Origin: Flavobacteriaceae bacterium
GTDB taxonomy: Bacteria > Bacteroidota > Bacteroidia > Flavobacteriales > Flavobacteriaceae
Direction: 5' to 3'
Length of the DNA stretch: 32,000 nt
Assembly (NCBI GenBank): GCA_965224465.1
Contig: OZ245049.1
Coordinates: forward strand, 2,520,001-2,552,000
Of the stretch, positions 1 to 32,000 are shown piece after piece. The notes under the pieces were generated by a model that had not been told where the DNA came from, did not search any database, and saw only the letters and a program-made list of their open reading frames with translations. A program made the translations under genes and the position numbers. Each line of letters begins with the position of its first letter. Positions within the stretch are counted from its first letter, which is position 1.

Positions 1-773
1 ATATGCATCAATTCTTCTTCTGAAAGCAACACACCTTTTTCTTTATAATACAATTCACCAAAAGCTTTTAATAAAATCATGGTGGATTGTACGCCCGATG
101 TCCCAGGAAAGGGTTCATTCATTAAATCATATCCAATAACAGTGGTATTAGATGCATATCGTTTTGCAACATGCTTCCACACATTCGAAAAATGATCTTG
201 AATACCAATACCATCTGGAGCTGGTTTATTTTTCCAAAAATTATCAAAGGATGTTTGAACCGCGGCACTCATCATATAAGCATCACTCCAAATAACACCC
301 GTTGTGTGTGGTTTTCCTTCATCCAAAGTAGCCCATTCAGGAGCTCCATCGCTATATTTAACACTAAATAAATCCTGATGCATGTCCAATACAACAAAAA
401 TATTATGCTTTTTTGCCCAAGCAATACGCGTATCTATTTCTTTTAAATACTCCTCGTTATACACCCCCGGTTCTGGTTCTAATCCATCCCAAATAATAAC
501 CAATCGAATGCAATTTACTCCCAAGGAAGACAACTTAGAGAACATTGCTTCGCCACTTTGATACATATACCCCTCTTCTTTGTTTTTACTGACAATATTA
601 ATTCCGTTAAGAGTAATTTGACGTCCTTGATTGTCTATAAATACGTCTCCCTTAATGGTTACTGAAACAGGCAATTCGGATAATGACCTCTCTTGAACAC
701 TAGAACATGTCCAATTTAAAAACAGCATTAAAACAACAGCTGATACGAATACTACATTCTGAATATTTTTCAC
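1..773 (-). CDS. Glycoside hydrolase family 5 (cellulase-family) lipoprotein, truncated by the window edge (N-terminal part present)
   Basis: Absent from the ORF track because its stop lies off-window. The reverse frame is open from GTG at 773 to base 1, with an in-frame TAA (774-776) just upstream. The translation starts VKNIQNVVFVSAVVLMLFLNWTCSS (signal peptide with a lipobox-like Cys). It continues ...GVNCIRLVIIWDGLEPEPGVYNEEYL...HNIFVVLDMHQD...VIGYDLMNEP, a GH5 pattern that includes the catalytic NEP motif. ATG at 728 is an alternative start. Confidence 0.75.
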   Translation of the reverse strand, partial: MKNIQNVVFVSAVVLMLFLNWTCSSVQERSLSELPVSVTIKGDVFIDNQGRQITLNGINIVSKNKEEGYMYQSGEAMFSKLSSLGVNCIRLVIIWDGLEPEPGVYNEEYLKEIDTRIAWAKKHNIFVVLDMHQDLFSVKYSDGAPEWATLDEGKPHTTGVIWSDAYMMSAAVQTSFDNFWKNKPAPDGIGIQDHFSNVWKHVAKRYASNTTVIGYDLMNEPFPGTSGVQSTMILLKAFGELYYKEKGVLLSEEELMH

Positions 774-898
774 TTATCTCATCTTTTAAGTTCCTAAAAT
801 AATAAATAAACGTTAAAATAACATTTATTTATTAAAATCATTTACCATTATTTCCTTTTCAAGCTTAGCCCATCCTTTCTTTAATCAGCAATAAACCG

Positions 899-906
899 TA
901 GCTTTG
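899..906 (+). promoter_or_regulatory. Candidate Bacteroidota -7 promoter box (TAGCTTTG) upstream of leuS
   Basis: Exact match to the TAnnTTTG -7 consensus described for Bacteroides/Flavobacterium sigma-A promoters, 67 nt upstream of the leuS ATG. Confidence 0.35.
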
Positions 907-973
907 CGTTTTTATAATTAGATATGAATCGCTGTGATACACTTAATTGATTGCAACGAAATTAAGATAAACA

Positions 974-3793
974 ATGGAATATAACTTCAGAAAAATTGAA
1001 GCCGATTGGCAAAAATACTGGGCAGAGAACCAAACATTTAAAGCCTCCAATCAATCGGAAAAACCTAAGTATTATGTATTAGACATGTTTCCTTATCCGT
1101 CAGGAGCAGGACTCCATGTAGGGCATCCGTTAGGATATATTGCCTCTGATATTTACGCGCGTTACAAACGTCACAAAGGTTTTAATGTATTGCATCCTCA
1201 GGGCTATGATTCTTTTGGTTTACCCGCAGAACAATATGCCATTCAAACAGGACAACACCCTGCTACAACTACAGAAGAAAACATAAAAACCTACCGCCGT
1301 CAATTAGACAATATCGGTTTTTCCTTTGATTGGTCTCGAGAAATCCGCACTTCAAATGCTGATTATTACAAATGGACACAGTGGATTTTTATCCAACTAT
1401 TTAATGCTTGGTACAATTTAGACACTGATAAATCGGAAAATATCAGCAGCTTAATCACCCTTTTCGAAACCGATGGAAACGCCACTGTAAAAGCGGCATG
1501 TGATGATGAGATTGACGCATTTACTGCAGCCGATTGGAAACTATTTTCTGAAGATAAAAAACAGGAAGTTTTATTACAATACCGCCTTACATTTTTGTCA
1601 GAAACGGAAGTTAACTGGTGTCCTGCCTTAGGAACCGTACTTGCAAATGACGAAATGGTAAACGGACTTTCTGAACGCGGAGGACACACCGTTATTCGTA
1701 AGAAAATGAAACAATGGAGCATGCGTATTTCTGCCTATGCACAACGCTTGTTAGACGGATTAAATACCATAGATTGGCCACAACCATTAAAAGATTCTCA
1801 AACCAACTGGATTGGAAGATCACAAGGAGCAATGGTGAGTTTTTCTCTTGAAAATTTTGAGGAAAAAATACCGGTTTTTACTACAAGACCTGATACTATT
1901 TACGGGGTAAGTTTTATGACGTTGGCTCCAGAACATGAATTGGTAGCAAAAATCACAAGTCCTGAACAAAAAGAGATTGTAGAAGCTTATATTAAAGCGA
2001 CATCCAAACGTAGCGAGCTAGACCGCATGGCAGATGTAAAAACTATTTCTGGTGCTTTTACAGGTGCGTATGCATTGCATCCTTTTACAGGAGAAAAAAT
2101 TCAGATTTGGATTGGTGATTACGTATTGGCAAGTTATGGTACGGGAGCAGTAATGGCAGTTCCATGTGGAGATCAACGTGATTATGCTTTTGCAAAACAT
2201 TTTAATATAGACATTCCAAACATTTTTGCTGATACCGATATTTCTGAAGTTTCTTTTGAAGGTAAAGAAGGTGTTAAATTGGCAAATTCTGATTTTTTAA
2301 ATGGATTGCCTTATAAGAAAGCCATGAAAACCATTATCTACGAAATGGAAAAACGTAGCATTGGTTATGGGAAAATTAATTACCGCTTGCGCGACGCCGT
2401 ATTTAGTCGCCAACGTTATTGGGGAGAACCATTCCCTGTGTATTATAAAAATGGATTGCCACAAATGATTGCTAAAGAATATTTGCCAATCGCTTTACCA
2501 GAAGTTGAAAATTACCTACCTACCGAAGAAGGAAAACCACCTTTAGGAAATGCCACCGTTTGGGCTTGGGATACGGAGAAAAACGAAATAGTGAATACCG
2601 ATTTAGTAGATAACAGTACTGTATTTCCCCTGGAATTAAACACCATGCCTGGTTGGGCAGGAAGTTCGTGGTATTTTAACCGCTATATGGACGCATCCAA
2701 TACGGGTGATTTTGTAAGCAAAGAAGCTTTAAATTATTGGCAAGATGTCGATTTGTATATTGGAGGAAGTGAACACGCTACCGGCCACTTATTATACGCT
2801 CGTTTTTGGCAAAAATTCTTGTTCGATTTAGGACACCTTCCCAAAGAAGAATTCGCTAAAAAACTCATCAATCAAGGAATGATTTTAGGAACAAGTGCTT
2901 TTGTATATCGCATAGAAGGTACTCAAAAATTTGTTTCCAAAGGATTGATAGGTGATCAAAAAGTACAGGCGATCCATGCAGACGTTGCCCTGGTAAACAC
3001 TTCAGACGAATTGGATGTAGAAGGCTTTAAAAACCATCCACTAAACAAAGATTACAAGAACGCTGAATTTATTTTAGAAGGCGGTAAATACGTAGTTGGA
3101 CGTGAAGTGGAAAAAATGTCAAAATCCAAGTACAACGTAGTAAATCCAGATCAAATCTGTGAAAAATACGGAGCTGACAGCTTGCGATTGTTCGAAATGT
3201 TCTTAGGACCACTGGAACAAGCAAAACCTTGGAAAACATCGGGTATTTCTGGCGTACACTCCTTTTTAAAGAAGCTTTGGAAATTGTATATCGTAAATGA
3301 CAACTTCTCTGTAAGCGAAGAAACTCCTACTAAAGACGAGTTAAAAACCCTACATAAAACCATCAAAAAAGTAGAAAAAGACATCGATAATTTTTCTTTT
3401 AACACTTCCGTTTCTACCTTTATGATTGCAGTAAACGAACTAACAGCTCAAAAATGTAATAAGAGAGCTATCTTAGAACCATTGGCTTTATTAGTTTCTC
3501 CTTATGCACCACATATTGCAGAAGAAATATGGAAAAACCTAGGACATACTGGCTCCATATCAACAGTAGATTTCCCTGTTTTTGAACCAAAACACTTGAT
3601 AGAAAGCAGTAAAGTATATCCTATTTCGTTTAATGGAAAAATGCGATTCACCATAGAACTCCCCTTAGATATGAGTAAGGAAGACATAGAGAAAACAGTA
3701 ATGGCTCACGAAAAAACCATTGCTCAACTCGCAGGGCGAACACCAAAGAAAATAATTATTGTACCGGGTAAAATTGTAAACATAGTCGGTTAA
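974..3793 (+). CDS. leuS: Leucine--tRNA ligase
   Basis: 939-aa ORF with the class I HIGH motif (HVGHPLGY), the KMSKS motif (VEKMSKSKYN) and the typical LeuRS N-terminus (KIE..WQKYW...YYVLDMFPYPSG). Confidence 0.97.
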   Translation: MEYNFRKIEADWQKYWAENQTFKASNQSEKPKYYVLDMFPYPSGAGLHVGHPLGYIASDIYARYKRHKGFNVLHPQGYDSFGLPAEQYAIQTGQHPATTTEENIKTYRRQLDNIGFSFDWSREIRTSNADYYKWTQWIFIQLFNAWYNLDTDKSENISSLITLFETDGNATVKAACDDEIDAFTAADWKLFSEDKKQEVLLQYRLTFLSETEVNWCPALGTVLANDEMVNGLSERGGHTVIRKKMKQWSMRISAYAQRLLDGLNTIDWPQPLKDSQTNWIGRSQGAMVSFSLENFEEKIPVFTTRPDTIYGVSFMTLAPEHELVAKITSPEQKEIVEAYIKATSKRSELDRMADVKTISGAFTGAYALHPFTGEKIQIWIGDYVLASYGTGAVMAVPCGDQRDYAFAKHFNIDIPNIFADTDISEVSFEGKEGVKLANSDFLNGLPYKKAMKTIIYEMEKRSIGYGKINYRLRDAVFSRQRYWGEPFPVYYKNGLPQMIAKEYLPIALPEVENYLPTEEGKPPLGNATVWAWDTEKNEIVNTDLVDNSTVFPLELNTMPGWAGSSWYFNRYMDASNTGDFVSKEALNYWQDVDLYIGGSEHATGHLLYARFWQKFLFDLGHLPKEEFAKKLINQGMILGTSAFVYRIEGTQKFVSKGLIGDQKVQAIHADVALVNTSDELDVEGFKNHPLNKDYKNAEFILEGGKYVVGREVEKMSKSKYNVVNPDQICEKYGADSLRLFEMFLGPLEQAKPWKTSGISGVHSFLKKLWKLYIVNDNFSVSEETPTKDELKTLHKTIKKVEKDIDNFSFNTSVSTFMIAVNELTAQKCNKRAILEPLALLVSPYAPHIAEEIWKNLGHTGSISTVDFPVFEPKHLIESSKVYPISFNGKMRFTIELPLDMSKEDIEKTVMAHEKTIAQLAGRTPKKIIIVPGKIVNIVG

Positions 3794-3803
3794 ACATATT
3801 TGT

Positions 3804-3838
3804 AAACGGGAATCTAAATTTTAGGTTCCCGTTTTTTT
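3804..3838 (+). terminator. Intrinsic terminator after leuS
   Basis: Hairpin aaacgggaatctaaa/tttaggttcccgttt (one mismatch) followed by a T-run, 11 nt after the leuS stop. Confidence 0.6.
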
Positions 3839-3975
3839 ATAGCTCCAATTTGAATAGATTTTCATACAAATCCTATGATTTTCAAAAAGAACAACTTATA
3901 CCACTACACAGGATGCAGTTCACATTTTGCACTATCTCTTTTTTAAACAGCCTTATCAAATGCCAGAGAATTGAC

Positions 3976-3983
3976 TATATTTA
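3976..3983 (+). promoter_or_regulatory. Candidate -7 box (TATATTTA) upstream of the sensor kinase gene
   Basis: Near match to TAnnTTTG, 20 nt before the ATG at 4004. It lies inside a 12-mer, ACTATATTTACG, that recurs upstream of the LanB gene. Confidence 0.3.
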
Positions 3984-4003
3984 CGACTTAGTCTAAAAAA
4001 TAA

Positions 4004-5461
4004 ATGAAAAAAAAGAGGTTATCATTCCAAGTACGCATATTTCTATCCATGATATTATTGATCCTTTTGGCATCTGTACTTATCGCTGCAGTCACTGTAA
4101 ATCAATACAAAGGACAAACCATTGAGTACAATACGGGGAGGCTCGAACGAAAAGAGAGCTCTGTAAAATCAGCAATTCATATTTGGTTAAATGATAGTAA
4201 AAACTCATACCCAATTGTCACCAAAAACTTACCTTTTATCTTCAAAGATAAAATTCATGAAATTTCCAGTATTCAAAAATTGGAAATTAACATATACGAT
4301 TTAAAAGGAAAACTGCTCAAGAGTTCCTACGCTGGATTCATTAAAAATGTAATCCCAGTAGAGCTCACTAATAAAACGGTCAAAAGCTTGGCTTCTTCTC
4401 CAGATCATCGTTTGATAAAATCTACAAGAACGGAAAACAAACAGCAACAATCATCTTTTACCTACATCACAGATAACAAATTCAAACCAATTGGTATTTT
4501 AAATCTTCGATATTTTCAAGACAATACCGCCCAAGAAAAAGACCTACAGGAATTCTTAATTCGGATGGCTTACGTATATGTTTTAATGTTTTTAACCGCT
4601 ATTGGATTGGCTTATTTTATCTCTAGATACATCACTAAATCACTAAAAATGGTGGCTGAAAAAATGTACCTCACAAGTTTGGGTGAACGCAACGAAAAGA
4701 TAATCATTAAAAATGCTAGCACAGAAATCTACACATTAGTAAATGCCTTCAATCAAATGATAGATCAATTGGAAGAAAGTGCGCGTAAATTAGCAAAAGG
4801 AGAACGAGAACAAGCATGGAGAGAAATGGCAAAACAAGTTGCACATGAAATAAAAAACCCCCTCACCCCCATGCGCTTAACAGTGCAGAGTTTCCAACGA
4901 AAATTTGACCCTACCGATCCGAAAATTTATGATAAAATAAACGAATACAGCAGAACATTAATTCAACAAATAGATACCATGAGTTCTATTGCATCTGCAT
5001 TCTCTAACTTTGCAAACCTTCCCAAGCAACAACGTGAAAAATTGGACATTGTAACTATTATGAAACATTCCTTAGATATTTTCTCAGAAGATTATATCCA
5101 TTTTTACCCAAGAGAAAAAAGTATTATTGCAAATTTAGATAAAACACAAATCATTCGCATTGTTACAAACCTAGTAAAAAATGCAATTCAAGCATTAGAA
5201 GACAAAGAACACAAAGAAATAAAAGTGAGTATTTACAAAGAAAATAACCAAGTCATATTTACAGTTGCCGACAACGGAAAAGGCATTTCCGAAGAAGATA
5301 AAAACCGCGTTTTTGAACCAAAATTCACCACCAAATCAAGTGGTATGGGGCTGGGACTTCCTATGGTTAAAAACATTGTAAACGCTTATGATGGTGACAT
5401 CACATTTACTTCTCAAATAAACAAAGGAACTGTATTTACTGTTAATTTACCAATCTCATAA
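4004..5461 (+). CDS. Membrane sensor histidine kinase (no adjacent response regulator)
   Basis: N-terminal TM segment plus a second TM/HAMP-like segment. H-box VAHEIKNPLTPM and HATPase motifs (NLVKNAIQA, VADNGKGI, GMGLGLPMV). Confidence 0.85.
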   Translation: MKKKRLSFQVRIFLSMILLILLASVLIAAVTVNQYKGQTIEYNTGRLERKESSVKSAIHIWLNDSKNSYPIVTKNLPFIFKDKIHEISSIQKLEINIYDLKGKLLKSSYAGFIKNVIPVELTNKTVKSLASSPDHRLIKSTRTENKQQQSSFTYITDNKFKPIGILNLRYFQDNTAQEKDLQEFLIRMAYVYVLMFLTAIGLAYFISRYITKSLKMVAEKMYLTSLGERNEKIIIKNASTEIYTLVNAFNQMIDQLEESARKLAKGEREQAWREMAKQVAHEIKNPLTPMRLTVQSFQRKFDPTDPKIYDKINEYSRTLIQQIDTMSSIASAFSNFANLPKQQREKLDIVTIMKHSLDIFSEDYIHFYPREKSIIANLDKTQIIRIVTNLVKNAIQALEDKEHKEIKVSIYKENNQVIFTVADNGKGISEEDKNRVFEPKFTTKSSGMGLGLPMVKNIVNAYDGDITFTSQINKGTVFTVNLPIS

Positions 5462-5472
5462 AAAAACAAACT

Positions 5473-6249
5473 ATGGATTTTACAAATTTACGCGTTGATA
5501 AAAACGAATCTATTGCTACCATCACAATCAATAGACCTAAAAAATTAAATGCACTAAACAAACAAACCATTGATGCATTAGGAATGGCATTTGAGCACTT
5601 GGAAAACGACACAGACATCAAGGTAATTGTACTCACAGGGAGTGGAGAAAAAGCATTTGTTGCGGGAGCAGACATCGCTGAATTTGCAGATTTCGACATC
5701 GAACAAGGCTCAGAATTAGCTGCAAACGGACAGGAAACATTGTTTGATTTTGTGCAAAACTTAAGTACCCCAGTAATTGCTGCAATAAATGGTTTCGCCC
5801 TAGGAGGAGGACTTGAATTGGCAATGGCTGCACACTTTAGAATTGCCAGTACCAATGCAAAAATGGGACTACCAGAAGTCTCTTTAGGATTGATCCCTGG
5901 TTATGGAGGCACACAGCGTTTACCTCAATTGATAGGCAAAGGAAAAGCCATGGAAATGATTATGACTGCCCATATGCTAAGCGCCGAAGAAGCCTTAAAA
6001 CACGGATTGGTGAACTACGTAGTAGAACAAGAAGAATTACTCCCCTTAGCTTACAAATTAGCCAATAATATAGCAAAAAACTCCTCTGTTGCCATTTCTG
6101 CTGCCATCAAAGCAATAAATGCAAACTACGAAACTAATACCGATGGGTACTTGACAGAAATAAACGAGTTTGGACGCTGCTTCGGTACCGATGATTTTAA
6201 AGAAGGTACCCGTGCCTTTTTAGAAAAAAGAAAAGCGAAGTTTGAGTAA
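5473..6249 (+). CDS. Enoyl-CoA hydratase/isomerase (crotonase family)
   Basis: 258 aa with crotonase signatures: VIVLTGSGEKAFVAGADI and AAINGFALGGGLELAMAAHFRIAS. Confidence 0.9.
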   Translation: MDFTNLRVDKNESIATITINRPKKLNALNKQTIDALGMAFEHLENDTDIKVIVLTGSGEKAFVAGADIAEFADFDIEQGSELAANGQETLFDFVQNLSTPVIAAINGFALGGGLELAMAAHFRIASTNAKMGLPEVSLGLIPGYGGTQRLPQLIGKGKAMEMIMTAHMLSAEEALKHGLVNYVVEQEELLPLAYKLANNIAKNSSVAISAAIKAINANYETNTDGYLTEINEFGRCFGTDDFKEGTRAFLEKRKAKFE

Positions 6250-6294
6250 GAGTTCCGTCTTTGACAGCTATAGCTTCCTGTTGTTCGTAGGCTT

Positions 6295-7293
6295 TTATTC
6301 ATTCTCTTTGTTTTTCCAATAAACATCAATAAGCTCAAATATTTTTTTTTCTTTATTTAACCTATATCTTATTGAATTTCCTTTTAAACAATTCCCCGAT
6401 TCTTCCTTATTTATTAGCCATGAAGAGATCGAAACAAAGTTTTTGTCGCTGAAATCATAATCGTAAGTATTTTCATTTTCTTTAAGCATCTCAACGCATT
6501 TTATTGAAGCGTTATTTAAAAGTAAATCGTATTCAAATTCACTAAACCCGTTTACCATTTTAAAAGGCTTTATTTTATTGTTATAATAACTAAAAGTTTG
6601 AATATCATTTCCGTCTCCAACAATATCATTCGTTATGATAAGAAAATCATTTTCTCCAAATTCATAAATTGATAAAGTCCAAGACCCATCAACAACTTGA
6701 ATTCCTATTGTATTTGGTTTTATATATTTTATGTTATTATACATTTCAGTTGTATCAATTATAAAATTATTGTCCTCGATAAACTCAACTGTTTTTTCTC
6801 TATCTTTTTTACTCCATCCCCAACTACGCATAGTTGTTTCAGGTAATATTTTAAGGATATTAAGCAAGGTTTTGTTTTCTATGTAATTAATATTAATTGT
6901 ATCTCTATAACCGAATAATTTTGAATTTGTAGCTTCGGAATGAATTAAGTTAACTTTCTTTTCAGTTTCAACCTGTTTAATTAGGTTCACGTTTTGATTG
7001 TCAATTTCAGAAAGGATTATTTTAATATTTCTTTTAGGTGTGTACCATTTTTTTTTAATAAAATATTTTTGAAGTTCTACGTTTTTAAAAACGTAACCTT
7101 TTCGAGCATAAATTTCGTTTCTTATTAATTTTAGCTCATTTGAAGTTTTAGAACTCAATTCAGATTTAGTGAATAATTTAGATAGATTTTTAGTGTTATT
7201 TTTTAAACTTTCAGATGTCTCGTGTTCTTTTTTTGTATTACAAGAAATTAAAAAGACGAATATTGTAAGTGTTACTAGGGTTAAATTCTTCAT
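6295..7293 (-). CDS. YARHG-domain lipoprotein of unknown function
   Basis: Signal peptide with lipobox (FVFLISCN) and a YARHG-type motif (IRNEIYARKGYVFKN). The rest is unrecognisable. Confidence 0.6.
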   Translation of the reverse strand: MKNLTLVTLTIFVFLISCNTKKEHETSESLKNNTKNLSKLFTKSELSSKTSNELKLIRNEIYARKGYVFKNVELQKYFIKKKWYTPKRNIKIILSEIDNQNVNLIKQVETEKKVNLIHSEATNSKLFGYRDTININYIENKTLLNILKILPETTMRSWGWSKKDREKTVEFIEDNNFIIDTTEMYNNIKYIKPNTIGIQVVDGSWTLSIYEFGENDFLIITNDIVGDGNDIQTFSYYNNKIKPFKMVNGFSEFEYDLLLNNASIKCVEMLKENENTYDYDFSDKNFVSISSWLINKEESGNCLKGNSIRYRLNKEKKIFELIDVYWKNKENE

Positions 7294-7363
7294 AGTAGTT
7301 TTTGGTTACGCACAACACCCATACCCCCACAATAACAATCTTAAAGTTAAAGGTATATCCGTT

Positions 7364-7524
7364 ATATCAATTACAATCCAAAACAACCGCTATAAATAAG
7401 TTGTTTTACGTTCTAGTGTTGTTAAAAAACGGGACGATAGCTACGGCTATCTCTAGATTTTTCGCCTAGCTAAAACAAAAAATAATTCCTTTTCTAAACC
7501 TTCACTTGGAAATGCATTTGATAT
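7364..7524. repeat. Intergenic MITE-like repeat, copy A
   Basis: Aligns along its whole length with 8579-8739. The ends are imperfect inverted repeats (atatcaattacaatccaa vs reverse complement atatcaaatgcatttccaa). An internal 6-bp palindromic hairpin, gatagc-tacg-gctatc, is present. Confidence 0.6.
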
Positions 7525-7563
7525 AATTGGACGAGGGTATCGTTGTTTTTTTGTTAAAGGTAT

Positions 7564-7671
7564 CTAAATTCCCAAGAGGATATCCTTTTTTTTAATATTT
7601 ATAGCGATAGTTTTAGTGTGAATCTCTGTTATCTTAGGAGAGGCGTATCCTAAGATATTTTGTATATCGAC
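7564..7671 (-). pseudogene. Degenerate C-terminal remnant of a tyrosine recombinase/integrase
   Basis: The reverse frame reads VDIQNILGYASPKITEIHTKTIAINIKKK... This resembles the integrase C-terminal box (I/V)QxLLGHsSxkTTEIYTH, but with His->Tyr and catalytic Tyr->His changes. Stops lie immediately upstream (TAG) and there is no start codon. It sits inside a ~460-bp ORF-free gap. Confidence 0.3.
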
Positions 7672-7860
7672 CTCCTCCTAAATACGTAACTATTCTACCA
7701 AGCAACCTTTTAATTTGAGTTCTATTACAAGAGAAGGAAACCGTTTAAATTCGAATGAAATGTTTTACACCTTGAATAGAAGCTATTTACAAACTCGCAT
7801 ACCTATTGATTACAAAATGTATTTGAACCGATGGAGTCATTTTTAATTGCCTTAAAAAAC

Positions 7861-8514
7861 TTACAATTCCCCATTCCATTCTGCATAAAACTGCTTTAGA
7901 AACCCCTCCATATAGCAATGTCTTTCTTGGGCAATTTTTTTTCCAGTATCGGTATTCATAGTATCTTTTAGCAGTAGCAATTTTTCATAAAAATGATTGA
8001 TAGTAGGTGCTGTTGATTTTTTATATTCTTCTTTTGTCATATCCAATTTAGGCATAATATCAGGATTGTACATTGTCCGGTTTTTAAATCCCCCATAATT
8101 AAAACAACGCGCTATTCCGATGGCACCAATAGCATCCAAGCGATCTGCATCTTGAATCACATCTAATTCTGGTGAAGAAAAAGTTTGTTTAAAATTACCA
8201 CCTTTATAGGATATATTGTTGATAATCTGGCTTACATGCGTTATTTCCTTCTGATGTACCTCTAAGGATTCCAAAAAACTACACGCAACTTTAGGCCCTA
8301 CAGTTTCATCACCATTATGGAATTTAGCATCTGCAATATCGTGTAACAAAGCGCCTAATTCTACGATAAACAAGTTCACTTTTTCGTTTTCAGCAATTAG
8401 TTTTGCATTGTTCCAAACACGTAAAATATGAAACCAATCATGACCTCCTTCGGCATCTTTTAACGTTTGTTGTACAAATTTTTTAGTTTTTTGAATAATT
8501 TCTTGATTTGTCAT
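7861..8514 (-). CDS. HD-domain metal-dependent phosphohydrolase
   Basis: 217 aa with the HD motif region (GHDWFHILRV ... LLHDIAD ... DADRLDAIG), typical of the YedJ-like HD superfamily. Confidence 0.85.
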   Translation of the reverse strand: MTNQEIIQKTKKFVQQTLKDAEGGHDWFHILRVWNNAKLIAENEKVNLFIVELGALLHDIADAKFHNGDETVGPKVACSFLESLEVHQKEITHVSQIINNISYKGGNFKQTFSSPELDVIQDADRLDAIGAIGIARCFNYGGFKNRTMYNPDIMPKLDMTKEEYKKSTAPTINHFYEKLLLLKDTMNTDTGKKIAQERHCYMEGFLKQFYAEWNGEL

Positions 8515-8540
8515 CTTGATAAAATATAGGCTAAAATAAG

Positions 8541-8564
8541 AAAATCCGCACGATGGCGGATTTT
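8541..8564 (-). terminator. Possible intrinsic terminator downstream of the bacilliredoxin gene and repeat copy B
   Basis: 9-bp stem aaaatccgc/gcggatttt with a 6-nt loop. On the minus strand it is followed by cttatttt. Confidence 0.35.
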
Positions 8565-8578
8565 AATGTATGAGTATA

Positions 8579-8739
8579 ATACCAATTACAACCCAAAATA
8601 ATGGATATAAATAGTTTATTTTACGTTCCAGCATTGTTGAAAAATAGAACGATAGCTAAGGCTATCCTTAGATTTTCCGCCTAGCTAGAACAAAAAATAA
8701 TTCTATTTCTAAACCGTCACTTGGAATTGTATTTGGTAT
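8579..8739. repeat. Intergenic MITE-like repeat, copy B
   Basis: Full-length homologue of copy A. Terminal inverted repeats are ataccaattacaacccaa and, on the reverse complement, ataccaaatacaattccaa. The internal hairpin is gatagc-taag-gctatc. Confidence 0.6.
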
Positions 8740-8773
8740 AACTCAAAAGTTTTAGGTTACAGCTTAAAGTTTC

Positions 8774-9184
8774 TTAACAAAACTCTTCATAAGCAGCTAC
8801 TAAATTAGAGGCAATTACCTCAGCTGGACGTCCTTCAATATGATGACGCTCTAACATGTGAACCAAAGCTCCATCTTTAAACAATGCAATGGCAGGTGAT
8901 GAAGGAGGAAACGGTGCTGTTTGCGCACGCACAGCAGCGACAGCTTCAGCATCAACTCCAGCAAAAACTGTTGTTATTTGTGTAGGTATTTTATCAAATT
9001 TCAAAGAAGCAATGGCTCCTGGGCGCGCTGTACCAGCAGCACAACCACATACGGAGTTAATCATAACTAAGGTAGTTCCTTCTTTTTTTAATGCTTCTGT
9101 TACAGCATCAGCTGTTTGTAATTCTGTAAAACCTGCGTCTACAAGCTCTTGACGCATTGGATTCACTATTTCTGGTGGATACAT
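8774..9184 (-). CDS. BrxA/BrxB-family bacilliredoxin (YphP/YqiW, DUF1094)
   Basis: Conserved N-terminus [14 protein letters not shown] and the CGC redox motif (NSVCGCAAG). I place the start at ATG 9184, since the track start at 9217 is a TTG that adds 11 poorly fitting residues. Confidence 0.85.
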
Positions 9185-9298
9185 AGTATTTGTTATTTTT
9201 GTTTTCTTAAAGCACAAAGATACTCATATCCTTGTAATTTTTACAAAATATTAACAGTCGTATTAATCATAGTACCTAAAAGTCTGCTTAAATCCACT

Positions 9299-9306
9299 TA
9301 TATTTG
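9299..9306 (+). promoter_or_regulatory. Candidate -7 promoter box (TATATTTG)
   Basis: Exact TAnnTTTG match, 17 nt upstream of the ATG at 9324. Confidence 0.4.
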
Positions 9307-9323
9307 AGCTTTTAAATAACAAT

Positions 9324-10064
9324 ATGGGAAATTTTGGAAAATGGCTAGGTGCTGGATTGGGGTATAGTTTTGGAGGCCCCATTGGGAGCGTCTTAGGCTT
9401 TGCCGTAGGAAGTTTAATAGATGGATTCACCTCGAAAGATGTAGAAAATGCGCGTTATTACAAACAAGAAGGCCGCGATAAACATTCAGGTGATTTTGAA
9501 ATAAGTTTGCTAATTTTAGCTTCCGTAGTAATTAAATCCGACGGGAATATAGACAAACGAGAGCTGGATTATGTACGCACTCATTTTATAAGGTTGTATG
9601 GAGAAGAACGGGCAAAAAATGCATTCAAACTTTTTAAAAGCATCATTAAAGGGAACGTATCTACACGGAAAGTATGTATTCAAATACGACAAAACACCTC
9701 ACATGCTTCACGTTTACAACTCATCCATTTCCTTTTTGGAATTGCAAAAGCAGACGGACAAGTAAATCAAGACGAAATACAATCCATTCGTACAATTGCC
9801 AATTATTTATACATTAATACTTACAATTTCGAATCTATAAAAGCCATGTTCTTTGAACATACAGAATCGGCTTACACCATCCTAGAAATCACAACAGCTG
9901 CCACCGATAAAGAAGTGAAAAAAGCCTATAGAAAATTGGTGAAAAAACACCATCCAGACAAACTACAACACTTAGGTGAAGAGCATATCAAAGGAGCTCT
10001 TGAAAAGTTTAGACAAATACAAGAAGCGTATGAAAAAATACAAAAAGAACGAGGGTTTGTTTAG
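9324..10064 (+). CDS. DjlA-like co-chaperone: Gly-rich membrane segment + TerB-like domain + C-terminal J domain
   Basis: N-terminal GxxxG-rich hydrophobic segment, central TerB-like repeats (DGNIDKRELDYV, DGQVNQDEIQSI), and a C-terminal DnaJ domain with HPD (KKAYRKLVKKHHPDK). Confidence 0.8.
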   Translation: MGNFGKWLGAGLGYSFGGPIGSVLGFAVGSLIDGFTSKDVENARYYKQEGRDKHSGDFEISLLILASVVIKSDGNIDKRELDYVRTHFIRLYGEERAKNAFKLFKSIIKGNVSTRKVCIQIRQNTSHASRLQLIHFLFGIAKADGQVNQDEIQSIRTIANYLYINTYNFESIKAMFFEHTESAYTILEITTAATDKEVKKAYRKLVKKHHPDKLQHLGEEHIKGALEKFRQIQEAYEKIQKERGFV

Positions 10065-10116
10065 GGATTCATTTCCTTTACGGATTAGGAATTAGGTATC
10101 GCCTTTTTTTAACAAC

Positions 10117-10154
10117 AAAAACCCTTTAGATACAAGTACCTAAAGGGTTTTTTA
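10117..10154. terminator. Bidirectional intrinsic terminator between convergent genes
   Basis: Stem aaaaaccctttag/ctaaagggttttt with a 10-nt loop, flanked by an A-run on one side and a T-run on the other. Confidence 0.6.
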
Positions 10155-10172
10155 TATTCTAAAAAAATAGAA

Positions 10173-10919
10173 TTATCTTTTATTAGCTTCAGCTATATAT
10201 TTATCCAAAGCCATTGTCATTGACGGATTTTCTGTTGTAGGTGCTAAAATATTACATTTCAAACCTGCATCATTTGCTGCTTTTATTGTCGTATTTCCAA
10301 ATACTGCAATCCTTGTTTTGTTTTGTTTAAACTTCGGGAAATTCTTAAATAAAGAATCAATCCCTGAAGGACTAAAAAACACTAATATATCATAAAATAC
10401 ATCATTCAAATCTGACAAGTCACTAACTACAGTTTTGAACAATATAGCTCTACTCCAATTTACTTTAATCTCGTCCAAACTTTTTGGAATTAAATCTTTT
10501 AATTTATCTGAAGAAGGCAATAGGAAATTTTCACTCTTATGTTTCTTAATCAACTTAGCTAATTCAGGAAAAGTACGGGTTCCTACGTAAATTTTACGTT
10601 TGCGATACACAACATATTTTTGAAGATAAAAAGCTACTGCTTCAGACTGACAAAAATACTTCATATCATCCGGAACTGAATATCTCATTTCTTCTGCAAT
10701 TCTAAAAAAATGATCCACTGCATTTCTACTGGTTAAGATAATCGCAGAAAACTCATTCAAATCAATTTTCTGGACTCTCACCTCTTTAGCTGGAACTCCT
10801 ACCACATGGATAAAAGATCTAAAATCAATCTTAACTTTTTGCTTTTCCATCAAATCGAAATACGGAGAATTTTCTGTTTTTGGGGAAGGTTGCGATACTA
10901 AAATTGTTTTAACTTTCAT
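10173..10919 (-). CDS. hemD: Uroporphyrinogen-III synthase
   Basis: HemD-like two-lobe pattern (KTILVSQP...DFRSFI...ILTSRNAVDHFF...VFFSPSGIDSL...IAVFGNTT). Start moved to ATG 10919, because the track start at 10988 is a TTG that overlaps the upstream gene. Confidence 0.8.
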   Translation of the reverse strand: MKVKTILVSQPSPKTENSPYFDLMEKQKVKIDFRSFIHVVGVPAKEVRVQKIDLNEFSAIILTSRNAVDHFFRIAEEMRYSVPDDMKYFCQSEAVAFYLQKYVVYRKRKIYVGTRTFPELAKLIKKHKSENFLLPSSDKLKDLIPKSLDEIKVNWSRAILFKTVVSDLSDLNDVFYDILVFFSPSGIDSLFKNFPKFKQNKTRIAVFGNTTIKAANDAGLKCNILAPTTENPSMTMALDKYIAEANKR

Positions 10920-10936
10920 ATGGCTACATTTATTTC

Positions 10937-11587
10937 TTAAATAGTTAATCTTAAAATAATTATTAACGGTGCTATTTCGAGGGTGCAAATGTACAAAATA
11001 AAATAAAACAACTCGTTTAAAATCAAGTTTTTGTTATTTAGTAAAACCAAGGACGTTCTTAAAACTAATAATACCAGCGTACAACCTAACGTAATTTTCA
11101 ATAAGAGGATCTGATGGCTAGAGCTGTACACTACCAACAATAATAAAGGCAATAAAAACAGCACAATTGTTCTCAAATAACTCACTTTAAAAAACAAATA
11201 ATCACCAGCTACATTCTTGATACCTAATAGGCTAGAAAGCATTTTTCCTGCAAAATTAGAGACCAACAAATACACAAATACAATTCCAAATAAAACTAAG
11301 AAAAAAACCACAGGATCCTTAGAAGGAATAAAGATGTATACTCGGTTTATAACAAATAACAACAATCCAAAGGTCAAGGAAGCAATAAGGAGCATTATTA
11401 CACGAAGACCAAACTTTGTTTCTTTAGCATCCTTTAACAAATGTGAATTTGAGAACAGAAAAGAATTAAAAAAAATAAGGTGTTTCCCGAAAAATGACTT
11501 CGCCAGGACAAACAAAAATAGAATTATCAAGAATACAAGAGTATATCCATCATTGTTTTCAATCAATCGTTCTGAGGCCTGTATCAT
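10937..11587 (-). CDS. Multi-pass membrane protein (DUF4271-like), commonly upstream of hemD in Flavobacteriia
   Basis: 216 aa with about six hydrophobic helices. The family call rests on recalled synteny with hemD, not on a motif. Confidence 0.55.
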   Translation of the reverse strand: MIQASERLIENNDGYTLVFLIILFLFVLAKSFFGKHLIFFNSFLFSNSHLLKDAKETKFGLRVIMLLIASLTFGLLLFVINRVYIFIPSKDPVVFFLVLFGIVFVYLLVSNFAGKMLSSLLGIKNVAGDYLFFKVSYLRTIVLFLLPLLLLVVYSSSHQILLLKITLGCTLVLLVLRTSLVLLNNKNLILNELFYFILYICTLEIAPLIIILRLTI

Positions 11588-11637
11588 AGTTTATTAACAA
11601 GTTTATATCTTAACACAAAATTAGTAATAAAAAGCTT

Positions 11638-11645
11638 TATCTTTG
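11638..11645 (+). promoter_or_regulatory. Candidate -7 promoter box (TATCTTTG)
   Basis: Exact TAnnTTTG match, 17 nt upstream of the ATG at 11663. Confidence 0.4.
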
Positions 11646-11662
11646 CCGCTTAATCTAACTTT

Positions 11663-12382
11663 ATGTCAGACACTGTAGTTATTGTACCTACTTATAATGA
11701 AAAAGAGAATATAGAAGCTATTATCAACACGGTCTTTGCCCTACCCAAACAATTTGATATTTTGGTAGTTGACGATAACTCACCTGACGGTACCAATGCG
11801 ATAGTAAAGAAAATAATCCCTAATTTTCCAGATCGATTATTTTTAGAAATACGACCAGAAAAAAACGGATTAGGAACTGCATACATCCATGGCTTCAAAT
11901 GGGCCTTGTCAAAAAAGTACGATTATATAATAGAGATGGATGCTGATTTCTCCCACAATCCGAGCGATTTGATCCATTTATACAATGCCTGCGCAAAGAA
12001 AGGCGCAGATTACGCTATAGGATCCAGGTACTCTCAAGGTGTAAACGTTGTAAATTGGCCTATGAGTCGCGTGTTATTATCCTATTTTGCTTCAAAATAT
12101 GTACGTTTTATAACACGAATCCCAATTTACGACACCACAGCTGGATTTGTATGTTACAAGCGAAAAGTTCTAGAAACCATCCAACTAGACAAAATTAAAT
12201 TCGTAGGATATGCCTTTCAAATAGAAATGAAATTTAAAGCATGGCTACATCAATTTAAACACAAAGAAGTTTCTGTAATTTTTACAGACAGAGTACAAGG
12301 AAAATCTAAAATGAACGGATCTATCATATCAGAAGCCGTATTTGGAGTTATTAAAATGAAATTGCAAGGTTTACCTAAATAA
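11663..12382 (+). CDS. GT2 polyprenol-phosphate mannosyltransferase (dolichol-P-mannose synthase-like)
   Basis: VIVPTYNEKENI, DDNSPDGT and EMDADFSH motifs, typical of the Ppm1/DPM1-like GT2 family. Confidence 0.85.
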   Translation: MSDTVVIVPTYNEKENIEAIINTVFALPKQFDILVVDDNSPDGTNAIVKKIIPNFPDRLFLEIRPEKNGLGTAYIHGFKWALSKKYDYIIEMDADFSHNPSDLIHLYNACAKKGADYAIGSRYSQGVNVVNWPMSRVLLSYFASKYVRFITRIPIYDTTAGFVCYKRKVLETIQLDKIKFVGYAFQIEMKFKAWLHQFKHKEVSVIFTDRVQGKSKMNGSIISEAVFGVIKMKLQGLPK

Positions 12383-12388
12383 AAAAAA

Positions 12389-13729
12389 ATGAGCGAGATA
12401 CTAATAAAAAATGCTAAAATAGTCAACGAGGGAGAAATCCTAGAATGTGACGTATTAATACGCAACCAATACATTGTAGAAATAAATGAATCTATCAGTT
12501 CAAAATCTGCTGATACGGTTATAATTGATGCGGAAGGAAAGCATTTAATCCCTGGTGTTATAGATGACCAAGTTCATTTCCGTGAACCAGGATTAACAAA
12601 AAAGGCAACTATAGAAAGCGAAAGTAAAGCTGCTATTGCTGGAGGAATTACTTCTTTTATAGAAATGCCAAATACAATACCACAGGCCACCACACAAGAA
12701 CTACTTGAAGATAAGTTTAATATTGCTGCTGAATCTTCGTATGCCAATTATTCATTTATGTTTGGTGGGACCAACGACAACTTAAAAGAGCTCCTGAAAA
12801 CTGACCCTACAAAAGTAGCAGGTATCAAATTGTTTTTAGGATCATCTACAGGAAATATGCTTGTAGATAACGAAGAAGTTTTAGAAAAAATATTCTCTTC
12901 TACAGATATGTTAATTTCTGTTCATTGCGAGGACGAGGCAACCATTAAGGAAAATTTAGAACAACATATAGCCGAGTTTGGTGATGATATTCCTATAGAG
13001 AAACACCCAGTTATCAGAAGTGCAATAGCCTGCTATTTATCTTCTTCCAAAGCTATTGAATTGGCAAAAAAAACAGGTGCTAGACTACATTTATTTCATT
13101 TATCAACAGAAATTGAAACTCATTTACTCTCAAATAAAATTCCTTTAAAAGACAAAAAAATTACAGGAGAAGTATGCATACATCACCTTTATTTTTCAGA
13201 CGAAGATTATGCAGAAAAAGGAACATTTATAAAATGGAATCCAGCCGTAAAATCTAAAGAAGACAGAGAAGGTTTATGGAAAGCATTGTTAGACGATCGC
13301 ATCGATGTAATTGCTAGTGATCACGCACCACACACCTTAGAGGAGAAAAAACAAGTCTATACAAAAGCACCAAGCGGAGGTCCTCTAGTACAACATGCAC
13401 TTCCTGCCATGTTGAAATTTTACAGGGAAGGCAAAATATCTCTAGAGAAAATTGTCGAAAAAATGTGCCACAACCCTTCCATTCTCTTTCGAATAGAAAA
13501 AAGAGGATATATAAGAACTGGCTATTATGCGGATTTGGTATTGATTGACACAACCTCTCCATGGACCGTATCAAAAGAAAACATCCTTTACAAATGTGGA
13601 TGGTCTCCTTTTGAAGGCACTTCGTTCCCAGGAAGAGTGACTACCACAATAATAAATGGACACATTGTTTATAATGAAGGTATATTTAAAGAAAAGAAAA
13701 GAGGGCAACGACTTACTTTTAATCAATAA
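12389..13729 (+). CDS. pyrC: Dihydroorotase (amidohydrolase superfamily)
   Basis: 446 aa with metal-binding DDQVHFREPG, then VHCED and ASDHAPH motifs. The gene starts 6 nt after the upstream gene. Confidence 0.8.
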   Translation: MSEILIKNAKIVNEGEILECDVLIRNQYIVEINESISSKSADTVIIDAEGKHLIPGVIDDQVHFREPGLTKKATIESESKAAIAGGITSFIEMPNTIPQATTQELLEDKFNIAAESSYANYSFMFGGTNDNLKELLKTDPTKVAGIKLFLGSSTGNMLVDNEEVLEKIFSSTDMLISVHCEDEATIKENLEQHIAEFGDDIPIEKHPVIRSAIACYLSSSKAIELAKKTGARLHLFHLSTEIETHLLSNKIPLKDKKITGEVCIHHLYFSDEDYAEKGTFIKWNPAVKSKEDREGLWKALLDDRIDVIASDHAPHTLEEKKQVYTKAPSGGPLVQHALPAMLKFYREGKISLEKIVEKMCHNPSILFRIEKRGYIRTGYYADLVLIDTTSPWTVSKENILYKCGWSPFEGTSFPGRVTTTIINGHIVYNEGIFKEKKRGQRLTFNQ

Positions 13730-13788
13730 GCAAAAACACCTGTTTATTGAATCTTAATCGCTTTTTTATACAAACAAAAATAATATTC

Positions 13789-14271
13789 ATGAAAACAATT
13801 GTTTACATGCTTGGGTTTCTTTTATTGGGTTCCTGTACAAGTAACACCATCCTAGAAAAGCCTAAAGACTTAATTTCAAAAGATAAAATGGCAAATATTT
13901 TAACTGATTTGTTCCTTGCGACAGGGGCAAAATCAGTTAAAAATATAGAAGGAAAAAGACGTTTAAACTACATGCCACAAGTCTATGAAAAATACAAAAT
14001 AGATAGCACTCAGTTTAAAGAAAGCAACTATTACTACACTTCTTTGATAGACGTAAATACCGAAATATTAACGCTTGTAGAAAACCGAATGAACCACCTT
14101 AAAGACAGTCTAAATAAGATCGAAAGAACCTTAGACTCCATTAAAAGACACGGTTCTAAAAGCCTAAAAGATTCTTTAATACAACTTAAAGGAGACCCAT
14201 TATTAGATTCAAAAACATCAGAGAATCCTCCGCAACTCATAGCTCCGCGCGCCATGTTAAGACAGGAATAA
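13789..14271 (+). CDS. Small lipoprotein (DUF4296-like)
   Basis: MKTIVYMLGFLLLGSCTS signal/lipobox. ATG 13789 is preferred over the TTG at 13747 used by the track. Confidence 0.55.
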   Translation: MKTIVYMLGFLLLGSCTSNTILEKPKDLISKDKMANILTDLFLATGAKSVKNIEGKRRLNYMPQVYEKYKIDSTQFKESNYYYTSLIDVNTEILTLVENRMNHLKDSLNKIERTLDSIKRHGSKSLKDSLIQLKGDPLLDSKTSENPPQLIAPRAMLRQE

Positions 14272-14371
14272 TTCCATTTCTAAACCGGCACTTGGAAATG
14301 TATTTGGTTGCATACCAATTACAGTCCAAAATGACTGACATAAAAAGTTTATTATACGTTTTAGCGTTGTT
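14267..14371. repeat. Intergenic repeat, copy C (permuted: right arm followed by left arm, central module absent)
   Basis: aataattccatttctaaaccggcacttggaaatgtatttggt matches the right part of copies A/B. It is followed after tgc by ataccaattacagtccaaaatga...gtttattatacgttttagcgttgtt, which matches their left part. The copy exactly fills the gap between two convergent stop codons. Confidence 0.55.
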
Positions 14372-15378
14372 TAATCCTCCCTTGTTTTGTATTGCAATGC
14401 GACCTCTTTTATAACAGATTTAATGGAACTAAAGTGAACACCCATCGTTTGTTTTATTTTCTGAGAGCTATAGTAATTCACATTGTGAATGGAGCTTGCA
14501 GTCTGCTTTGTTAATACAGGCTTTCTTCCGAGGAAGAAACTCAATACCCTATCTAAACGCCAAGCAATGGCACTCATAAAAGGAAACACTTTTACAGTAG
14601 GTATTTTTTTATTTAGACAAACAGCAATCGTAGAGAAAACCTCCCTAAAACTCACATTCTCGCTCACCAAAACAAAACGTTGGTTCACCACAGAACTATC
14701 CATAAGAGCCATCATTATTTTCACCACATCCTTTACTCCAACAAAACCAGTTAAGCCATTACTATAAAAAGAAAAACCATCAGAAACTCTTTTAAACATC
14801 TCTCCCGCACCGTTATTCCAAAAACCACCGCCAATAATAACCCCTGGATTTACAATTACAACAGGAACACCTTCCTGAGAAGCTCTCCATACTTCCATTT
14901 CAGCACCATATTTAGAAATAGCATAACCATAATTATTTTTTTCTGCGTCCCATTCTCCTGATTCGTCTATAATACCTGCTCCTATTTTTTTCTCTATGGT
15001 AGTAATAGAACTCACAAAACACAATTTCTGCACTTTATAAGCAACACAAAGATTGACAATATTTGCCGTACCTCCAATATTAACCGTACGCATCTCCACA
15101 TAGTCTTTTGGGCTAAAAGACACCAATGCAGCCGCATGATACACATGGGTAACCCCTTCAAATGCAAGTTCTAACGACGGCACATCTGTAATATCCGCCT
15201 CTACCCACTCTATCGCATCAAACAATGCCGCATCGGACGAATAATAAGAAAACACTTTCTTTACTGCATTTATATCACTATTTTTTCTTCGAATAGCACG
15301 CACTGATTGTTTGGTCATAACCAAACAAGACAATAAATGTGCACCTACCAAACCTGTACCTCCTGTAACTAATATCAT
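14371..15378 (-). CDS. NAD-dependent epimerase/dehydratase (extended SDR)
   Basis: N-terminal Rossmann motif MILVTGGTGLVGAHL and the catalytic YxxxK (YAISKYGAE). Confidence 0.85.
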   Translation of the reverse strand: MILVTGGTGLVGAHLLSCLVMTKQSVRAIRRKNSDINAVKKVFSYYSSDAALFDAIEWVEADITDVPSLELAFEGVTHVYHAAALVSFSPKDYVEMRTVNIGGTANIVNLCVAYKVQKLCFVSSITTIEKKIGAGIIDESGEWDAEKNNYGYAISKYGAEMEVWRASQEGVPVVIVNPGVIIGGGFWNNGAGEMFKRVSDGFSFYSNGLTGFVGVKDVVKIMMALMDSSVVNQRFVLVSENVSFREVFSTIAVCLNKKIPTVKVFPFMSAIAWRLDRVLSFFLGRKPVLTKQTASSIHNVNYYSSQKIKQTMGVHFSSIKSVIKEVALQYKTRED

Positions 15379-15430
15379 ACGACGAAAATAAATAAATATT
15401 TATTATTACAGTATATTGTGCATTGATTTT

Positions 15431-15438
15431 TATCTTTG
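15431..15438 (+). promoter_or_regulatory. Candidate -7 promoter box (TATCTTTG) upstream of tyrS
   Basis: Exact TAnnTTTG match, 22 nt upstream of the ATG at 15461. Confidence 0.4.
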
Positions 15439-15460
15439 CAAGATATTTTAAATACCAATT

Positions 15461-16750
15461 ATGAATTTTGTTGAAGAATTAAGATGGAGAGGCTTGTTAC
15501 ACGACATCATGCCAGATACTGAAGAATACTTATTAAAAAATAAAACTACAGGTTATATCGGATTCGACCCTACGGCCGATTCCCTTCACATTGGCAGTTT
15601 AGTTCCTATTATTTTACTGCGTCATTTCCAACTTGCAGGGCACAGCCCCATAGCATTACTGGGGGGAGCTACTGGAATGGTAGGTGATCCTTCTGGAAAA
15701 TCTGACGAACGCAACTTATTAGACGAAGAGACATTGGCTAAAAATGTGGCGGGTGTAAAAGCACAGTTAGAACGTTTTATCAATTTTGACGACGGTAGTG
15801 AAAATGCTGCACAAATGGTAAACAACTACGACTGGATGAAAGAAATTTCGATCATCGAATTTGTGCGAGATGTAGGAAAACACATCACTGTAAATTACAT
15901 GATGGCAAAAGATTCTGTAAAAAAACGATTAGGGTCTGAATCTTCCGTAGGAATGTCCTTTACAGAATTTACCTATCAATTGTTTCAAGGCTACGATTTT
16001 TATCATTTATACAAAGAAAAAAATTGTGTTTTACAAATGGGTGGTTCTGACCAATGGGGAAATATTACCACAGGAACAGAACTCGTAAGACGTAAAGCAA
16101 GAGGAAAAGCATATGCCATTACCTGCCCGCTTATCACCAAAGCAGACGGAAGTAAATTTGGAAAATCTGCTGGTGGAAATATATGGTTAGATGCAGAAAG
16201 AACATCCCCATACAAATACTACCAATATTGGCTAAATACCAGTGATATTGATGCAGAAAAGTATATTAAAATTTTCACATTCCTAGAAAAAGACACTATT
16301 GAGGCATTAATTGCCGCTCATAAAGAAGCACCACATCAACGTTTACTACAAAAGAAAATAGGCGAAGAAGTAACCATTATGACGCATGGCGAAGACGCTT
16401 ATAACAATGCGATCAAAGCTTCAAACATACTCTTTGGAAAATCTACTGCTGAGGATATTAAAAGTTTAGATGTACAAACGTTCTTAGACGTATTTGAAGG
16501 AGTGCCTATAGCCGAAATTTCACAAGCGCAAATCTCCGAAGGACTAAATATTGTAGATGCATTTGCTAGTACAGGGTTTTTAAAATCTAATGGAGAAGTA
16601 CGTAGAGCTTTAAAGGAAAACTCGATTTCTGTAAACAAAGAAAAAGTAACAGACACCTACCTTATCGAATCTAAAGATTTAATTGCAGGCAAATTTATAT
16701 TATTACAACGCGGTAAAAAAACGTATTTTTTACTCAAAATAGCAATGTAA
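15461..16750 (+). CDS. tyrS: Tyrosine--tRNA ligase
   Basis: HIGH-type motif (DSLHIGSL), KMSKS-type motif (KFGKS), and a C-terminal S4-like domain ([15 protein letters not shown]). Confidence 0.96.
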
Positions 16751-16772
16751 TCATACTATTTAATAACTTTTT

Positions 16773-16809
16773 AAAAAAAACCACTTTTCATACGTTAAGT
16801 GGTTTTTTT
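16773..16809. terminator. Intrinsic terminator after tyrS
   Basis: aaaaaaaaccactt / aagtggtttttttt hairpin with a flanking A-run and T-run. Confidence 0.6.
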
Positions 16810-16891
16810 ATCCCTTCTATTTTCGTAATTTCACCAAAAAAAAATTGACGTTAACTACTGAGTAAGATAAATACTTAACGGCATACATCTT

Positions 16892-17494
16892 ATGAGACAA
16901 AGTATAAAAAAAGAACTAACTCGGCAACAATTGTTGAGTAAAGGCTATGAGCTTATTAATAAATATGGCTATCATGGCACAAGCATAGATAAATTAATTT
17001 CTGAGCTAAAAATAACAAAAGGATCCTTCTACTATCATTTTAACAGCAAAGAAGACTTTACACTCACTATAATTAAAGAAATAATAAGTGACAATATCAC
17101 CCAAGATTTTATTGCTCCCATACAAGTAAAAGGAAATCCCATTTTTATCCTAACCGATTGTATTGATGAAAAGTTTATCAACAATAAACGTACGCTAACA
17201 GCAACAGGTAGTCCATTAACAAATTTTATAACAGAACTAAGCATCGTTAATGACAGCTTTAAAACCGAGCTAAAAAAAATAACAGACAAATGGACCGTCG
17301 CACTCGTACTCTTAATACAAGATGGAAAAATGAATGGGTATATTGCTCGATTTGTAGACAGTGAAGCAAGTGCTATGTTTATAATTTCTGCTATAGAAGG
17401 AATACAAACCTTGCGTCAATTAGACCCAAATAAAGCACATTATATAAACTTTGTACAACAACTAAAACAATATTTAAACGGGCTGAAAGCTTAG
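16892..17494 (+). CDS. TetR/AcrR-family transcriptional regulator
   Basis: N-terminal HTH pattern (GYHGTSIDKLISELKITKGSFYYHFNSKED). Confidence 0.85.
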   Translation: MRQSIKKELTRQQLLSKGYELINKYGYHGTSIDKLISELKITKGSFYYHFNSKEDFTLTIIKEIISDNITQDFIAPIQVKGNPIFILTDCIDEKFINNKRTLTATGSPLTNFITELSIVNDSFKTELKKITDKWTVALVLLIQDGKMNGYIARFVDSEASAMFIISAIEGIQTLRQLDPNKAHYINFVQQLKQYLNGLKA

Positions 17495-17497
17495 CTA

Positions 17498-18475
17498 TTA
17501 TTGAACCAATAAATTACATCCTCTGATATCCGAATGATCAAAACGTCCTAATATTTCAAAAGTAGTAGACGTATGCATTTTCCCTAAGTCCTGGGTAGCA
17601 ATAAAAGAGCAAGATTCTATATTTGCAAAATCAATTACATTAATACCTCCAGACCTCCCTATAGGTAAAACAGCAAACGGATCTTCTGTATCTCTTATAA
17701 TTATCTTCATCCAGCTCGGACATTCAAACACACCATTTCCTTTGGAGTACGCCTGACTTAACAGCTCGGTCATTCCGTATTCTGAATGAATCGTGTCCAC
17801 ACCAAAACCATCCCTTAACAACACGTGTAGTTCTTGACGAATCATTTCTTTTCGCCTCCCTTTCATCCCTCCTGTTTCCATAACAATCGTGTTTTTTAAA
17901 CAAAACTTTTCTTGTTCAATCAAATCTAACAACGCATAGGTAACTCCTATTAACAATACATTCTTTCCTGTAGCACTAAGACTGTGTAATTTTTCTGTGA
18001 TAGCACGATAGTTATCCAAGTAGAAACCGCTATCTATATTCTCACTATCCTTTATAAGGGCGTCTACCATATAAATTAACGAAGAACCTTCCCGTTCTAA
18101 ATAAGAAGGCAATAATGCCAATATTGTATAATCCTTAACATCCCCATAAAACTGTTCAAAACAGGTTTTAAAACTCTTTTCGTAAATGGTCAAATCCGTC
18201 ACATAATGCTTAGACTGTGACATCCCAGTAGTCCCACTACTTAAAAAGGTCTGCATTACAGGAGCATCAGAACTCAAAACAAAATGACTTTTAAAAAATT
18301 GAATGGGTAAAAAAGGAATTTTTTCGATACAATCCACTTGTTTAATATCTACCTTCAAGTACTTTAAAAAAGTAGCATATACTTGATTTTTAACGGACTG
18401 ATATTTAAAAACTTCTAGTGCTTTTCTACTAAAATCAGTGTCATCCTGAATGTTAAATAGTTGATTTGTATCCAT
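17498..18475 (-). CDS. LuxE/PaaK-like acyl-protein synthetase family protein (often annotated acyl transferase)
   Basis: SSGTTG adenylate-forming motif, METGGMKGRRKE and YGMTE motifs. ATG 18475 is preferred over the TTG at 18490. Confidence 0.7.
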   Translation of the reverse strand: MDTNQLFNIQDDTDFSRKALEVFKYQSVKNQVYATFLKYLKVDIKQVDCIEKIPFLPIQFFKSHFVLSSDAPVMQTFLSSGTTGMSQSKHYVTDLTIYEKSFKTCFEQFYGDVKDYTILALLPSYLEREGSSLIYMVDALIKDSENIDSGFYLDNYRAITEKLHSLSATGKNVLLIGVTYALLDLIEQEKFCLKNTIVMETGGMKGRRKEMIRQELHVLLRDGFGVDTIHSEYGMTELLSQAYSKGNGVFECPSWMKIIIRDTEDPFAVLPIGRSGGINVIDFANIESCSFIATQDLGKMHTSTTFEILGRFDHSDIRGCNLLVQ

Positions 18476-18564
18476 AAAATTTTTAAACAATACAAAAGTA
18501 ATGTAATTTTACGCAACCATATACAAAAGACTGCATCTAATAAGTATAAATTTAACGTTCACGC

Positions 18565-19101
18565 TTGAGTTTAAATAAACTAATAAAACAATGTGCCCAC
18601 AACGATCGAAAGGCACAAGCCTATATTTACCAACTATACGGGGGTAAGTTATTTGCCATATGCCTAAAATATTCGAACAACAAACAAGAGGCACAGGATA
18701 GTTTTCAGGACGGTTTTATTACCATATTTAACAAAATTGGACAGTTTAATTTTAAAGGCTCCTTTGAAGGATGGATGAAGCGCATAATGGTGAATACTGT
18801 TTTACAAAAATACCGTAAAAAAAGTGTTCTAAACATTGTCACAGAGGAAATTCCAGACGAAGTAATTGTAGAAGTAAATGAAGAGGAAATTTCTTTAGAC
18901 ATGCTTCTTAAATCAATTCAGGAATTACCAGAAAGGTACAGAATGGTTTTTAACTTATACGTATTAGATGGCTATTCTCACAAGGAAATAGCAGGCATGT
19001 TGAACGTAGCAGAAGGCACTTCAAAATCCAATTTATCAAGAGCACGAATTATATTAAAAGAAAAAATAGAATTAGTTTTAAGTGACCAACAATCTGGTTA
19101 G
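18565..19101 (+). CDS. ECF-type RNA polymerase sigma-70 factor
   Basis: Region 2 (FQDGFITIF...FEGWMKRIMVNTVL) and region 4 (YRMVFNLYVLDGYSHKEIAGMLNVAEGTSKSNLSRAR). The only in-frame start is TTG at 18565. Confidence 0.88.
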   Translation: MSLNKLIKQCAHNDRKAQAYIYQLYGGKLFAICLKYSNNKQEAQDSFQDGFITIFNKIGQFNFKGSFEGWMKRIMVNTVLQKYRKKSVLNIVTEEIPDEVIVEVNEEEISLDMLLKSIQELPERYRMVFNLYVLDGYSHKEIAGMLNVAEGTSKSNLSRARIILKEKIELVLSDQQSG

Positions 19102-19108
19102 AAAGCCC

Positions 19109-20311
19109 ATGAGAGAAGAGAAAAACATAGATAGATTGTTTCAAGAAAAGCTAAAAGATTATGAGGTGTTCCCTCCTAGTAAATCTTGGCGCATTATTGA
19201 AAAAAGTATAAAGCAACCCCCAAAGAAAAGAATTCTTCCATTGTGGTTTCGCATTACAAGTATTGCTGCAATGCTCCTTGCGTTTATCACCCTTGGAAAT
19301 AAACACATTGTCCCAAACGAATTTTCTGGATTTCAGAAATTCATGTTTAAATCTAAAGATTCCATAAAAAGCATCGTAAAGAACAAAAAAAACCTACTTA
19401 TTGCAAAAAAAAATAAAAACAAAAATAACGCTGGGCTAAGTGCTAAAATTATTCCTCTTAACATAGATGATAACCGCACAGAAACAAGTACAAATAACAT
19501 TTCTAGCACAGAACAAAATTCATTAGAAAAACCAGCGAAAACATTGCTATTAAAAGCAGCAGAAGGTTTTCCTCTAAAGGAGCATAGCTCCTTACCAGAA
19601 CAAACAAAAGAGAAACGCTGGTCCATTGCCTATAATGTAGCTCCTATATATTTCAGCTCCTTTGGATCCAGTAAGTCACCTATAGATAATAAATTTGAAA
19701 ACAATTCTACTTCTGGGAAAGCTAATATCTCACACGGAATTAAAATCACTTTTAAATTAAACAATAAATTTAGCGTACAATCTGGCGTTAACTTAGTAGA
19801 CATGGGCTACAAGACTAACAATGTTTTCCTCCCAACAGGAATAACTGCGGTACGCTTATCTGACATCTCAGGCACCCGTGTAAATACCCCCTCAAAAAGC
19901 GCCTCTCTAGAACAGCGCTATAGCAGACAAAGCCCAATTACAAAAGGGAATACGGGTAGCATAGATCAATTATTTGGTTATATAGAAGTTCCGTTAGAAA
20001 TAAAATACCAATTAACGGACGGGAAATTAGGACTAAATATCGTAGGAGGATTTAGCACCTTATTTCTAAATAAAAACGAATTACTAATTGAAGTAGATGG
20101 TTTTAAAACCAGTATTGGAGAGGCTACCAATTTAAGAGACATCAACTTTAGCGGAAATATAGGTATGGATATCGATTATTTAATCCATAAAAACTTATAC
20201 ATAAACGTAAGTCCTATGCTAAAAGTACAAACAAATACCTTTTCTAAAAATACAGGCGATTTTCAGTCGTATTATTTAGGAATTTACACCGGGTTAAACT
20301 TTAAGTTTTAG
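19109..20311 (+). CDS. Anti-sigma-like N-terminal segment + TM helix fused to a C-terminal beta-barrel-like (porin-type) domain
   Basis: The start is 8 nt after the sigma-factor stop. One TM helix (LWFRITSIAAMLLAFITL). The C-terminal half has alternating-hydrophobic strands and ends in ...GLNFKF, an aromatic terminal residue typical of OM barrels. ATG 19109 is preferred over the GTG at 19082. Confidence 0.55.
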   Translation: MREEKNIDRLFQEKLKDYEVFPPSKSWRIIEKSIKQPPKKRILPLWFRITSIAAMLLAFITLGNKHIVPNEFSGFQKFMFKSKDSIKSIVKNKKNLLIAKKNKNKNNAGLSAKIIPLNIDDNRTETSTNNISSTEQNSLEKPAKTLLLKAAEGFPLKEHSSLPEQTKEKRWSIAYNVAPIYFSSFGSSKSPIDNKFENNSTSGKANISHGIKITFKLNNKFSVQSGVNLVDMGYKTNNVFLPTGITAVRLSDISGTRVNTPSKSASLEQRYSRQSPITKGNTGSIDQLFGYIEVPLEIKYQLTDGKLGLNIVGGFSTLFLNKNELLIEVDGFKTSIGEATNLRDINFSGNIGMDIDYLIHKNLYINVSPMLKVQTNTFSKNTGDFQSYYLGIYTGLNFKF

Positions 20312-20451
20312 TTGGTTTATTTATTTGGTTGGTTACCAAATAATGATAAAGTAAAGTCATTTCTTAATTGAAATGGCTTTCTTTTTTACTAGTAAAATCA
20401 CTATAATTATTTGTAAATTAGCGAACACAAAATTAAAAAACACAATTCGTT

Positions 20452-21984
20452 ATGGACATACAACTAATGCTAGATCAATTAGGTATTAAAGACATTAACA
20501 ACGGAACTTCTACAGGTTTAGATAATTTCGGGTCTGGAAACACAATCGATTCTTTATCTCCCGTAGATGGTGCTCTAATTGGAAAAATTACGACAACTAC
20601 ACGTGAGGATTACGAAAAGGTAATGACAAAGGCGACCGAAGCCTTTAAGACTTGGCGAATGAAGCCCGCACCTTTACGCGGTGAAATAGTACGCCAATTT
20701 GGTGATAAATTAAGAGCACTTAAACAACCTCTAGGTGAATTGGTCTCTTATGAAATGGGAAAATCTCTCCAAGAAGGATTAGGAGAAGTTCAAGAAATGA
20801 TAGATATCTGTGATTTTGCGGTAGGATTGTCTCGCCAATTGCACGGATTAACCATGCACTCAGAACGACCTGGACATCGAATGTATGAGCAGTACCACCC
20901 ATTAGGAGTTGTAGGTATTATTTCAGCATTTAATTTCCCCGTAGCAGTTTGGGCATGGAATACAGCCTTGGCATGGATTTGTGGAGATGTATGTGTTTGG
21001 AAAGCTTCTGAGAAAGCTCCTTTATGCAGCATTGCTTGTCAAAACATCATCGCCGCTGTAATCAAAGAAAACAACCTTCCAGAAGGACTTTCATGTATTA
21101 TAAATGGAGATTATAACGTAGGTGAATTTATGACTACTGACCCTAGAATCCCTCTAATATCTGCTACAGGATCTACACGAATGGGAAAAATAGTAGCTCA
21201 AACAGTGGCTGCAAGACTCGGAAAATCATTATTAGAATTAGGAGGAAACAACGCCATCATTGTCACACCTGATGCTGATATTAAAATGACGGTTATTGGC
21301 GCTGTATTTGGCGCTGTAGGAACCGCAGGACAACGCTGCACCTCAACCCGTAGATTGATTATTCACGAATCTATGTACACCAAGGTAAAAGAGGCTGTAG
21401 TGGCAGCTTACGGACAACTTCGCATTGGAGACCCCTTAGATGAAAACAATCATGTAGGTCCGTTAATTGATACAGATGCCGTAAAAATGTACGAACATGC
21501 ATTGACTAAAGTTGTAGAAGAAGGCGGAAAACTTCTTGTAAAAGGAGGCGTACTTAAAGGCAAAGGATACGAAAGTGGTTGCTATGTAACACCCGCTATT
21601 GCAGAAGCTAAGAGTACATTCCAAATAGTACAACACGAAACTTTTGCTCCTATTTTATACTTATTAAAATACAGTGGAGGTATAGAAAACGCTATGGACA
21701 TTCAAAACGGCGTTGCACAAGGGCTATCAAGTGCTATAATGACTAATAATTTAAGAGAAGCAGAATTTTTCTTAAGTCAACAAGGATCTGACTGTGGAAT
21801 TGCCAATGTAAACATCGGTACTTCTGGAGCAGAAATAGGAGGTGCATTTGGTGGAGAAAAAGAAACTGGAGGTGGTAGAGAATCTGGATCTGATGCATGG
21901 AAAGTGTATATGAGAAGGCAAACAAACACAATCAATTACACCACAGAATTACCCTTAGCACAAGGAATTAAATTCGATTTATAA
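20452..21984 (+). CDS. ALDH7-type aldehyde dehydrogenase (alpha-aminoadipic semialdehyde / piperideine-6-carboxylate dehydrogenase-like)
   Basis: GEVQEMIDICDFAVGLSRQL...SAFNFPVAVWAWN closely follows the antiquitin-family pattern. Catalytic ELGGNNA and GQRCTS motifs are present. Confidence 0.9.
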   Translation: MDIQLMLDQLGIKDINNGTSTGLDNFGSGNTIDSLSPVDGALIGKITTTTREDYEKVMTKATEAFKTWRMKPAPLRGEIVRQFGDKLRALKQPLGELVSYEMGKSLQEGLGEVQEMIDICDFAVGLSRQLHGLTMHSERPGHRMYEQYHPLGVVGIISAFNFPVAVWAWNTALAWICGDVCVWKASEKAPLCSIACQNIIAAVIKENNLPEGLSCIINGDYNVGEFMTTDPRIPLISATGSTRMGKIVAQTVAARLGKSLLELGGNNAIIVTPDADIKMTVIGAVFGAVGTAGQRCTSTRRLIIHESMYTKVKEAVVAAYGQLRIGDPLDENNHVGPLIDTDAVKMYEHALTKVVEEGGKLLVKGGVLKGKGYESGCYVTPAIAEAKSTFQIVQHETFAPILYLLKYSGGIENAMDIQNGVAQGLSSAIMTNNLREAEFFLSQQGSDCGIANVNIGTSGAEIGGAFGGEKETGGGRESGSDAWKVYMRRQTNTINYTTELPLAQGIKFDL

Positions 21985-22003
21985 TATCCTAAATCAACTA
22001 CAT

Positions 22004-22038
22004 AAAAAAGCTGTTTAATATATTAAACAGCTTTTTTT
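22004..22038. terminator. Bidirectional intrinsic terminator at the core/accessory boundary
   Basis: Perfect 12-bp palindromic stem agctgtttaata/tattaaacagct, flanked by an A5 run and a T7 run. Confidence 0.7.
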
Positions 22039-22114
22039 AGTTTGAAAGTTTTTTTTGAAATATTGTAAAAGGAAGCTATAGGTATACCCTACATACAATT
22101 CCTTCTTAAAAATT

Positions 22115-22471
22115 TCAATCTTTTTTAATTAATAAGTAGTAATCATTTTCTAATTTCAGATATCCTTGATCATATACATAATAATATGTATTTCCCGTCT
22201 TGGTAATATAAAGAGATGTAAAGTAGTTAAAGATAAATCCTGCATCGAGCAACTTAATCTTAGGTACTTTTGTTTTCCCTACATGATTTAGTTCTGTCAA
22301 AATTTTATAATTTTTCCGCAATCTATTATTGATATTACGAATCATTTTTTTACTTTCAACATTGACTTTATTATTATAGGAATTCCTACAATAATCAGTA
22401 CAAAACTTTTTATCAACCCTACCTTGAATCGTTTCACTACATTCTAAACACACCTTATTCTCTGTCATCAT
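22115..22471 (-). CDS. Small Zn-ribbon protein of unknown function
   Basis: CxxC...CxxxC motif at the N-terminus (CLECSETIQGRVDKKFCTDYCR). The rest is unrecognised. Confidence 0.5.
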   Translation of the reverse strand: MMTENKVCLECSETIQGRVDKKFCTDYCRNSYNNKVNVESKKMIRNINNRLRKNYKILTELNHVGKTKVPKIKLLDAGFIFNYFTSLYITKTGNTYYYVYDQGYLKLENDYYLLIKKD

Positions 22472-22509
22472 AACTGGGGATCTCTAAATTCGAAATTTAA
22501 CTCTTATTT

Positions 22510-23061
22510 CTAATCTTCAGTAACACTACCCCAATTTTCACCAGATTTGATACGGTATAATTGCATTTCAGAAATACCGAATTGTTTGGCAATCATTTTC
22601 ATACGAGTCTTTCTGTTTGGATCATTAATTTTCCGTTTAATCAATTTTACTTTTGCCTCGGTCAATTTAGAATACTTTCTAACTTTTGAAGCTTTAATAA
22701 CTAAAGGATTGCTTTTTTGATGTTGAGCAACTTCTGGTCTTGTCAACCATTTCAAATTATCTGATGCATTGTTTACCTTGTCAAAATCCAAGTGCGTTAC
22801 ATATTTTTTATCCTCTGGATTTTCTAAAAATGCTTTTGCAATTGCTCTATGAACATAACAGGAAGTCCTTTTCCCTCCGTTCTTAGAAATCCAAAACATT
22901 TTATAACCACCTGTCAAGTTTGTCTTCACTAATGCAAATTCATCTTGATCCACTTTACGTGAACTCACGCGACCGTAATTTGAAACTTCAAACAACTCAT
23001 TCTCACTCCATAAGTCCTCTCTGTAAGGCTTCCAAACCTCGTTTTTAAAATCTATTATCAT
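22510..23061 (-). CDS. NUMOD4 + HNH_3 homing-endonuclease-like protein with C-terminal HTH
   Basis: NUMOD4 pattern (WKPY...FEVSNYGRVSS), HNH_3 pattern (VHRAIAKAFL...HLDFDKVNNASDNLKW) and a C-terminal HTH (IAKQFGISEMQLYRIKSGENW). ATG 23061 is preferred over the GTG at 23085. Confidence 0.75.
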   Translation of the reverse strand: MIIDFKNEVWKPYREDLWSENELFEVSNYGRVSSRKVDQDEFALVKTNLTGGYKMFWISKNGGKRTSCYVHRAIAKAFLENPEDKKYVTHLDFDKVNNASDNLKWLTRPEVAQHQKSNPLVIKASKVRKYSKLTEAKVKLIKRKINDPNRKTRMKMIAKQFGISEMQLYRIKSGENWGSVTED

Positions 23062-23452
23062 ATAACCATTATTTAAGTACGTCACAAATATACAACTAAA
23101 TTACTCGAATTCAAACGACTACAACCATTTACAAACAGTTACATACGTAAGTAAGTATTTAACAACCAACTAAGCCCTTGCTATTGCTGTAATTTTGTAC
23201 TGTTGAATTGAATTAATAATTGTTGATTTCTTAACAAACACCTTATGAGTTCTTTAAAAAACAGAATTAAGTTAAGTAAACAGCTTCTAAAAATCGACAA
23301 AATGAGAAAAACACCAGAAATATACGGAATTAAAGAATACATACATTCTCACCTATAAATCATTATTAAAGCATCTAAACAACATAGAAAAATAATCTAA
23401 ATAATAACCAAAGACTTTACATATTAAAGCAACATTTAAAAATAAAAAAATC

Positions 23453-23788
23453 ATGAGCACACTTAGAAACAAAGTACAGTTAATCGGAAACTTAGGAAAC
23501 GACCCAGAAATTATCACTTTAGAAAGCGGTAAAAAATTAGCGAAATTTTCTTTAGCTACCAACGAAAGCTATAAAGATAGTGATGGACAAAAACAAACAA
23601 TTACAGATTGGCATAATATAATCGCTTGGGGAAAGACTACCGATATTATCGAAAAATATTTAACAAAAGGAAAAGAAGTTGCCGTAGAAGGAAAACTTAC
23701 CAATCGCTCTTACGAAACCAAAGAAGGAGAAAAACGATACATCACAGAAGTTGTAATTAATGAAGTTATGATGCTGGGGAGTAAATAA
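23453..23788 (+). CDS. ssb: Single-stranded DNA-binding protein, short form (OB fold only)
   Basis: NKVQLIGNLGNDPE...TDWHNIIAWGK...VAVEGKLTNRSYE...RYITEVV is the canonical SSB OB fold. The protein is 111 aa and ends without a Gly-rich linker or acidic tip. Confidence 0.9.
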   Translation: MSTLRNKVQLIGNLGNDPEIITLESGKKLAKFSLATNESYKDSDGQKQTITDWHNIIAWGKTTDIIEKYLTKGKEVAVEGKLTNRSYETKEGEKRYITEVVINEVMMLGSK

Positions 23789-23810
23789 TGAATACAATAC
23801 TTCTTGAAAC

Positions 23811-23849
23811 TATACTTCGTCAGCAAATAGCATTTGCTGACGAAGTATA
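23811..23849. terminator. Perfect 18-bp stem / 3-nt loop hairpin after ssb
   Basis: tatacttcgtcagcaaat-agc-atttgctgacgaagtata. There is no clear U-tract on either strand, so terminator function is uncertain. Confidence 0.45.
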
Positions 23850-23991
23850 GATACGCATTGGGTTTCACTTTCTGGACACCAAGTCCCGCATAGTTGGCTA
23901 CTTCTCCTTTGTCAAGGTAGCACCAAAGAACACCTTCAGCAGCTATAGTGTTTTTTTTACAACATAAGTATTACAGAAGGCAATATAAGTA

Positions 23992-26361
23992 TCAATTATT
24001 ACTTTTAATACGGTCTTGTTCGTCTTTAGATGAATTTGACCGCTCTTTTTCTTTACTATATTTTGAACCAAAATTGTAAGAAACTTGTAAATACACATTT
24101 TGACGCGACCAATCACTAATTATGTCAGCATCTATATTATTATATTTAATACTCCCCTTAAACTTTCTTTTTAGAATTTCTCCTACCCCTAAATTTACTT
24201 TCATTTTATCATTCATAAACTTTTTACTCAACCCAAAACTTATTCCCGCCAACCAATCATGCTCTATAAGCCCCTGTAAACCTCCTGTTGAATAATATCC
24301 TGTCATTTCAGAATTAATACCCCAAGGAAATTTGTATTCTAAATTTGTATACCAAGTCAAACTCCATTTATCGATATCAAAATTTGGCTGTAGATTTTGA
24401 GATTTGTACCTGTTATAGTTAACTATAAACCCAGTATAACCTTCTAGTTCACTCACGAAATTTATGGGGGCAAACGCTTTAAAATTCCAATTTTCTCTTT
24501 TTGAAATATTAATTGTCGAACGTGATGTTTGGGCTGAAACATTATTTTGTGTAACAATTTCAAATAAAGCATCTGACGTATCTTTGTAACCAATTGAGAA
24601 AAAAGGTTGATCATTATATGTCATATTAAATTGAAAACTATTTGTAAATGCAGGTTTTAAATTCGGGTTTCCTTCTTCAAAAGTATAGGGGTCATAATAA
24701 TAAACAAAGGAATTTAAAGAGCTATACGAAGGTCTTTGTATACGATAACTATACGACAGGTTTACTCCAAAAGTTTTAGATAACTTTCTTCCAATATTAG
24801 CACTAGGAAAAAATTTTGATATCTTACGTTTTTTAACCTCAGATGTATTTGTAGACTTTCCTATCGTCTCACTTTCTTCCCATCTCAGTCCTCCAGAAAA
24901 AGACCATTCATCCATAATAGAAGTGAATTTAGTATATATAGCACTAATATCTTCGTCAATTAAAAAACGATTGCTTTGAGTATCATTTAGGATAAAATTA
25001 CCACTGTTATTTTGCACAAACGACTGTAGGTTACTATCTGTATTTATTTTCGAGAATTTCGAACCAAACATCCAATTAAAATTATCGTTAAAAGTATGTT
25101 TGTAATCCAATTTATAAGTTAAAATATGATATGCACCATTTTGTAAATAACGTTGATTGCTATAATCTATAGTGCTTAACTCTCTTTTAAATAAATCATT
25201 TGTATTATCGTTGTTATAATCTATATAATTTACATCAAAAACAACTTTCTCTTTACCGTTATCAAACTTATAAAAAGGATTTATATTAAAAGTTACTCTC
25301 TCTTTATCAAAATCACTTTCTGTAAATAATGAATTAGATGAACTATCTCCTAATATTATAGTGCTATTAGAAGTTACCCTGTCCGAGTCTGTAAAAATCC
25401 TACTTGTACTTACTCCTACACTATGTTCATTGTTAATATAATAATCTAACGCTCCACTCAACCTAAATGTTTTAGGGTGAAAAGGTGAAATTGAAGCTTG
25501 ACTATACAAGAGTTCATTAACTTTACGATTGATAAATAAATCTTCTCTCCATGCAGATTTTTTATATCCTGTACTTACCTGCCAATTTAATTTGTTTTTA
25601 TAACTCGCAATAGAAAAGCTCGTTCCATATTCAAATTCATTGTCATACCCCGTATTTAGTTTAATGCTTCCGTTTGTACCAAGTTTTACATTTTTTTTTA
25701 AAATGATATTAATAATTGCACCTGAACCTTCGGCGTCAAACTCAGCACCAGGCTGTTGAATAAGCTCTACTTTAGCAATATTATCTGCAGGTAAATCGCG
25801 TAACAACGTATCTGTATCCATATAATTTGTCGTCTTCCCGTTAATGAGAATTCTTACACCTTGTTGCCCCGCGTAACTAATATTCCCATTTGTAACAATA
25901 ATTCCTGGTATTTTTTTCATAACATCCTGTAAGTTAGAGTTCATCATTTCAGAGTTTTCAAGGTTAATGATCAACTTTTCTGCTGTTTGGCGAATTACAG
26001 GCCTCGTACTTTTTATAACAACTTCATTTAAAGTTTGAGACTCTTCCTTTAAGGTAAAATTTAATTTAATTTCCTTATTTTTTTCGGATAACATGAAAGG
26101 CTTCGATTTCTGAATTTCAAAACCAAGTACTGACACTACTATTCGATAAGATCCATCTGAAATATTTTCAAAGGCATAATACCCAATATCATTACTACTT
26201 GTTCCTTTGACTACTTTATTGTTTAATTTATACAATACAATATTAGAAAAAGGTAATGATTCACCCGATTGTTCAATGATAACTCCAGAAATCCTATTTT
26301 GAGAAAAAACAAAATTCATATTGAATATAAAACATATAATAATTATTAATTTAATTTTCAT
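23992..26361 (-). CDS. Outer-membrane beta-barrel protein with carboxypeptidase-regulatory-like and plug-like N-terminal domains (TonB-dependent-receptor-like)
   Basis: Signal peptide (MKIKLIIIICFIFNMNFVFSQ), a CarbopepD_reg-like domain (ISGVIIE...GYYAFENISDGSYRIVVSVLGFE), a plug-like segment (DVMKKIPGIIV...GVRILINGK), then a long region of beta-strand periodicity. It is the last gene of the operon. Confidence 0.8.
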   Translation of the reverse strand: MKIKLIIIICFIFNMNFVFSQNRISGVIIEQSGESLPFSNIVLYKLNNKVVKGTSSNDIGYYAFENISDGSYRIVVSVLGFEIQKSKPFMLSEKNKEIKLNFTLKEESQTLNEVVIKSTRPVIRQTAEKLIINLENSEMMNSNLQDVMKKIPGIIVTNGNISYAGQQGVRILINGKTTNYMDTDTLLRDLPADNIAKVELIQQPGAEFDAEGSGAIINIILKKNVKLGTNGSIKLNTGYDNEFEYGTSFSIASYKNKLNWQVSTGYKKSAWREDLFINRKVNELLYSQASISPFHPKTFRLSGALDYYINNEHSVGVSTSRIFTDSDRVTSNSTIILGDSSSNSLFTESDFDKERVTFNINPFYKFDNGKEKVVFDVNYIDYNNDNTNDLFKRELSTIDYSNQRYLQNGAYHILTYKLDYKHTFNDNFNWMFGSKFSKINTDSNLQSFVQNNSGNFILNDTQSNRFLIDEDISAIYTKFTSIMDEWSFSGGLRWEESETIGKSTNTSEVKKRKISKFFPSANIGRKLSKTFGVNLSYSYRIQRPSYSSLNSFVYYYDPYTFEEGNPNLKPAFTNSFQFNMTYNDQPFFSIGYKDTSDALFEIVTQNNVSAQTSRSTINISKRENWNFKAFAPINFVSELEGYTGFIVNYNRYKSQNLQPNFDIDKWSLTWYTNLEYKFPWGINSEMTGYYSTGGLQGLIEHDWLAGISFGLSKKFMNDKMKVNLGVGEILKRKFKGSIKYNNIDADIISDWSRQNVYLQVSYNFGSKYSKEKERSNSSKDEQDRIKSNN

Positions 26362-26385
26362 AGAATAGCTTTTTGAATATAAATA

Positions 26386-26715
26386 TTATTTAATTTGTTC
26401 AATTTCAGACTTAACTTTTTCAATTTCGTCATCATATCCTATATTACTTCTATAGATTAATTTAAAATGACTTTCTCTAAGGTATATTTTTAAAAAATAT
26501 CTCTCATTATTTTTTATATACTTTATTTTCCCATCTCCCAATTCATCAAAATCAGAAAAATTGGTTTTTAAAATTTTATGGATTTTAATAAAATCTTCTT
26601 TATTTATTGTAACAGAATAGATTGTCTCATATTTTGATTGCATTAAAACTTCATTTTTTGAGCTACAACTAGCAAAAAAAAAGAGGATACTACTGCAAAT
26701 AATTCTTATATTCAT
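26386..26715 (-). CDS. Small lipoprotein of unknown function (possible immunity or accessory factor)
   Basis: Signal peptide plus lipobox (ILFFFASCSS). 109 aa. 5 nt separate it from the ABC gene stop and 24 nt from the OM barrel start. Confidence 0.55.
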   Translation of the reverse strand: MNIRIICSSILFFFASCSSKNEVLMQSKYETIYSVTINKEDFIKIHKILKTNFSDFDELGDGKIKYIKNNERYFLKIYLRESHFKLIYRSNIGYDDEIEKVKSEIEQIK

Positions 26716-26720
26716 AATAT

Positions 26721-28910
26721 TTAAATATTTAATTGATTTTTCACTAATGTATAATAATGTTGTTTCTTATTTATTAATTCCAAGTGGGTTCCTCTTTCTA
26801 CAACAGTACCATTAGATAAAACAACTATTTGATCTGCATTTCGAACAGTACTTAATCTATGTGCTATTATTACAACCGTTTTGTCTTCAAATAATTTCTG
26901 TAAATTAGAATGTACTTCCATTTCATTAGTTGAATCAAGCGCTGAAGTAGCTTCATCAAGAAATATGTATTTTGGATTTTTATAAATAGCTCTTGCAATT
27001 AAGATCCGCTGTCTTTGCCCCCCCGACAAACCATTTCCTCCAGACCCAATCTTAGTAAGTTCCTTTAAAGGTAATGAATTAATAAAACTAAACAAATTAA
27101 CTGCTTTTAAGGCTTTAAATAATTTATCTTTATCAATTTTAATTTCACTCATCACGATGTTTCTTTGTATTGTATCATTAAAAATATAACCATCCTGCAT
27201 AACAACACCTGAATTTTCACGAATACTTTTAGCAGATAATTTTTTTATATCATCAGACCCGTAAAATATCTCACCGTCTATTGTATCGAAAAATTTAAGA
27301 AGTAATTTCATTAAAGTGGTTTTCCCACTACCACTATGCCCTACGATTGCAGTGATTTTTCCTTTTGGTATATTAATACTTACATTTTCTAAAATAAAAT
27401 TTTCAGACAATTGATTATATTTGAAATTTAGATTAATCAAATCTATATCTACTGGTCCATAGCTTGGTTCTAGCGTATTATTGATATTAAAATCCTCTTC
27501 GTCCTGAGAATACACCTCACTTAACCTGTCAAAGCTTAAGAGTGCATCTTGTTGTGACCTAAAGAAATCCAAAAGTTGATGTACGGGAGAATTCATTTGC
27601 CCAATAATAAAAGAAACACTGAGAAGCGCCCCCAAAGTCATGTGATTATTAATCACATAATAAGCTGCAAGAAAAGTAACTAAAATATTTTTCAATTGAT
27701 TAAAAAAAACAAAACCGACAGACTGAAACTGTTCGATTTTTAATGACATAATATTAACTTTTAAAAGCTTATTCTGAATATCAATCCATTCATTTTTTTT
27801 ATACTCTTCGTACTGATTCAATTTCATTTCTTTAATCCCATTATAAAACTCAAATATTGCTTCTTGACTTTCCGACCGAGCTTTGAATAGTTTGTAGTCA
27901 ACTAACTCTCTCTTTTTCAACCAAAAGACTGACCAAAATATAGAAACCATTGTTAAAACCGAGAATAACAAAAATAAATAAAAATCATAATATAACAAAA
28001 TCATTGAATACAACATCAAAGTAATAAAGGAAAAAAAAGTTAAAATACTTTCAGATGTTAAAAATTGTTCAATCTTGACATTATCTTGTATACGCTGATT
28101 AAAATCGCCTGAGTTTTTTGTGTCGAAAAAACTAATTGGTAAACTTAAAATTTTGTCTAGGTATGAATAGATGATGTTAACACTAAGTTTAGTCCCAATT
28201 ATTAAAGTAAACCAGTTTCTCAAAATATTTATACACATTATACCTATAAAAACAAATAACTGAGCTAAAACTATCAATCCTAATAAATTAATATTTTTTT
28301 TATTAACACCTCTATCAATTAATGCTTCAGTTAAAAAAGGTAAAGTTATATTTAAAACACTTCCCATAAAGAATAACCCAAAGAGTAAAATTATTTTTTT
28401 CTTAAAAGGACTAAGAAGCTCAATAATTGGTCTAATTCTTCTAACAAAACTATTTTTATTTTTATTTTCAGAAAACTTAAGAGTTGGACTCAAAAAAAGT
28501 GCTACTCCATAATTATCATCATTTAACCATAAATTACAGAAATCTTTCCTTGATAATTTAATTTTTCCATGTGCAGGATCTACAATTAGAAATTCTGTTT
28601 TATTTTTATTAATCGCTTCTAGAACCAAAAAATGATTCATATTCCAATATAAAATACATGGTTCCGTAAAATTTTCAATCAATTGCTCTATATTTAATTT
28701 TAAACAATGTGTTTTAAAACCAATTTTTTTAGCCGCATGTATTATCCCCAACATTGAGACCCCATCCTTTCCGATTTGACACAGTTCTCTCAAACTGTGT
28801 AATCTATAATTATTTCCGAAATAGTTCGTGACCATACTCAATGATGCAGGGCCACAATCCATTTGATCATGTTGTCTTACCAAGGTTATATTTTTTTTTC
28901 TTTTGAGCAT
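26721..28910 (-). CDS. Peptidase-C39-domain ABC transporter (double-glycine leader cleaving bacteriocin/lantibiotic exporter, LanT/SunT type)
   Basis: N-terminal C39 motifs with an intact catalytic Cys (QHDQMDCGPASL) and a His region (NHFLVLEA...VDPAHG). Six-TM domain. Walker A GHSGSGKTT, signature LSGGQRQR, Walker B IFLDEATSALD, H-loop IIAHRLS. Confidence 0.93.
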   Translation of the reverse strand: MLKRKKNITLVRQHDQMDCGPASLSMVTNYFGNNYRLHSLRELCQIGKDGVSMLGIIHAAKKIGFKTHCLKLNIEQLIENFTEPCILYWNMNHFLVLEAINKNKTEFLIVDPAHGKIKLSRKDFCNLWLNDDNYGVALFLSPTLKFSENKNKNSFVRRIRPIIELLSPFKKKIILLFGLFFMGSVLNITLPFLTEALIDRGVNKKNINLLGLIVLAQLFVFIGIMCINILRNWFTLIIGTKLSVNIIYSYLDKILSLPISFFDTKNSGDFNQRIQDNVKIEQFLTSESILTFFSFITLMLYSMILLYYDFYLFLLFSVLTMVSIFWSVFWLKKRELVDYKLFKARSESQEAIFEFYNGIKEMKLNQYEEYKKNEWIDIQNKLLKVNIMSLKIEQFQSVGFVFFNQLKNILVTFLAAYYVINNHMTLGALLSVSFIIGQMNSPVHQLLDFFRSQQDALLSFDRLSEVYSQDEEDFNINNTLEPSYGPVDIDLINLNFKYNQLSENFILENVSINIPKGKITAIVGHSGSGKTTLMKLLLKFFDTIDGEIFYGSDDIKKLSAKSIRENSGVVMQDGYIFNDTIQRNIVMSEIKIDKDKLFKALKAVNLFSFINSLPLKELTKIGSGGNGLSGGQRQRILIARAIYKNPKYIFLDEATSALDSTNEMEVHSNLQKLFEDKTVVIIAHRLSTVRNADQIVVLSNGTVVERGTHLELINKKQHYYTLVKNQLNI

Positions 28911-28912
28911 AA

Positions 28913-29407
28913 TTAAATTTGATCAAATTCACTAAAACAATATTCGTTAAAGCTATTTACAATTTGTTTATAAAAAATCGTTTTTTTTCGTATAATTAAA
29001 CACGGAATATCCTTTTTATATAACTCATAATTGGTCAGAATAACATGATCTTCGAAATTTGCTTTACAAATTCTATTCCACAAATTAACTCTAGTTTTCC
29101 CTCTTGTTTTTCTGAAATTTATAGAATTTTCCAATTGATTGTGAGTTTGTAAAAAAATCGCATCGTAATAACCAACAAGCTCTTTCATAAAAATGATTAT
29201 TGTTCTTATAACTTTATAATCTTTTGGTGGATTTTTAATTCCACATTTCAATGATAACTCTAAAATATTTTTGGTTCCCCCACATAAAGTATCATAACTA
29301 ACATCTGATTTACTAAGAATAAAGCAATATTTTATTCCGCTATCCGACACAAAATAGTAACTATTTAATCCTTGCTTTTTTATTTTATAAAATTTTGAAA
29401 TCTCCAT
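28913..29407 (-). CDS. Hypothetical 164-aa protein, translationally coupled within the RiPP operon
   Basis: The ATG at 29407 overlaps the upstream gene by 23 nt, and the stop lies 2 nt before the ABC start. I recognise no motif. There is no signal peptide or TM segment. Confidence 0.5.
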   Translation of the reverse strand: MEISKFYKIKKQGLNSYYFVSDSGIKYCFILSKSDVSYDTLCGGTKNILELSLKCGIKNPPKDYKVIRTIIIFMKELVGYYDAIFLQTHNQLENSINFRKTRGKTRVNLWNRICKANFEDHVILTNYELYKKDIPCLIIRKKTIFYKQIVNSFNEYCFSEFDQI

Positions 29408-30692
29408 TTTCGATTAATTCTAATTCATTAACAATAATACCTTTGTTGTTTATTAAAACCCTTAAAAAGTACATAATTACATCTTTCGGGAAATTATTAA
29501 ATTCTTTCAAAATGGATTTAACACTAACTTCTTTAGAATTATTAATCATTTTAATTATACCTATTAATTCAGGGAAATATTTAAAAGAAAGCCTCGTACC
29601 ACGAACGTACAGAATTAACCTATCCTCAACTTTCTCAACTTTTATCATATACAAATTATTTGATGTGATTATTTTACTTTCTAAATTAGGGAAATAATCT
29701 TTAGTACTATCCATTTTACCAAAATAACTCAAAGGTATACTCTGCCACCCCCCATTGCTTGTCAAACATTTTTTGTATTCATTATAAGTTTGTTTTAAAA
29801 AATCTTGTAGTGGTGATTTTAAAGCTTTCTCACTAACATTTAGTGTATTTATAAAATCAAAAAAAGTGTTTTCATTGTTGATATAATCTTTTTGACATGG
29901 AATTATACTTTGATCATTTTTAATAAATAAGTTCTTAATAGTATCTATCATTAATTTTGAGTAGTTATACTTTGTGGGGTTGTTAAACCAAAGGGTTACA
30001 CCAATAGAAAAGCTTTCTGAACATCCAACATGATGCTTATCCCATGGCATAGAATACAAATCCCCCCTACCAAATTCATGTTTTTCAGCATATTCCAACA
30101 ATGGTTCAATATTTCTATTATTTGAAAGCCCCTTACCAACTTTACTATATGTTTTTTCATCCCAAACATACATTTGTTTTTTTCCTGGCCCTAAATGGTA
30201 ATGTAGTACATTTTCTCCTCTATTATCTCTATGAATCCCAAGAGGGGTCCATCCATAATTACCTATGAAAGTAGTAAGTTCTATTCCCCAAGGAGGTATC
30301 CCAATAATATCAAATAATGGTTGTACTGTTTTCAATATATATCCCGCCAAAATTTCCGAATGTTTTTCTCCATAATTAGTTATTATACCAAAATTTTCAC
30401 CGAATACTCGTTCACAATATGATTGTATACCTTCATCGCTACTTAATTCATTTTTCTCAATTAATTTAATGATTTCTGAGTCACTCATTTCTATGCCGTC
30501 AACATATAACCTAAATCCATTACTTATATCTAGTCTATTTATTCTAGATTTAAGCATTTCAAGAACACCTTCATTTAATACATTCACTAAATCATTCGAC
30601 ATGCACCCCTCATAAACTTGTGTCTTTGTAAATGAAAAATTTTTCGCCATAAAAGACTTCCACCAATCGTGATTAAAGTTATTTGTTTTCAT
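29385..30692 (-). CDS. JmjC/cupin-4 (ribosomal-oxygenase-like) Fe(II)/2-oxoglutarate-dependent oxygenase
   Basis: HxD...H facial-triad arrangement in a cupin context: WTPLGIHRDNRGENVLHYHLGPGKKQMYVW, then GRGDLYSMPWDKHHVGCSESFSIGVTLWF. By recollection this parallels E. coli YcfD/RoxA: GVGPHLDQYDVFIIQGTGRRRWRVG ... PGDILYIPPGFPHEGYALENAMNYSVGFR. The N-terminal (DWWKSF..) and C-terminal extensions are also ROX-like. No alignment was computed. Confidence 0.6.
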   Translation of the reverse strand: MKTNNFNHDWWKSFMAKNFSFTKTQVYEGCMSNDLVNVLNEGVLEMLKSRINRLDISNGFRLYVDGIEMSDSEIIKLIEKNELSSDEGIQSYCERVFGENFGIITNYGEKHSEILAGYILKTVQPLFDIIGIPPWGIELTTFIGNYGWTPLGIHRDNRGENVLHYHLGPGKKQMYVWDEKTYSKVGKGLSNNRNIEPLLEYAEKHEFGRGDLYSMPWDKHHVGCSESFSIGVTLWFNNPTKYNYSKLMIDTIKNLFIKNDQSIIPCQKDYINNENTFFDFINTLNVSEKALKSPLQDFLKQTYNEYKKCLTSNGGWQSIPLSYFGKMDSTKDYFPNLESKIITSNNLYMIKVEKVEDRLILYVRGTRLSFKYFPELIGIIKMINNSKEVSVKSILKEFNNFPKDVIMYFLRVLINNKGIIVNELELIENGDFKIL

Positions 30693-31022
30693 TATTCCTC
30701 TAGTTTTGTTACTATCTCTAATAAAATACTTGTTCTATAAAAAAAATTAAATCTGTAATTTCTAACTGTGTATTTTTTTATTCTTTCTTAAAATCCTAAT
30801 TTTGTAATCTACCCAATAAAGTATCATTGTGGTAAGTGGGTAGTTTCATATAAAAAACGTCTATATTACTAACTATTGTTACTAAATCAACAAATCATAT
30901 CATTAAAACGTTTCACTAATATGTTTTGAGTGGAACGTGTAAATATTTTGGCTTTCAAATATGCATAAACACTGAATTAAGTAAAATGCTGTTATTTACT
31001 AATCTCTAAAATATTATTTATT

Positions 31023-31059
31023 GAAAAATGTAAGGATGTTTTACAGAAAACACCCTTAC
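31023..31059 (-). terminator. Intrinsic terminator/attenuator immediately downstream of the precursor peptide genes
   Basis: The minus-strand RNA would fold GUAAGGGUGUUUU-CUGU-AAAACAUCCUUAC (13-bp stem with one G-U pair), followed by AUUUUUC. It begins 21 nt after the stop of the second peptide gene. Confidence 0.5.
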
Positions 31060-31079
31060 GAGTAAATTAGAACATTATT

Positions 31080-31208
31080 CTAGCTTTCTACTTTCACTTC
31101 CTTTTTCTTTTCTTTCTTTGGTCTCTCATGCCCCCCTAATAAGGTTTGACTTTCAAGTGCCGATAATTCCTCAATATCAAGAAATTTTTTTGGATTTAAT
31201 TTTTTCAT
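31080..31208 (-). CDS. RiPP precursor peptide 2 (42 aa), double-glycine leader
   Basis: Hand-translated and below the ORF-track size cutoff: MKKLNPKKFLDIEELSALESQTLLGG|HERPKKEKKKEVKVES. It is a paralogue of the adjacent peptide. The leader fits the LSxxELxxIxGG-type consensus. Confidence 0.75.
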   Translation of the reverse strand: MKKLNPKKFLDIEELSALESQTLLGGHERPKKEKKKEVKVES

Positions 31209-31232
31209 AATAAAAATTTTAATTTGTAAATT

Positions 31233-31358
31233 TTACTTTGTTTCAACTTTTTTCTCTTTCTTTTTATCTGGTCTTTCGTGCCCTCCCTTTAAGGTTTGGC
31301 TTTCTAAAGCTGATAATTCTTGAGTATCTAAGAATTTTTCTGGTTTTGAATTTTTCAT
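31233..31358 (-). CDS. RiPP precursor peptide 1 (41 aa), double-glycine leader
   Basis: Hand-translated: MKNSKPEKFLDTQELSALESQTLKGG|HERPDKKKEKKVETK. Across the 16 shared codons ELSALESQTL and GGHERP the two genes differ at 7 positions, all synonymous. Confidence 0.75.
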   Translation of the reverse strand: MKNSKPEKFLDTQELSALESQTLKGGHERPDKKKEKKVETK

Positions 31359-31478
31359 ATTAAAAATATAATTAAGTTAAACCTACTCATTGCTGGCTTT
31401 TCGGTTTCCGCCAATTTTTACTGCAGTAGTATTGTTTAACAAATAAATAATATTGTTATATAAATTCCAAAAATGTTT

Positions 31479-31523
31479 TCTTGAAATTTATAAATACAAA
31501 CATGATATTCATAAATTTCAAGA
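31479..31523. promoter_or_regulatory. Perfect 13-bp inverted repeat (candidate operator) in the divergent intergenic region
   Basis: tcttgaaatttat-N19-ataaatttcaaga, between the precursor genes (minus) and the LanB gene (plus). Confidence 0.35.
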
Positions 31524-31583
31524 ATAACAATAACACTCTAACAACTTGCTTGTTAGCTTATTACATCTTTGAATTAAAACAAC

Positions 31584-31591
31584 TATATTTA
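31584..31591 (+). promoter_or_regulatory. Candidate -7 box (TATATTTA) upstream of the LanB gene
   Basis: Near match to TAnnTTTG, 21 nt before the ATG at 31613. It lies inside the 12-mer ACTATATTTACG that is also found at 3974-3985. Confidence 0.3.
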
Positions 31592-31612
31592 CGGAGAACA
31601 TTTTATAAAACC

Positions 31613-32000
31613 ATGCGGAAACAACGGAACCCCTATCAATTTTTAAGAACTTATTGCTTAAGAACCCCTCTTTTAGCCCTGAATATCTTAGATGATGTAT
31701 TTGGAAATAGACGGATTGATAAAAAAGCCTTAAGAACCTACTGGAATGATTCAGTAATTAAAGAAGCATTATTTTTAGCCTCTGCGGATTTACACCAACA
31801 ACTAAATCTGCTGTTTTTGGACCGCATAGAAAATACAAAAAAAGAGGAACGGCTGGTGCATAGTTTTTTAAAATACCTCCTTAGAGCTTCCACAAGGTGT
31901 ACTCCTTTTGGATTATTTGCGGGGATATCTATTGGGACCTTTGATACACATACAGCCATTCACATAGCTACCATAAATAACCATCGTAGAATTACGCAAT
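31613..32000 (+). CDS. Lantibiotic dehydratase (LanB family), N-terminal 129 codons; continues beyond the window
   Basis: Absent from the ORF track (no stop in the window). Translation: MRKQRNPYQFLRTYCLRTPLLALN...VIKEALFLASADLHQQL...FLKYLLRASTRCTPFGLFAGISIGTF. The LRTPLL and R.(S)TR.TPFGLF..(I)S.G motifs are the hallmark N-terminus of LanB/NisB-type dehydratases (NisB has YLRSTPFGLFSETSIG). An in-frame ATG at 31502 is an alternative start. Confidence 0.85.
   Translation, partial: MRKQRNPYQFLRTYCLRTPLLALNILDDVFGNRRIDKKALRTYWNDSVIKEALFLASADLHQQLNLLFLDRIENTKKEERLVHSFLKYLLRASTRCTPFGLFAGISIGTFDTHTAIHIATINNHRRITQ

Follow-up and report, generated by a model that had tools for sequence, protein, structure and literature searches.

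The analysed stretch of DNA, hereafter the window, comprises 32,000 nucleotides from a Flavobacteriaceae bacterium (GCA_965224465.1 OZ245049.1:2520001-2552000). Its last quarter contains two small peptide genes and, after a terminator-like hairpin, five further genes on the minus strand, while the 5' part of a LanB-type dehydratase gene diverges on the plus strand and runs off the window (Table 1). The first-pass annotation described these genes, their boundaries and their gaps, and all of it is confirmed. Within the block of five genes, the oxygenase gene overlaps the next gene by 23 nt, and the following gaps are 2, 5 and 24 nt; the gap between peptide 2 and the oxygenase gene is 387 nt, and the intergenic region shared by the LanB gene and the precursors is 254 nt.

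Table 1. Features of the region, in positions of the window
Feature	Position	Strand	Size	Reading
LanB-type dehydratase, N-terminal part	31613-32000	+	129 aa	Read as the edge of a separate, adjacent class I lanthipeptide cluster
5' hairpin element	31376-31418	-		Small conserved element in the 5' leader of precursor gene 1
Precursor peptide 1	31233-31358	-	41 aa	MKNSKPEKFLDTQELSALESQTLKGG / HERPDKKKEKKVETK (leader / core)
Precursor peptide 2	31080-31208	-	42 aa	MKKLNPKKFLDIEELSALESQTLLGG / HERPKKEKKKEVKVES (leader / core)
Terminator-like hairpin	31030-31059	-		Probably an attenuator setting the precursor-to-enzyme ratio
Oxygenase	29385-30692	-	435 aa	Predicted ROX/JmjC-type Fe(II)/2-oxoglutarate oxygenase with a C-terminal winged-helix (RRE-like) domain
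Orphan protein	28913-29407	-	164 aa	Clade-specific accessory of unknown function
ABC transporter	26721-28910	-	729 aa	C39-peptidase type (PCAT), proposed to cleave the leader after GG and export the product
Predicted lipoprotein	26386-26715	-	109 aa	Clade-specific accessory; signal peptide plus lipobox (...FFFASC)
Outer-membrane protein	23992-26361	-	789 aa	TonB-dependent-receptor-like; proposed outer-membrane passage or re-uptake of the peptide

Precursors, enzymes and their conservation

The two peptides are not chance ORFs. A leader HMM built only from other genomes finds them at E 4e-12 (peptide 1) and 1e-11 (peptide 2) and finds nothing else in the window. Both leaders end in ...ELSALESQTL(K/L)GG with upstream hydrophobic positions, and the cores lack Cys and have one Ser or Thr each. 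Peptide 2 additionally gives a weak hit to PF14406 Bacteroid_pep (E 1.6e-3). The hairpin after the precursor genes has a 13-bp stem followed by a T-run; one such structure was found against 0.2 expected in shuffled sequences.

The element upstream of precursor gene 1 has a 4-bp stem, the loop GGAAACCGAAAA, then GAGUAGG, and ends 17 nt before the ATG. Its 35-nt hairpin matches the Rfam model RF02914 (DUF805b) end to end, although the score of 33.2 bits (E 8e-8) is just below the gathering score of 35.6; the copy in the related locus L007 scores 44.4 bits, above this threshold. Our own model of the element, R1, scores 50.3 bits in the window. The same element lies 12-27 nt upstream of GG-leader peptide genes in 10 other loci, and the stem covaries, with compensatory changes, across 15 distinct copies. 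The link between this orphan motif and GG-leader precursor genes was observed here and was not found in the literature.

The 435-aa protein has no Pfam or NCBIfam hit at E<=1, including Cupin_4 and JmjC, and a profile search of PDB sequences finds no oxygenase; a few database entries nevertheless name homologues "JmjC domain-containing" or "cupin". The assignment to the oxygenases, proposed by the first-pass annotation, is borne out by the predicted structure. The AF2 model (pLDDT 88.7, pTM 0.86) has YcfD, NO66 and MINA53 as its top Foldseek matches (E 2e-14 to 1e-11, with about 2e-14 and probability 1.00 at the top) over about 430 alignment columns (range 420-480). The residues H154, D156 and H221, which form an HxD...H iron-binding triad, are invariant in 22 homologues that are 28-71% identical. 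K172, located 18 residues after H154, is also invariant, which makes it a candidate, from its position in the sequence alone, for the basic residue binding the C5 carboxylate of 2OG. In the C-terminal domain, the model has strands 341-371 followed by helices 374-415, while nine such C-terminal domains gave no PqqD-type Pfam match; an RRE-like role rests on topology and on the literature, where JmjC-RRE fusions are reported (PMC12710340). The family includes 727 clusters at 50% identity with E<=1e-10.

The 729-aa protein matches Peptidase_C39 (E 4e-35), ABC_membrane and ABC_tran in Pfam, as well as the NCBIfam bacteriocin cleavage/export ABC families. Its C39 domain is catalytically complete as judged from the sequence: the Q/C/H/D motifs are visible (QHDQMDCGPA, NHFLVL and VDPA). 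The 789-aa protein matches CarbopepD_reg_2 (E 2.5e-13), Plug (E 3.8e-5; 24.6 bits against a cut-off of 23.9) and OMP_b-brl_3 (E 3e-81). None of the five operon genes has an HlyD-type domain, which is usual in Gram-negative systems of this kind. The 109-aa protein has no Pfam or NCBIfam hit, and homologues occur in 10 of 78 loci. The 164-aa protein has no Pfam, NCBIfam or PDB hits, its single-sequence AF2 model (pLDDT 40) is unusable, and its homologues occur only in the closest clade and in L020, another related locus (10 of 78 loci).

We examined 78 genomes with homologues of this oxygenase. A double-glycine-leader peptide lies next to it in 61, a C39 ABC exporter in 67, and an OMP_b-brl_3 barrel in 46, the latter usually directly flanking the peptide or oxygenase genes. 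The 81 unique cores average 24 aa and are low-complexity repeats (K/E-rich, polyQ, (VK)n, (VR)n, (VT)n and His/Asp-rich) dominated by V, K, Q and E; aromatic residues are almost absent (F 1.1%, Y 0.4%, W 0.1%), and Cys occurs in 8 of 81. Oxygenase clades follow the core type: there is one polyQ clade, while the His/Asp loci and many VT/VR loci carry two paralogues that fall in different clades. The number of paralogues correlates weakly with the number of dominant polar residue types (rho 0.28).

The neighbouring LanB gene

The LanB fragment (31613-31999) matches Lant_dehydr_N at E 9e-20. The first-pass annotation inferred that LanB, the oxygenase, the exporter and the peptides form one pathway that is not known to match any characterised RiPP class. 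This interpretation is partly supported. A RiPP-type operon, an oxygenase of the ROX/JmjC type, a complete C39 domain and Cys-free GG-leader precursors are supported, and the peptide, oxygenase, ABC and outer-membrane protein genes are conserved together in other genomes; the inclusion of LanB is not supported.

A true LanB is present in only 2 of 78 related loci (L007 and L029), and 2 more (L033 and L034) have an N-domain-only LanB-like protein. In both L007 and L029, LanB has its own LanA-type peptides with Cys/Ser/Thr cores and a different, lanthipeptide-type leader. In L029 they lie directly after LanB, and the LanA passes NCBIfam NF038153; in L007 two peptides on the LanB strand give sub-threshold hits to this model. 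There is no NF038153 hit for the window peptides or for relatives with the oxygenase-type leader. L029 also has its own LanC, whereas L007 shows none within 6 kb. L007 is the only relative with the same divergent LanB arrangement, and it therefore shows the situation listed beforehand as refuting a single pathway, i.e., a separate Cys-containing LanA. For the window itself, the conclusion that LanB most likely belongs to a separate cluster is drawn by analogy with these two loci.

Proposed pathway and alternatives

We believe that positions 23992-31418 are a self-contained RiPP-type operon, and the following scheme is proposed with moderate confidence. The two precursor genes, preceded by the conserved 5' hairpin, encode a double-glycine leader (FLDxxELSALESQTLxGG) joined to a short Lys/Glu-rich core, and are followed by a leaky terminator. 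The oxygenase, the only recognisable modifying enzyme of the operon, would bind the leader through its C-terminal winged-helix domain and oxidise side chains of the core, most likely by repeated hydroxylation, with Lys as the likeliest target here. The ABC transporter would cut after GG and export the product, and the TonB-receptor-like barrel, with help from the lipoprotein, would take it across the outer membrane or back up; the 164-aa protein is presumed to be an accessory. In this view, LanB belongs to a neighbouring class I lanthipeptide cluster with its own Cys-containing substrates beyond the window.

The gene content, the oxygenase fold (from the AF2 model), the metal triad, the intact C39 domain, the conserved synteny and the family-wide link between oxygenase lineage and core composition are considered established by this analysis. 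The hydroxylation chemistry and the 2OG-dependent activity itself, which are assumed from the fold, the target residue, leader binding by the winged helix, the export route in the absence of an HlyD-type adaptor, the direction of transport through the outer-membrane protein, and the independence of LanB in this particular genome are inferred. No single residue type is common to all cores, so the target cannot be read from the sequences. The link between clades and core types fits residue-specific enzymes acting on the repeats, and there is a precedent: BipG is a JmjC ornithine hydroxylase in biphenomycin biosynthesis (PMC12707348), and bacterial JmjC homologues in RiPP-like contexts have been noted (PMC12710340).

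An unlikely alternative is that the oxygenase acts on the peptides in another way, for example by cross-linking or macrocyclisation, desaturation, or oxidative cleavage or decarboxylation. 2OG oxygenases catalyse many reaction types, a 2OG-dependent macrocyclisation in RiPPs has been reported (Xia et al., JACS 2025, cited in PMC12710340) and is described as an aromatic-to-aliphatic cross-link (PMC13185096), and both window cores begin with His. However, the closest structural relatives are all protein hydroxylases acting on Arg, His or Asn, the cores almost lack aromatic residues, and the N-terminal His is not conserved in the nearest relatives. Homopolymeric cores such as polyQ or (VK)n suit an iterative single-residue modification better than one defined cross-link.

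The hybrid pathway, in which LanB would dehydrate Ser/Thr and the oxygenase would hydroxylate other residues of the same Cys-free (HERP) peptides to give linear dehydro- and hydroxy-peptides, seems very doubtful. It is favoured by the shared divergent intergenic region, by the same layout in L007, by the single Ser or Thr in each window core, and by LanB-family genes near the cassette in 5 of 79 loci (the window included) from three lineages; by our rough estimate, made without computation, this is more than chance would give, so that occasional cross-talk is not excluded. On the other hand, 74 of 78 related loci have no LanB-family gene within 10 kb, the L007 core NEDIKVEKKKEKKAAIQ has no Ser or Thr, and the LanB N-terminus is only 43% identical between the window and the split LanB of L007, against 65% for the oxygenase, in addition to the separate LanA peptides and the LanC considered above.

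Equally unlikely is the export of unmodified peptides as class II-type bacteriocins or pheromones, with the oxygenase only loosely linked and acting on a ribosomal or other protein like YcfD: C39 ABC systems often export unmodified GG-leader peptides and the fold is that of the ribosomal oxygenases, but the oxygenase sits directly beside GG-leader peptides in 61 of 78 loci across Bacteroidota and Betaproteobacteria, tandem paralogues lie inside the same operons, oxygenase clades track core composition, the gene overlaps the next gene of the exporter operon, and low-complexity cores such as polyQ or KEKEKE are unlike known unmodified bacteriocins.

It is tempting to propose a broader hypothesis, which we consider possible though somewhat less likely than not: the operon would be a member of an undescribed RiPP class of Bacteroidota and some Betaproteobacteria, in which ribosomal-oxygenase-type enzymes, often as residue-specific paralogue sets, repeatedly hydroxylate homopolymer-like cores (Lys/Glu-rich, polyGln, (Val-Lys)n, (Val-Arg)n, (Val-Thr)n and His/Asp-rich) whose products pass through a C39 ABC transporter and a TonB-receptor-like barrel. 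The His/Asp members would give beta-hydroxy-His/Asp metal chelators, i.e., ribosomal siderophore-like peptides, and expression would be governed by the DUF805b element.

If the oxygenase really modifies these peptides, it would define a RiPP family whose main maturase is a ribosomal-oxygenase-type hydroxylase, linking a fold known from ribosome and chromatin modification to natural-product biosynthesis. The family is widespread, has no Pfam model and is apparently unstudied, as no paper describing it was found; the conserved system is more unusual than the first-pass annotation could see. Its low-complexity cores and matched paralogues would offer a natural panel for learning how JmjC hydroxylases choose Lys, Gln, His, Asp, Arg or Thr, and the His/Asp subfamily next to a TonB-type receptor suggests ribosomally made metal chelators. 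A likely biological context is also provided for the orphan motif DUF805b. For genome mining, the case of LanB warns that adjacent RiPP clusters can be mistaken for hybrid pathways.

Relation to known systems

Compared with the ribosomal oxygenases YcfD/RoxA, NO66 and MINA53, the predicted enzyme has the same three-part architecture (a JmjC double-stranded beta-helix, a helical middle domain and a C-terminal winged helix) and the metal triad. There is no detectable sequence similarity, however, with 10-14% identity in the structural alignments; the genomic context is a peptide-export operon rather than a solitary gene, and the presumed substrate is a leader-bearing small peptide rather than a ribosomal protein.

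BipG (PMC12707348), among other RiPP hydroxylases such as the 2OG-HExxH enzymes, is likewise a JmjC-type Fe/2OG enzyme acting on a ribosomal precursor peptide. It is one tailoring step among MNIO, rSAM and arginase-type enzymes in a Gram-positive pathway that makes a small biaryl macrocycle, while here the oxygenase (or its paralogues) is the only recognisable modifying enzyme, the cores are low-complexity repeats, and the proposed export is by a C39 ABC with a TonB-receptor-like barrel. JMJD6-type hydroxylation of unstructured lysine-rich protein regions resembles the chemistry proposed for the K/E-rich cores, since a JmjC hydroxylase acts repeatedly on Lys in charged low-complexity sequence; JMJD6 is a eukaryotic nuclear enzyme with no leader-peptide logic, and the resemblance is by analogy only.

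The Bacteroidota class I lanthipeptide clusters (pinensin type) share GG-type leaders cleaved by a C39 ABC transporter, and a LanB (split into N and C proteins in L007) lies next door, with a full LanB-LanA-LanC set beside the cassette in L029. The window peptides lack Cys and do not match the lanthipeptide leader model, and the oxygenase cassette is an independent module. In the peptidase-containing ABC transporters for double-glycine peptides (PCAT1, ComA, LagD type), as in the operon, a C39 domain with the catalytic Gln, Cys, His and Asp motifs is followed by a six-helix membrane domain and a nucleotide-binding domain, and the substrates end their leader in GG. The operon contains no HlyD-type adaptor or TolC partner; the conserved neighbour is instead a CarboxypepD_reg/Plug/OMP_b-brl_3 barrel.

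Gene arrangement and the predicted oxygenase

The ORF map agrees exactly with that described in the first-pass annotation, so the observation is confirmed. Two small minus-strand ORFs are followed by a gap of 387 nt and then by five tightly packed genes, whose boundaries are an overlap of 23 nt and gaps of 2, 5 and 24 nt. The terminator-like hairpin lies just after the second peptide gene, and one such hairpin was found against 0.2 expected in shuffled sequences. A decayed third precursor was looked for in the 387-nt gap with the leader-peptide HMM and was not found. Promoter scans were uninformative: sigma-70-type sites occurred at chance level, and the Bacteroidota -7 motif TAnnTTTG has no minus-strand match in the intergenic regions. 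The cluster has a lower G+C content (0.24-0.31 in 22000-32000) than the housekeeping part of the window (0.30-0.39 in 1-22000, which includes LeuRS, TyrRS and an aldehyde dehydrogenase) and is bordered by HNH_3 endonuclease, Zn-ribbon-like and SSB genes; this suggests an acquired island.

Coordinates of the features discussed (L-numbers are the fetched genomic loci of oxygenase homologues)
Locus	Position	Strand	Feature
Window	22115-22471	-	Zn-ribbon-like ORF, 118 aa
Window	22510-23085	-	HNH_3 endonuclease
Window	23453-23788	+	SSB gene
Window	23992-26361	-	789 aa; Pfam CarbopepD_reg_2, Plug and OMP_b-brl_3
Window	26386-26715	-	109 aa; lipoprotein-type N-terminus ending in ...FFFASC
Window	26721-28910	-	729 aa; Pfam Peptidase_C39, ABC_membrane and ABC_tran
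Window	28913-29407	-	164 aa
Window	29385-30692	-	435 aa; predicted oxygenase
Window	31059-31030	-	Terminator-like hairpin; 13-bp stem and T-run
Window	31080-31208	-	Precursor peptide 2, 42 aa
Window	31233-31358	-	Precursor peptide 1, 41 aa
Window	31376-31418 (35-nt match at 31380-31414)	-	DUF805b-like element
Window	from 31613, running off the window	+	LanB fragment; Pfam Lant_dehydr_N, E 9e-20
L007	8836-8880		DUF805b-like element
L042	9264-9306		DUF805b-like element
L046	301-344		DUF805b-like element
L047	5118/5442/5745		DUF805b-like elements
L053	9584/11667		DUF805b-like elements
L039	9302		DUF805b-like element
L050	9362		DUF805b-like element
L067	9628		DUF805b-like element
L057	11929		DUF805b-like element
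L021	4566		DUF805b-like element
L001	6571-8954		ThiF-family, LuxR/GerE and weakly FeeM-like genes
L006; L007	9647-9799; 9667-9822		Extra precursor with a KCKCKCKC core
L033; L034; L034	11728-14454; 14933-17578; 665-1319		Clusters with Lant_dehydr_N-only proteins, including the three tandem peptides of L034
L007	982-2661 and 3738-5432		TPR-AraC/HTH_18 regulators

The C39 domain carries the usual Gln, Cys, His and Asp motifs (QHDQMDCGPA, NHFLVL, VDPA). The 435-aa protein, in contrast, has no hit in Pfam or NCBIfam at E<=1, and a profile of 22 homologues finds no oxygenase among the PDB sequences; hence its earlier assignment as an oxygenase could not be confirmed by sequence search. It is confirmed at the level of the predicted structure. 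The AlphaFold2 model built on the 22-sequence alignment is confident (mean pLDDT 88.7, pTM 0.86), and a Foldseek search of the PDB returns the ribosomal oxygenases YcfD (4csw, 4ccl, 4lit), NO66 and MINA53 as the best matches (E 2e-14 to 1e-11, probability 1.00, about 420-480 aligned columns), followed by YxbC/1vrb and FIH. H154, D156 and H221 (an HxD...H triad) and K172 are invariant in homologues down to 28% identity. The C-terminal 90 residues of the model (the domain spans residues about 335-425) form strands followed by three helices, which is the winged-helix domain of ROX enzymes and the topology of RiPP recognition elements; no PqqD-type sequence match was found, so that a leader-binding role is an inference, supported by a report of JmjC-RRE fusions and of bacterial JmjC homologues in RiPP-like contexts (PMC12710340).

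For the 164-aa protein, a homologue search found only the protein itself, a single-sequence model was unusable (pLDDT 40), and profile searches of PDB and Pfam gave nothing useful, apart from a weak hit of one member to DUF6169.

Conservation of the cassette and its precursor peptides

A homologue search with the oxygenase found 114 proteins, nearly all from Bacteroidota, and a full HMMER search of 1.84 billion cluster representatives found 1225 at E<=1e-3, 727 at E<=1e-10 and 293 at E<=1e-30. We fetched 78 genomic loci with 10-kb flanks, which do not include the source genome (it is not among the GTDB representatives), and searched their ORFs with the proteins of the window and with a leader-peptide HMM. 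A C39 ABC transporter was found in 67 of the 78 loci, an OMP_b-brl_3 protein (usually directly flanking the cassette) in 46, and a GG-leader peptide with the motif FL-x4-LSPLE-x5-GG in 61, on the oxygenase strand beside the oxygenase. The 164-aa ORF was found in 10 loci (the closest clade plus L020), as was the 109-aa lipoprotein (the closest clade plus a weak match in L011). The nearest oxygenases (65-71% identity) are from Aquimarina, Flagellimonas-like and Tenacibaculum genomes; the family also reaches Chromobacterium, Vitreoscilla, Massilia and a Coxiellaceae MAG.

The leader HMM, which was built only from other genomes, picks out the two peptides of the window (E 4e-12 and 1e-11) and nothing else in it. 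Their leader contains FLDxxELSALE, and after the GG their cores are HERPDKKKEKKVETK and HERPKKEKKKEVKVES. Across the family the cores are strikingly low-complexity: K/E-rich (for example DVKVEKKKEKKQE, KEKEKEKEKEK and KKKKKKKKKKK), polyQ with up to 18 Q in a row, (VK)n, (VR)n or (VVR)n, (VT)n, V/Q repeats, His/Asp-rich (for example HHHDHD and HDHDHDHDH) and a few KCKCKCKC peptides. Examples are L042 for polyQ, L023 for (VK)n and L045, with two oxygenase paralogues, for His/Asp. In L006 and L007 the latter is one extra peptide with the same leader among the K/E-rich precursors, i.e., a Cys-containing variant within the oxygenase-type family. The 81 unique cores average 24 aa, with V 15%, K 14%, Q 12% and E 9%; aromatic residues are nearly absent, and Cys occurs in 8 of 81. 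Betaproteobacterial members (L048, L052, L054, L055 and L059 of Chromobacterium, L060 of Vitreoscilla, and L041) carry two or three oxygenase paralogues; where a precursor was found (not in L060), it is a GG-leader peptide with a His/Asp/Glu-rich core, for example EVQHEDHDHVHKAQ. L048, L054 and L059 also encode a second peptide type ending in ...CDSGYVRCDKGFSG or a close variant.

A neighbour-joining tree of 94 oxygenases shows that enzyme clades follow core type. The polyQ-associated enzymes form one clade; His/Asp loci carry two (sometimes three) paralogues that fall into separate sister clades; many VT/VR loci likewise carry two deeply split paralogues; and the K-rich enzymes form their own groups. 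The number of paralogues correlates weakly with the number of dominant polar residue types (rho 0.28, p 0.03, not corrected for phylogeny). This pattern is what residue-specific enzymes acting on the repeats would produce, and it is hard to reconcile with an oxygenase unrelated to the peptides. We considered that all cores might share one target residue but rejected this, since no residue is common to the polyQ, K/E, VT, VR and H/D cores.

The 35-nt element upstream of precursor 1 lies 21 nt from its ATG and matches the orphan Rfam motif DUF805b at 33.2 bits against a gathering score of 35.6; L007 has a copy above the threshold in the same position. A covariance model built from seven copies found 17 copies in 1.42 Mb, all on the peptide strand, and 15 of the 16 copies outside the window lie 12-27 nt upstream of a GG-leader peptide gene, including each of the three tandem polyQ precursors in L047 and two GG peptides of other types. 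The element has a 4-bp stem, the conserved loop GGAAnCCGAAAA and then GAGUAGG; the stem is paired in 98% of cells and shows compensatory changes (CG to UA or AU). This suggests a 5' leader or regulatory element of RiPP precursor genes in many Bacteroidota loci.

Other candidates for regulation were seen in the relatives. Just upstream of the peptide genes in 13-16 loci of several clades (L001-L006, L008, L009, L013, L015-L017 and L025, with LuxR alone in L014) lie three genes, a ThiF-family protein (about 250 aa), a divergently oriented LuxR/GerE regulator (about 260 aa) and a 228-aa protein with a weak FeeM (N-acyl amino acid synthase) match, which could be a quorum-sensing-like control unit. 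The window has none of them, and LanB occupies that position instead. Large TPR-AraC/HTH_18 regulators of about 560 aa recur near the cassettes of several clades (L007, with similar proteins in L012, L019, L039, L049, L068 and L074) and may be the usual transcriptional regulators of these clusters.

The neighbouring LanB gene

A search of all loci with the full LanB proteins of L007 and L029 finds a true LanB in only those two loci. In L029 (Chitinophaga) LanB is immediately followed by a LanA that passes NCBIfam NF038153 ("class I lanthipeptide") and has a Cys/Ser/Thr core; then come an S41 peptidase, a histidine kinase, a LytTR regulator, LanC and a LuxR-type regulator, and only then the three oxygenase-type peptides and three oxygenase genes. 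L007 (Aquimarina) is the only relative with the same divergent LanB-precursor layout as the window. Its LanB is split into Lant_dehydr_N (759 aa) and Lant_dehydr_C (292 aa), followed by TPR-AraC regulators, and on the same strand lie two peptides with Cys/Ser/Thr-containing cores, ...LSLDKLQVTKLDNPIAIKGG/RPDTVIDNILSNLNLCARKEANMQ and ...LSLEKLQVAKLNNPDAIRGG/ESNTVKESLLSRLRLCALQ (the slash separates leader and core). Both give sub-threshold hits to the same lanthipeptide leader model, while none of the oxygenase-type peptides hits it. The LanB N-terminus of the window is 43% identical to that of L007, against 65% for the oxygenase.

The first-pass annotation had placed LanB in one pathway with the oxygenase and had named, as a condition refuting this, a separate conventional Cys-containing LanA that is the real LanB substrate; in the closest analogue this condition is met. 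We conclude that LanB most likely marks a neighbouring lanthipeptide cluster. The conclusion is by analogy, since exact-protein look-ups with the oxygenase, its identical database copy (P0001) and the ABC transporter gave no record leading beyond position 32000, and a homologue search with the 129-aa LanB fragment returned only short fragments, giving neither the LanB length nor its context. Besides, LanB-family genes near the cassette in 5 of 79 loci are, by our rough and not computed estimate, more than chance would give, so that clustering of RiPP loci in islands, or occasional cross-talk, is possible. In two Cytophagales/Chitinophaga loci with paired oxygenases, L033 and L034, the LanB-like proteins of about 900 aa have only the Lant_dehydr_N domain and no elimination domain; L033 also has a DUF6734 protein and an acyl-carrier-like ORF, and L034 an acyl-carrier-like ORF and three tandem 62-70-aa peptides ending in ...CRFGNSSIDTxDDDLLF. 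These clusters look more complex and may be genuine hybrids. The earlier interpretation is partly supported: in our reading the oxygenase, peptides and exporter form one pathway, and LanB probably does not belong to it.

Inferred mechanism and relation to known systems

The gene order, the conserved neighbourhood and the correspondence between enzyme clades and core types are results of the analysis, whereas the mechanism, including catalysis, leader binding, cleavage and transport, is inferred. We presume that the precursors are transcribed strongly and that read-through of the hairpin terminator would express the operon from the oxygenase to the OMP gene. The oxygenase would dock on the leader through its winged-helix domain and oxidise side chains of the core. 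Its nearest structural relatives hydroxylate Arg, His or Asn in proteins, and BipG is a JmjC ornithine hydroxylase in a RiPP pathway (PMC12707348); by these precedents repeated hydroxylation is most likely, with Lys the obvious candidate in the K/E-rich cores of the window. The C39 domain would then cut after GG, and the ABC transporter would export the product. No HlyD adaptor is present; the conserved partner is a TonB-receptor-like barrel, which may export the product or take it back up. For the His/Asp subfamily, hydroxy-His and hydroxy-Asp would be metal ligands and a TonB-type receptor would fit a metallophore, although this point is speculation.

We found no description of this cassette in the literature, although most subscription-journal papers were outside the searches and we cannot be certain that none exists; the conserved system appears to be an uncharacterised RiPP family with unusual substrates. 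The 2OG-dependent RiPP macrocyclisation of Xia et al. (JACS 2025) is described by a citing paper as an aromatic-to-aliphatic cross-link, and the near absence of aromatic residues in the cores considered here argues against that chemistry. The system works like a RiPP pathway that uses a PCAT exporter, while its enzyme is, by predicted fold, a structural member of the ROX/JmjC oxygenases but falls outside the curated sequence families.

Follow-up and report, generated by a model that had tools for sequence, protein, structure and literature searches.

The ribosomal oxygenases (ROX) are the closest described enzymes in structure to the protein considered here. RoxA/YcfD enzymes are uL16 arginine 3-hydroxylases and NO66 and MINA53 are ribosomal histidine hydroxylases, the substrates of these enzymes being uL16 Arg81, uL2 His216 and uL15 His39. 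NO66 and MINA53 bind 2OG through a Lys rather than an Arg, as would the oxygenase described below.

Hydroxylases of the JmjC/PF08007 type are known from a handful of RiPP pathways, where they tailor one defined residue. PhaI, a PF08007 protein, hydroxylates Orn at the gamma position in phaeornamide, and Lys in an R2K variant (PMC8784127); BipG, BpmG and PbsQ gamma-hydroxylate Orn in biphenomycins (PMC12707348, PMC12257519); and the JmjC enzyme CzlI hydroxylates Phe in curacozole (PMC11575548). With PhaI (2022), CzlI (2024) and BipG/PbsQ (2025) characterised, the premise of an earlier note on this DNA, which was not aware of any ROX/cupin-4-type oxygenase characterised in a RiPP pathway, no longer holds.

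We analysed a 435-aa oxygenase encoded in a 32,000-nt stretch of Flavobacteriaceae DNA (the window), and propose, as the best explanation of the data, that a cytoplasmic oxygenase of ROX architecture has here come to serve a RiPP-type peptide system as its modifying enzyme. Compared by description with the phaeornamide/selidamide pathway of PhaI, the locus likewise has precursors whose leaders end in Gly-Gly and a peptidase-containing exporter in the cluster. However, the leader in the PhaI pathway is long and of the NHLP type, and PhaI has an arginase, a LanM and a GNAT beside it, whereas the window oxygenase is the sole recognisable modifying enzyme, faces a short leader and falls under the PF08007 threshold. 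BipG/BpmG/PbsQ and CzlI, also compared by description, are likewise JmjC/cupin Fe/2OG hydroxylases, biochemically shown to act on RiPP precursors, but they belong to multi-enzyme pathways of Actinomycetota and Bacillota, and the residue that each modifies is fixed and lies within a conserved motif of the core. YxbC, which CzlI resembles, matches the window oxygenase over the barrel only.

Gene order around the oxygenase

The oxygenase gene occupies positions 29385-30692 of the minus strand, stop codon included, and begins with ATG. As the earlier note stated, it is the first gene of an operon: it leads a tightly packed minus-strand run that continues with a 164-aa ORF, a C39-ABC exporter, a 109-aa lipoprotein and an outer-membrane barrel. 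The start of the 164-aa ORF (28913..29407, minus strand) overlaps the oxygenase stop by 23 nt, and a gap of 2 nt separates this ORF from the exporter, a Peptidase-C39/ABC transporter (PCAT; 26721..28910, minus strand) with Pfam matches to Peptidase_C39 (3.8e-35), ABC_membrane (2.4e-26) and ABC_tran (2.1e-29). The predicted lipoprotein (26386..26715, minus strand; ORF list and Pfam scan) has the N-terminus ..FFFASCSS and is clade-specific, with homologues in loci L001-L009 only. The barrel (789 aa; 23992..26361, minus strand) resembles TonB-dependent receptors, combining a CarboxypepD_reg domain, a Plug and OMP_b-brl_3 in Pfam (OMP_b-brl_3 3.1e-81, CarbopepD_reg_2 2.5e-13, Plug 3.8e-5).

The 164-aa protein has no Pfam, NCBIfam or PDB match, and a homologue search returned only the protein itself; a 7-sequence profile retrieved nothing from PDB or Pfam except one weak DUF6169 match. 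It occurs in just 11 of the 79 loci examined, namely the window, the K/E-core clade and locus L020.

Upstream, two precursor genes and a hairpin (31030-31059) precede the oxygenase by ~390 bp. Together, the pair of GG-leader precursors, the oxygenase and the C39-ABC transporter make up a RiPP-type gene set on one strand, an arrangement kept in most of the 78 related loci. The hairpin, a terminator-like element with a 13-pair stem and a T-run, lies directly after precursor B on the minus strand; it is a pattern match from a consensus scan, and terminator-like sites in the region are no commoner than in shuffles. Read-through from the precursors to the genes for the enzyme and for export may be attenuated by it. 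No Rfam family matched anywhere in the window, the 390-bp spacer included, and a promoter scan, with matches rarer than in shuffles, was uninformative.

Conserved leaders and variable cores

Precursor A (41 aa; 31233..31358, minus strand), delimited from the ORF list and the family leader consensus, consists of the leader MKNSKPEKFLDTQELSALESQTLKGG and the core HERPDKKKEKKVETK; precursor B (42 aa; 31080..31208, minus strand), delimited from the ORF list and its DNA alignment with precursor A, consists of the leader MKKLNPKKFLDIEELSALESQTLLGG and the core HERPKKEKKKEVKVES. In both, the leader ends in GG and the core opens with HERP followed by K/E-rich sequence. Their DNA, upstream flank included, has a mean column identity of 81%, consistent with precursor B being a tandem duplicate of precursor A.

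We compared 79 loci, comprising 78 related loci and the window. Upstream of the homologous oxygenases a family leader consensus, ..FL...LSPLE....GG, is kept, while the cores are hypervariable and of low complexity. The leader of precursor A matches this consensus in the form ..FL...LS.LE....GG. Leader positions -18/-17 (F-L), -12, -11, -9 and -8 are strongly conserved and no core position exceeds ~1.5 bits; as the ORFs for these statistics were picked by the leader pattern, the apparent conservation of the leader is inflated. The cores that accompany enzymes 62-71% identical to the window oxygenase start with NAETD, AAATD, GVDGE or SSMVE (for example NAETDVKVEKKKEKKQE) and share a ..(D/E)V(K/E)VEKKKEKK.. 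block without HERP, while in more distant clades the cores are polyQ, (VK)n, (VT)n, (KE)n or (HD)n. HERP itself was found in none of 78 other distinct precursors from related loci. The earlier note had taken HERP as the mark of the target, a view that fails here, as HERP is confined to the window and orthologous loci keep the K/E-rich block instead. Given this absence and the variability of the cores, His, Arg and Pro are not conserved substrate features; Lys is conserved in the cores within the window's clade.

The C39-ABC exporter is present in 62 of the 79 loci, the outer-membrane barrel in 46, and same-strand small ORFs with the conserved leader in 60, while 23 loci carry 2-3 tandem oxygenase paralogues. 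The association with the PCAT and leader-bearing precursors spans Flavobacteriia, Chitinophagia, Cytophagia, Sphingobacteriia and Chromobacterium. The link between oxygenase and precursors is thus strongly supported by conserved gene neighbourhood. In a neighbour-joining tree the enzyme clades follow core composition (polyQ, H/D, K/E, VK/VT and VQR), a correlation that could reflect co-inheritance of whole clusters and not specificity.

Fold and active site of the oxygenase

The AlphaFold model of the oxygenase (pLDDT 90.6, pTM 0.88) has a beta-barrel core, and its best PDB matches are JmjC oxygenases. The earlier note had drawn a parallel with YcfD/RoxA and NO66/MINA53 and proposed a Foldseek comparison, which bears it out: YcfD/RoxA, R. 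marinus YcfD, NO66 and MINA53 rank at the top, with E-values of 6e-15 to 1e-12 over ~430-480 columns spanning the whole oxygenase, while YxbC and FIH rank lower and align with the barrel only. Because these top matches extend over the full length, the ROX-like assignment is right, and the oxygenase is, judging from its model, a 2OG-oxygenase cupin of ROX architecture. The full-length Foldseek alignments to 4ccl, 4csw, 4ccm and 4bxf give a three-domain order of JmjC, helical and winged-helix domains.

Pfam and NCBIfam scans of the oxygenase returned no match, and PF08007 (JmjC_2, formerly Cupin_4; gathering threshold 22 bits) none even at E<=1, so on this point the HMM check proposed in the earlier note gave no assignment for the oxygenase itself; its relatives do match PF08007, below threshold in 18 of 36 family members (best E 5.7e-4), and a distant relative, P0232, reaches the cut-off with 22.1 bits. 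Against PDB sequences, phmmer and a profile hmmsearch gave only noise for the oxygenase. An hhalign comparison with RoxA was weak (E 1.1e-3, probability 20%), and in the profile alignment the sequence likeness is limited to the ligand region.

The cupin motifs GIHRDN, VLHYHLGPGKKQMYVW, GDLYSMPWDKHHVG and SIGVTLWF reported in the earlier note for a 435-aa product are all found in the translation, and so is the HxD...H triad that it described. Across an alignment of 36 homologues, some with as little as 24% identity, H154, D156 and H221 never vary, and neither does K172, which places the triad beyond chance; conservation of the Fe ligands, named beforehand as a point on which the assignment could fall, is seen in 36 of 36 homologues. 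Read directly on the minus strand, the codons of H154-R-D156 lie at 30225-30233, those of H164 to K172 at 30177-30203 (K172 itself at 30177-30179) and those of H220-H221 at 30030-30035 (H221 at 30030-30032). In the profile alignment H154, D156, H221 and K172 fall on H125, D127, H187 and R140 of E. coli RoxA. The invariant K172 thus occupies the column of R140, which we take to be the binder of 2OG in RoxA, and would be the basic residue for the C5-carboxylate of 2OG. Beside the triad lies a second invariant feature, the H164-x-H166 pair, which has no counterpart in RoxA.

The JmjC/double-stranded beta-helix domain comprises approximately residues 1-240 (29973..30692, minus strand; invariant columns, RoxA alignment and model). 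It is followed by a central helical region of approximately residues 241-320 (29733..29972, minus strand), located by the model helices (241-256, 275-282, 288-292 and 295-312) and the YcfD/NO66 alignment at the position of the ROX dimerisation domain. A conserved SNGGW motif closes this region, with S312 invariant and N313 and G315 conserved to at least 90%. The C-terminal winged-helix domain (residues 325-435; 29388..29720, minus strand) was delimited by a separate model and Foldseek. A search for clade-specific residues in the oxygenase gave six columns only, none interpretable without coordinates.

E. coli RoxA/YcfD and R. marinus YcfD (4ccl, 4liv, 4csw) have the domain order, the triad and a basic 2OG residue in common with the oxygenase, which is nevertheless only ~14% identical, ~60 residues longer and equipped with the H164-x-H166 insertion. 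Whereas RoxA/YcfD are encoded by stand-alone housekeeping genes, the oxygenase sits in a peptide-export operon and its likely substrate is a small leader-bearing peptide. Human NO66 and MINA53 (4ccm, 4bxf, 2xdv) are also full-length structural matches (E ~1e-13), but they are eukaryotic nucleolar proteins with N-terminal extensions and 9-14% identity, and act on folded ribosomal proteins. Since the precursor and PCAT context argues for a peptide substrate, we class the enzyme as ROX-like in architecture, and not as a ribosomal oxygenase.

A candidate leader-binding domain

Modelled in isolation, the C-terminal domain (pLDDT 85) shows the order strand-strand-strand-helix-helix-helix. Among its Foldseek matches, ROX winged helices (MINA53, NO66, R. 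marinus YcfD) are interleaved with the RiPP recognition element (RRE) domains of MadB, TigE, McbB, ThcOx, TbiB1, LynD, MccB and PbtF, at weak E-values (0.008-0.3, none <=1e-3; RRE structures 0.01-0.3); the single best match is the winged helix of MINA53, and leader-bound RRE structures are among the matches (MadB 9g05, TbiB1 5v1v, LynD 4v1u, McbB 6gri, MccB, PbtF). The domain thus has its topology in common with the PqqD-like winged helices of RREs (TbiB1, LynD, McbB, MadB, MccB, PbtF), but lacks sequence similarity to them and is equally a canonical ROX winged helix. Independently, fusions of an RRE-like fold to a PF08007 JmjC domain have been reported, their bacterial homologues lying in RiPP-like contexts (PMC12710340). 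On the basis of the models, we propose that the winged helix is an RRE-like, leader-binding domain.

Proposed function and rival explanations

The likeliest substrates of the oxygenase are the two small secreted peptides whose genes lie immediately upstream. We think it probable that it is a leader-guided Fe/2OG hydroxylase that modifies the core, most likely at Lys in this locus, before Gly-Gly cleavage and export. The winged helix would bind the conserved leader (..K-x-F-L....L-S-x-L-E....G-G) of both precursors, and the extended core, thereby tethered, would enter the JmjC site, where H154, D156 and H221 would hold Fe and K172 the C5-carboxylate of 2OG. One or more side-chain C-H bonds would then be hydroxylated, giving the +16 Da product expected from the behaviour of the family. 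The likeliest targets in the window would be the lysines of the K/E block (..KKEKKKE..), with the HERP residues less likely; Lys is most likely on account of its conservation within a single clade, and across the family the cores are too varied (Q, V, T, K, E, H, D) for any one target residue to suit every member. The C39-ABC transporter would cut the leader after Gly-Gly and export the peptide, and the conserved outer-membrane barrel would serve its passage across the outer membrane or its re-uptake.

That both window cores open with HERP, and that Arg (for YcfD) or His (for NO66 and MINA53) is the residue hydroxylated by the nearest relatives in structure, would fit an enzyme that recognises the start of the core and hydroxylates His, Arg or Pro there in the manner of those relatives. 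We consider this unlikely, as HERP occurs in 0 of the 78 other precursors and enzymes 62-71% identical serve cores that start differently; moreover, the precursor genes appear to be recent duplicates (81% mean column identity), so the common HERP may be mere shared ancestry. It is rather improbable that the precursors are modified in another way, such as desaturation, oxidative cross-linking or cleavage, epimerisation or demethylation. Many reaction outcomes are established for 2OG oxygenases and JmjC enzymes, and the invariant H164-x-H166 pair, absent from RoxA, lies beside the triad; however, hydroxylation is the activity of every characterised PF08007/ROX enzyme and of every known RiPP JmjC enzyme. 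A demethylase was rejected, as the operon has no methyltransferase to supply its substrate, and a halogenase was rejected likewise, the invariance of Asp156 in the homologues excluding a halogenase-type site.

The ribosomal oxygenases being the best structural matches, the enzyme might be a housekeeping hydroxylase of ribosomal or other cellular proteins whose gene just happens to adjoin an operon for bacteriocin export, yet this seems very improbable given an association with PCAT and precursors that holds from Flavobacteriia to Chromobacterium, the 2-3 tandem paralogues in 23 loci, the translational coupling to the downstream operon genes within the window and the restriction of RoxA sequence similarity to the ligand region. 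We give equally little credence to a non-catalytic, leader-binding chaperone or immunity factor with a retained JmjC fold, for which the RRE-like C-terminal domain is the one point in favour and which has no direct support: none of the Fe and 2OG ligands changes in 36 sequences, the most distant at 24% identity, as one would expect if catalysis has been kept.

Extent and significance of the family

A broader reading, which we hold tentatively and at somewhat short of an even chance, is that the oxygenase family represents a large RiPP class in which one ROX-type enzyme with a built-in RRE reads the conserved leader and hydroxylates hypervariable, low-complexity cores; within it, polyQ, (HD)n, (KE)n, (VK)n and (VT)n cores would be hydroxylated, perhaps repeatedly. 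If so, the various enzyme clades and tandem paralogues would each be adapted to residues of another type, and the system would make poly-hydroxylated repeat peptides, with a PCAT to export them and a TonB-type outer-membrane barrel of their own to handle them. Such peptides could serve as signals, as self-assembling peptides or, through the beta-hydroxy-His/Asp of the HD clade, as metal chelators, and not as classical bacteriocins.

What appears to define the class here is a single modifier, an enzyme of ROX architecture with a putative fused recognition domain, whose cores differ completely in composition from clade to clade. Confirmation would establish a leader-guided, residue-flexible family of peptide hydroxylases of use in engineering, as well as an evolutionary link between the winged helix of ribosomal oxygenases and the RiPP recognition elements. 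It would also give access to Bacteroidota peptide products of a large group for which present-day Pfam/NCBIfam annotation has no label. No description of the family was found in the openly available full-text papers searched. A profile search (E<=1e-3) retrieved 1257 clusters at 50% identity, mostly from Bacteroidota and also from Chromobacterium and other Pseudomonadota.

The oxygenase shares the architecture of ribosomal oxygenases

The oxygenase gene lies on the minus strand (29385..30692, ATG start, 435 aa in the ORF list); the plus-strand translation of this interval contains many stops, which confirms the ORF, and every motif quoted in the earlier note is found in the 435-aa product. The resemblance to ribosomal oxygenases (ROX) that the same note had proposed is borne out by structure. 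An AlphaFold model built on a 36-member alignment (pLDDT 90.6, pTM 0.88) retrieved E. coli YcfD/RoxA as the first Foldseek match in the PDB (E 6e-15, all 435 residues aligned), followed by R. marinus YcfD, NO66 and MINA53, and later by YxbC and FIH, for which the barrel only was aligned.

Sequence searches with the oxygenase gave no matches in Pfam at E<=1, in NCBIfam at E<=10, or among PDB sequences by phmmer and profile search. Its own family is large, with 114 homologue clusters in a word-indexed search and 1257 representative clusters at E<=1e-3 (302 at E<=1e-30) in an exhaustive profile search. The window protein stays below the PF08007 (JmjC_2, former Cupin_4) threshold, and relatives scanned singly gave sub-threshold PF08007 matches (18/36) and Cupin_8 matches (8/36), with one of ten distant representatives barely reaching the PF08007 cut-off. 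In all 36 aligned sequences, the most distant at 24% identity, H154, D156, H164, H166, K172 and H221 are invariant, including the expected metal ligands (H154, D156 and H221); the H154-K172 region falls within the signature GNYGWTPLGIHxDxxGENVxHFHLGPGxKxMY. In a weak profile alignment to E. coli RoxA (MG1655 sequence, E 1.1e-3), H154/D156/K172/H221 share columns with RoxA H125/D127/R140/H187, and H164-Y-H166 shows up as a three-residue insertion relative to RoxA. This invariant H-x-H (window 30195-30203) lies 8-10 residues past the HxD motif and might form a second metal site or contact the substrate. We conclude that the protein is a 2OG oxygenase of ROX architecture, although it falls under the PF08007 threshold.

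A conserved leader, variable cores and an RRE-like domain

Two small precursor ORFs lie upstream of the oxygenase on the minus strand: precursor A (31233-31358; leader MKNSKPEKFLDTQELSALESQTLKGG, core HERPDKKKEKKVETK) and precursor B (31080-31208; leader MKKLNPKKFLDIEELSALESQTLLGG, core HERPKKEKKKEVKVES). Scanning a single genome for each species yielded 78 related loci (L001-L078). Most belong to Flavobacteriia, Chitinophagia, Cytophagia and Sphingobacteriia, and some to Chromobacterium, Vitreoscilla, Massilia and a Coxiellaceae MAG. Clustering of all ORFs from these and the window (79 loci) placed the oxygenase family in 77 loci, the Peptidase-C39/ABC transporter (PCAT) in 62 and an outer-membrane barrel in 46 (the window and 45 related loci), and any other gene family in at most 14. 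Small ORFs with a common leader occur on the oxygenase strand in 60/79 loci which, together with the PCAT count, upholds the RiPP role claimed earlier. These ORFs are mostly ~100-1500 bp upstream of the oxygenase (e.g., L023:5760-5906, L047:5320-5490, L056:5685-5915, L035:5294-5449).

The leader consensus is K-F-N-P-K-E-F-L-G-A-K-V-L-S-P-L-E-Q-E-x-L-x-G-G, in which F-18 and L-17 are nearly invariant; both residues precede the usual C39 recognition zone. No core position is conserved (<=1.5 bits) in these ORFs, which had been picked by the leader pattern. Behind this one leader the cores are strikingly low in complexity: ..DVKVEKKKEKK.. in the window's clade, and elsewhere runs of 7-22 Q, (VK)n, (VT)n, (KE)n, V/Q/R mixtures, or (HD)n in Chromobacterium and some Bacteroidota. 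The oxygenase clades of a neighbour-joining tree follow these core types. Alternating i/i+2 patterns are frequent (e.g., VKVKVKVKIK, KEKEKEKEKEK, HHHDHDHDHDH, VTVTVKETVTE, CKCKCKCK); possible roles for such repeats include metal binding, signalling and self-assembly.

The C-terminal domain of the full-length model consists of four beta-strands followed by three helices. Residues 325-435, modelled separately on an alignment of the full-length homologues (pLDDT 85), best matched the MINA53 winged helix in the PDB by Foldseek. In the ranking, the winged helices of NO66 and R. marinus YcfD stood among RiPP recognition elements (RREs), namely those of MadB (with substrate), TigE, McbB, ThcOx, TbiB1 (with leader), LynD, MccB and PbtF; E-values were weak (0.008-0.3, none <=1e-3) and probabilities mostly >0.9. 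These matches agree with a 2025 survey that described fusions of RRE-like folds to PF08007 JmjC domains and noted bacterial homologues in RiPP-like settings (PMC12710340). The combination of an RRE-like domain, a conserved leader and variable cores supports, but does not prove, leader-guided substrate recognition.

Proposed modification and relation to known systems

We propose that the winged helix would dock the leader and the core would be threaded into the JmjC site, where side chains would be hydroxylated through Fe(IV)-oxo chemistry; PCAT would then cleave after Gly-Gly and export the peptide. Hydroxylation is chosen because all characterised ROX and all known RiPP-pathway JmjC enzymes are hydroxylases, because no methyltransferase is present, and because the invariant Asp156 rules out a halogenase-type site. 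The earlier note took HERP, which opens both window cores, as the mark of the target. This was not upheld: HERP is restricted to the window among the loci compared, orthologous cores share a K/E block instead, and the HERP common to A and B may reflect recent duplication, since a DNA alignment of the two genes shows 81% mean column identity. We favour lysine as the target in the window because of this K/E block and because Orn is the residue hydroxylated by the PF08007 enzyme PhaI, which also acts on Lys in an R2K variant (PMC8784127). The argument is weakest at this step. The family overall must accept very different residues.

The premise that no ROX/cupin-4-type oxygenase had been characterised in a RiPP pathway is outdated, given PhaI in 2022 (PMC8784127), CzlI in 2024 (PMC11575548), and BipG/BpmG and PbsQ in 2025 (PMC12707348, PMC12257519). 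Unlike these, the window family lies below the detection threshold of curated libraries, has the complete ROX architecture including a winged helix that is RRE-like, supplies the sole recognisable modifying enzyme, and is associated with short GG leaders, hypervariable repeat cores and a conserved TonB-type outer-membrane partner. No description of such a system was found in the freely accessible full-text literature searched. The enzyme class no longer comes as a surprise in RiPPs; what is unusual is the family-wide pattern, which is also sizeable and can be tested directly.

Organization and variation of the loci

In the window, a terminator-like hairpin (31030-31059) follows the precursors, with an AT-rich spacer of ~340 bp between it and the oxygenase. 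The whole non-coding AT-rich gap (30693-31079, ~390 bp, hairpin included) gave no Rfam matches and probably functions in attenuation or as a secondary promoter. Genes 3' of the oxygenase are close-packed. A 164-aa ORF (28913-29407, minus strand) overlaps the oxygenase stop by 23 nt, in translational coupling with the oxygenase. Then come PCAT (Peptidase_C39/ABC_membrane/ABC_tran), a 109-aa lipoprotein and the TonB-dependent-receptor-like barrel (23992-26361, minus strand; CarboxypepD_reg/Plug/OMP_b-brl_3). We place the cluster boundary at 23992 because SSB protein and HNH endonuclease genes lie beyond. The 164-aa protein, found in 11/79 loci (the K/E-core clade and L020), had no family or structure match except a weak DUF6169 match in one homologue, and the lipoprotein family is limited to the clade nearest the window. 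The barrel is conserved together with PCAT in Bacteroidota loci and might serve peptide export or re-import; an HlyD-type adaptor is absent from these loci, with HlyD homologues in Chromobacterium loci only.

Two or three tandem oxygenase paralogues share one operon in 23 loci (L019, L028/L029 with three copies, L033-L037, L045, L048, L051, L052, L054, L055, L061, L063, L065, L068, L070-L072, L076 and L077) and tend to accompany cores mixing several residue types. They could reflect a division of labour, perhaps on differing residues, or heterodimers, which are conceivable because ROX enzymes are dimers.

In the polyQ-core clade only, a ~124-aa accessory protein with no Pfam matches adjoins the oxygenase (L032, L039, L042, L044, L046, L047 (5573-5965), L050, L053, L067 and L074); in several copies, a Pro/Thr-rich stretch comes after an N-terminus resembling a signal peptide. 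In 12-14 loci (L001-L009, L013-L017, L025; e.g., L002:2903-5307), the genes for a ThiF-family protein, a LuxR/GerE-type regulator and an unannotated 227-aa protein form a module ahead of the precursors. The window has no trace of this module: its final 640 bp, upstream of precursor A, show no similarity to it. In Chromobacterium loci, a second and unrelated precursor with a GG leader (…VSGG followed by EMEEDPTQCDSGYVRCDKGFSG) lies just 3' of the oxygenases (L048:7334-9079, L054:7334-9081, L059:8694-8867), and in L048 and L054 a radical-SAM/SPASM-like ORF follows it; two RiPP systems appear to be nested there. Finally, L002, L003, L004, L005 and L009, labelled Kriegella, Allomuricauda, Cyclobacterium, Flagellimonas and unclassified Flavobacteriales, agree exactly in match coordinates, identities and precursor sequences, which suggests either that a single organism was binned under several names or that the cluster was transferred very recently.

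Follow-up and report, generated by a model that had tools for sequence, protein, structure and literature searches.

The 32,000-nt stretch of Flavobacteriaceae DNA analyzed here (the window) has two small tandem genes on the minus strand close to its end. Their presence raises the question of what kind of peptides they encode and which of the neighboring enzymes, if any, modifies the products. A first-pass annotation of the same DNA described them as untracked precursor genes for Lys/Glu-rich peptides. The two open reading frames (ORFs) were recovered at 31233..31358 and 31080..31208 with translations identical to those given in that annotation, and the genes are real. However, both peptides have already been called as proteins on a 5.24-Mb NCBI/ENA contig. 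The features of the locus are listed below, with positions counted from the first letter of the window.

31376..31415, minus strand: Rfam DUF805b-like cis-element; 4-bp stem closing the 12-nt loop GGAAACCGAAAA, followed by a GAGUAGG box
31233..31358, minus strand: precursor gene A, 41 aa; 26-aa double-glycine leader MKNSKPEKFLDTQELSALESQTLKGG and core HERPDKKKEKKVETK (ORF list, translation, and leader homology)
31080..31208, minus strand: precursor gene B, 42 aa; 26-aa leader MKKLNPKKFLDIEELSALESQTLLGG and core HERPKKEKKKEVKVES (ORF list and translation)
31030..31059, minus strand: terminator-like or attenuator hairpin separating precursor B from the oxygenase gene; 13-bp stem, then a T-run
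29385..30692, minus strand: putative JmjC-type Fe(II)/2-oxoglutarate oxygenase, ribosomal-oxygenase-like, 435 aa (model, Foldseek, and conserved triad)
28913..29407, minus strand: 164-aa protein, function unassigned; 5' end of the gene overlapping the 3' end of the oxygenase gene; kept only in the closest clade
26721..28910, minus strand: ABC transporter with C39 peptidase, transmembrane, and ATPase domains (Peptidase_C39, 3.8e-35; ABC_membrane; ABC_tran)
26386..26715, minus strand: predicted lipoprotein, 109 aa; signal peptide with FFASC lipobox
23992..26361, minus strand: TonB-dependent-receptor-like outer-membrane barrel, 789 aa (CarbopepD_reg, Plug, OMP_b-brl_3)
31613..32000, plus strand: N-terminus of a LanB-type dehydratase (Lant_dehydr_N, 9.1e-20), divergent and running off the window

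Precursor genes, operon, and upstream element

On the minus strand, the order is precursors, hairpin, 435-aa gene, 164-aa gene, C39-ABC exporter, lipoprotein, and barrel. The remainder of the window contains housekeeping genes (e.g., those for LeuRS and TyrRS) and has a G+C content of 34.5%, compared to 27.9% in the cluster. Among the window ORFs scanned, no ATP-grasp or radical-SAM genes and no LanC domain were found. The exporter sequence contains MDCGPA and NHF motifs with the catalytic Cys and His of C39 peptidases, and the protein is predicted to cleave after the GG and export the peptide. Together with the leader homologs described below, the Peptidase_C39 match bears out the first-pass description of GG-leader precursor peptides that share an operon with an ABC exporter of the C39-peptidase type.

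For comparison, 78 genome loci were fetched with the oxygenase alignment as the query, and a reciprocal search of metagenomes with the leader found 12 marine loci. The hairpin downstream of precursor B is the one such site found where 0.2 are expected from shuffles, with a folding energy of -14.1 kcal/mol. Similarly strong hairpins are present in L008, L010, L013, and L023, though not in every relative. The 164-aa protein has no Pfam or NCBIfam family match, and a word-indexed search of 5.8 billion proteins returned only the query itself. Homologs with 33-43% identity were detected in nine genome loci by tblastn, in 10 by clustering (which adds L020), and in seven or eight metagenome loci. This clade-specific protein could perform a further step.

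Gene B lies 24 nt downstream of gene A and has no cis-motif of its own, the upstream element being located only before gene A. The two genes are therefore probably co-transcribed. No Shine-Dalgarno sequence is evident before the window precursor ORFs. The cores of A and B are 15 and 16 aa long, respectively, and both are Lys/Glu-rich, with monoisotopic masses of 1879.064 and 1978.132 Da when unmodified and computed hydropathy of -2.4 to -2.9. As had been reported, each core has six Lys, one Arg, and four acidic residues, lacks Cys, aromatic residues, and Gly, and contains a single hydroxyl residue (Thr at the penultimate position in one, Ser at the last position in the other). The accompanying remark that such hydrophilic cores are atypical for bacteriocins and lanthipeptides also holds.

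The two paralogs differ unevenly along their length. In the 16 codons for ELSALESQTL and GGHERP, seven codons differ, all synonymously and without amino acid change, as originally stated; however, the nucleotide differences number eight rather than seven because TTA/CTT differs at two positions. Approximately 23% of sites in these codons are synonymous, and the chance that seven or eight random changes would all be silent is roughly 1e-5. This exclusively synonymous pattern agrees with the earlier proposal of purifying selection on the leader end and the first four core residues. In a codon-by-codon comparison of codons 2-13, eight codons differ, with six replacement and two synonymous changes. 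Synonymous divergence across the 16 conserved codons is about 0.6-0.7; the A and B paralogs are therefore old and constrained rather than recent duplicates.

About 18-22 nt separate the end of the DUF805b-like element from the start codon of gene A. The full-length match of the element to Rfam RF02914 scores 33.2 bits (E = 7.5e-8) against a gathering score of 35.6. Our own covariance model scores the window element at 49.5 bits, with the window copy among the 13 sequences used to build that model. The 4-bp stem covaries across loci, and the loop is GGAAnCCGAAAA. Besides the window, the same model of 13 copies (including that of the window) finds the element in 15 of the fetched loci. Within 12-21 nt of every examined copy comes the start codon of a gene for a GG-leader peptide, with the exception of L075, in which the ORF after the element lacks a GG leader. 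In L047 (three copies) and L053 (two copies), each precursor has its own copy, and the element also precedes two GG peptides of other types (L021 and L057). It is absent from the closest relatives without LanB (L001, L002, L006, L008, L087, and L090). An ECF-type -35/-10 promoter was also considered for this motif; the distance from the hairpin to GAGTAGG is not constant (variation of up to about 6 nt), and this speaks against a -35/-10 pair with fixed spacing.

The 435-aa oxygenase and its association with the precursors

The gene immediately downstream of the precursors, which encodes a protein of 435 aa, was not mentioned in the first-pass annotation. The protein has no Pfam or NCBIfam match, and no Pfam match appears even at an E-value of 10. 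Its AlphaFold model (pLDDT 89.8, pTM 0.87) most closely resembles YcfD/RoxA, NO66, and MINA53 in a Foldseek search of the PDB (E about 1e-15 to 1e-12, approximately 430 aligned columns, 10-14% identity), followed by YxbC and FIH. YcfD/RoxA is an arginine hydroxylase of ribosomal protein L16, whereas NO66 and MINA53 are histidine hydroxylases; these enzymes catalyze C3 hydroxylation. In the model, a double-stranded beta-helix carrying the 2-His-1-carboxylate triad and a basic residue precedes a helical region and a C-terminal winged-helix-like domain. In the alignment of oxygenase homologs, H154-x-D156 ... H221 are invariant, as are H164, H166, and K172.

Sequence-level similarity to known enzymes is low. 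Profile comparison with Escherichia coli RoxA/YcfD is weak (E = 0.003, probability 11%); in this weak alignment, H154, D156, and H221 fall on the iron ligands H125, D127, and H187, and K172 falls on R140, the 2-oxoglutarate-binding residue of YcfD. A PDB sequence-profile search with the oxygenase alignment gave nothing meaningful. Among 28 relatives, 15 match PF08007 (JmjC_2) weakly and below threshold (best E = 5.7e-4), and the window protein has no such match. Judged by its predicted structure, the 435-aa protein is a divergent JmjC-fold Fe(II)/2-oxoglutarate oxygenase with ribosomal-oxygenase architecture that lies outside the Pfam family at threshold. In the model, residues 341-421 form a C-terminal domain whose secondary-structure elements run beta-beta-beta-beta, alpha, beta, alpha, alpha. 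This order resembles that of a PqqD-like RiPP recognition element (RRE), in which three helices follow three strands, and the leader may possibly dock there; no PqqD or RRE Pfam match was found in the oxygenase.

A word-indexed protein search yielded 114 homologs of the oxygenase, none with a Pfam domain; every homolog with a named source is from Bacteroidota. A profile search of 1.84 billion cluster representatives found 294 at E <=1e-30 and 1231 at E <=1e-3. Counted as clusters at 50% identity, the family thus has at least 294 members at an E-value of 1e-30 or better.

Every one of the 78 genome loci contains the oxygenase by construction, having been fetched with it as the query. The leader model was based on 15 leaders, two of which are those of the window. 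Leader-bearing ORFs were found in the 12 metagenome loci and in 58 of the 78 genome loci (90 ORFs, one to six per locus), the other 20 genome loci having no precursor recognized by this model. All 90 ORFs are on the same strand as the oxygenase gene, nearly all of them within 1.5 kb upstream and a few just downstream. The oxygenase is present in all eight metagenome loci that have downstream sequence, including one partial gene at a contig end. Seven of these eight also have the 164-aa gene and the C39-ABC exporter, six have the barrel as well, and the lipoprotein is seen in most of the metagenome loci that reach farther. In the genome loci, the oxygenase is co-located with the exporter in 64-67 of 78 and with the barrel in 46-48 of 78, and clustering places lipoprotein homologs in 19. 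More than one oxygenase-like ORF in tandem is found in 25 loci, mostly as two or three full-length paralogs. The trio of precursor(s), oxygenase, and exporter recurs in Bacteroidota and in some Betaproteobacteria.

LanB, also named in the first-pass annotation, has a much patchier distribution. L007 is the sole genome locus of the 78 in which it is an immediate neighbor, and L029 has one further, distant match; it is also adjacent in three of the 12 metagenome loci (L085, L086, and L088). No LanB was found within 10 kb in L001-L006, L008, and L009, or within the 6 kb fetched at L080-82, L087, and L090; all of these loci keep Lys/Glu-type precursors, the oxygenase, and the exporter. The window holds only the LanB N-terminus, and the composition of the LanB module was read by proxy from L007 and L085. 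In both, the LanB side holds its own GG peptides with a different leader, together with LanB itself, a TPR/AraC regulator, and a separate protein with an elimination domain. In addition, several Lys/Glu cores adjacent to LanB contain neither Ser nor Thr (e.g., NEDIKVEKKKEKKAAIQ, VEDVVVDKRKEKKEKNRR, and NAVECIKVEKKKEKKRAK). Given the module's own peptides and these cores, LanB looks like a recurrent neighbor of the precursors in a separate adjacent module rather than their maturase, and this module may merely share the single exporter. By gene content across loci, the conserved partner and signature gene of the precursors is the putative 435-aa oxygenase rather than LanB.

Predicted modification of the cores and its alternatives

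The leaders of this family share Lys-rich N-termini, FLxxxxLSxLE, and GG. In the alignment of clade leaders, F9, L10, L15, S16, A17, L18, E19, T22, G25, and G26 are invariant, whereas the cores vary. With a median length of 21.5 aa, the cores are short; their complexity is low (entropy of 2.75 bits, compared to 3.58 bits for leaders), and their self-identity is raised at offset 2, reflecting alternating patterns. The core types include K/E, polyK, V/Q/R, (VK)n, V/T/E, (EK)n, polyQ, and His/Asp; those of the His/Asp type also occur in Chromobacterium and Vitreoscilla. Several polyQ cores have no acidic or basic residue at all. Such polyampholyte, polyQ, alternating V/K or E/K, and His/Asp-rich cores are unlike those of any characterized RiPP.

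As compared by sequence, core type tracks enzyme clade. Enzymes with 62-71% identity are associated with K/E cores, those with 42-45% identity with polyK, those with about 42% with V/Q/R, those with 38-40% with VKVK or VTVE, and those with 30-34% with polyQ or His/Asp. No residue is universal among the 78 cores compared (Val is present in 72, Glu in 63, Asp in 60, and Lys in 55), and an aromatic residue is present in only 18, the window cores having none. Therefore, the enzymes must either differ in specificity from clade to clade or act on a generic position of the core.

HERP, which the first-pass annotation had taken as a shared motif, does not extend to the family. GGHERP or GxHE is found in none of the 78 genome loci, and when precursor B was compared with 5.8 billion proteins in a word-indexed search, the two peptides of the window were the only matches. 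The window cores are closest to those of Zobellia (L008) and metagenome locus L087, in which a K-block is followed by V-x-V-E-K; at the HERP position, the closest relatives have NAETD, GVDGED, or TSMIES. HERP is nevertheless under purifying selection, and it holds both residue types (Arg and His) that are hydroxylated by ribosomal oxygenases. Cores of the closest clade share a (K/E)6-7 block flanked by V-x-V, so Lys, Glu, or Val in this block would be a more parsimonious target than the genome-specific HERP.

We consider it moderately probable that genes A and B are tandem RiPP precursors whose cores undergo leader-guided oxidation by the oxygenase, followed by C39 cleavage after GG and export. 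The leader (FLxxxxLSxLE...GG) would dock on the oxygenase, possibly on its C-terminal domain, and the Fe(II)/2-oxoglutarate center (H154, D156, and H221, with K172 binding 2-oxoglutarate) would oxidize core side chains. The likeliest reaction would be C-hydroxylation of one or several residues, as in YcfD, NO66, and MINA53. The C39 domain would cleave after Gly26, and a product of 15 or 16 residues would be exported across both membranes. By structural analogy, the core modification is probably hydroxylation; the side-chain reaction is favored because the closest structural relatives, as well as the RiPP enzymes BipG and CzlI discussed below, are hydroxylases.

Oxidation of another kind by the same JmjC-like enzyme (backbone cleavage or C-terminal amidation via Calpha-hydroxylation, desaturation, epimerization, or cross-linking) appears rather unlikely. 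RiPP Fe/2-oxoglutarate enzymes do cleave backbones, as in MicC (PMC12912966) and the HEXXH enzymes PflC and PosC (PMC12636437), and aromatic-aliphatic macrocyclization by such enzymes is attributed to Xia et al. (2025) by citing papers (PMC12797325, PMC12710340). The lack of a universal core residue would also fit backbone or generic-position chemistry. However, the closest structural relatives are all side-chain hydroxylases, and the window cores lack the aromatics or Gly used in known cross-linking and amidation. Alternatively, the peptides may be substrates of LanB, with the C-terminal Thr or Ser being glutamylated and eliminated to dehydrobutyrine or dehydroalanine, which would give a Cys-free lanthipeptide-like product. 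The LanB N-terminus lies only 255 nt from precursor A in divergent orientation, each window core has exactly one Ser or Thr, the adjacency is repeated in L007, L085, L086, and L088, and some same-leader peptides at LanB-adjacent loci contain Cys and Ser/Thr. This explanation is nonetheless improbable, since most relatives with Lys/Glu precursors have no LanB in range yet keep the oxygenase and exporter, the L007 and L085 modules have their own GG peptides with a different leader and their own regulator, and several Lys/Glu cores beside LanB have no Ser or Thr to be dehydrated. The locus also departs from class I lanthipeptide systems in the inconsistent presence of LanB, the lack of Cys in the window cores, the single Ser/Thr, and the lack of a visible LanC among the scanned window ORFs.

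The enzymes may also be irrelevant to the peptides. A leader and a C39-ABC exporter suffice for the export of unmodified peptides (PMC6363468), such that the products may be cleaved and exported as class II bacteriocin-like or signaling double-glycine peptides while the oxygenase acts elsewhere. We give this explanation little credence because no other gene is as tightly linked to the precursors as that of the oxygenase, which keeps its strand and its place in the gene order across phyla and is often present in two or three tandem copies, and because cores with the hydropathy reported above are far too hydrophilic for typical membrane-active class II bacteriocins. Finally, short frames of 41-42 codons in AT-rich, purine-rich DNA of low complexity, with no evident Shine-Dalgarno sequence, could in principle be open by chance. 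The purely synonymous differences over 16 codons, the conservation of the leader in 70 other loci, and the conserved upstream motif and downstream hairpin make chance vanishingly improbable, and the comparative data effectively refute it: the two ORFs are genuine precursor genes. Leader-guided oxidation of the cores by the oxygenase thus remains the explanation we prefer.

The precursors and the oxygenase apparently define an undescribed family of peptide natural products. Should the oxygenase modify the peptides, a JmjC enzyme by itself would define a RiPP family; the ribosomal-oxygenase fold would be joined to natural-product biosynthesis, and the family would supply substrate-tolerant peptide hydroxylases for engineering. 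A broader joint reading, which we hold tentatively and at somewhat less than even confidence, is that of a widespread undescribed RiPP class (at least 294 enzyme clusters, from Bacteroidota and some Betaproteobacteria) whose sole signature is a JmjC enzyme recruited from ribosomal-protein modification to multi-site core oxidation, with DUF805b as a control element of Bacteroidota GG-leader precursor genes. In that case, the class would yield secreted, poly-hydroxylated peptides of a new kind. Products of the His/Asp type, which are encoded beside TonB-dependent receptors, might act as metallophores. The occurrence of the DUF805b-like motif before GG-leader genes of several types provides a functional context for an orphan Rfam cis-regulatory candidate, and the motif could serve as a class-independent handle for precursor genes in Bacteroidota.

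Comparison with known systems

No description of this oxygenase-precursor family was found in the literature, in which the work of Xia et al. (2025) is represented here by the papers that cite it. The leaders resemble those of known Bacteroidetes GG-leader precursors (PF14406, TIGR04139, and TIGR04149) in having a Lys-rich N-terminus, FL..., L-S-x-L-E, and GG. PF14406 (Bacteroid_pep) belongs to Bacteroidetes graspetide systems, in which export involves a C39-ABC transporter and a TonB-dependent-like outer-membrane protein (PMC8939145). Precursor B matches PF14406 at E = 0.0016 and 19.2 bits, below the cut-off of 25, and precursor A has no match. A graspetide origin was rejected because no ATP-grasp gene is present in the scanned window ORFs and the PF14406 match is sub-threshold. 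The window cores also lack the Thr/Ser/Asp/Cys patterns of graspetides, such that only the leader style is common to both.

JmjC-RRE fusions with bacterial homologs in RiPP-like contexts were noted by Bregman et al. (2025), who cite Xia et al. (2025) (PMC12710340). The macrocyclization by an alpha-KG dioxygenase reported by Xia et al. (JACS 2025) forms an aromatic-aliphatic link according to a citing paper (PMC12797325). As described there, this chemistry needs an aromatic residue, which is present in only 18 of the 78 cores here; the window cores, which have none, could not undergo it, though the two enzyme families may overlap. In Pseudomonas, RiPP enzymes carry out multi-site hydroxylation of a polyGln core stretch (PMC12636437). 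This is a parallel to the polyQ cores in one branch of the family, but the fold and metal-binding motif of those enzymes are unrelated and the hosts are Pseudomonas.

Ribosomal oxygenases (PF08007) share the predicted fold, the HxD...H triad, and the basic residue with the window protein, and their substrates are likewise basic, Lys-rich proteins. However, the window gene shares its operon with genes for leader peptides and for an exporter, whereas ribosomal oxygenase genes are standalone, and the predicted substrates here are small secreted peptides rather than ribosomal proteins. Among RiPP enzymes, BipG is a JmjC ornithine hydroxylase acting on the biphenomycin precursor (PMC12707348), and CzlI is a JmjC Phe hydroxylase of curacozole (PMC11575548). 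Compared by their descriptions, both belong to the Fe(II)/2-oxoglutarate JmjC class and act with ribosomal precursors, as proposed here. However, BipG and CzlI are accessory enzymes in actinobacterial pathways that use several enzymes and have aromatic or heterocyclic cores, whereas in the present locus the putative oxygenase is the only recognizable modifying enzyme and the cores are hydrophilic and of low complexity.

A DUF805b-like element and the precursors behind it

The DUF805b-like element (Rfam) is located upstream of the two precursor genes, and further copies are present in other loci fetched with the oxygenase or with the leader.

Window 31376..31415 (-), DUF805b-like element
Single-copy loci: L007 8839; L021 4569; L039 9305; L042 9267; L044 8936; L046 304; L050 9365; L057 11932; L067 9631; L075 18400; L085 5944
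Multi-copy loci: L047 5121, 5445 and 5748; L053 9588 and 11671

The element is composed of a covarying 4-bp stem, the loop GGAAnCCGAAAA, and GAGUAGG after the loop. Except for L075, where the following ORF lacks a double-glycine (GG) leader, the ATG of a GG-leader peptide gene is found 12–21 nt 3' of the element in these loci. L047 and L053 have one copy for each precursor, and in L021 and L057 the element is also located 5' of other kinds of GG peptide. Control of precursor genes by this element may be general in Bacteroidota.

Some same-leader precursors of the closest clade have Cys-rich cores (e.g., TTKCKCKCKCKEEATS, KCKCKCKCSGGNDPQ, and TTHPHENIKCKNKKCPHRDREQQ), for which disulfides, metal binding, or thioethers are candidate fates.

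L006 9647..9799, same-leader precursor, Cys-rich core
L007 9667..9822, as in L006
L091 194..346, as in L006
L083–L090, several such precursors

Genes adjoining the precursors and the oxygenase

The divergent LanB module, only part of which is inside the window, includes a LanB (~760 aa), a separate elimination-domain protein (~290 aa), and a TPR/AraC regulator (~560 aa).

Window 31613..32000 (+), divergent LanB module, part
L007 2812..8593 (-), divergent LanB module
L085 690..5764 (-), divergent LanB module

The module also encodes its own GG peptides, the leader of which differs from that of the Lys/Glu-core precursors. Because no dedicated transporter is seen in the module as read in L007 and L085, it may share the adjoining C39-ABC exporter.

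Another gene appears to be translationally coupled to the oxygenase gene.

Window 28913..29407 (-), 164-aa protein gene

Its product has no detectable family, has the conserved motifs KDY, DA..Q.HNQ.E, and RG.sR.kLW.R, and is found only in the Lys/Glu-core clade and L020.

In L001 and other close relatives, the region 5' of the precursors encodes a ThiF-family protein, a LuxR-type (GerE) regulator, and an N-acyl amino acid synthase (weakly FeeM-like), each found in 12–14 loci. These genes, which may form a signalling or regulatory module, are absent from the window.

L001 ~6570..8950, ThiF-family, GerE, and FeeM-like genes

Cluster edge and oxygenase paralogues

The low G+C of the cluster (27.9% vs 34.5% in the flank), together with the homing-endonuclease-like and SSB genes at its edge, hints at acquisition by horizontal transfer.

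Window 22510..23788, HNH_3/NUMOD4 homing-endonuclease-like gene and short SSB gene

A further gene pair is located ~4 kb away from the outer-membrane barrel gene.

Window 18565..20311 (+), ECF-type sigma factor gene, then overlapping 409-aa protein gene

The 409-aa protein, which has no Pfam match, is possibly an anti-sigma factor.

Finally, two or three full-length paralogues of the JmjC-like oxygenase are arranged in tandem in L019, L028, L029, L033–L037, L045, L048, L051, L052, L054, L055, L061, L063, L065, L068, and L070–L072, suggesting heteromers or several residue specificities.

Follow-up and report, generated by a model that had tools for sequence, protein, structure and literature searches.

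A LanB-type dehydratase, probably split and with a precursor of its own, beside a Cys-free peptide module in a Flavobacteriaceae genome

We analyzed a 32-kb stretch of DNA from a Flavobacteriaceae genome (hereafter the window), at one end of which the beginning of a LanB-type dehydratase gene lies back to back with two small peptide genes, pepA and pepB, referred to as the HERP or K/E peptides. The reading that we favour, and consider likely, is that the dehydratase is a split LanB which modifies its own downstream, Cys-free precursor, and that the HERP peptides belong to a separate, autonomous oxygenase/exporter module. A preliminary description of this DNA had paired the LanB with substrates unable to form lanthionine: the pairing with the HERP peptides did not hold up, but the notion of a LanB that makes no lanthionine probably does. 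Gene adjacency alone would thus mis-assign RiPP substrates here, and the analysis yields a concrete prediction for the sequence just past the window. Features past position 32000 are deduced from relatives (loci numbered with the prefix L) that are only 40–49% identical to the window LanB over its visible 129 aa. The features of the window on which the argument draws are as follows.

31613..32000 (+): LanB_N, first 129 codons (PF04738; NisB alignment; 35–49% identity to 80 genomic LanB_N genes)
31359..31612 (no strand): divergent intergenic region between pepB and LanB, 254 bp (read from the sequence)
31233..31358 (−): pepB, double-glycine-leader precursor MKNSKPEKFLDTQELSALESQTLKGG, core HERPDKKKEKKVETK (ORF listing; leader family)
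31080..31208 (−): pepA, double-glycine-leader precursor MKKLNPKKFLDIEELSALESQTLLGG, core HERPKKEKKKEVKVES (ORF listing; leader family)
31030..31059 (−): terminator-like hairpin of 13 pairs with a T-run, ~20 nt past the pepA stop and before p435
29385..30692 (−): p435, predicted ribosomal-oxygenase-like JmjC Fe(II)/2-oxoglutarate oxygenase (fold search; invariant residues)
28913..29407 (−): p164, conserved small protein without a family match (syntenic in L027, L081, L082, L084, L088 and others)
26721..28910 (−): peptidase-C39/ABC bacteriocin-type exporter (PF03412, PF00664, PF00005)
26386..26715 (−): p109, small protein with a lipoprotein-type signal, ..FFFASC.. (sequence; syntenic in relatives)
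23992..26361 (−): outer-membrane beta-barrel (CarboxypepD_reg + Plug + OMP_b-brl_3), end of the module (Pfam; beside p435 homologues in many loci)

Positions 31613–32000 (+) encode the N-terminus of a real LanB-type dehydratase, that is, of its glutamylation domain. The reading frame starts with ATG and continues for 129 codons without a stop to the window end; as had been remarked earlier, it is absent from the ORF listing because it runs off that end. The earlier assignment by hallmark motifs, LRTPLL (residues 16–21) and LRASTRCTPFGLFAGISIG (residues 90–108), was borne out. Pfam profile PF04738 (Lant_dehydr_N) matched residues 46–121 at profile positions 2–78 of 649 with an E-value of 9.1e-20 and a score of 70.8 bits (cut-off, 28), which is far beyond chance, and in an alignment to NisB (PDB 4wd9) residues R91, R95 and T97, carried by the motif LRASTRCTPFG (Arg-x3-Arg-x-Thr-Pro-Phe-Gly), fell on NisB R83, R87 and T89. 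In NisB these residues are needed for glutamylation. NisB shares this N-terminal domain and motif with the window LanB but, unlike the enzymes of the window clade described below, is a fused protein of ~1000 aa whose partner is NisC, whose Cys-rich substrate is nisin and whose leader recognition relies on FNLD. Among solved structures, the fragment matched PDB 9g04 best (E 3.6e-11). This protein of 1038 aa, titled 'thiopeptide-type bacteriocin biosynthesis domain containing protein', is closer than NisB or MibB.

A homologue search with the 129-aa fragment returned only fragments of 99–225 aa, which were of no use for judging architecture. Scanning species-representative genomes retrieved 80 loci with a LanB N-terminus 35–49% identical to that of the window, nearly all of them in Flavobacteriaceae (for example, Aquimarina, Tenacibaculum and Kordia), and the architecture could be judged in 76. 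In these, LanB_N is a closed ORF of 730–780 aa, and a separate LanB_C gene (about 270–314 aa) lies directly 3' of it in 75 of the 76, the sole fused enzyme being that of L048, 1063 aa long and from an Omnitrophota genome. Pfam searches of L027, L001, L088 and L144 found a complete PF04738 and a separate PF14028. The LanB_C of L088 reached the cut-off of TIGR03891 (thiopeptide-type bacteriocin biosynthesis protein), aligned to the elimination domains of solved LanBs and, like the window fragment, had PDB 9g04 as its best solved-structure match (E 1.7e-19). A separate Lant_dehydr_C gene is present in all loci syntenic with the window. Split LanBs are known from pinensin and thiopeptides (PMC7268733). 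Judging by these relatives, the window LanB_N is expected to extend to about 740–770 aa and to be followed by a separate LanB_C of ~285 aa.

This architecture bears on an earlier suggestion that the enzyme is a small LanB or PEARL, adding an amino acid to the peptide C-terminus from an aminoacyl-tRNA. At ~750 aa, and with the N-terminal domain only in the polypeptide, the relatives do have the size that the preliminary description took as diagnostic, and PEARLs or small LanBs such as TglB resemble them in this respect (~750–850 aa, only the tRNA-dependent N-terminal domain). PEARL clusters, however, are without any elimination domain, whereas a stand-alone PF14028/TIGR03891 elimination gene is directly next to LanB_N in all but one of the judgeable relatives; the relatives' LanB is therefore a split dehydratase and not a PEARL, and we give the aminoacyl-tRNA extension the smallest of chances.

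The relatives divide into two groups, each of about half of the loci. In one, a LanC-like gene sits at −1.1 kb, immediately before LanB_N, and the precursors contain 2–11 Cys, which is the pattern of conventional Bacteroidetes class I lanthipeptide clusters; in the other, LanC is absent within 10 kb. A LanC-like hit at +3.2 kb was also obtained in two loci, L051 and L066. In a neighbour-joining tree built on the N-terminal ~130 aa of LanB_N, the window LanB fell in a nine-member subclade with L001, L003, L004, L005, L009, L026, L088 and L144, all eight of which are without LanC and have an AraC/TPR gene, and the LanC-positive loci formed the other half of the tree. No LanC-like sequence was found in the 32-kb window, and the slot of LanC in the LanC-positive relatives is occupied there by the divergent peptide genes. 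From these relatives we infer that the window LanB belongs to a LanC-less Flavobacteriaceae clade of split LanBs. The clade is apparently uncharacterised; literature searches (LanC-less Flavobacteriaceae LanB; prolyl oligopeptidase with LanB) did not find a description of it, and a large RODEO survey took only clusters with LanC and Cys-containing precursors, a requirement that leaves LanC-less split-LanB clusters out (PMC7268733).

If LanC and a Cys-rich LanA lay beyond the window, the cluster would be of the conventional class I lanthipeptide type, which would agree with about half of the related loci being of this type and with the downstream LanC-like hits of L051 and L066. However, the relatives' LanC is at −1.1 kb, where the window holds the divergent peptide genes, and the window N-terminus groups within the LanC-less clade, so we regard such a cluster as unlikely. 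The preliminary description had named two findings that would speak against its pairing, namely HERP peptides conserved elsewhere without any LanB and conventional Cys-rich LanA genes with LanC downstream. HERP-type peptides are indeed conserved without LanB, as detailed below, but the LanB-associated precursors are not conventional, being Cys-poor and without LanC, so that only half of this held.

The usual gene order in LanC-less loci is LanB_N, LanB_C, a TPR/AraC regulator (~565 aa) and one or two short GG-leader precursors, and the next gene is often an S9 prolyl-oligopeptidase-family protease rather than a transporter. In L027 the regulator begins with a signal-like segment, has a hydrophobic stretch in its interior and ends in an HTH_18 domain. 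Leaders of the precursors are of the LxLxKx5L...GG type, and the LxLxKx5L leader has been reported for Bacteroidetes class I LanAs (PMC7268733). We collected 28 distinct cores with LxLxK-type leaders from LanC-less loci: all contain Ser/Thr (S+T fraction 0.158), 10 are without any Cys, and several have a P-x-K-T-x-P-T motif in common. Within the window's subclade, 7 of the 8 known cores are Cys-free (for example, NNGEPIKTKPTIRARQ, VAMNDDPIKTSPTIR and NGDDDRPKTRPTMDNEDEI). All four sequenced loci with the juxtaposition of LanB and K/E peptides (L027, L088, L144 and L147) have their own LxLxKx5L-type GG-leader precursor 4–6 kb downstream of the LanB start, with the K/E peptides on LanB's other side, which favours the earlier proposal that further precursors lie beyond the window.

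The P-x-K-T-x-P-T precursors with the S9 prolyl-oligopeptidase-family gene after them are found in the regions 6737–9103 of L001, 1659–4033 of L088 and 2457–4843 of L144, and the S9-family catalytic domain in LanC-less LanB loci is closest to oligopeptidase B. Speculatively, a 2-oxobutyryl N-terminus could arise if the S9 enzyme cuts in front of a dehydrated Thr.

[quoted passage not shown] Kordia and other LanC-positive sister loci share even the AraC/TPR gene with the window clade. Unlike the pinensin type, the window clade often has an S9 peptidase; it also lacks LanC within 10 kb and has precursors with 0–2 Cys, mostly 0, and for these two reasons lanthionine rings are not expected. The split dehydratases of thiopeptides and goadsporin (TbtB/TbtC) are like the window clade in that dehydroamino acids are made without LanC. 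The clade's cores, however, are short, hydrophilic and Cys-poor, unlike those of thiopeptides, and Pfam scans of cluster genes in L001, L027 and L088 turned up no YcaO, azoline or [4+2] cyclase gene. What is delimited by these comparisons is a LanC-less split-LanB clade of marine Flavobacteriaceae with short, hydrophilic, mostly Cys-free precursors, a TPR/AraC protein and often an S9 peptidase.

In the mechanism that we propose, Glu-tRNA(Glu) would supply the glutamate that LanB_N attaches by an ester bond to Ser/Thr of the precursor encoded downstream of it, and LanB_C would then eliminate this glutamate to give Dha/Dhb; glutamylation and elimination are established class I chemistry (PMC9993889). 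Going by the relatives, LanB_C should be followed by a membrane-anchored TPR/AraC regulator, then by a short precursor gene or a pair of them, encoding an LxLxKx5L...GG leader ahead of a core of 15–26 aa that contains Ser/Thr and usually no Cys, and next, probably, by an S9 prolyl-oligopeptidase-family protease. After dehydration, the precursor would be cleaved at its GG site, possibly with further trimming by the S9 peptidase. A cyclase and Cys would both be missing, so that we expect a linear dehydrated peptide and not a lanthipeptide, and the window LanB is thus probably not lanthionine-forming.

The HERP peptides are probably not substrates of the window LanB. The preliminary remark that the peptides adjacent to LanB have no Cys and a single C-terminal Ser/Thr, and cannot form lanthionine, is confirmed by the two cores listed above: no Cys follows the GG site in either, and only one Ser or Thr is present in each, close to the C-terminus. 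Double-glycine leaders of bacteriocins have L at −12, S at −11, E at −8 and a hydrophobic residue at −4. The pepA and pepB leaders, ...ELSALESQTL(L/K)GG, show this pattern at all four positions and have a C39-ABC transporter adjacent; the leader of the K/E peptides agrees with the canonical C39 double-glycine signal but not with LxLxKx5L. Both peptides belong to a leader family of 132 peptides found beside p435 homologues. PepA also gave a sub-threshold match to PF14406 (E 0.0016), a family discussed alongside graspetide precursors (PMC8939145); this weak match was therefore taken as shared leader features only, and membership of pepA in PF14406 was rejected.

In the 254 bp between pepB and LanB (31359..31612), a promoter scan found sigma-70-like matches at a frequency not above shuffle expectation, and a scan for the Bacteroidetes −7 motif TAnnTTTG found none. 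The terminator-like site at 31030..31059 is a consensus match only (1 found versus 0.3 expected in shuffles); a hairpin after pepA fits a separately tuned precursor transcript.

Downstream of pepA and pepB lies p435, a protein of 435 aa with no Pfam or NCBIfam match. A profile search against PDB sequences gave nothing meaningful, and only a fold search gave matches: in Foldseek the AlphaFold (AF2) model (pLDDT 89.8) had YcfD, NO66 and MINA53 as its best folds (E 1e-14 to 1e-12), with FIH next. We found 114 homologues, all Bacteroidota where named, and in an alignment of 33 of them H154, D156, H221 and K172 were invariant. p435 thus has the double-stranded beta-helix fold, the HxD...H triad and the 2OG-binding basic residue by which JmjC enzymes are recognised. 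The model likens it to YcfD/RoxA, NO66 and MINA53 in its three-part fold and HxD...H metal triad; it has, however, no detectable sequence similarity to these proteins and, where they act on ribosomal proteins, its gene goes with those of exported GG-leader peptides. We consider p435 likely to be a JmjC-type Fe(II)/2-oxoglutarate peptide hydroxylase, with pepA and pepB as its predicted substrates. The C39-ABC exporter, closest to TIGR03796 and TIGR01193 among NCBIfam models, would cut at the GG site and export the peptide.

Homologues of p435 are almost always flanked by one to six small genes with a common leader (FL..K.LSPLE....GG) and a C39-ABC exporter, and often also by an OMP_b-brl_3 barrel and small conserved proteins. 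The low-complexity cores of the 132 precursors collected beside them vary by lineage (K/E, VR, TV, IR, poly-Q and H/D). The module (window 23992–31358 (−); loci L081–L161) looks like an undescribed RiPP-like family that is widespread in Bacteroidota; literature searches for YcfD-like RiPP enzymes or a JmjC peptide family found no description. Bacterial JmjC neighbourhoods with non-ribosomal peptide systems have been described by Iyer et al. 2010 (PMC2938197), and were rejected as a match to the p435 peptide family as they concern different peptide systems. Among the otherwise Cys-free K/E peptides, one peptide per locus has a KCKCKCKC core in L027 (8769–8924 (−)), L084 (9653–9805 (+)) and L093 (194–346 (+)), with or without an adjacent LanB.

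The link between LanB and this module was assessed in 31 non-redundant p435 loci that were found independently of LanB and had at least 5 kb on both sides. There was no LanB in the examined flanks of 27 of them, and conversely the K/E module is carried by only 1 of the 80 LanB loci (L027). The share of K/E cores without Ser/Thr was 24% where LanB is adjacent and 29% where the locus is LanB-free (Fisher p 0.77). Among loci of the close subfamily, whose p435 is at least 60% identical, 4 of the 9 K/E cores of LanB-adjacent loci are without Ser/Thr, and in 6 of the 7 loci the slot taken by LanB in the window is filled by genes for ThiF, a LuxR-type regulator and a protein of 228 aa.

The preliminary description had also proposed a dehydration by LanB at the one C-terminal Ser/Thr of each HERP peptide, after which the terminal Dha/Dhb would be amidated or cross-linked. 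In the window the LanB and peptide genes are direct, divergent neighbours, both window cores have one Ser/Thr near the C-terminus, and the LanB/K-E juxtaposition recurs in L027, L088, L144 and L147, all of which would suit this proposal. However, both K/E cores of L088, the closest LanB-adjacent locus, and 2 of the 5 in L027 are without Ser/Thr; Ser/Thr is not enriched in K/E cores by the presence of LanB; the K/E family occurs mostly without LanB; and the HERP leaders do not have the LxLxKx5L motif of LanB-associated precursors. With a quarter or so of the cores (24–29%) offering no residue to dehydrate, and the peptide family mostly LanB-free, we abandoned the proposal as very unlikely.

The slot holding the ThiF-like E1, LuxR-type and 228-aa genes extends over 6571–8954 in L081, 7083–9480 in L082 and 6484–8826 in L084. 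Its LuxR-type (GerE) regulator resembles EpsA/SdiA, and the 228-aa protein has a weak match to the exosortase-associated acyltransferase TIGR03694. The two could possibly form an acyl-signal pair where the window has the LanB cassette.

LanB was nevertheless present near the p435 module in 4 of the 31 loci, or 5 of 32 when L137 is counted, and its placement varies; by a rough estimate this adjacency is far more frequent than expected if each genome had one or two LanB loci placed at random. Divergent split LanB cassettes lie beside the module in L088 and L144/L147. In L137 (435–5483) a fused LanB of 1035 aa is divergently beside a poly-Q peptide and a p435 homologue, and in L135 (9688–18563 (+)) p435, Q-rich peptides and C39-ABC are followed on one strand by LanB_N-like and LanB_C genes, the LanB_N-like gene being divergent in sequence, with a match to PF04738 positions 4–204 only. 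L087/L127 have a self-contained LanB-LanA-LanC cluster 12 kb from the p435 module. An earlier option, that the two modules are simply unrelated neighbours, was dropped as the LanB adjacency recurs in the metagenome sample.

Such co-localisation raises the prospect of joint chemistry, in which p435 would beta-hydroxylate the low-complexity cores and LanB would glutamylate and eliminate the new hydroxyls, acting on residues other than Ser/Thr (Lys, Arg, His, Gln, others). If true, this would place dehydro-amino acids at positions never seen in RiPPs. The repeated pairing, including the same-strand arrangement of L135 and the fused LanB by a Q-rich peptide in L137, and the match of the p435 fold to beta-hydroxylating ribosomal oxygenases are consistent with it. 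Yet window-type loci have a dedicated Ser/Thr precursor for LanB, and most p435 modules work without LanB. We know of no chemistry in which a LanB eliminates hydroxyls made by an enzyme like p435. A milder variant makes the LanB product a pheromone: the LanB cassette would produce a dehydrated peptide, the TPR/AraC protein would sense it and switch on the neighbouring export module, and the cassette would in this reading replace the LuxR-type regulator/acyltransferase pair of LanB-free loci. The joint chemistry is a long shot, and its odds are no better when the pheromone variant is counted in.

Returning to the reading with separate substrates, pepA and pepB would most likely be hydroxylated by p435 and then cut and exported by the C39-ABC transporter, and the simplest reason for the back-to-back modules would be shared GG-leader processing and export or shared regulation, not shared substrates. 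A comparable arrangement is found in Aquimarina, where the LanC-less LanB operon divergently adjoins HlyD, C39-ABC and hydrophobic GG peptides resembling class II bacteriocins (L002 5562–9619 (−); also L006, L007, L010 and L013); LanB cassettes thus tend to adjoin GG-peptide export modules of more than one kind. We regard the HERP module as autonomous but possibly coupled to LanB in some loci, through export or regulation. As the LanB precursors have GG leaders and the cassette is usually without its own C39 transporter, a shared exporter is the most economical link, and co-regulation through the TPR/AraC protein is another possible one. More broadly, JmjC proteins with exported low-complexity peptides may constitute an undescribed RiPP family, and their repeated pairing with LanB is a testable lead.

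The peptide/LanB region (window 24001–32000) has a G+C content of 26–30%, compared with 34–37% in most of the remaining window, and may mark an acquired island; no tRNA genes were found in the window. Just past the end of the outer-membrane barrel gene lie a gene for an HNH_3 endonuclease-domain protein (22510–23085 (−)) and an SSB gene (23453–23788 (+)), which may be a mobile-element remnant at the island border.
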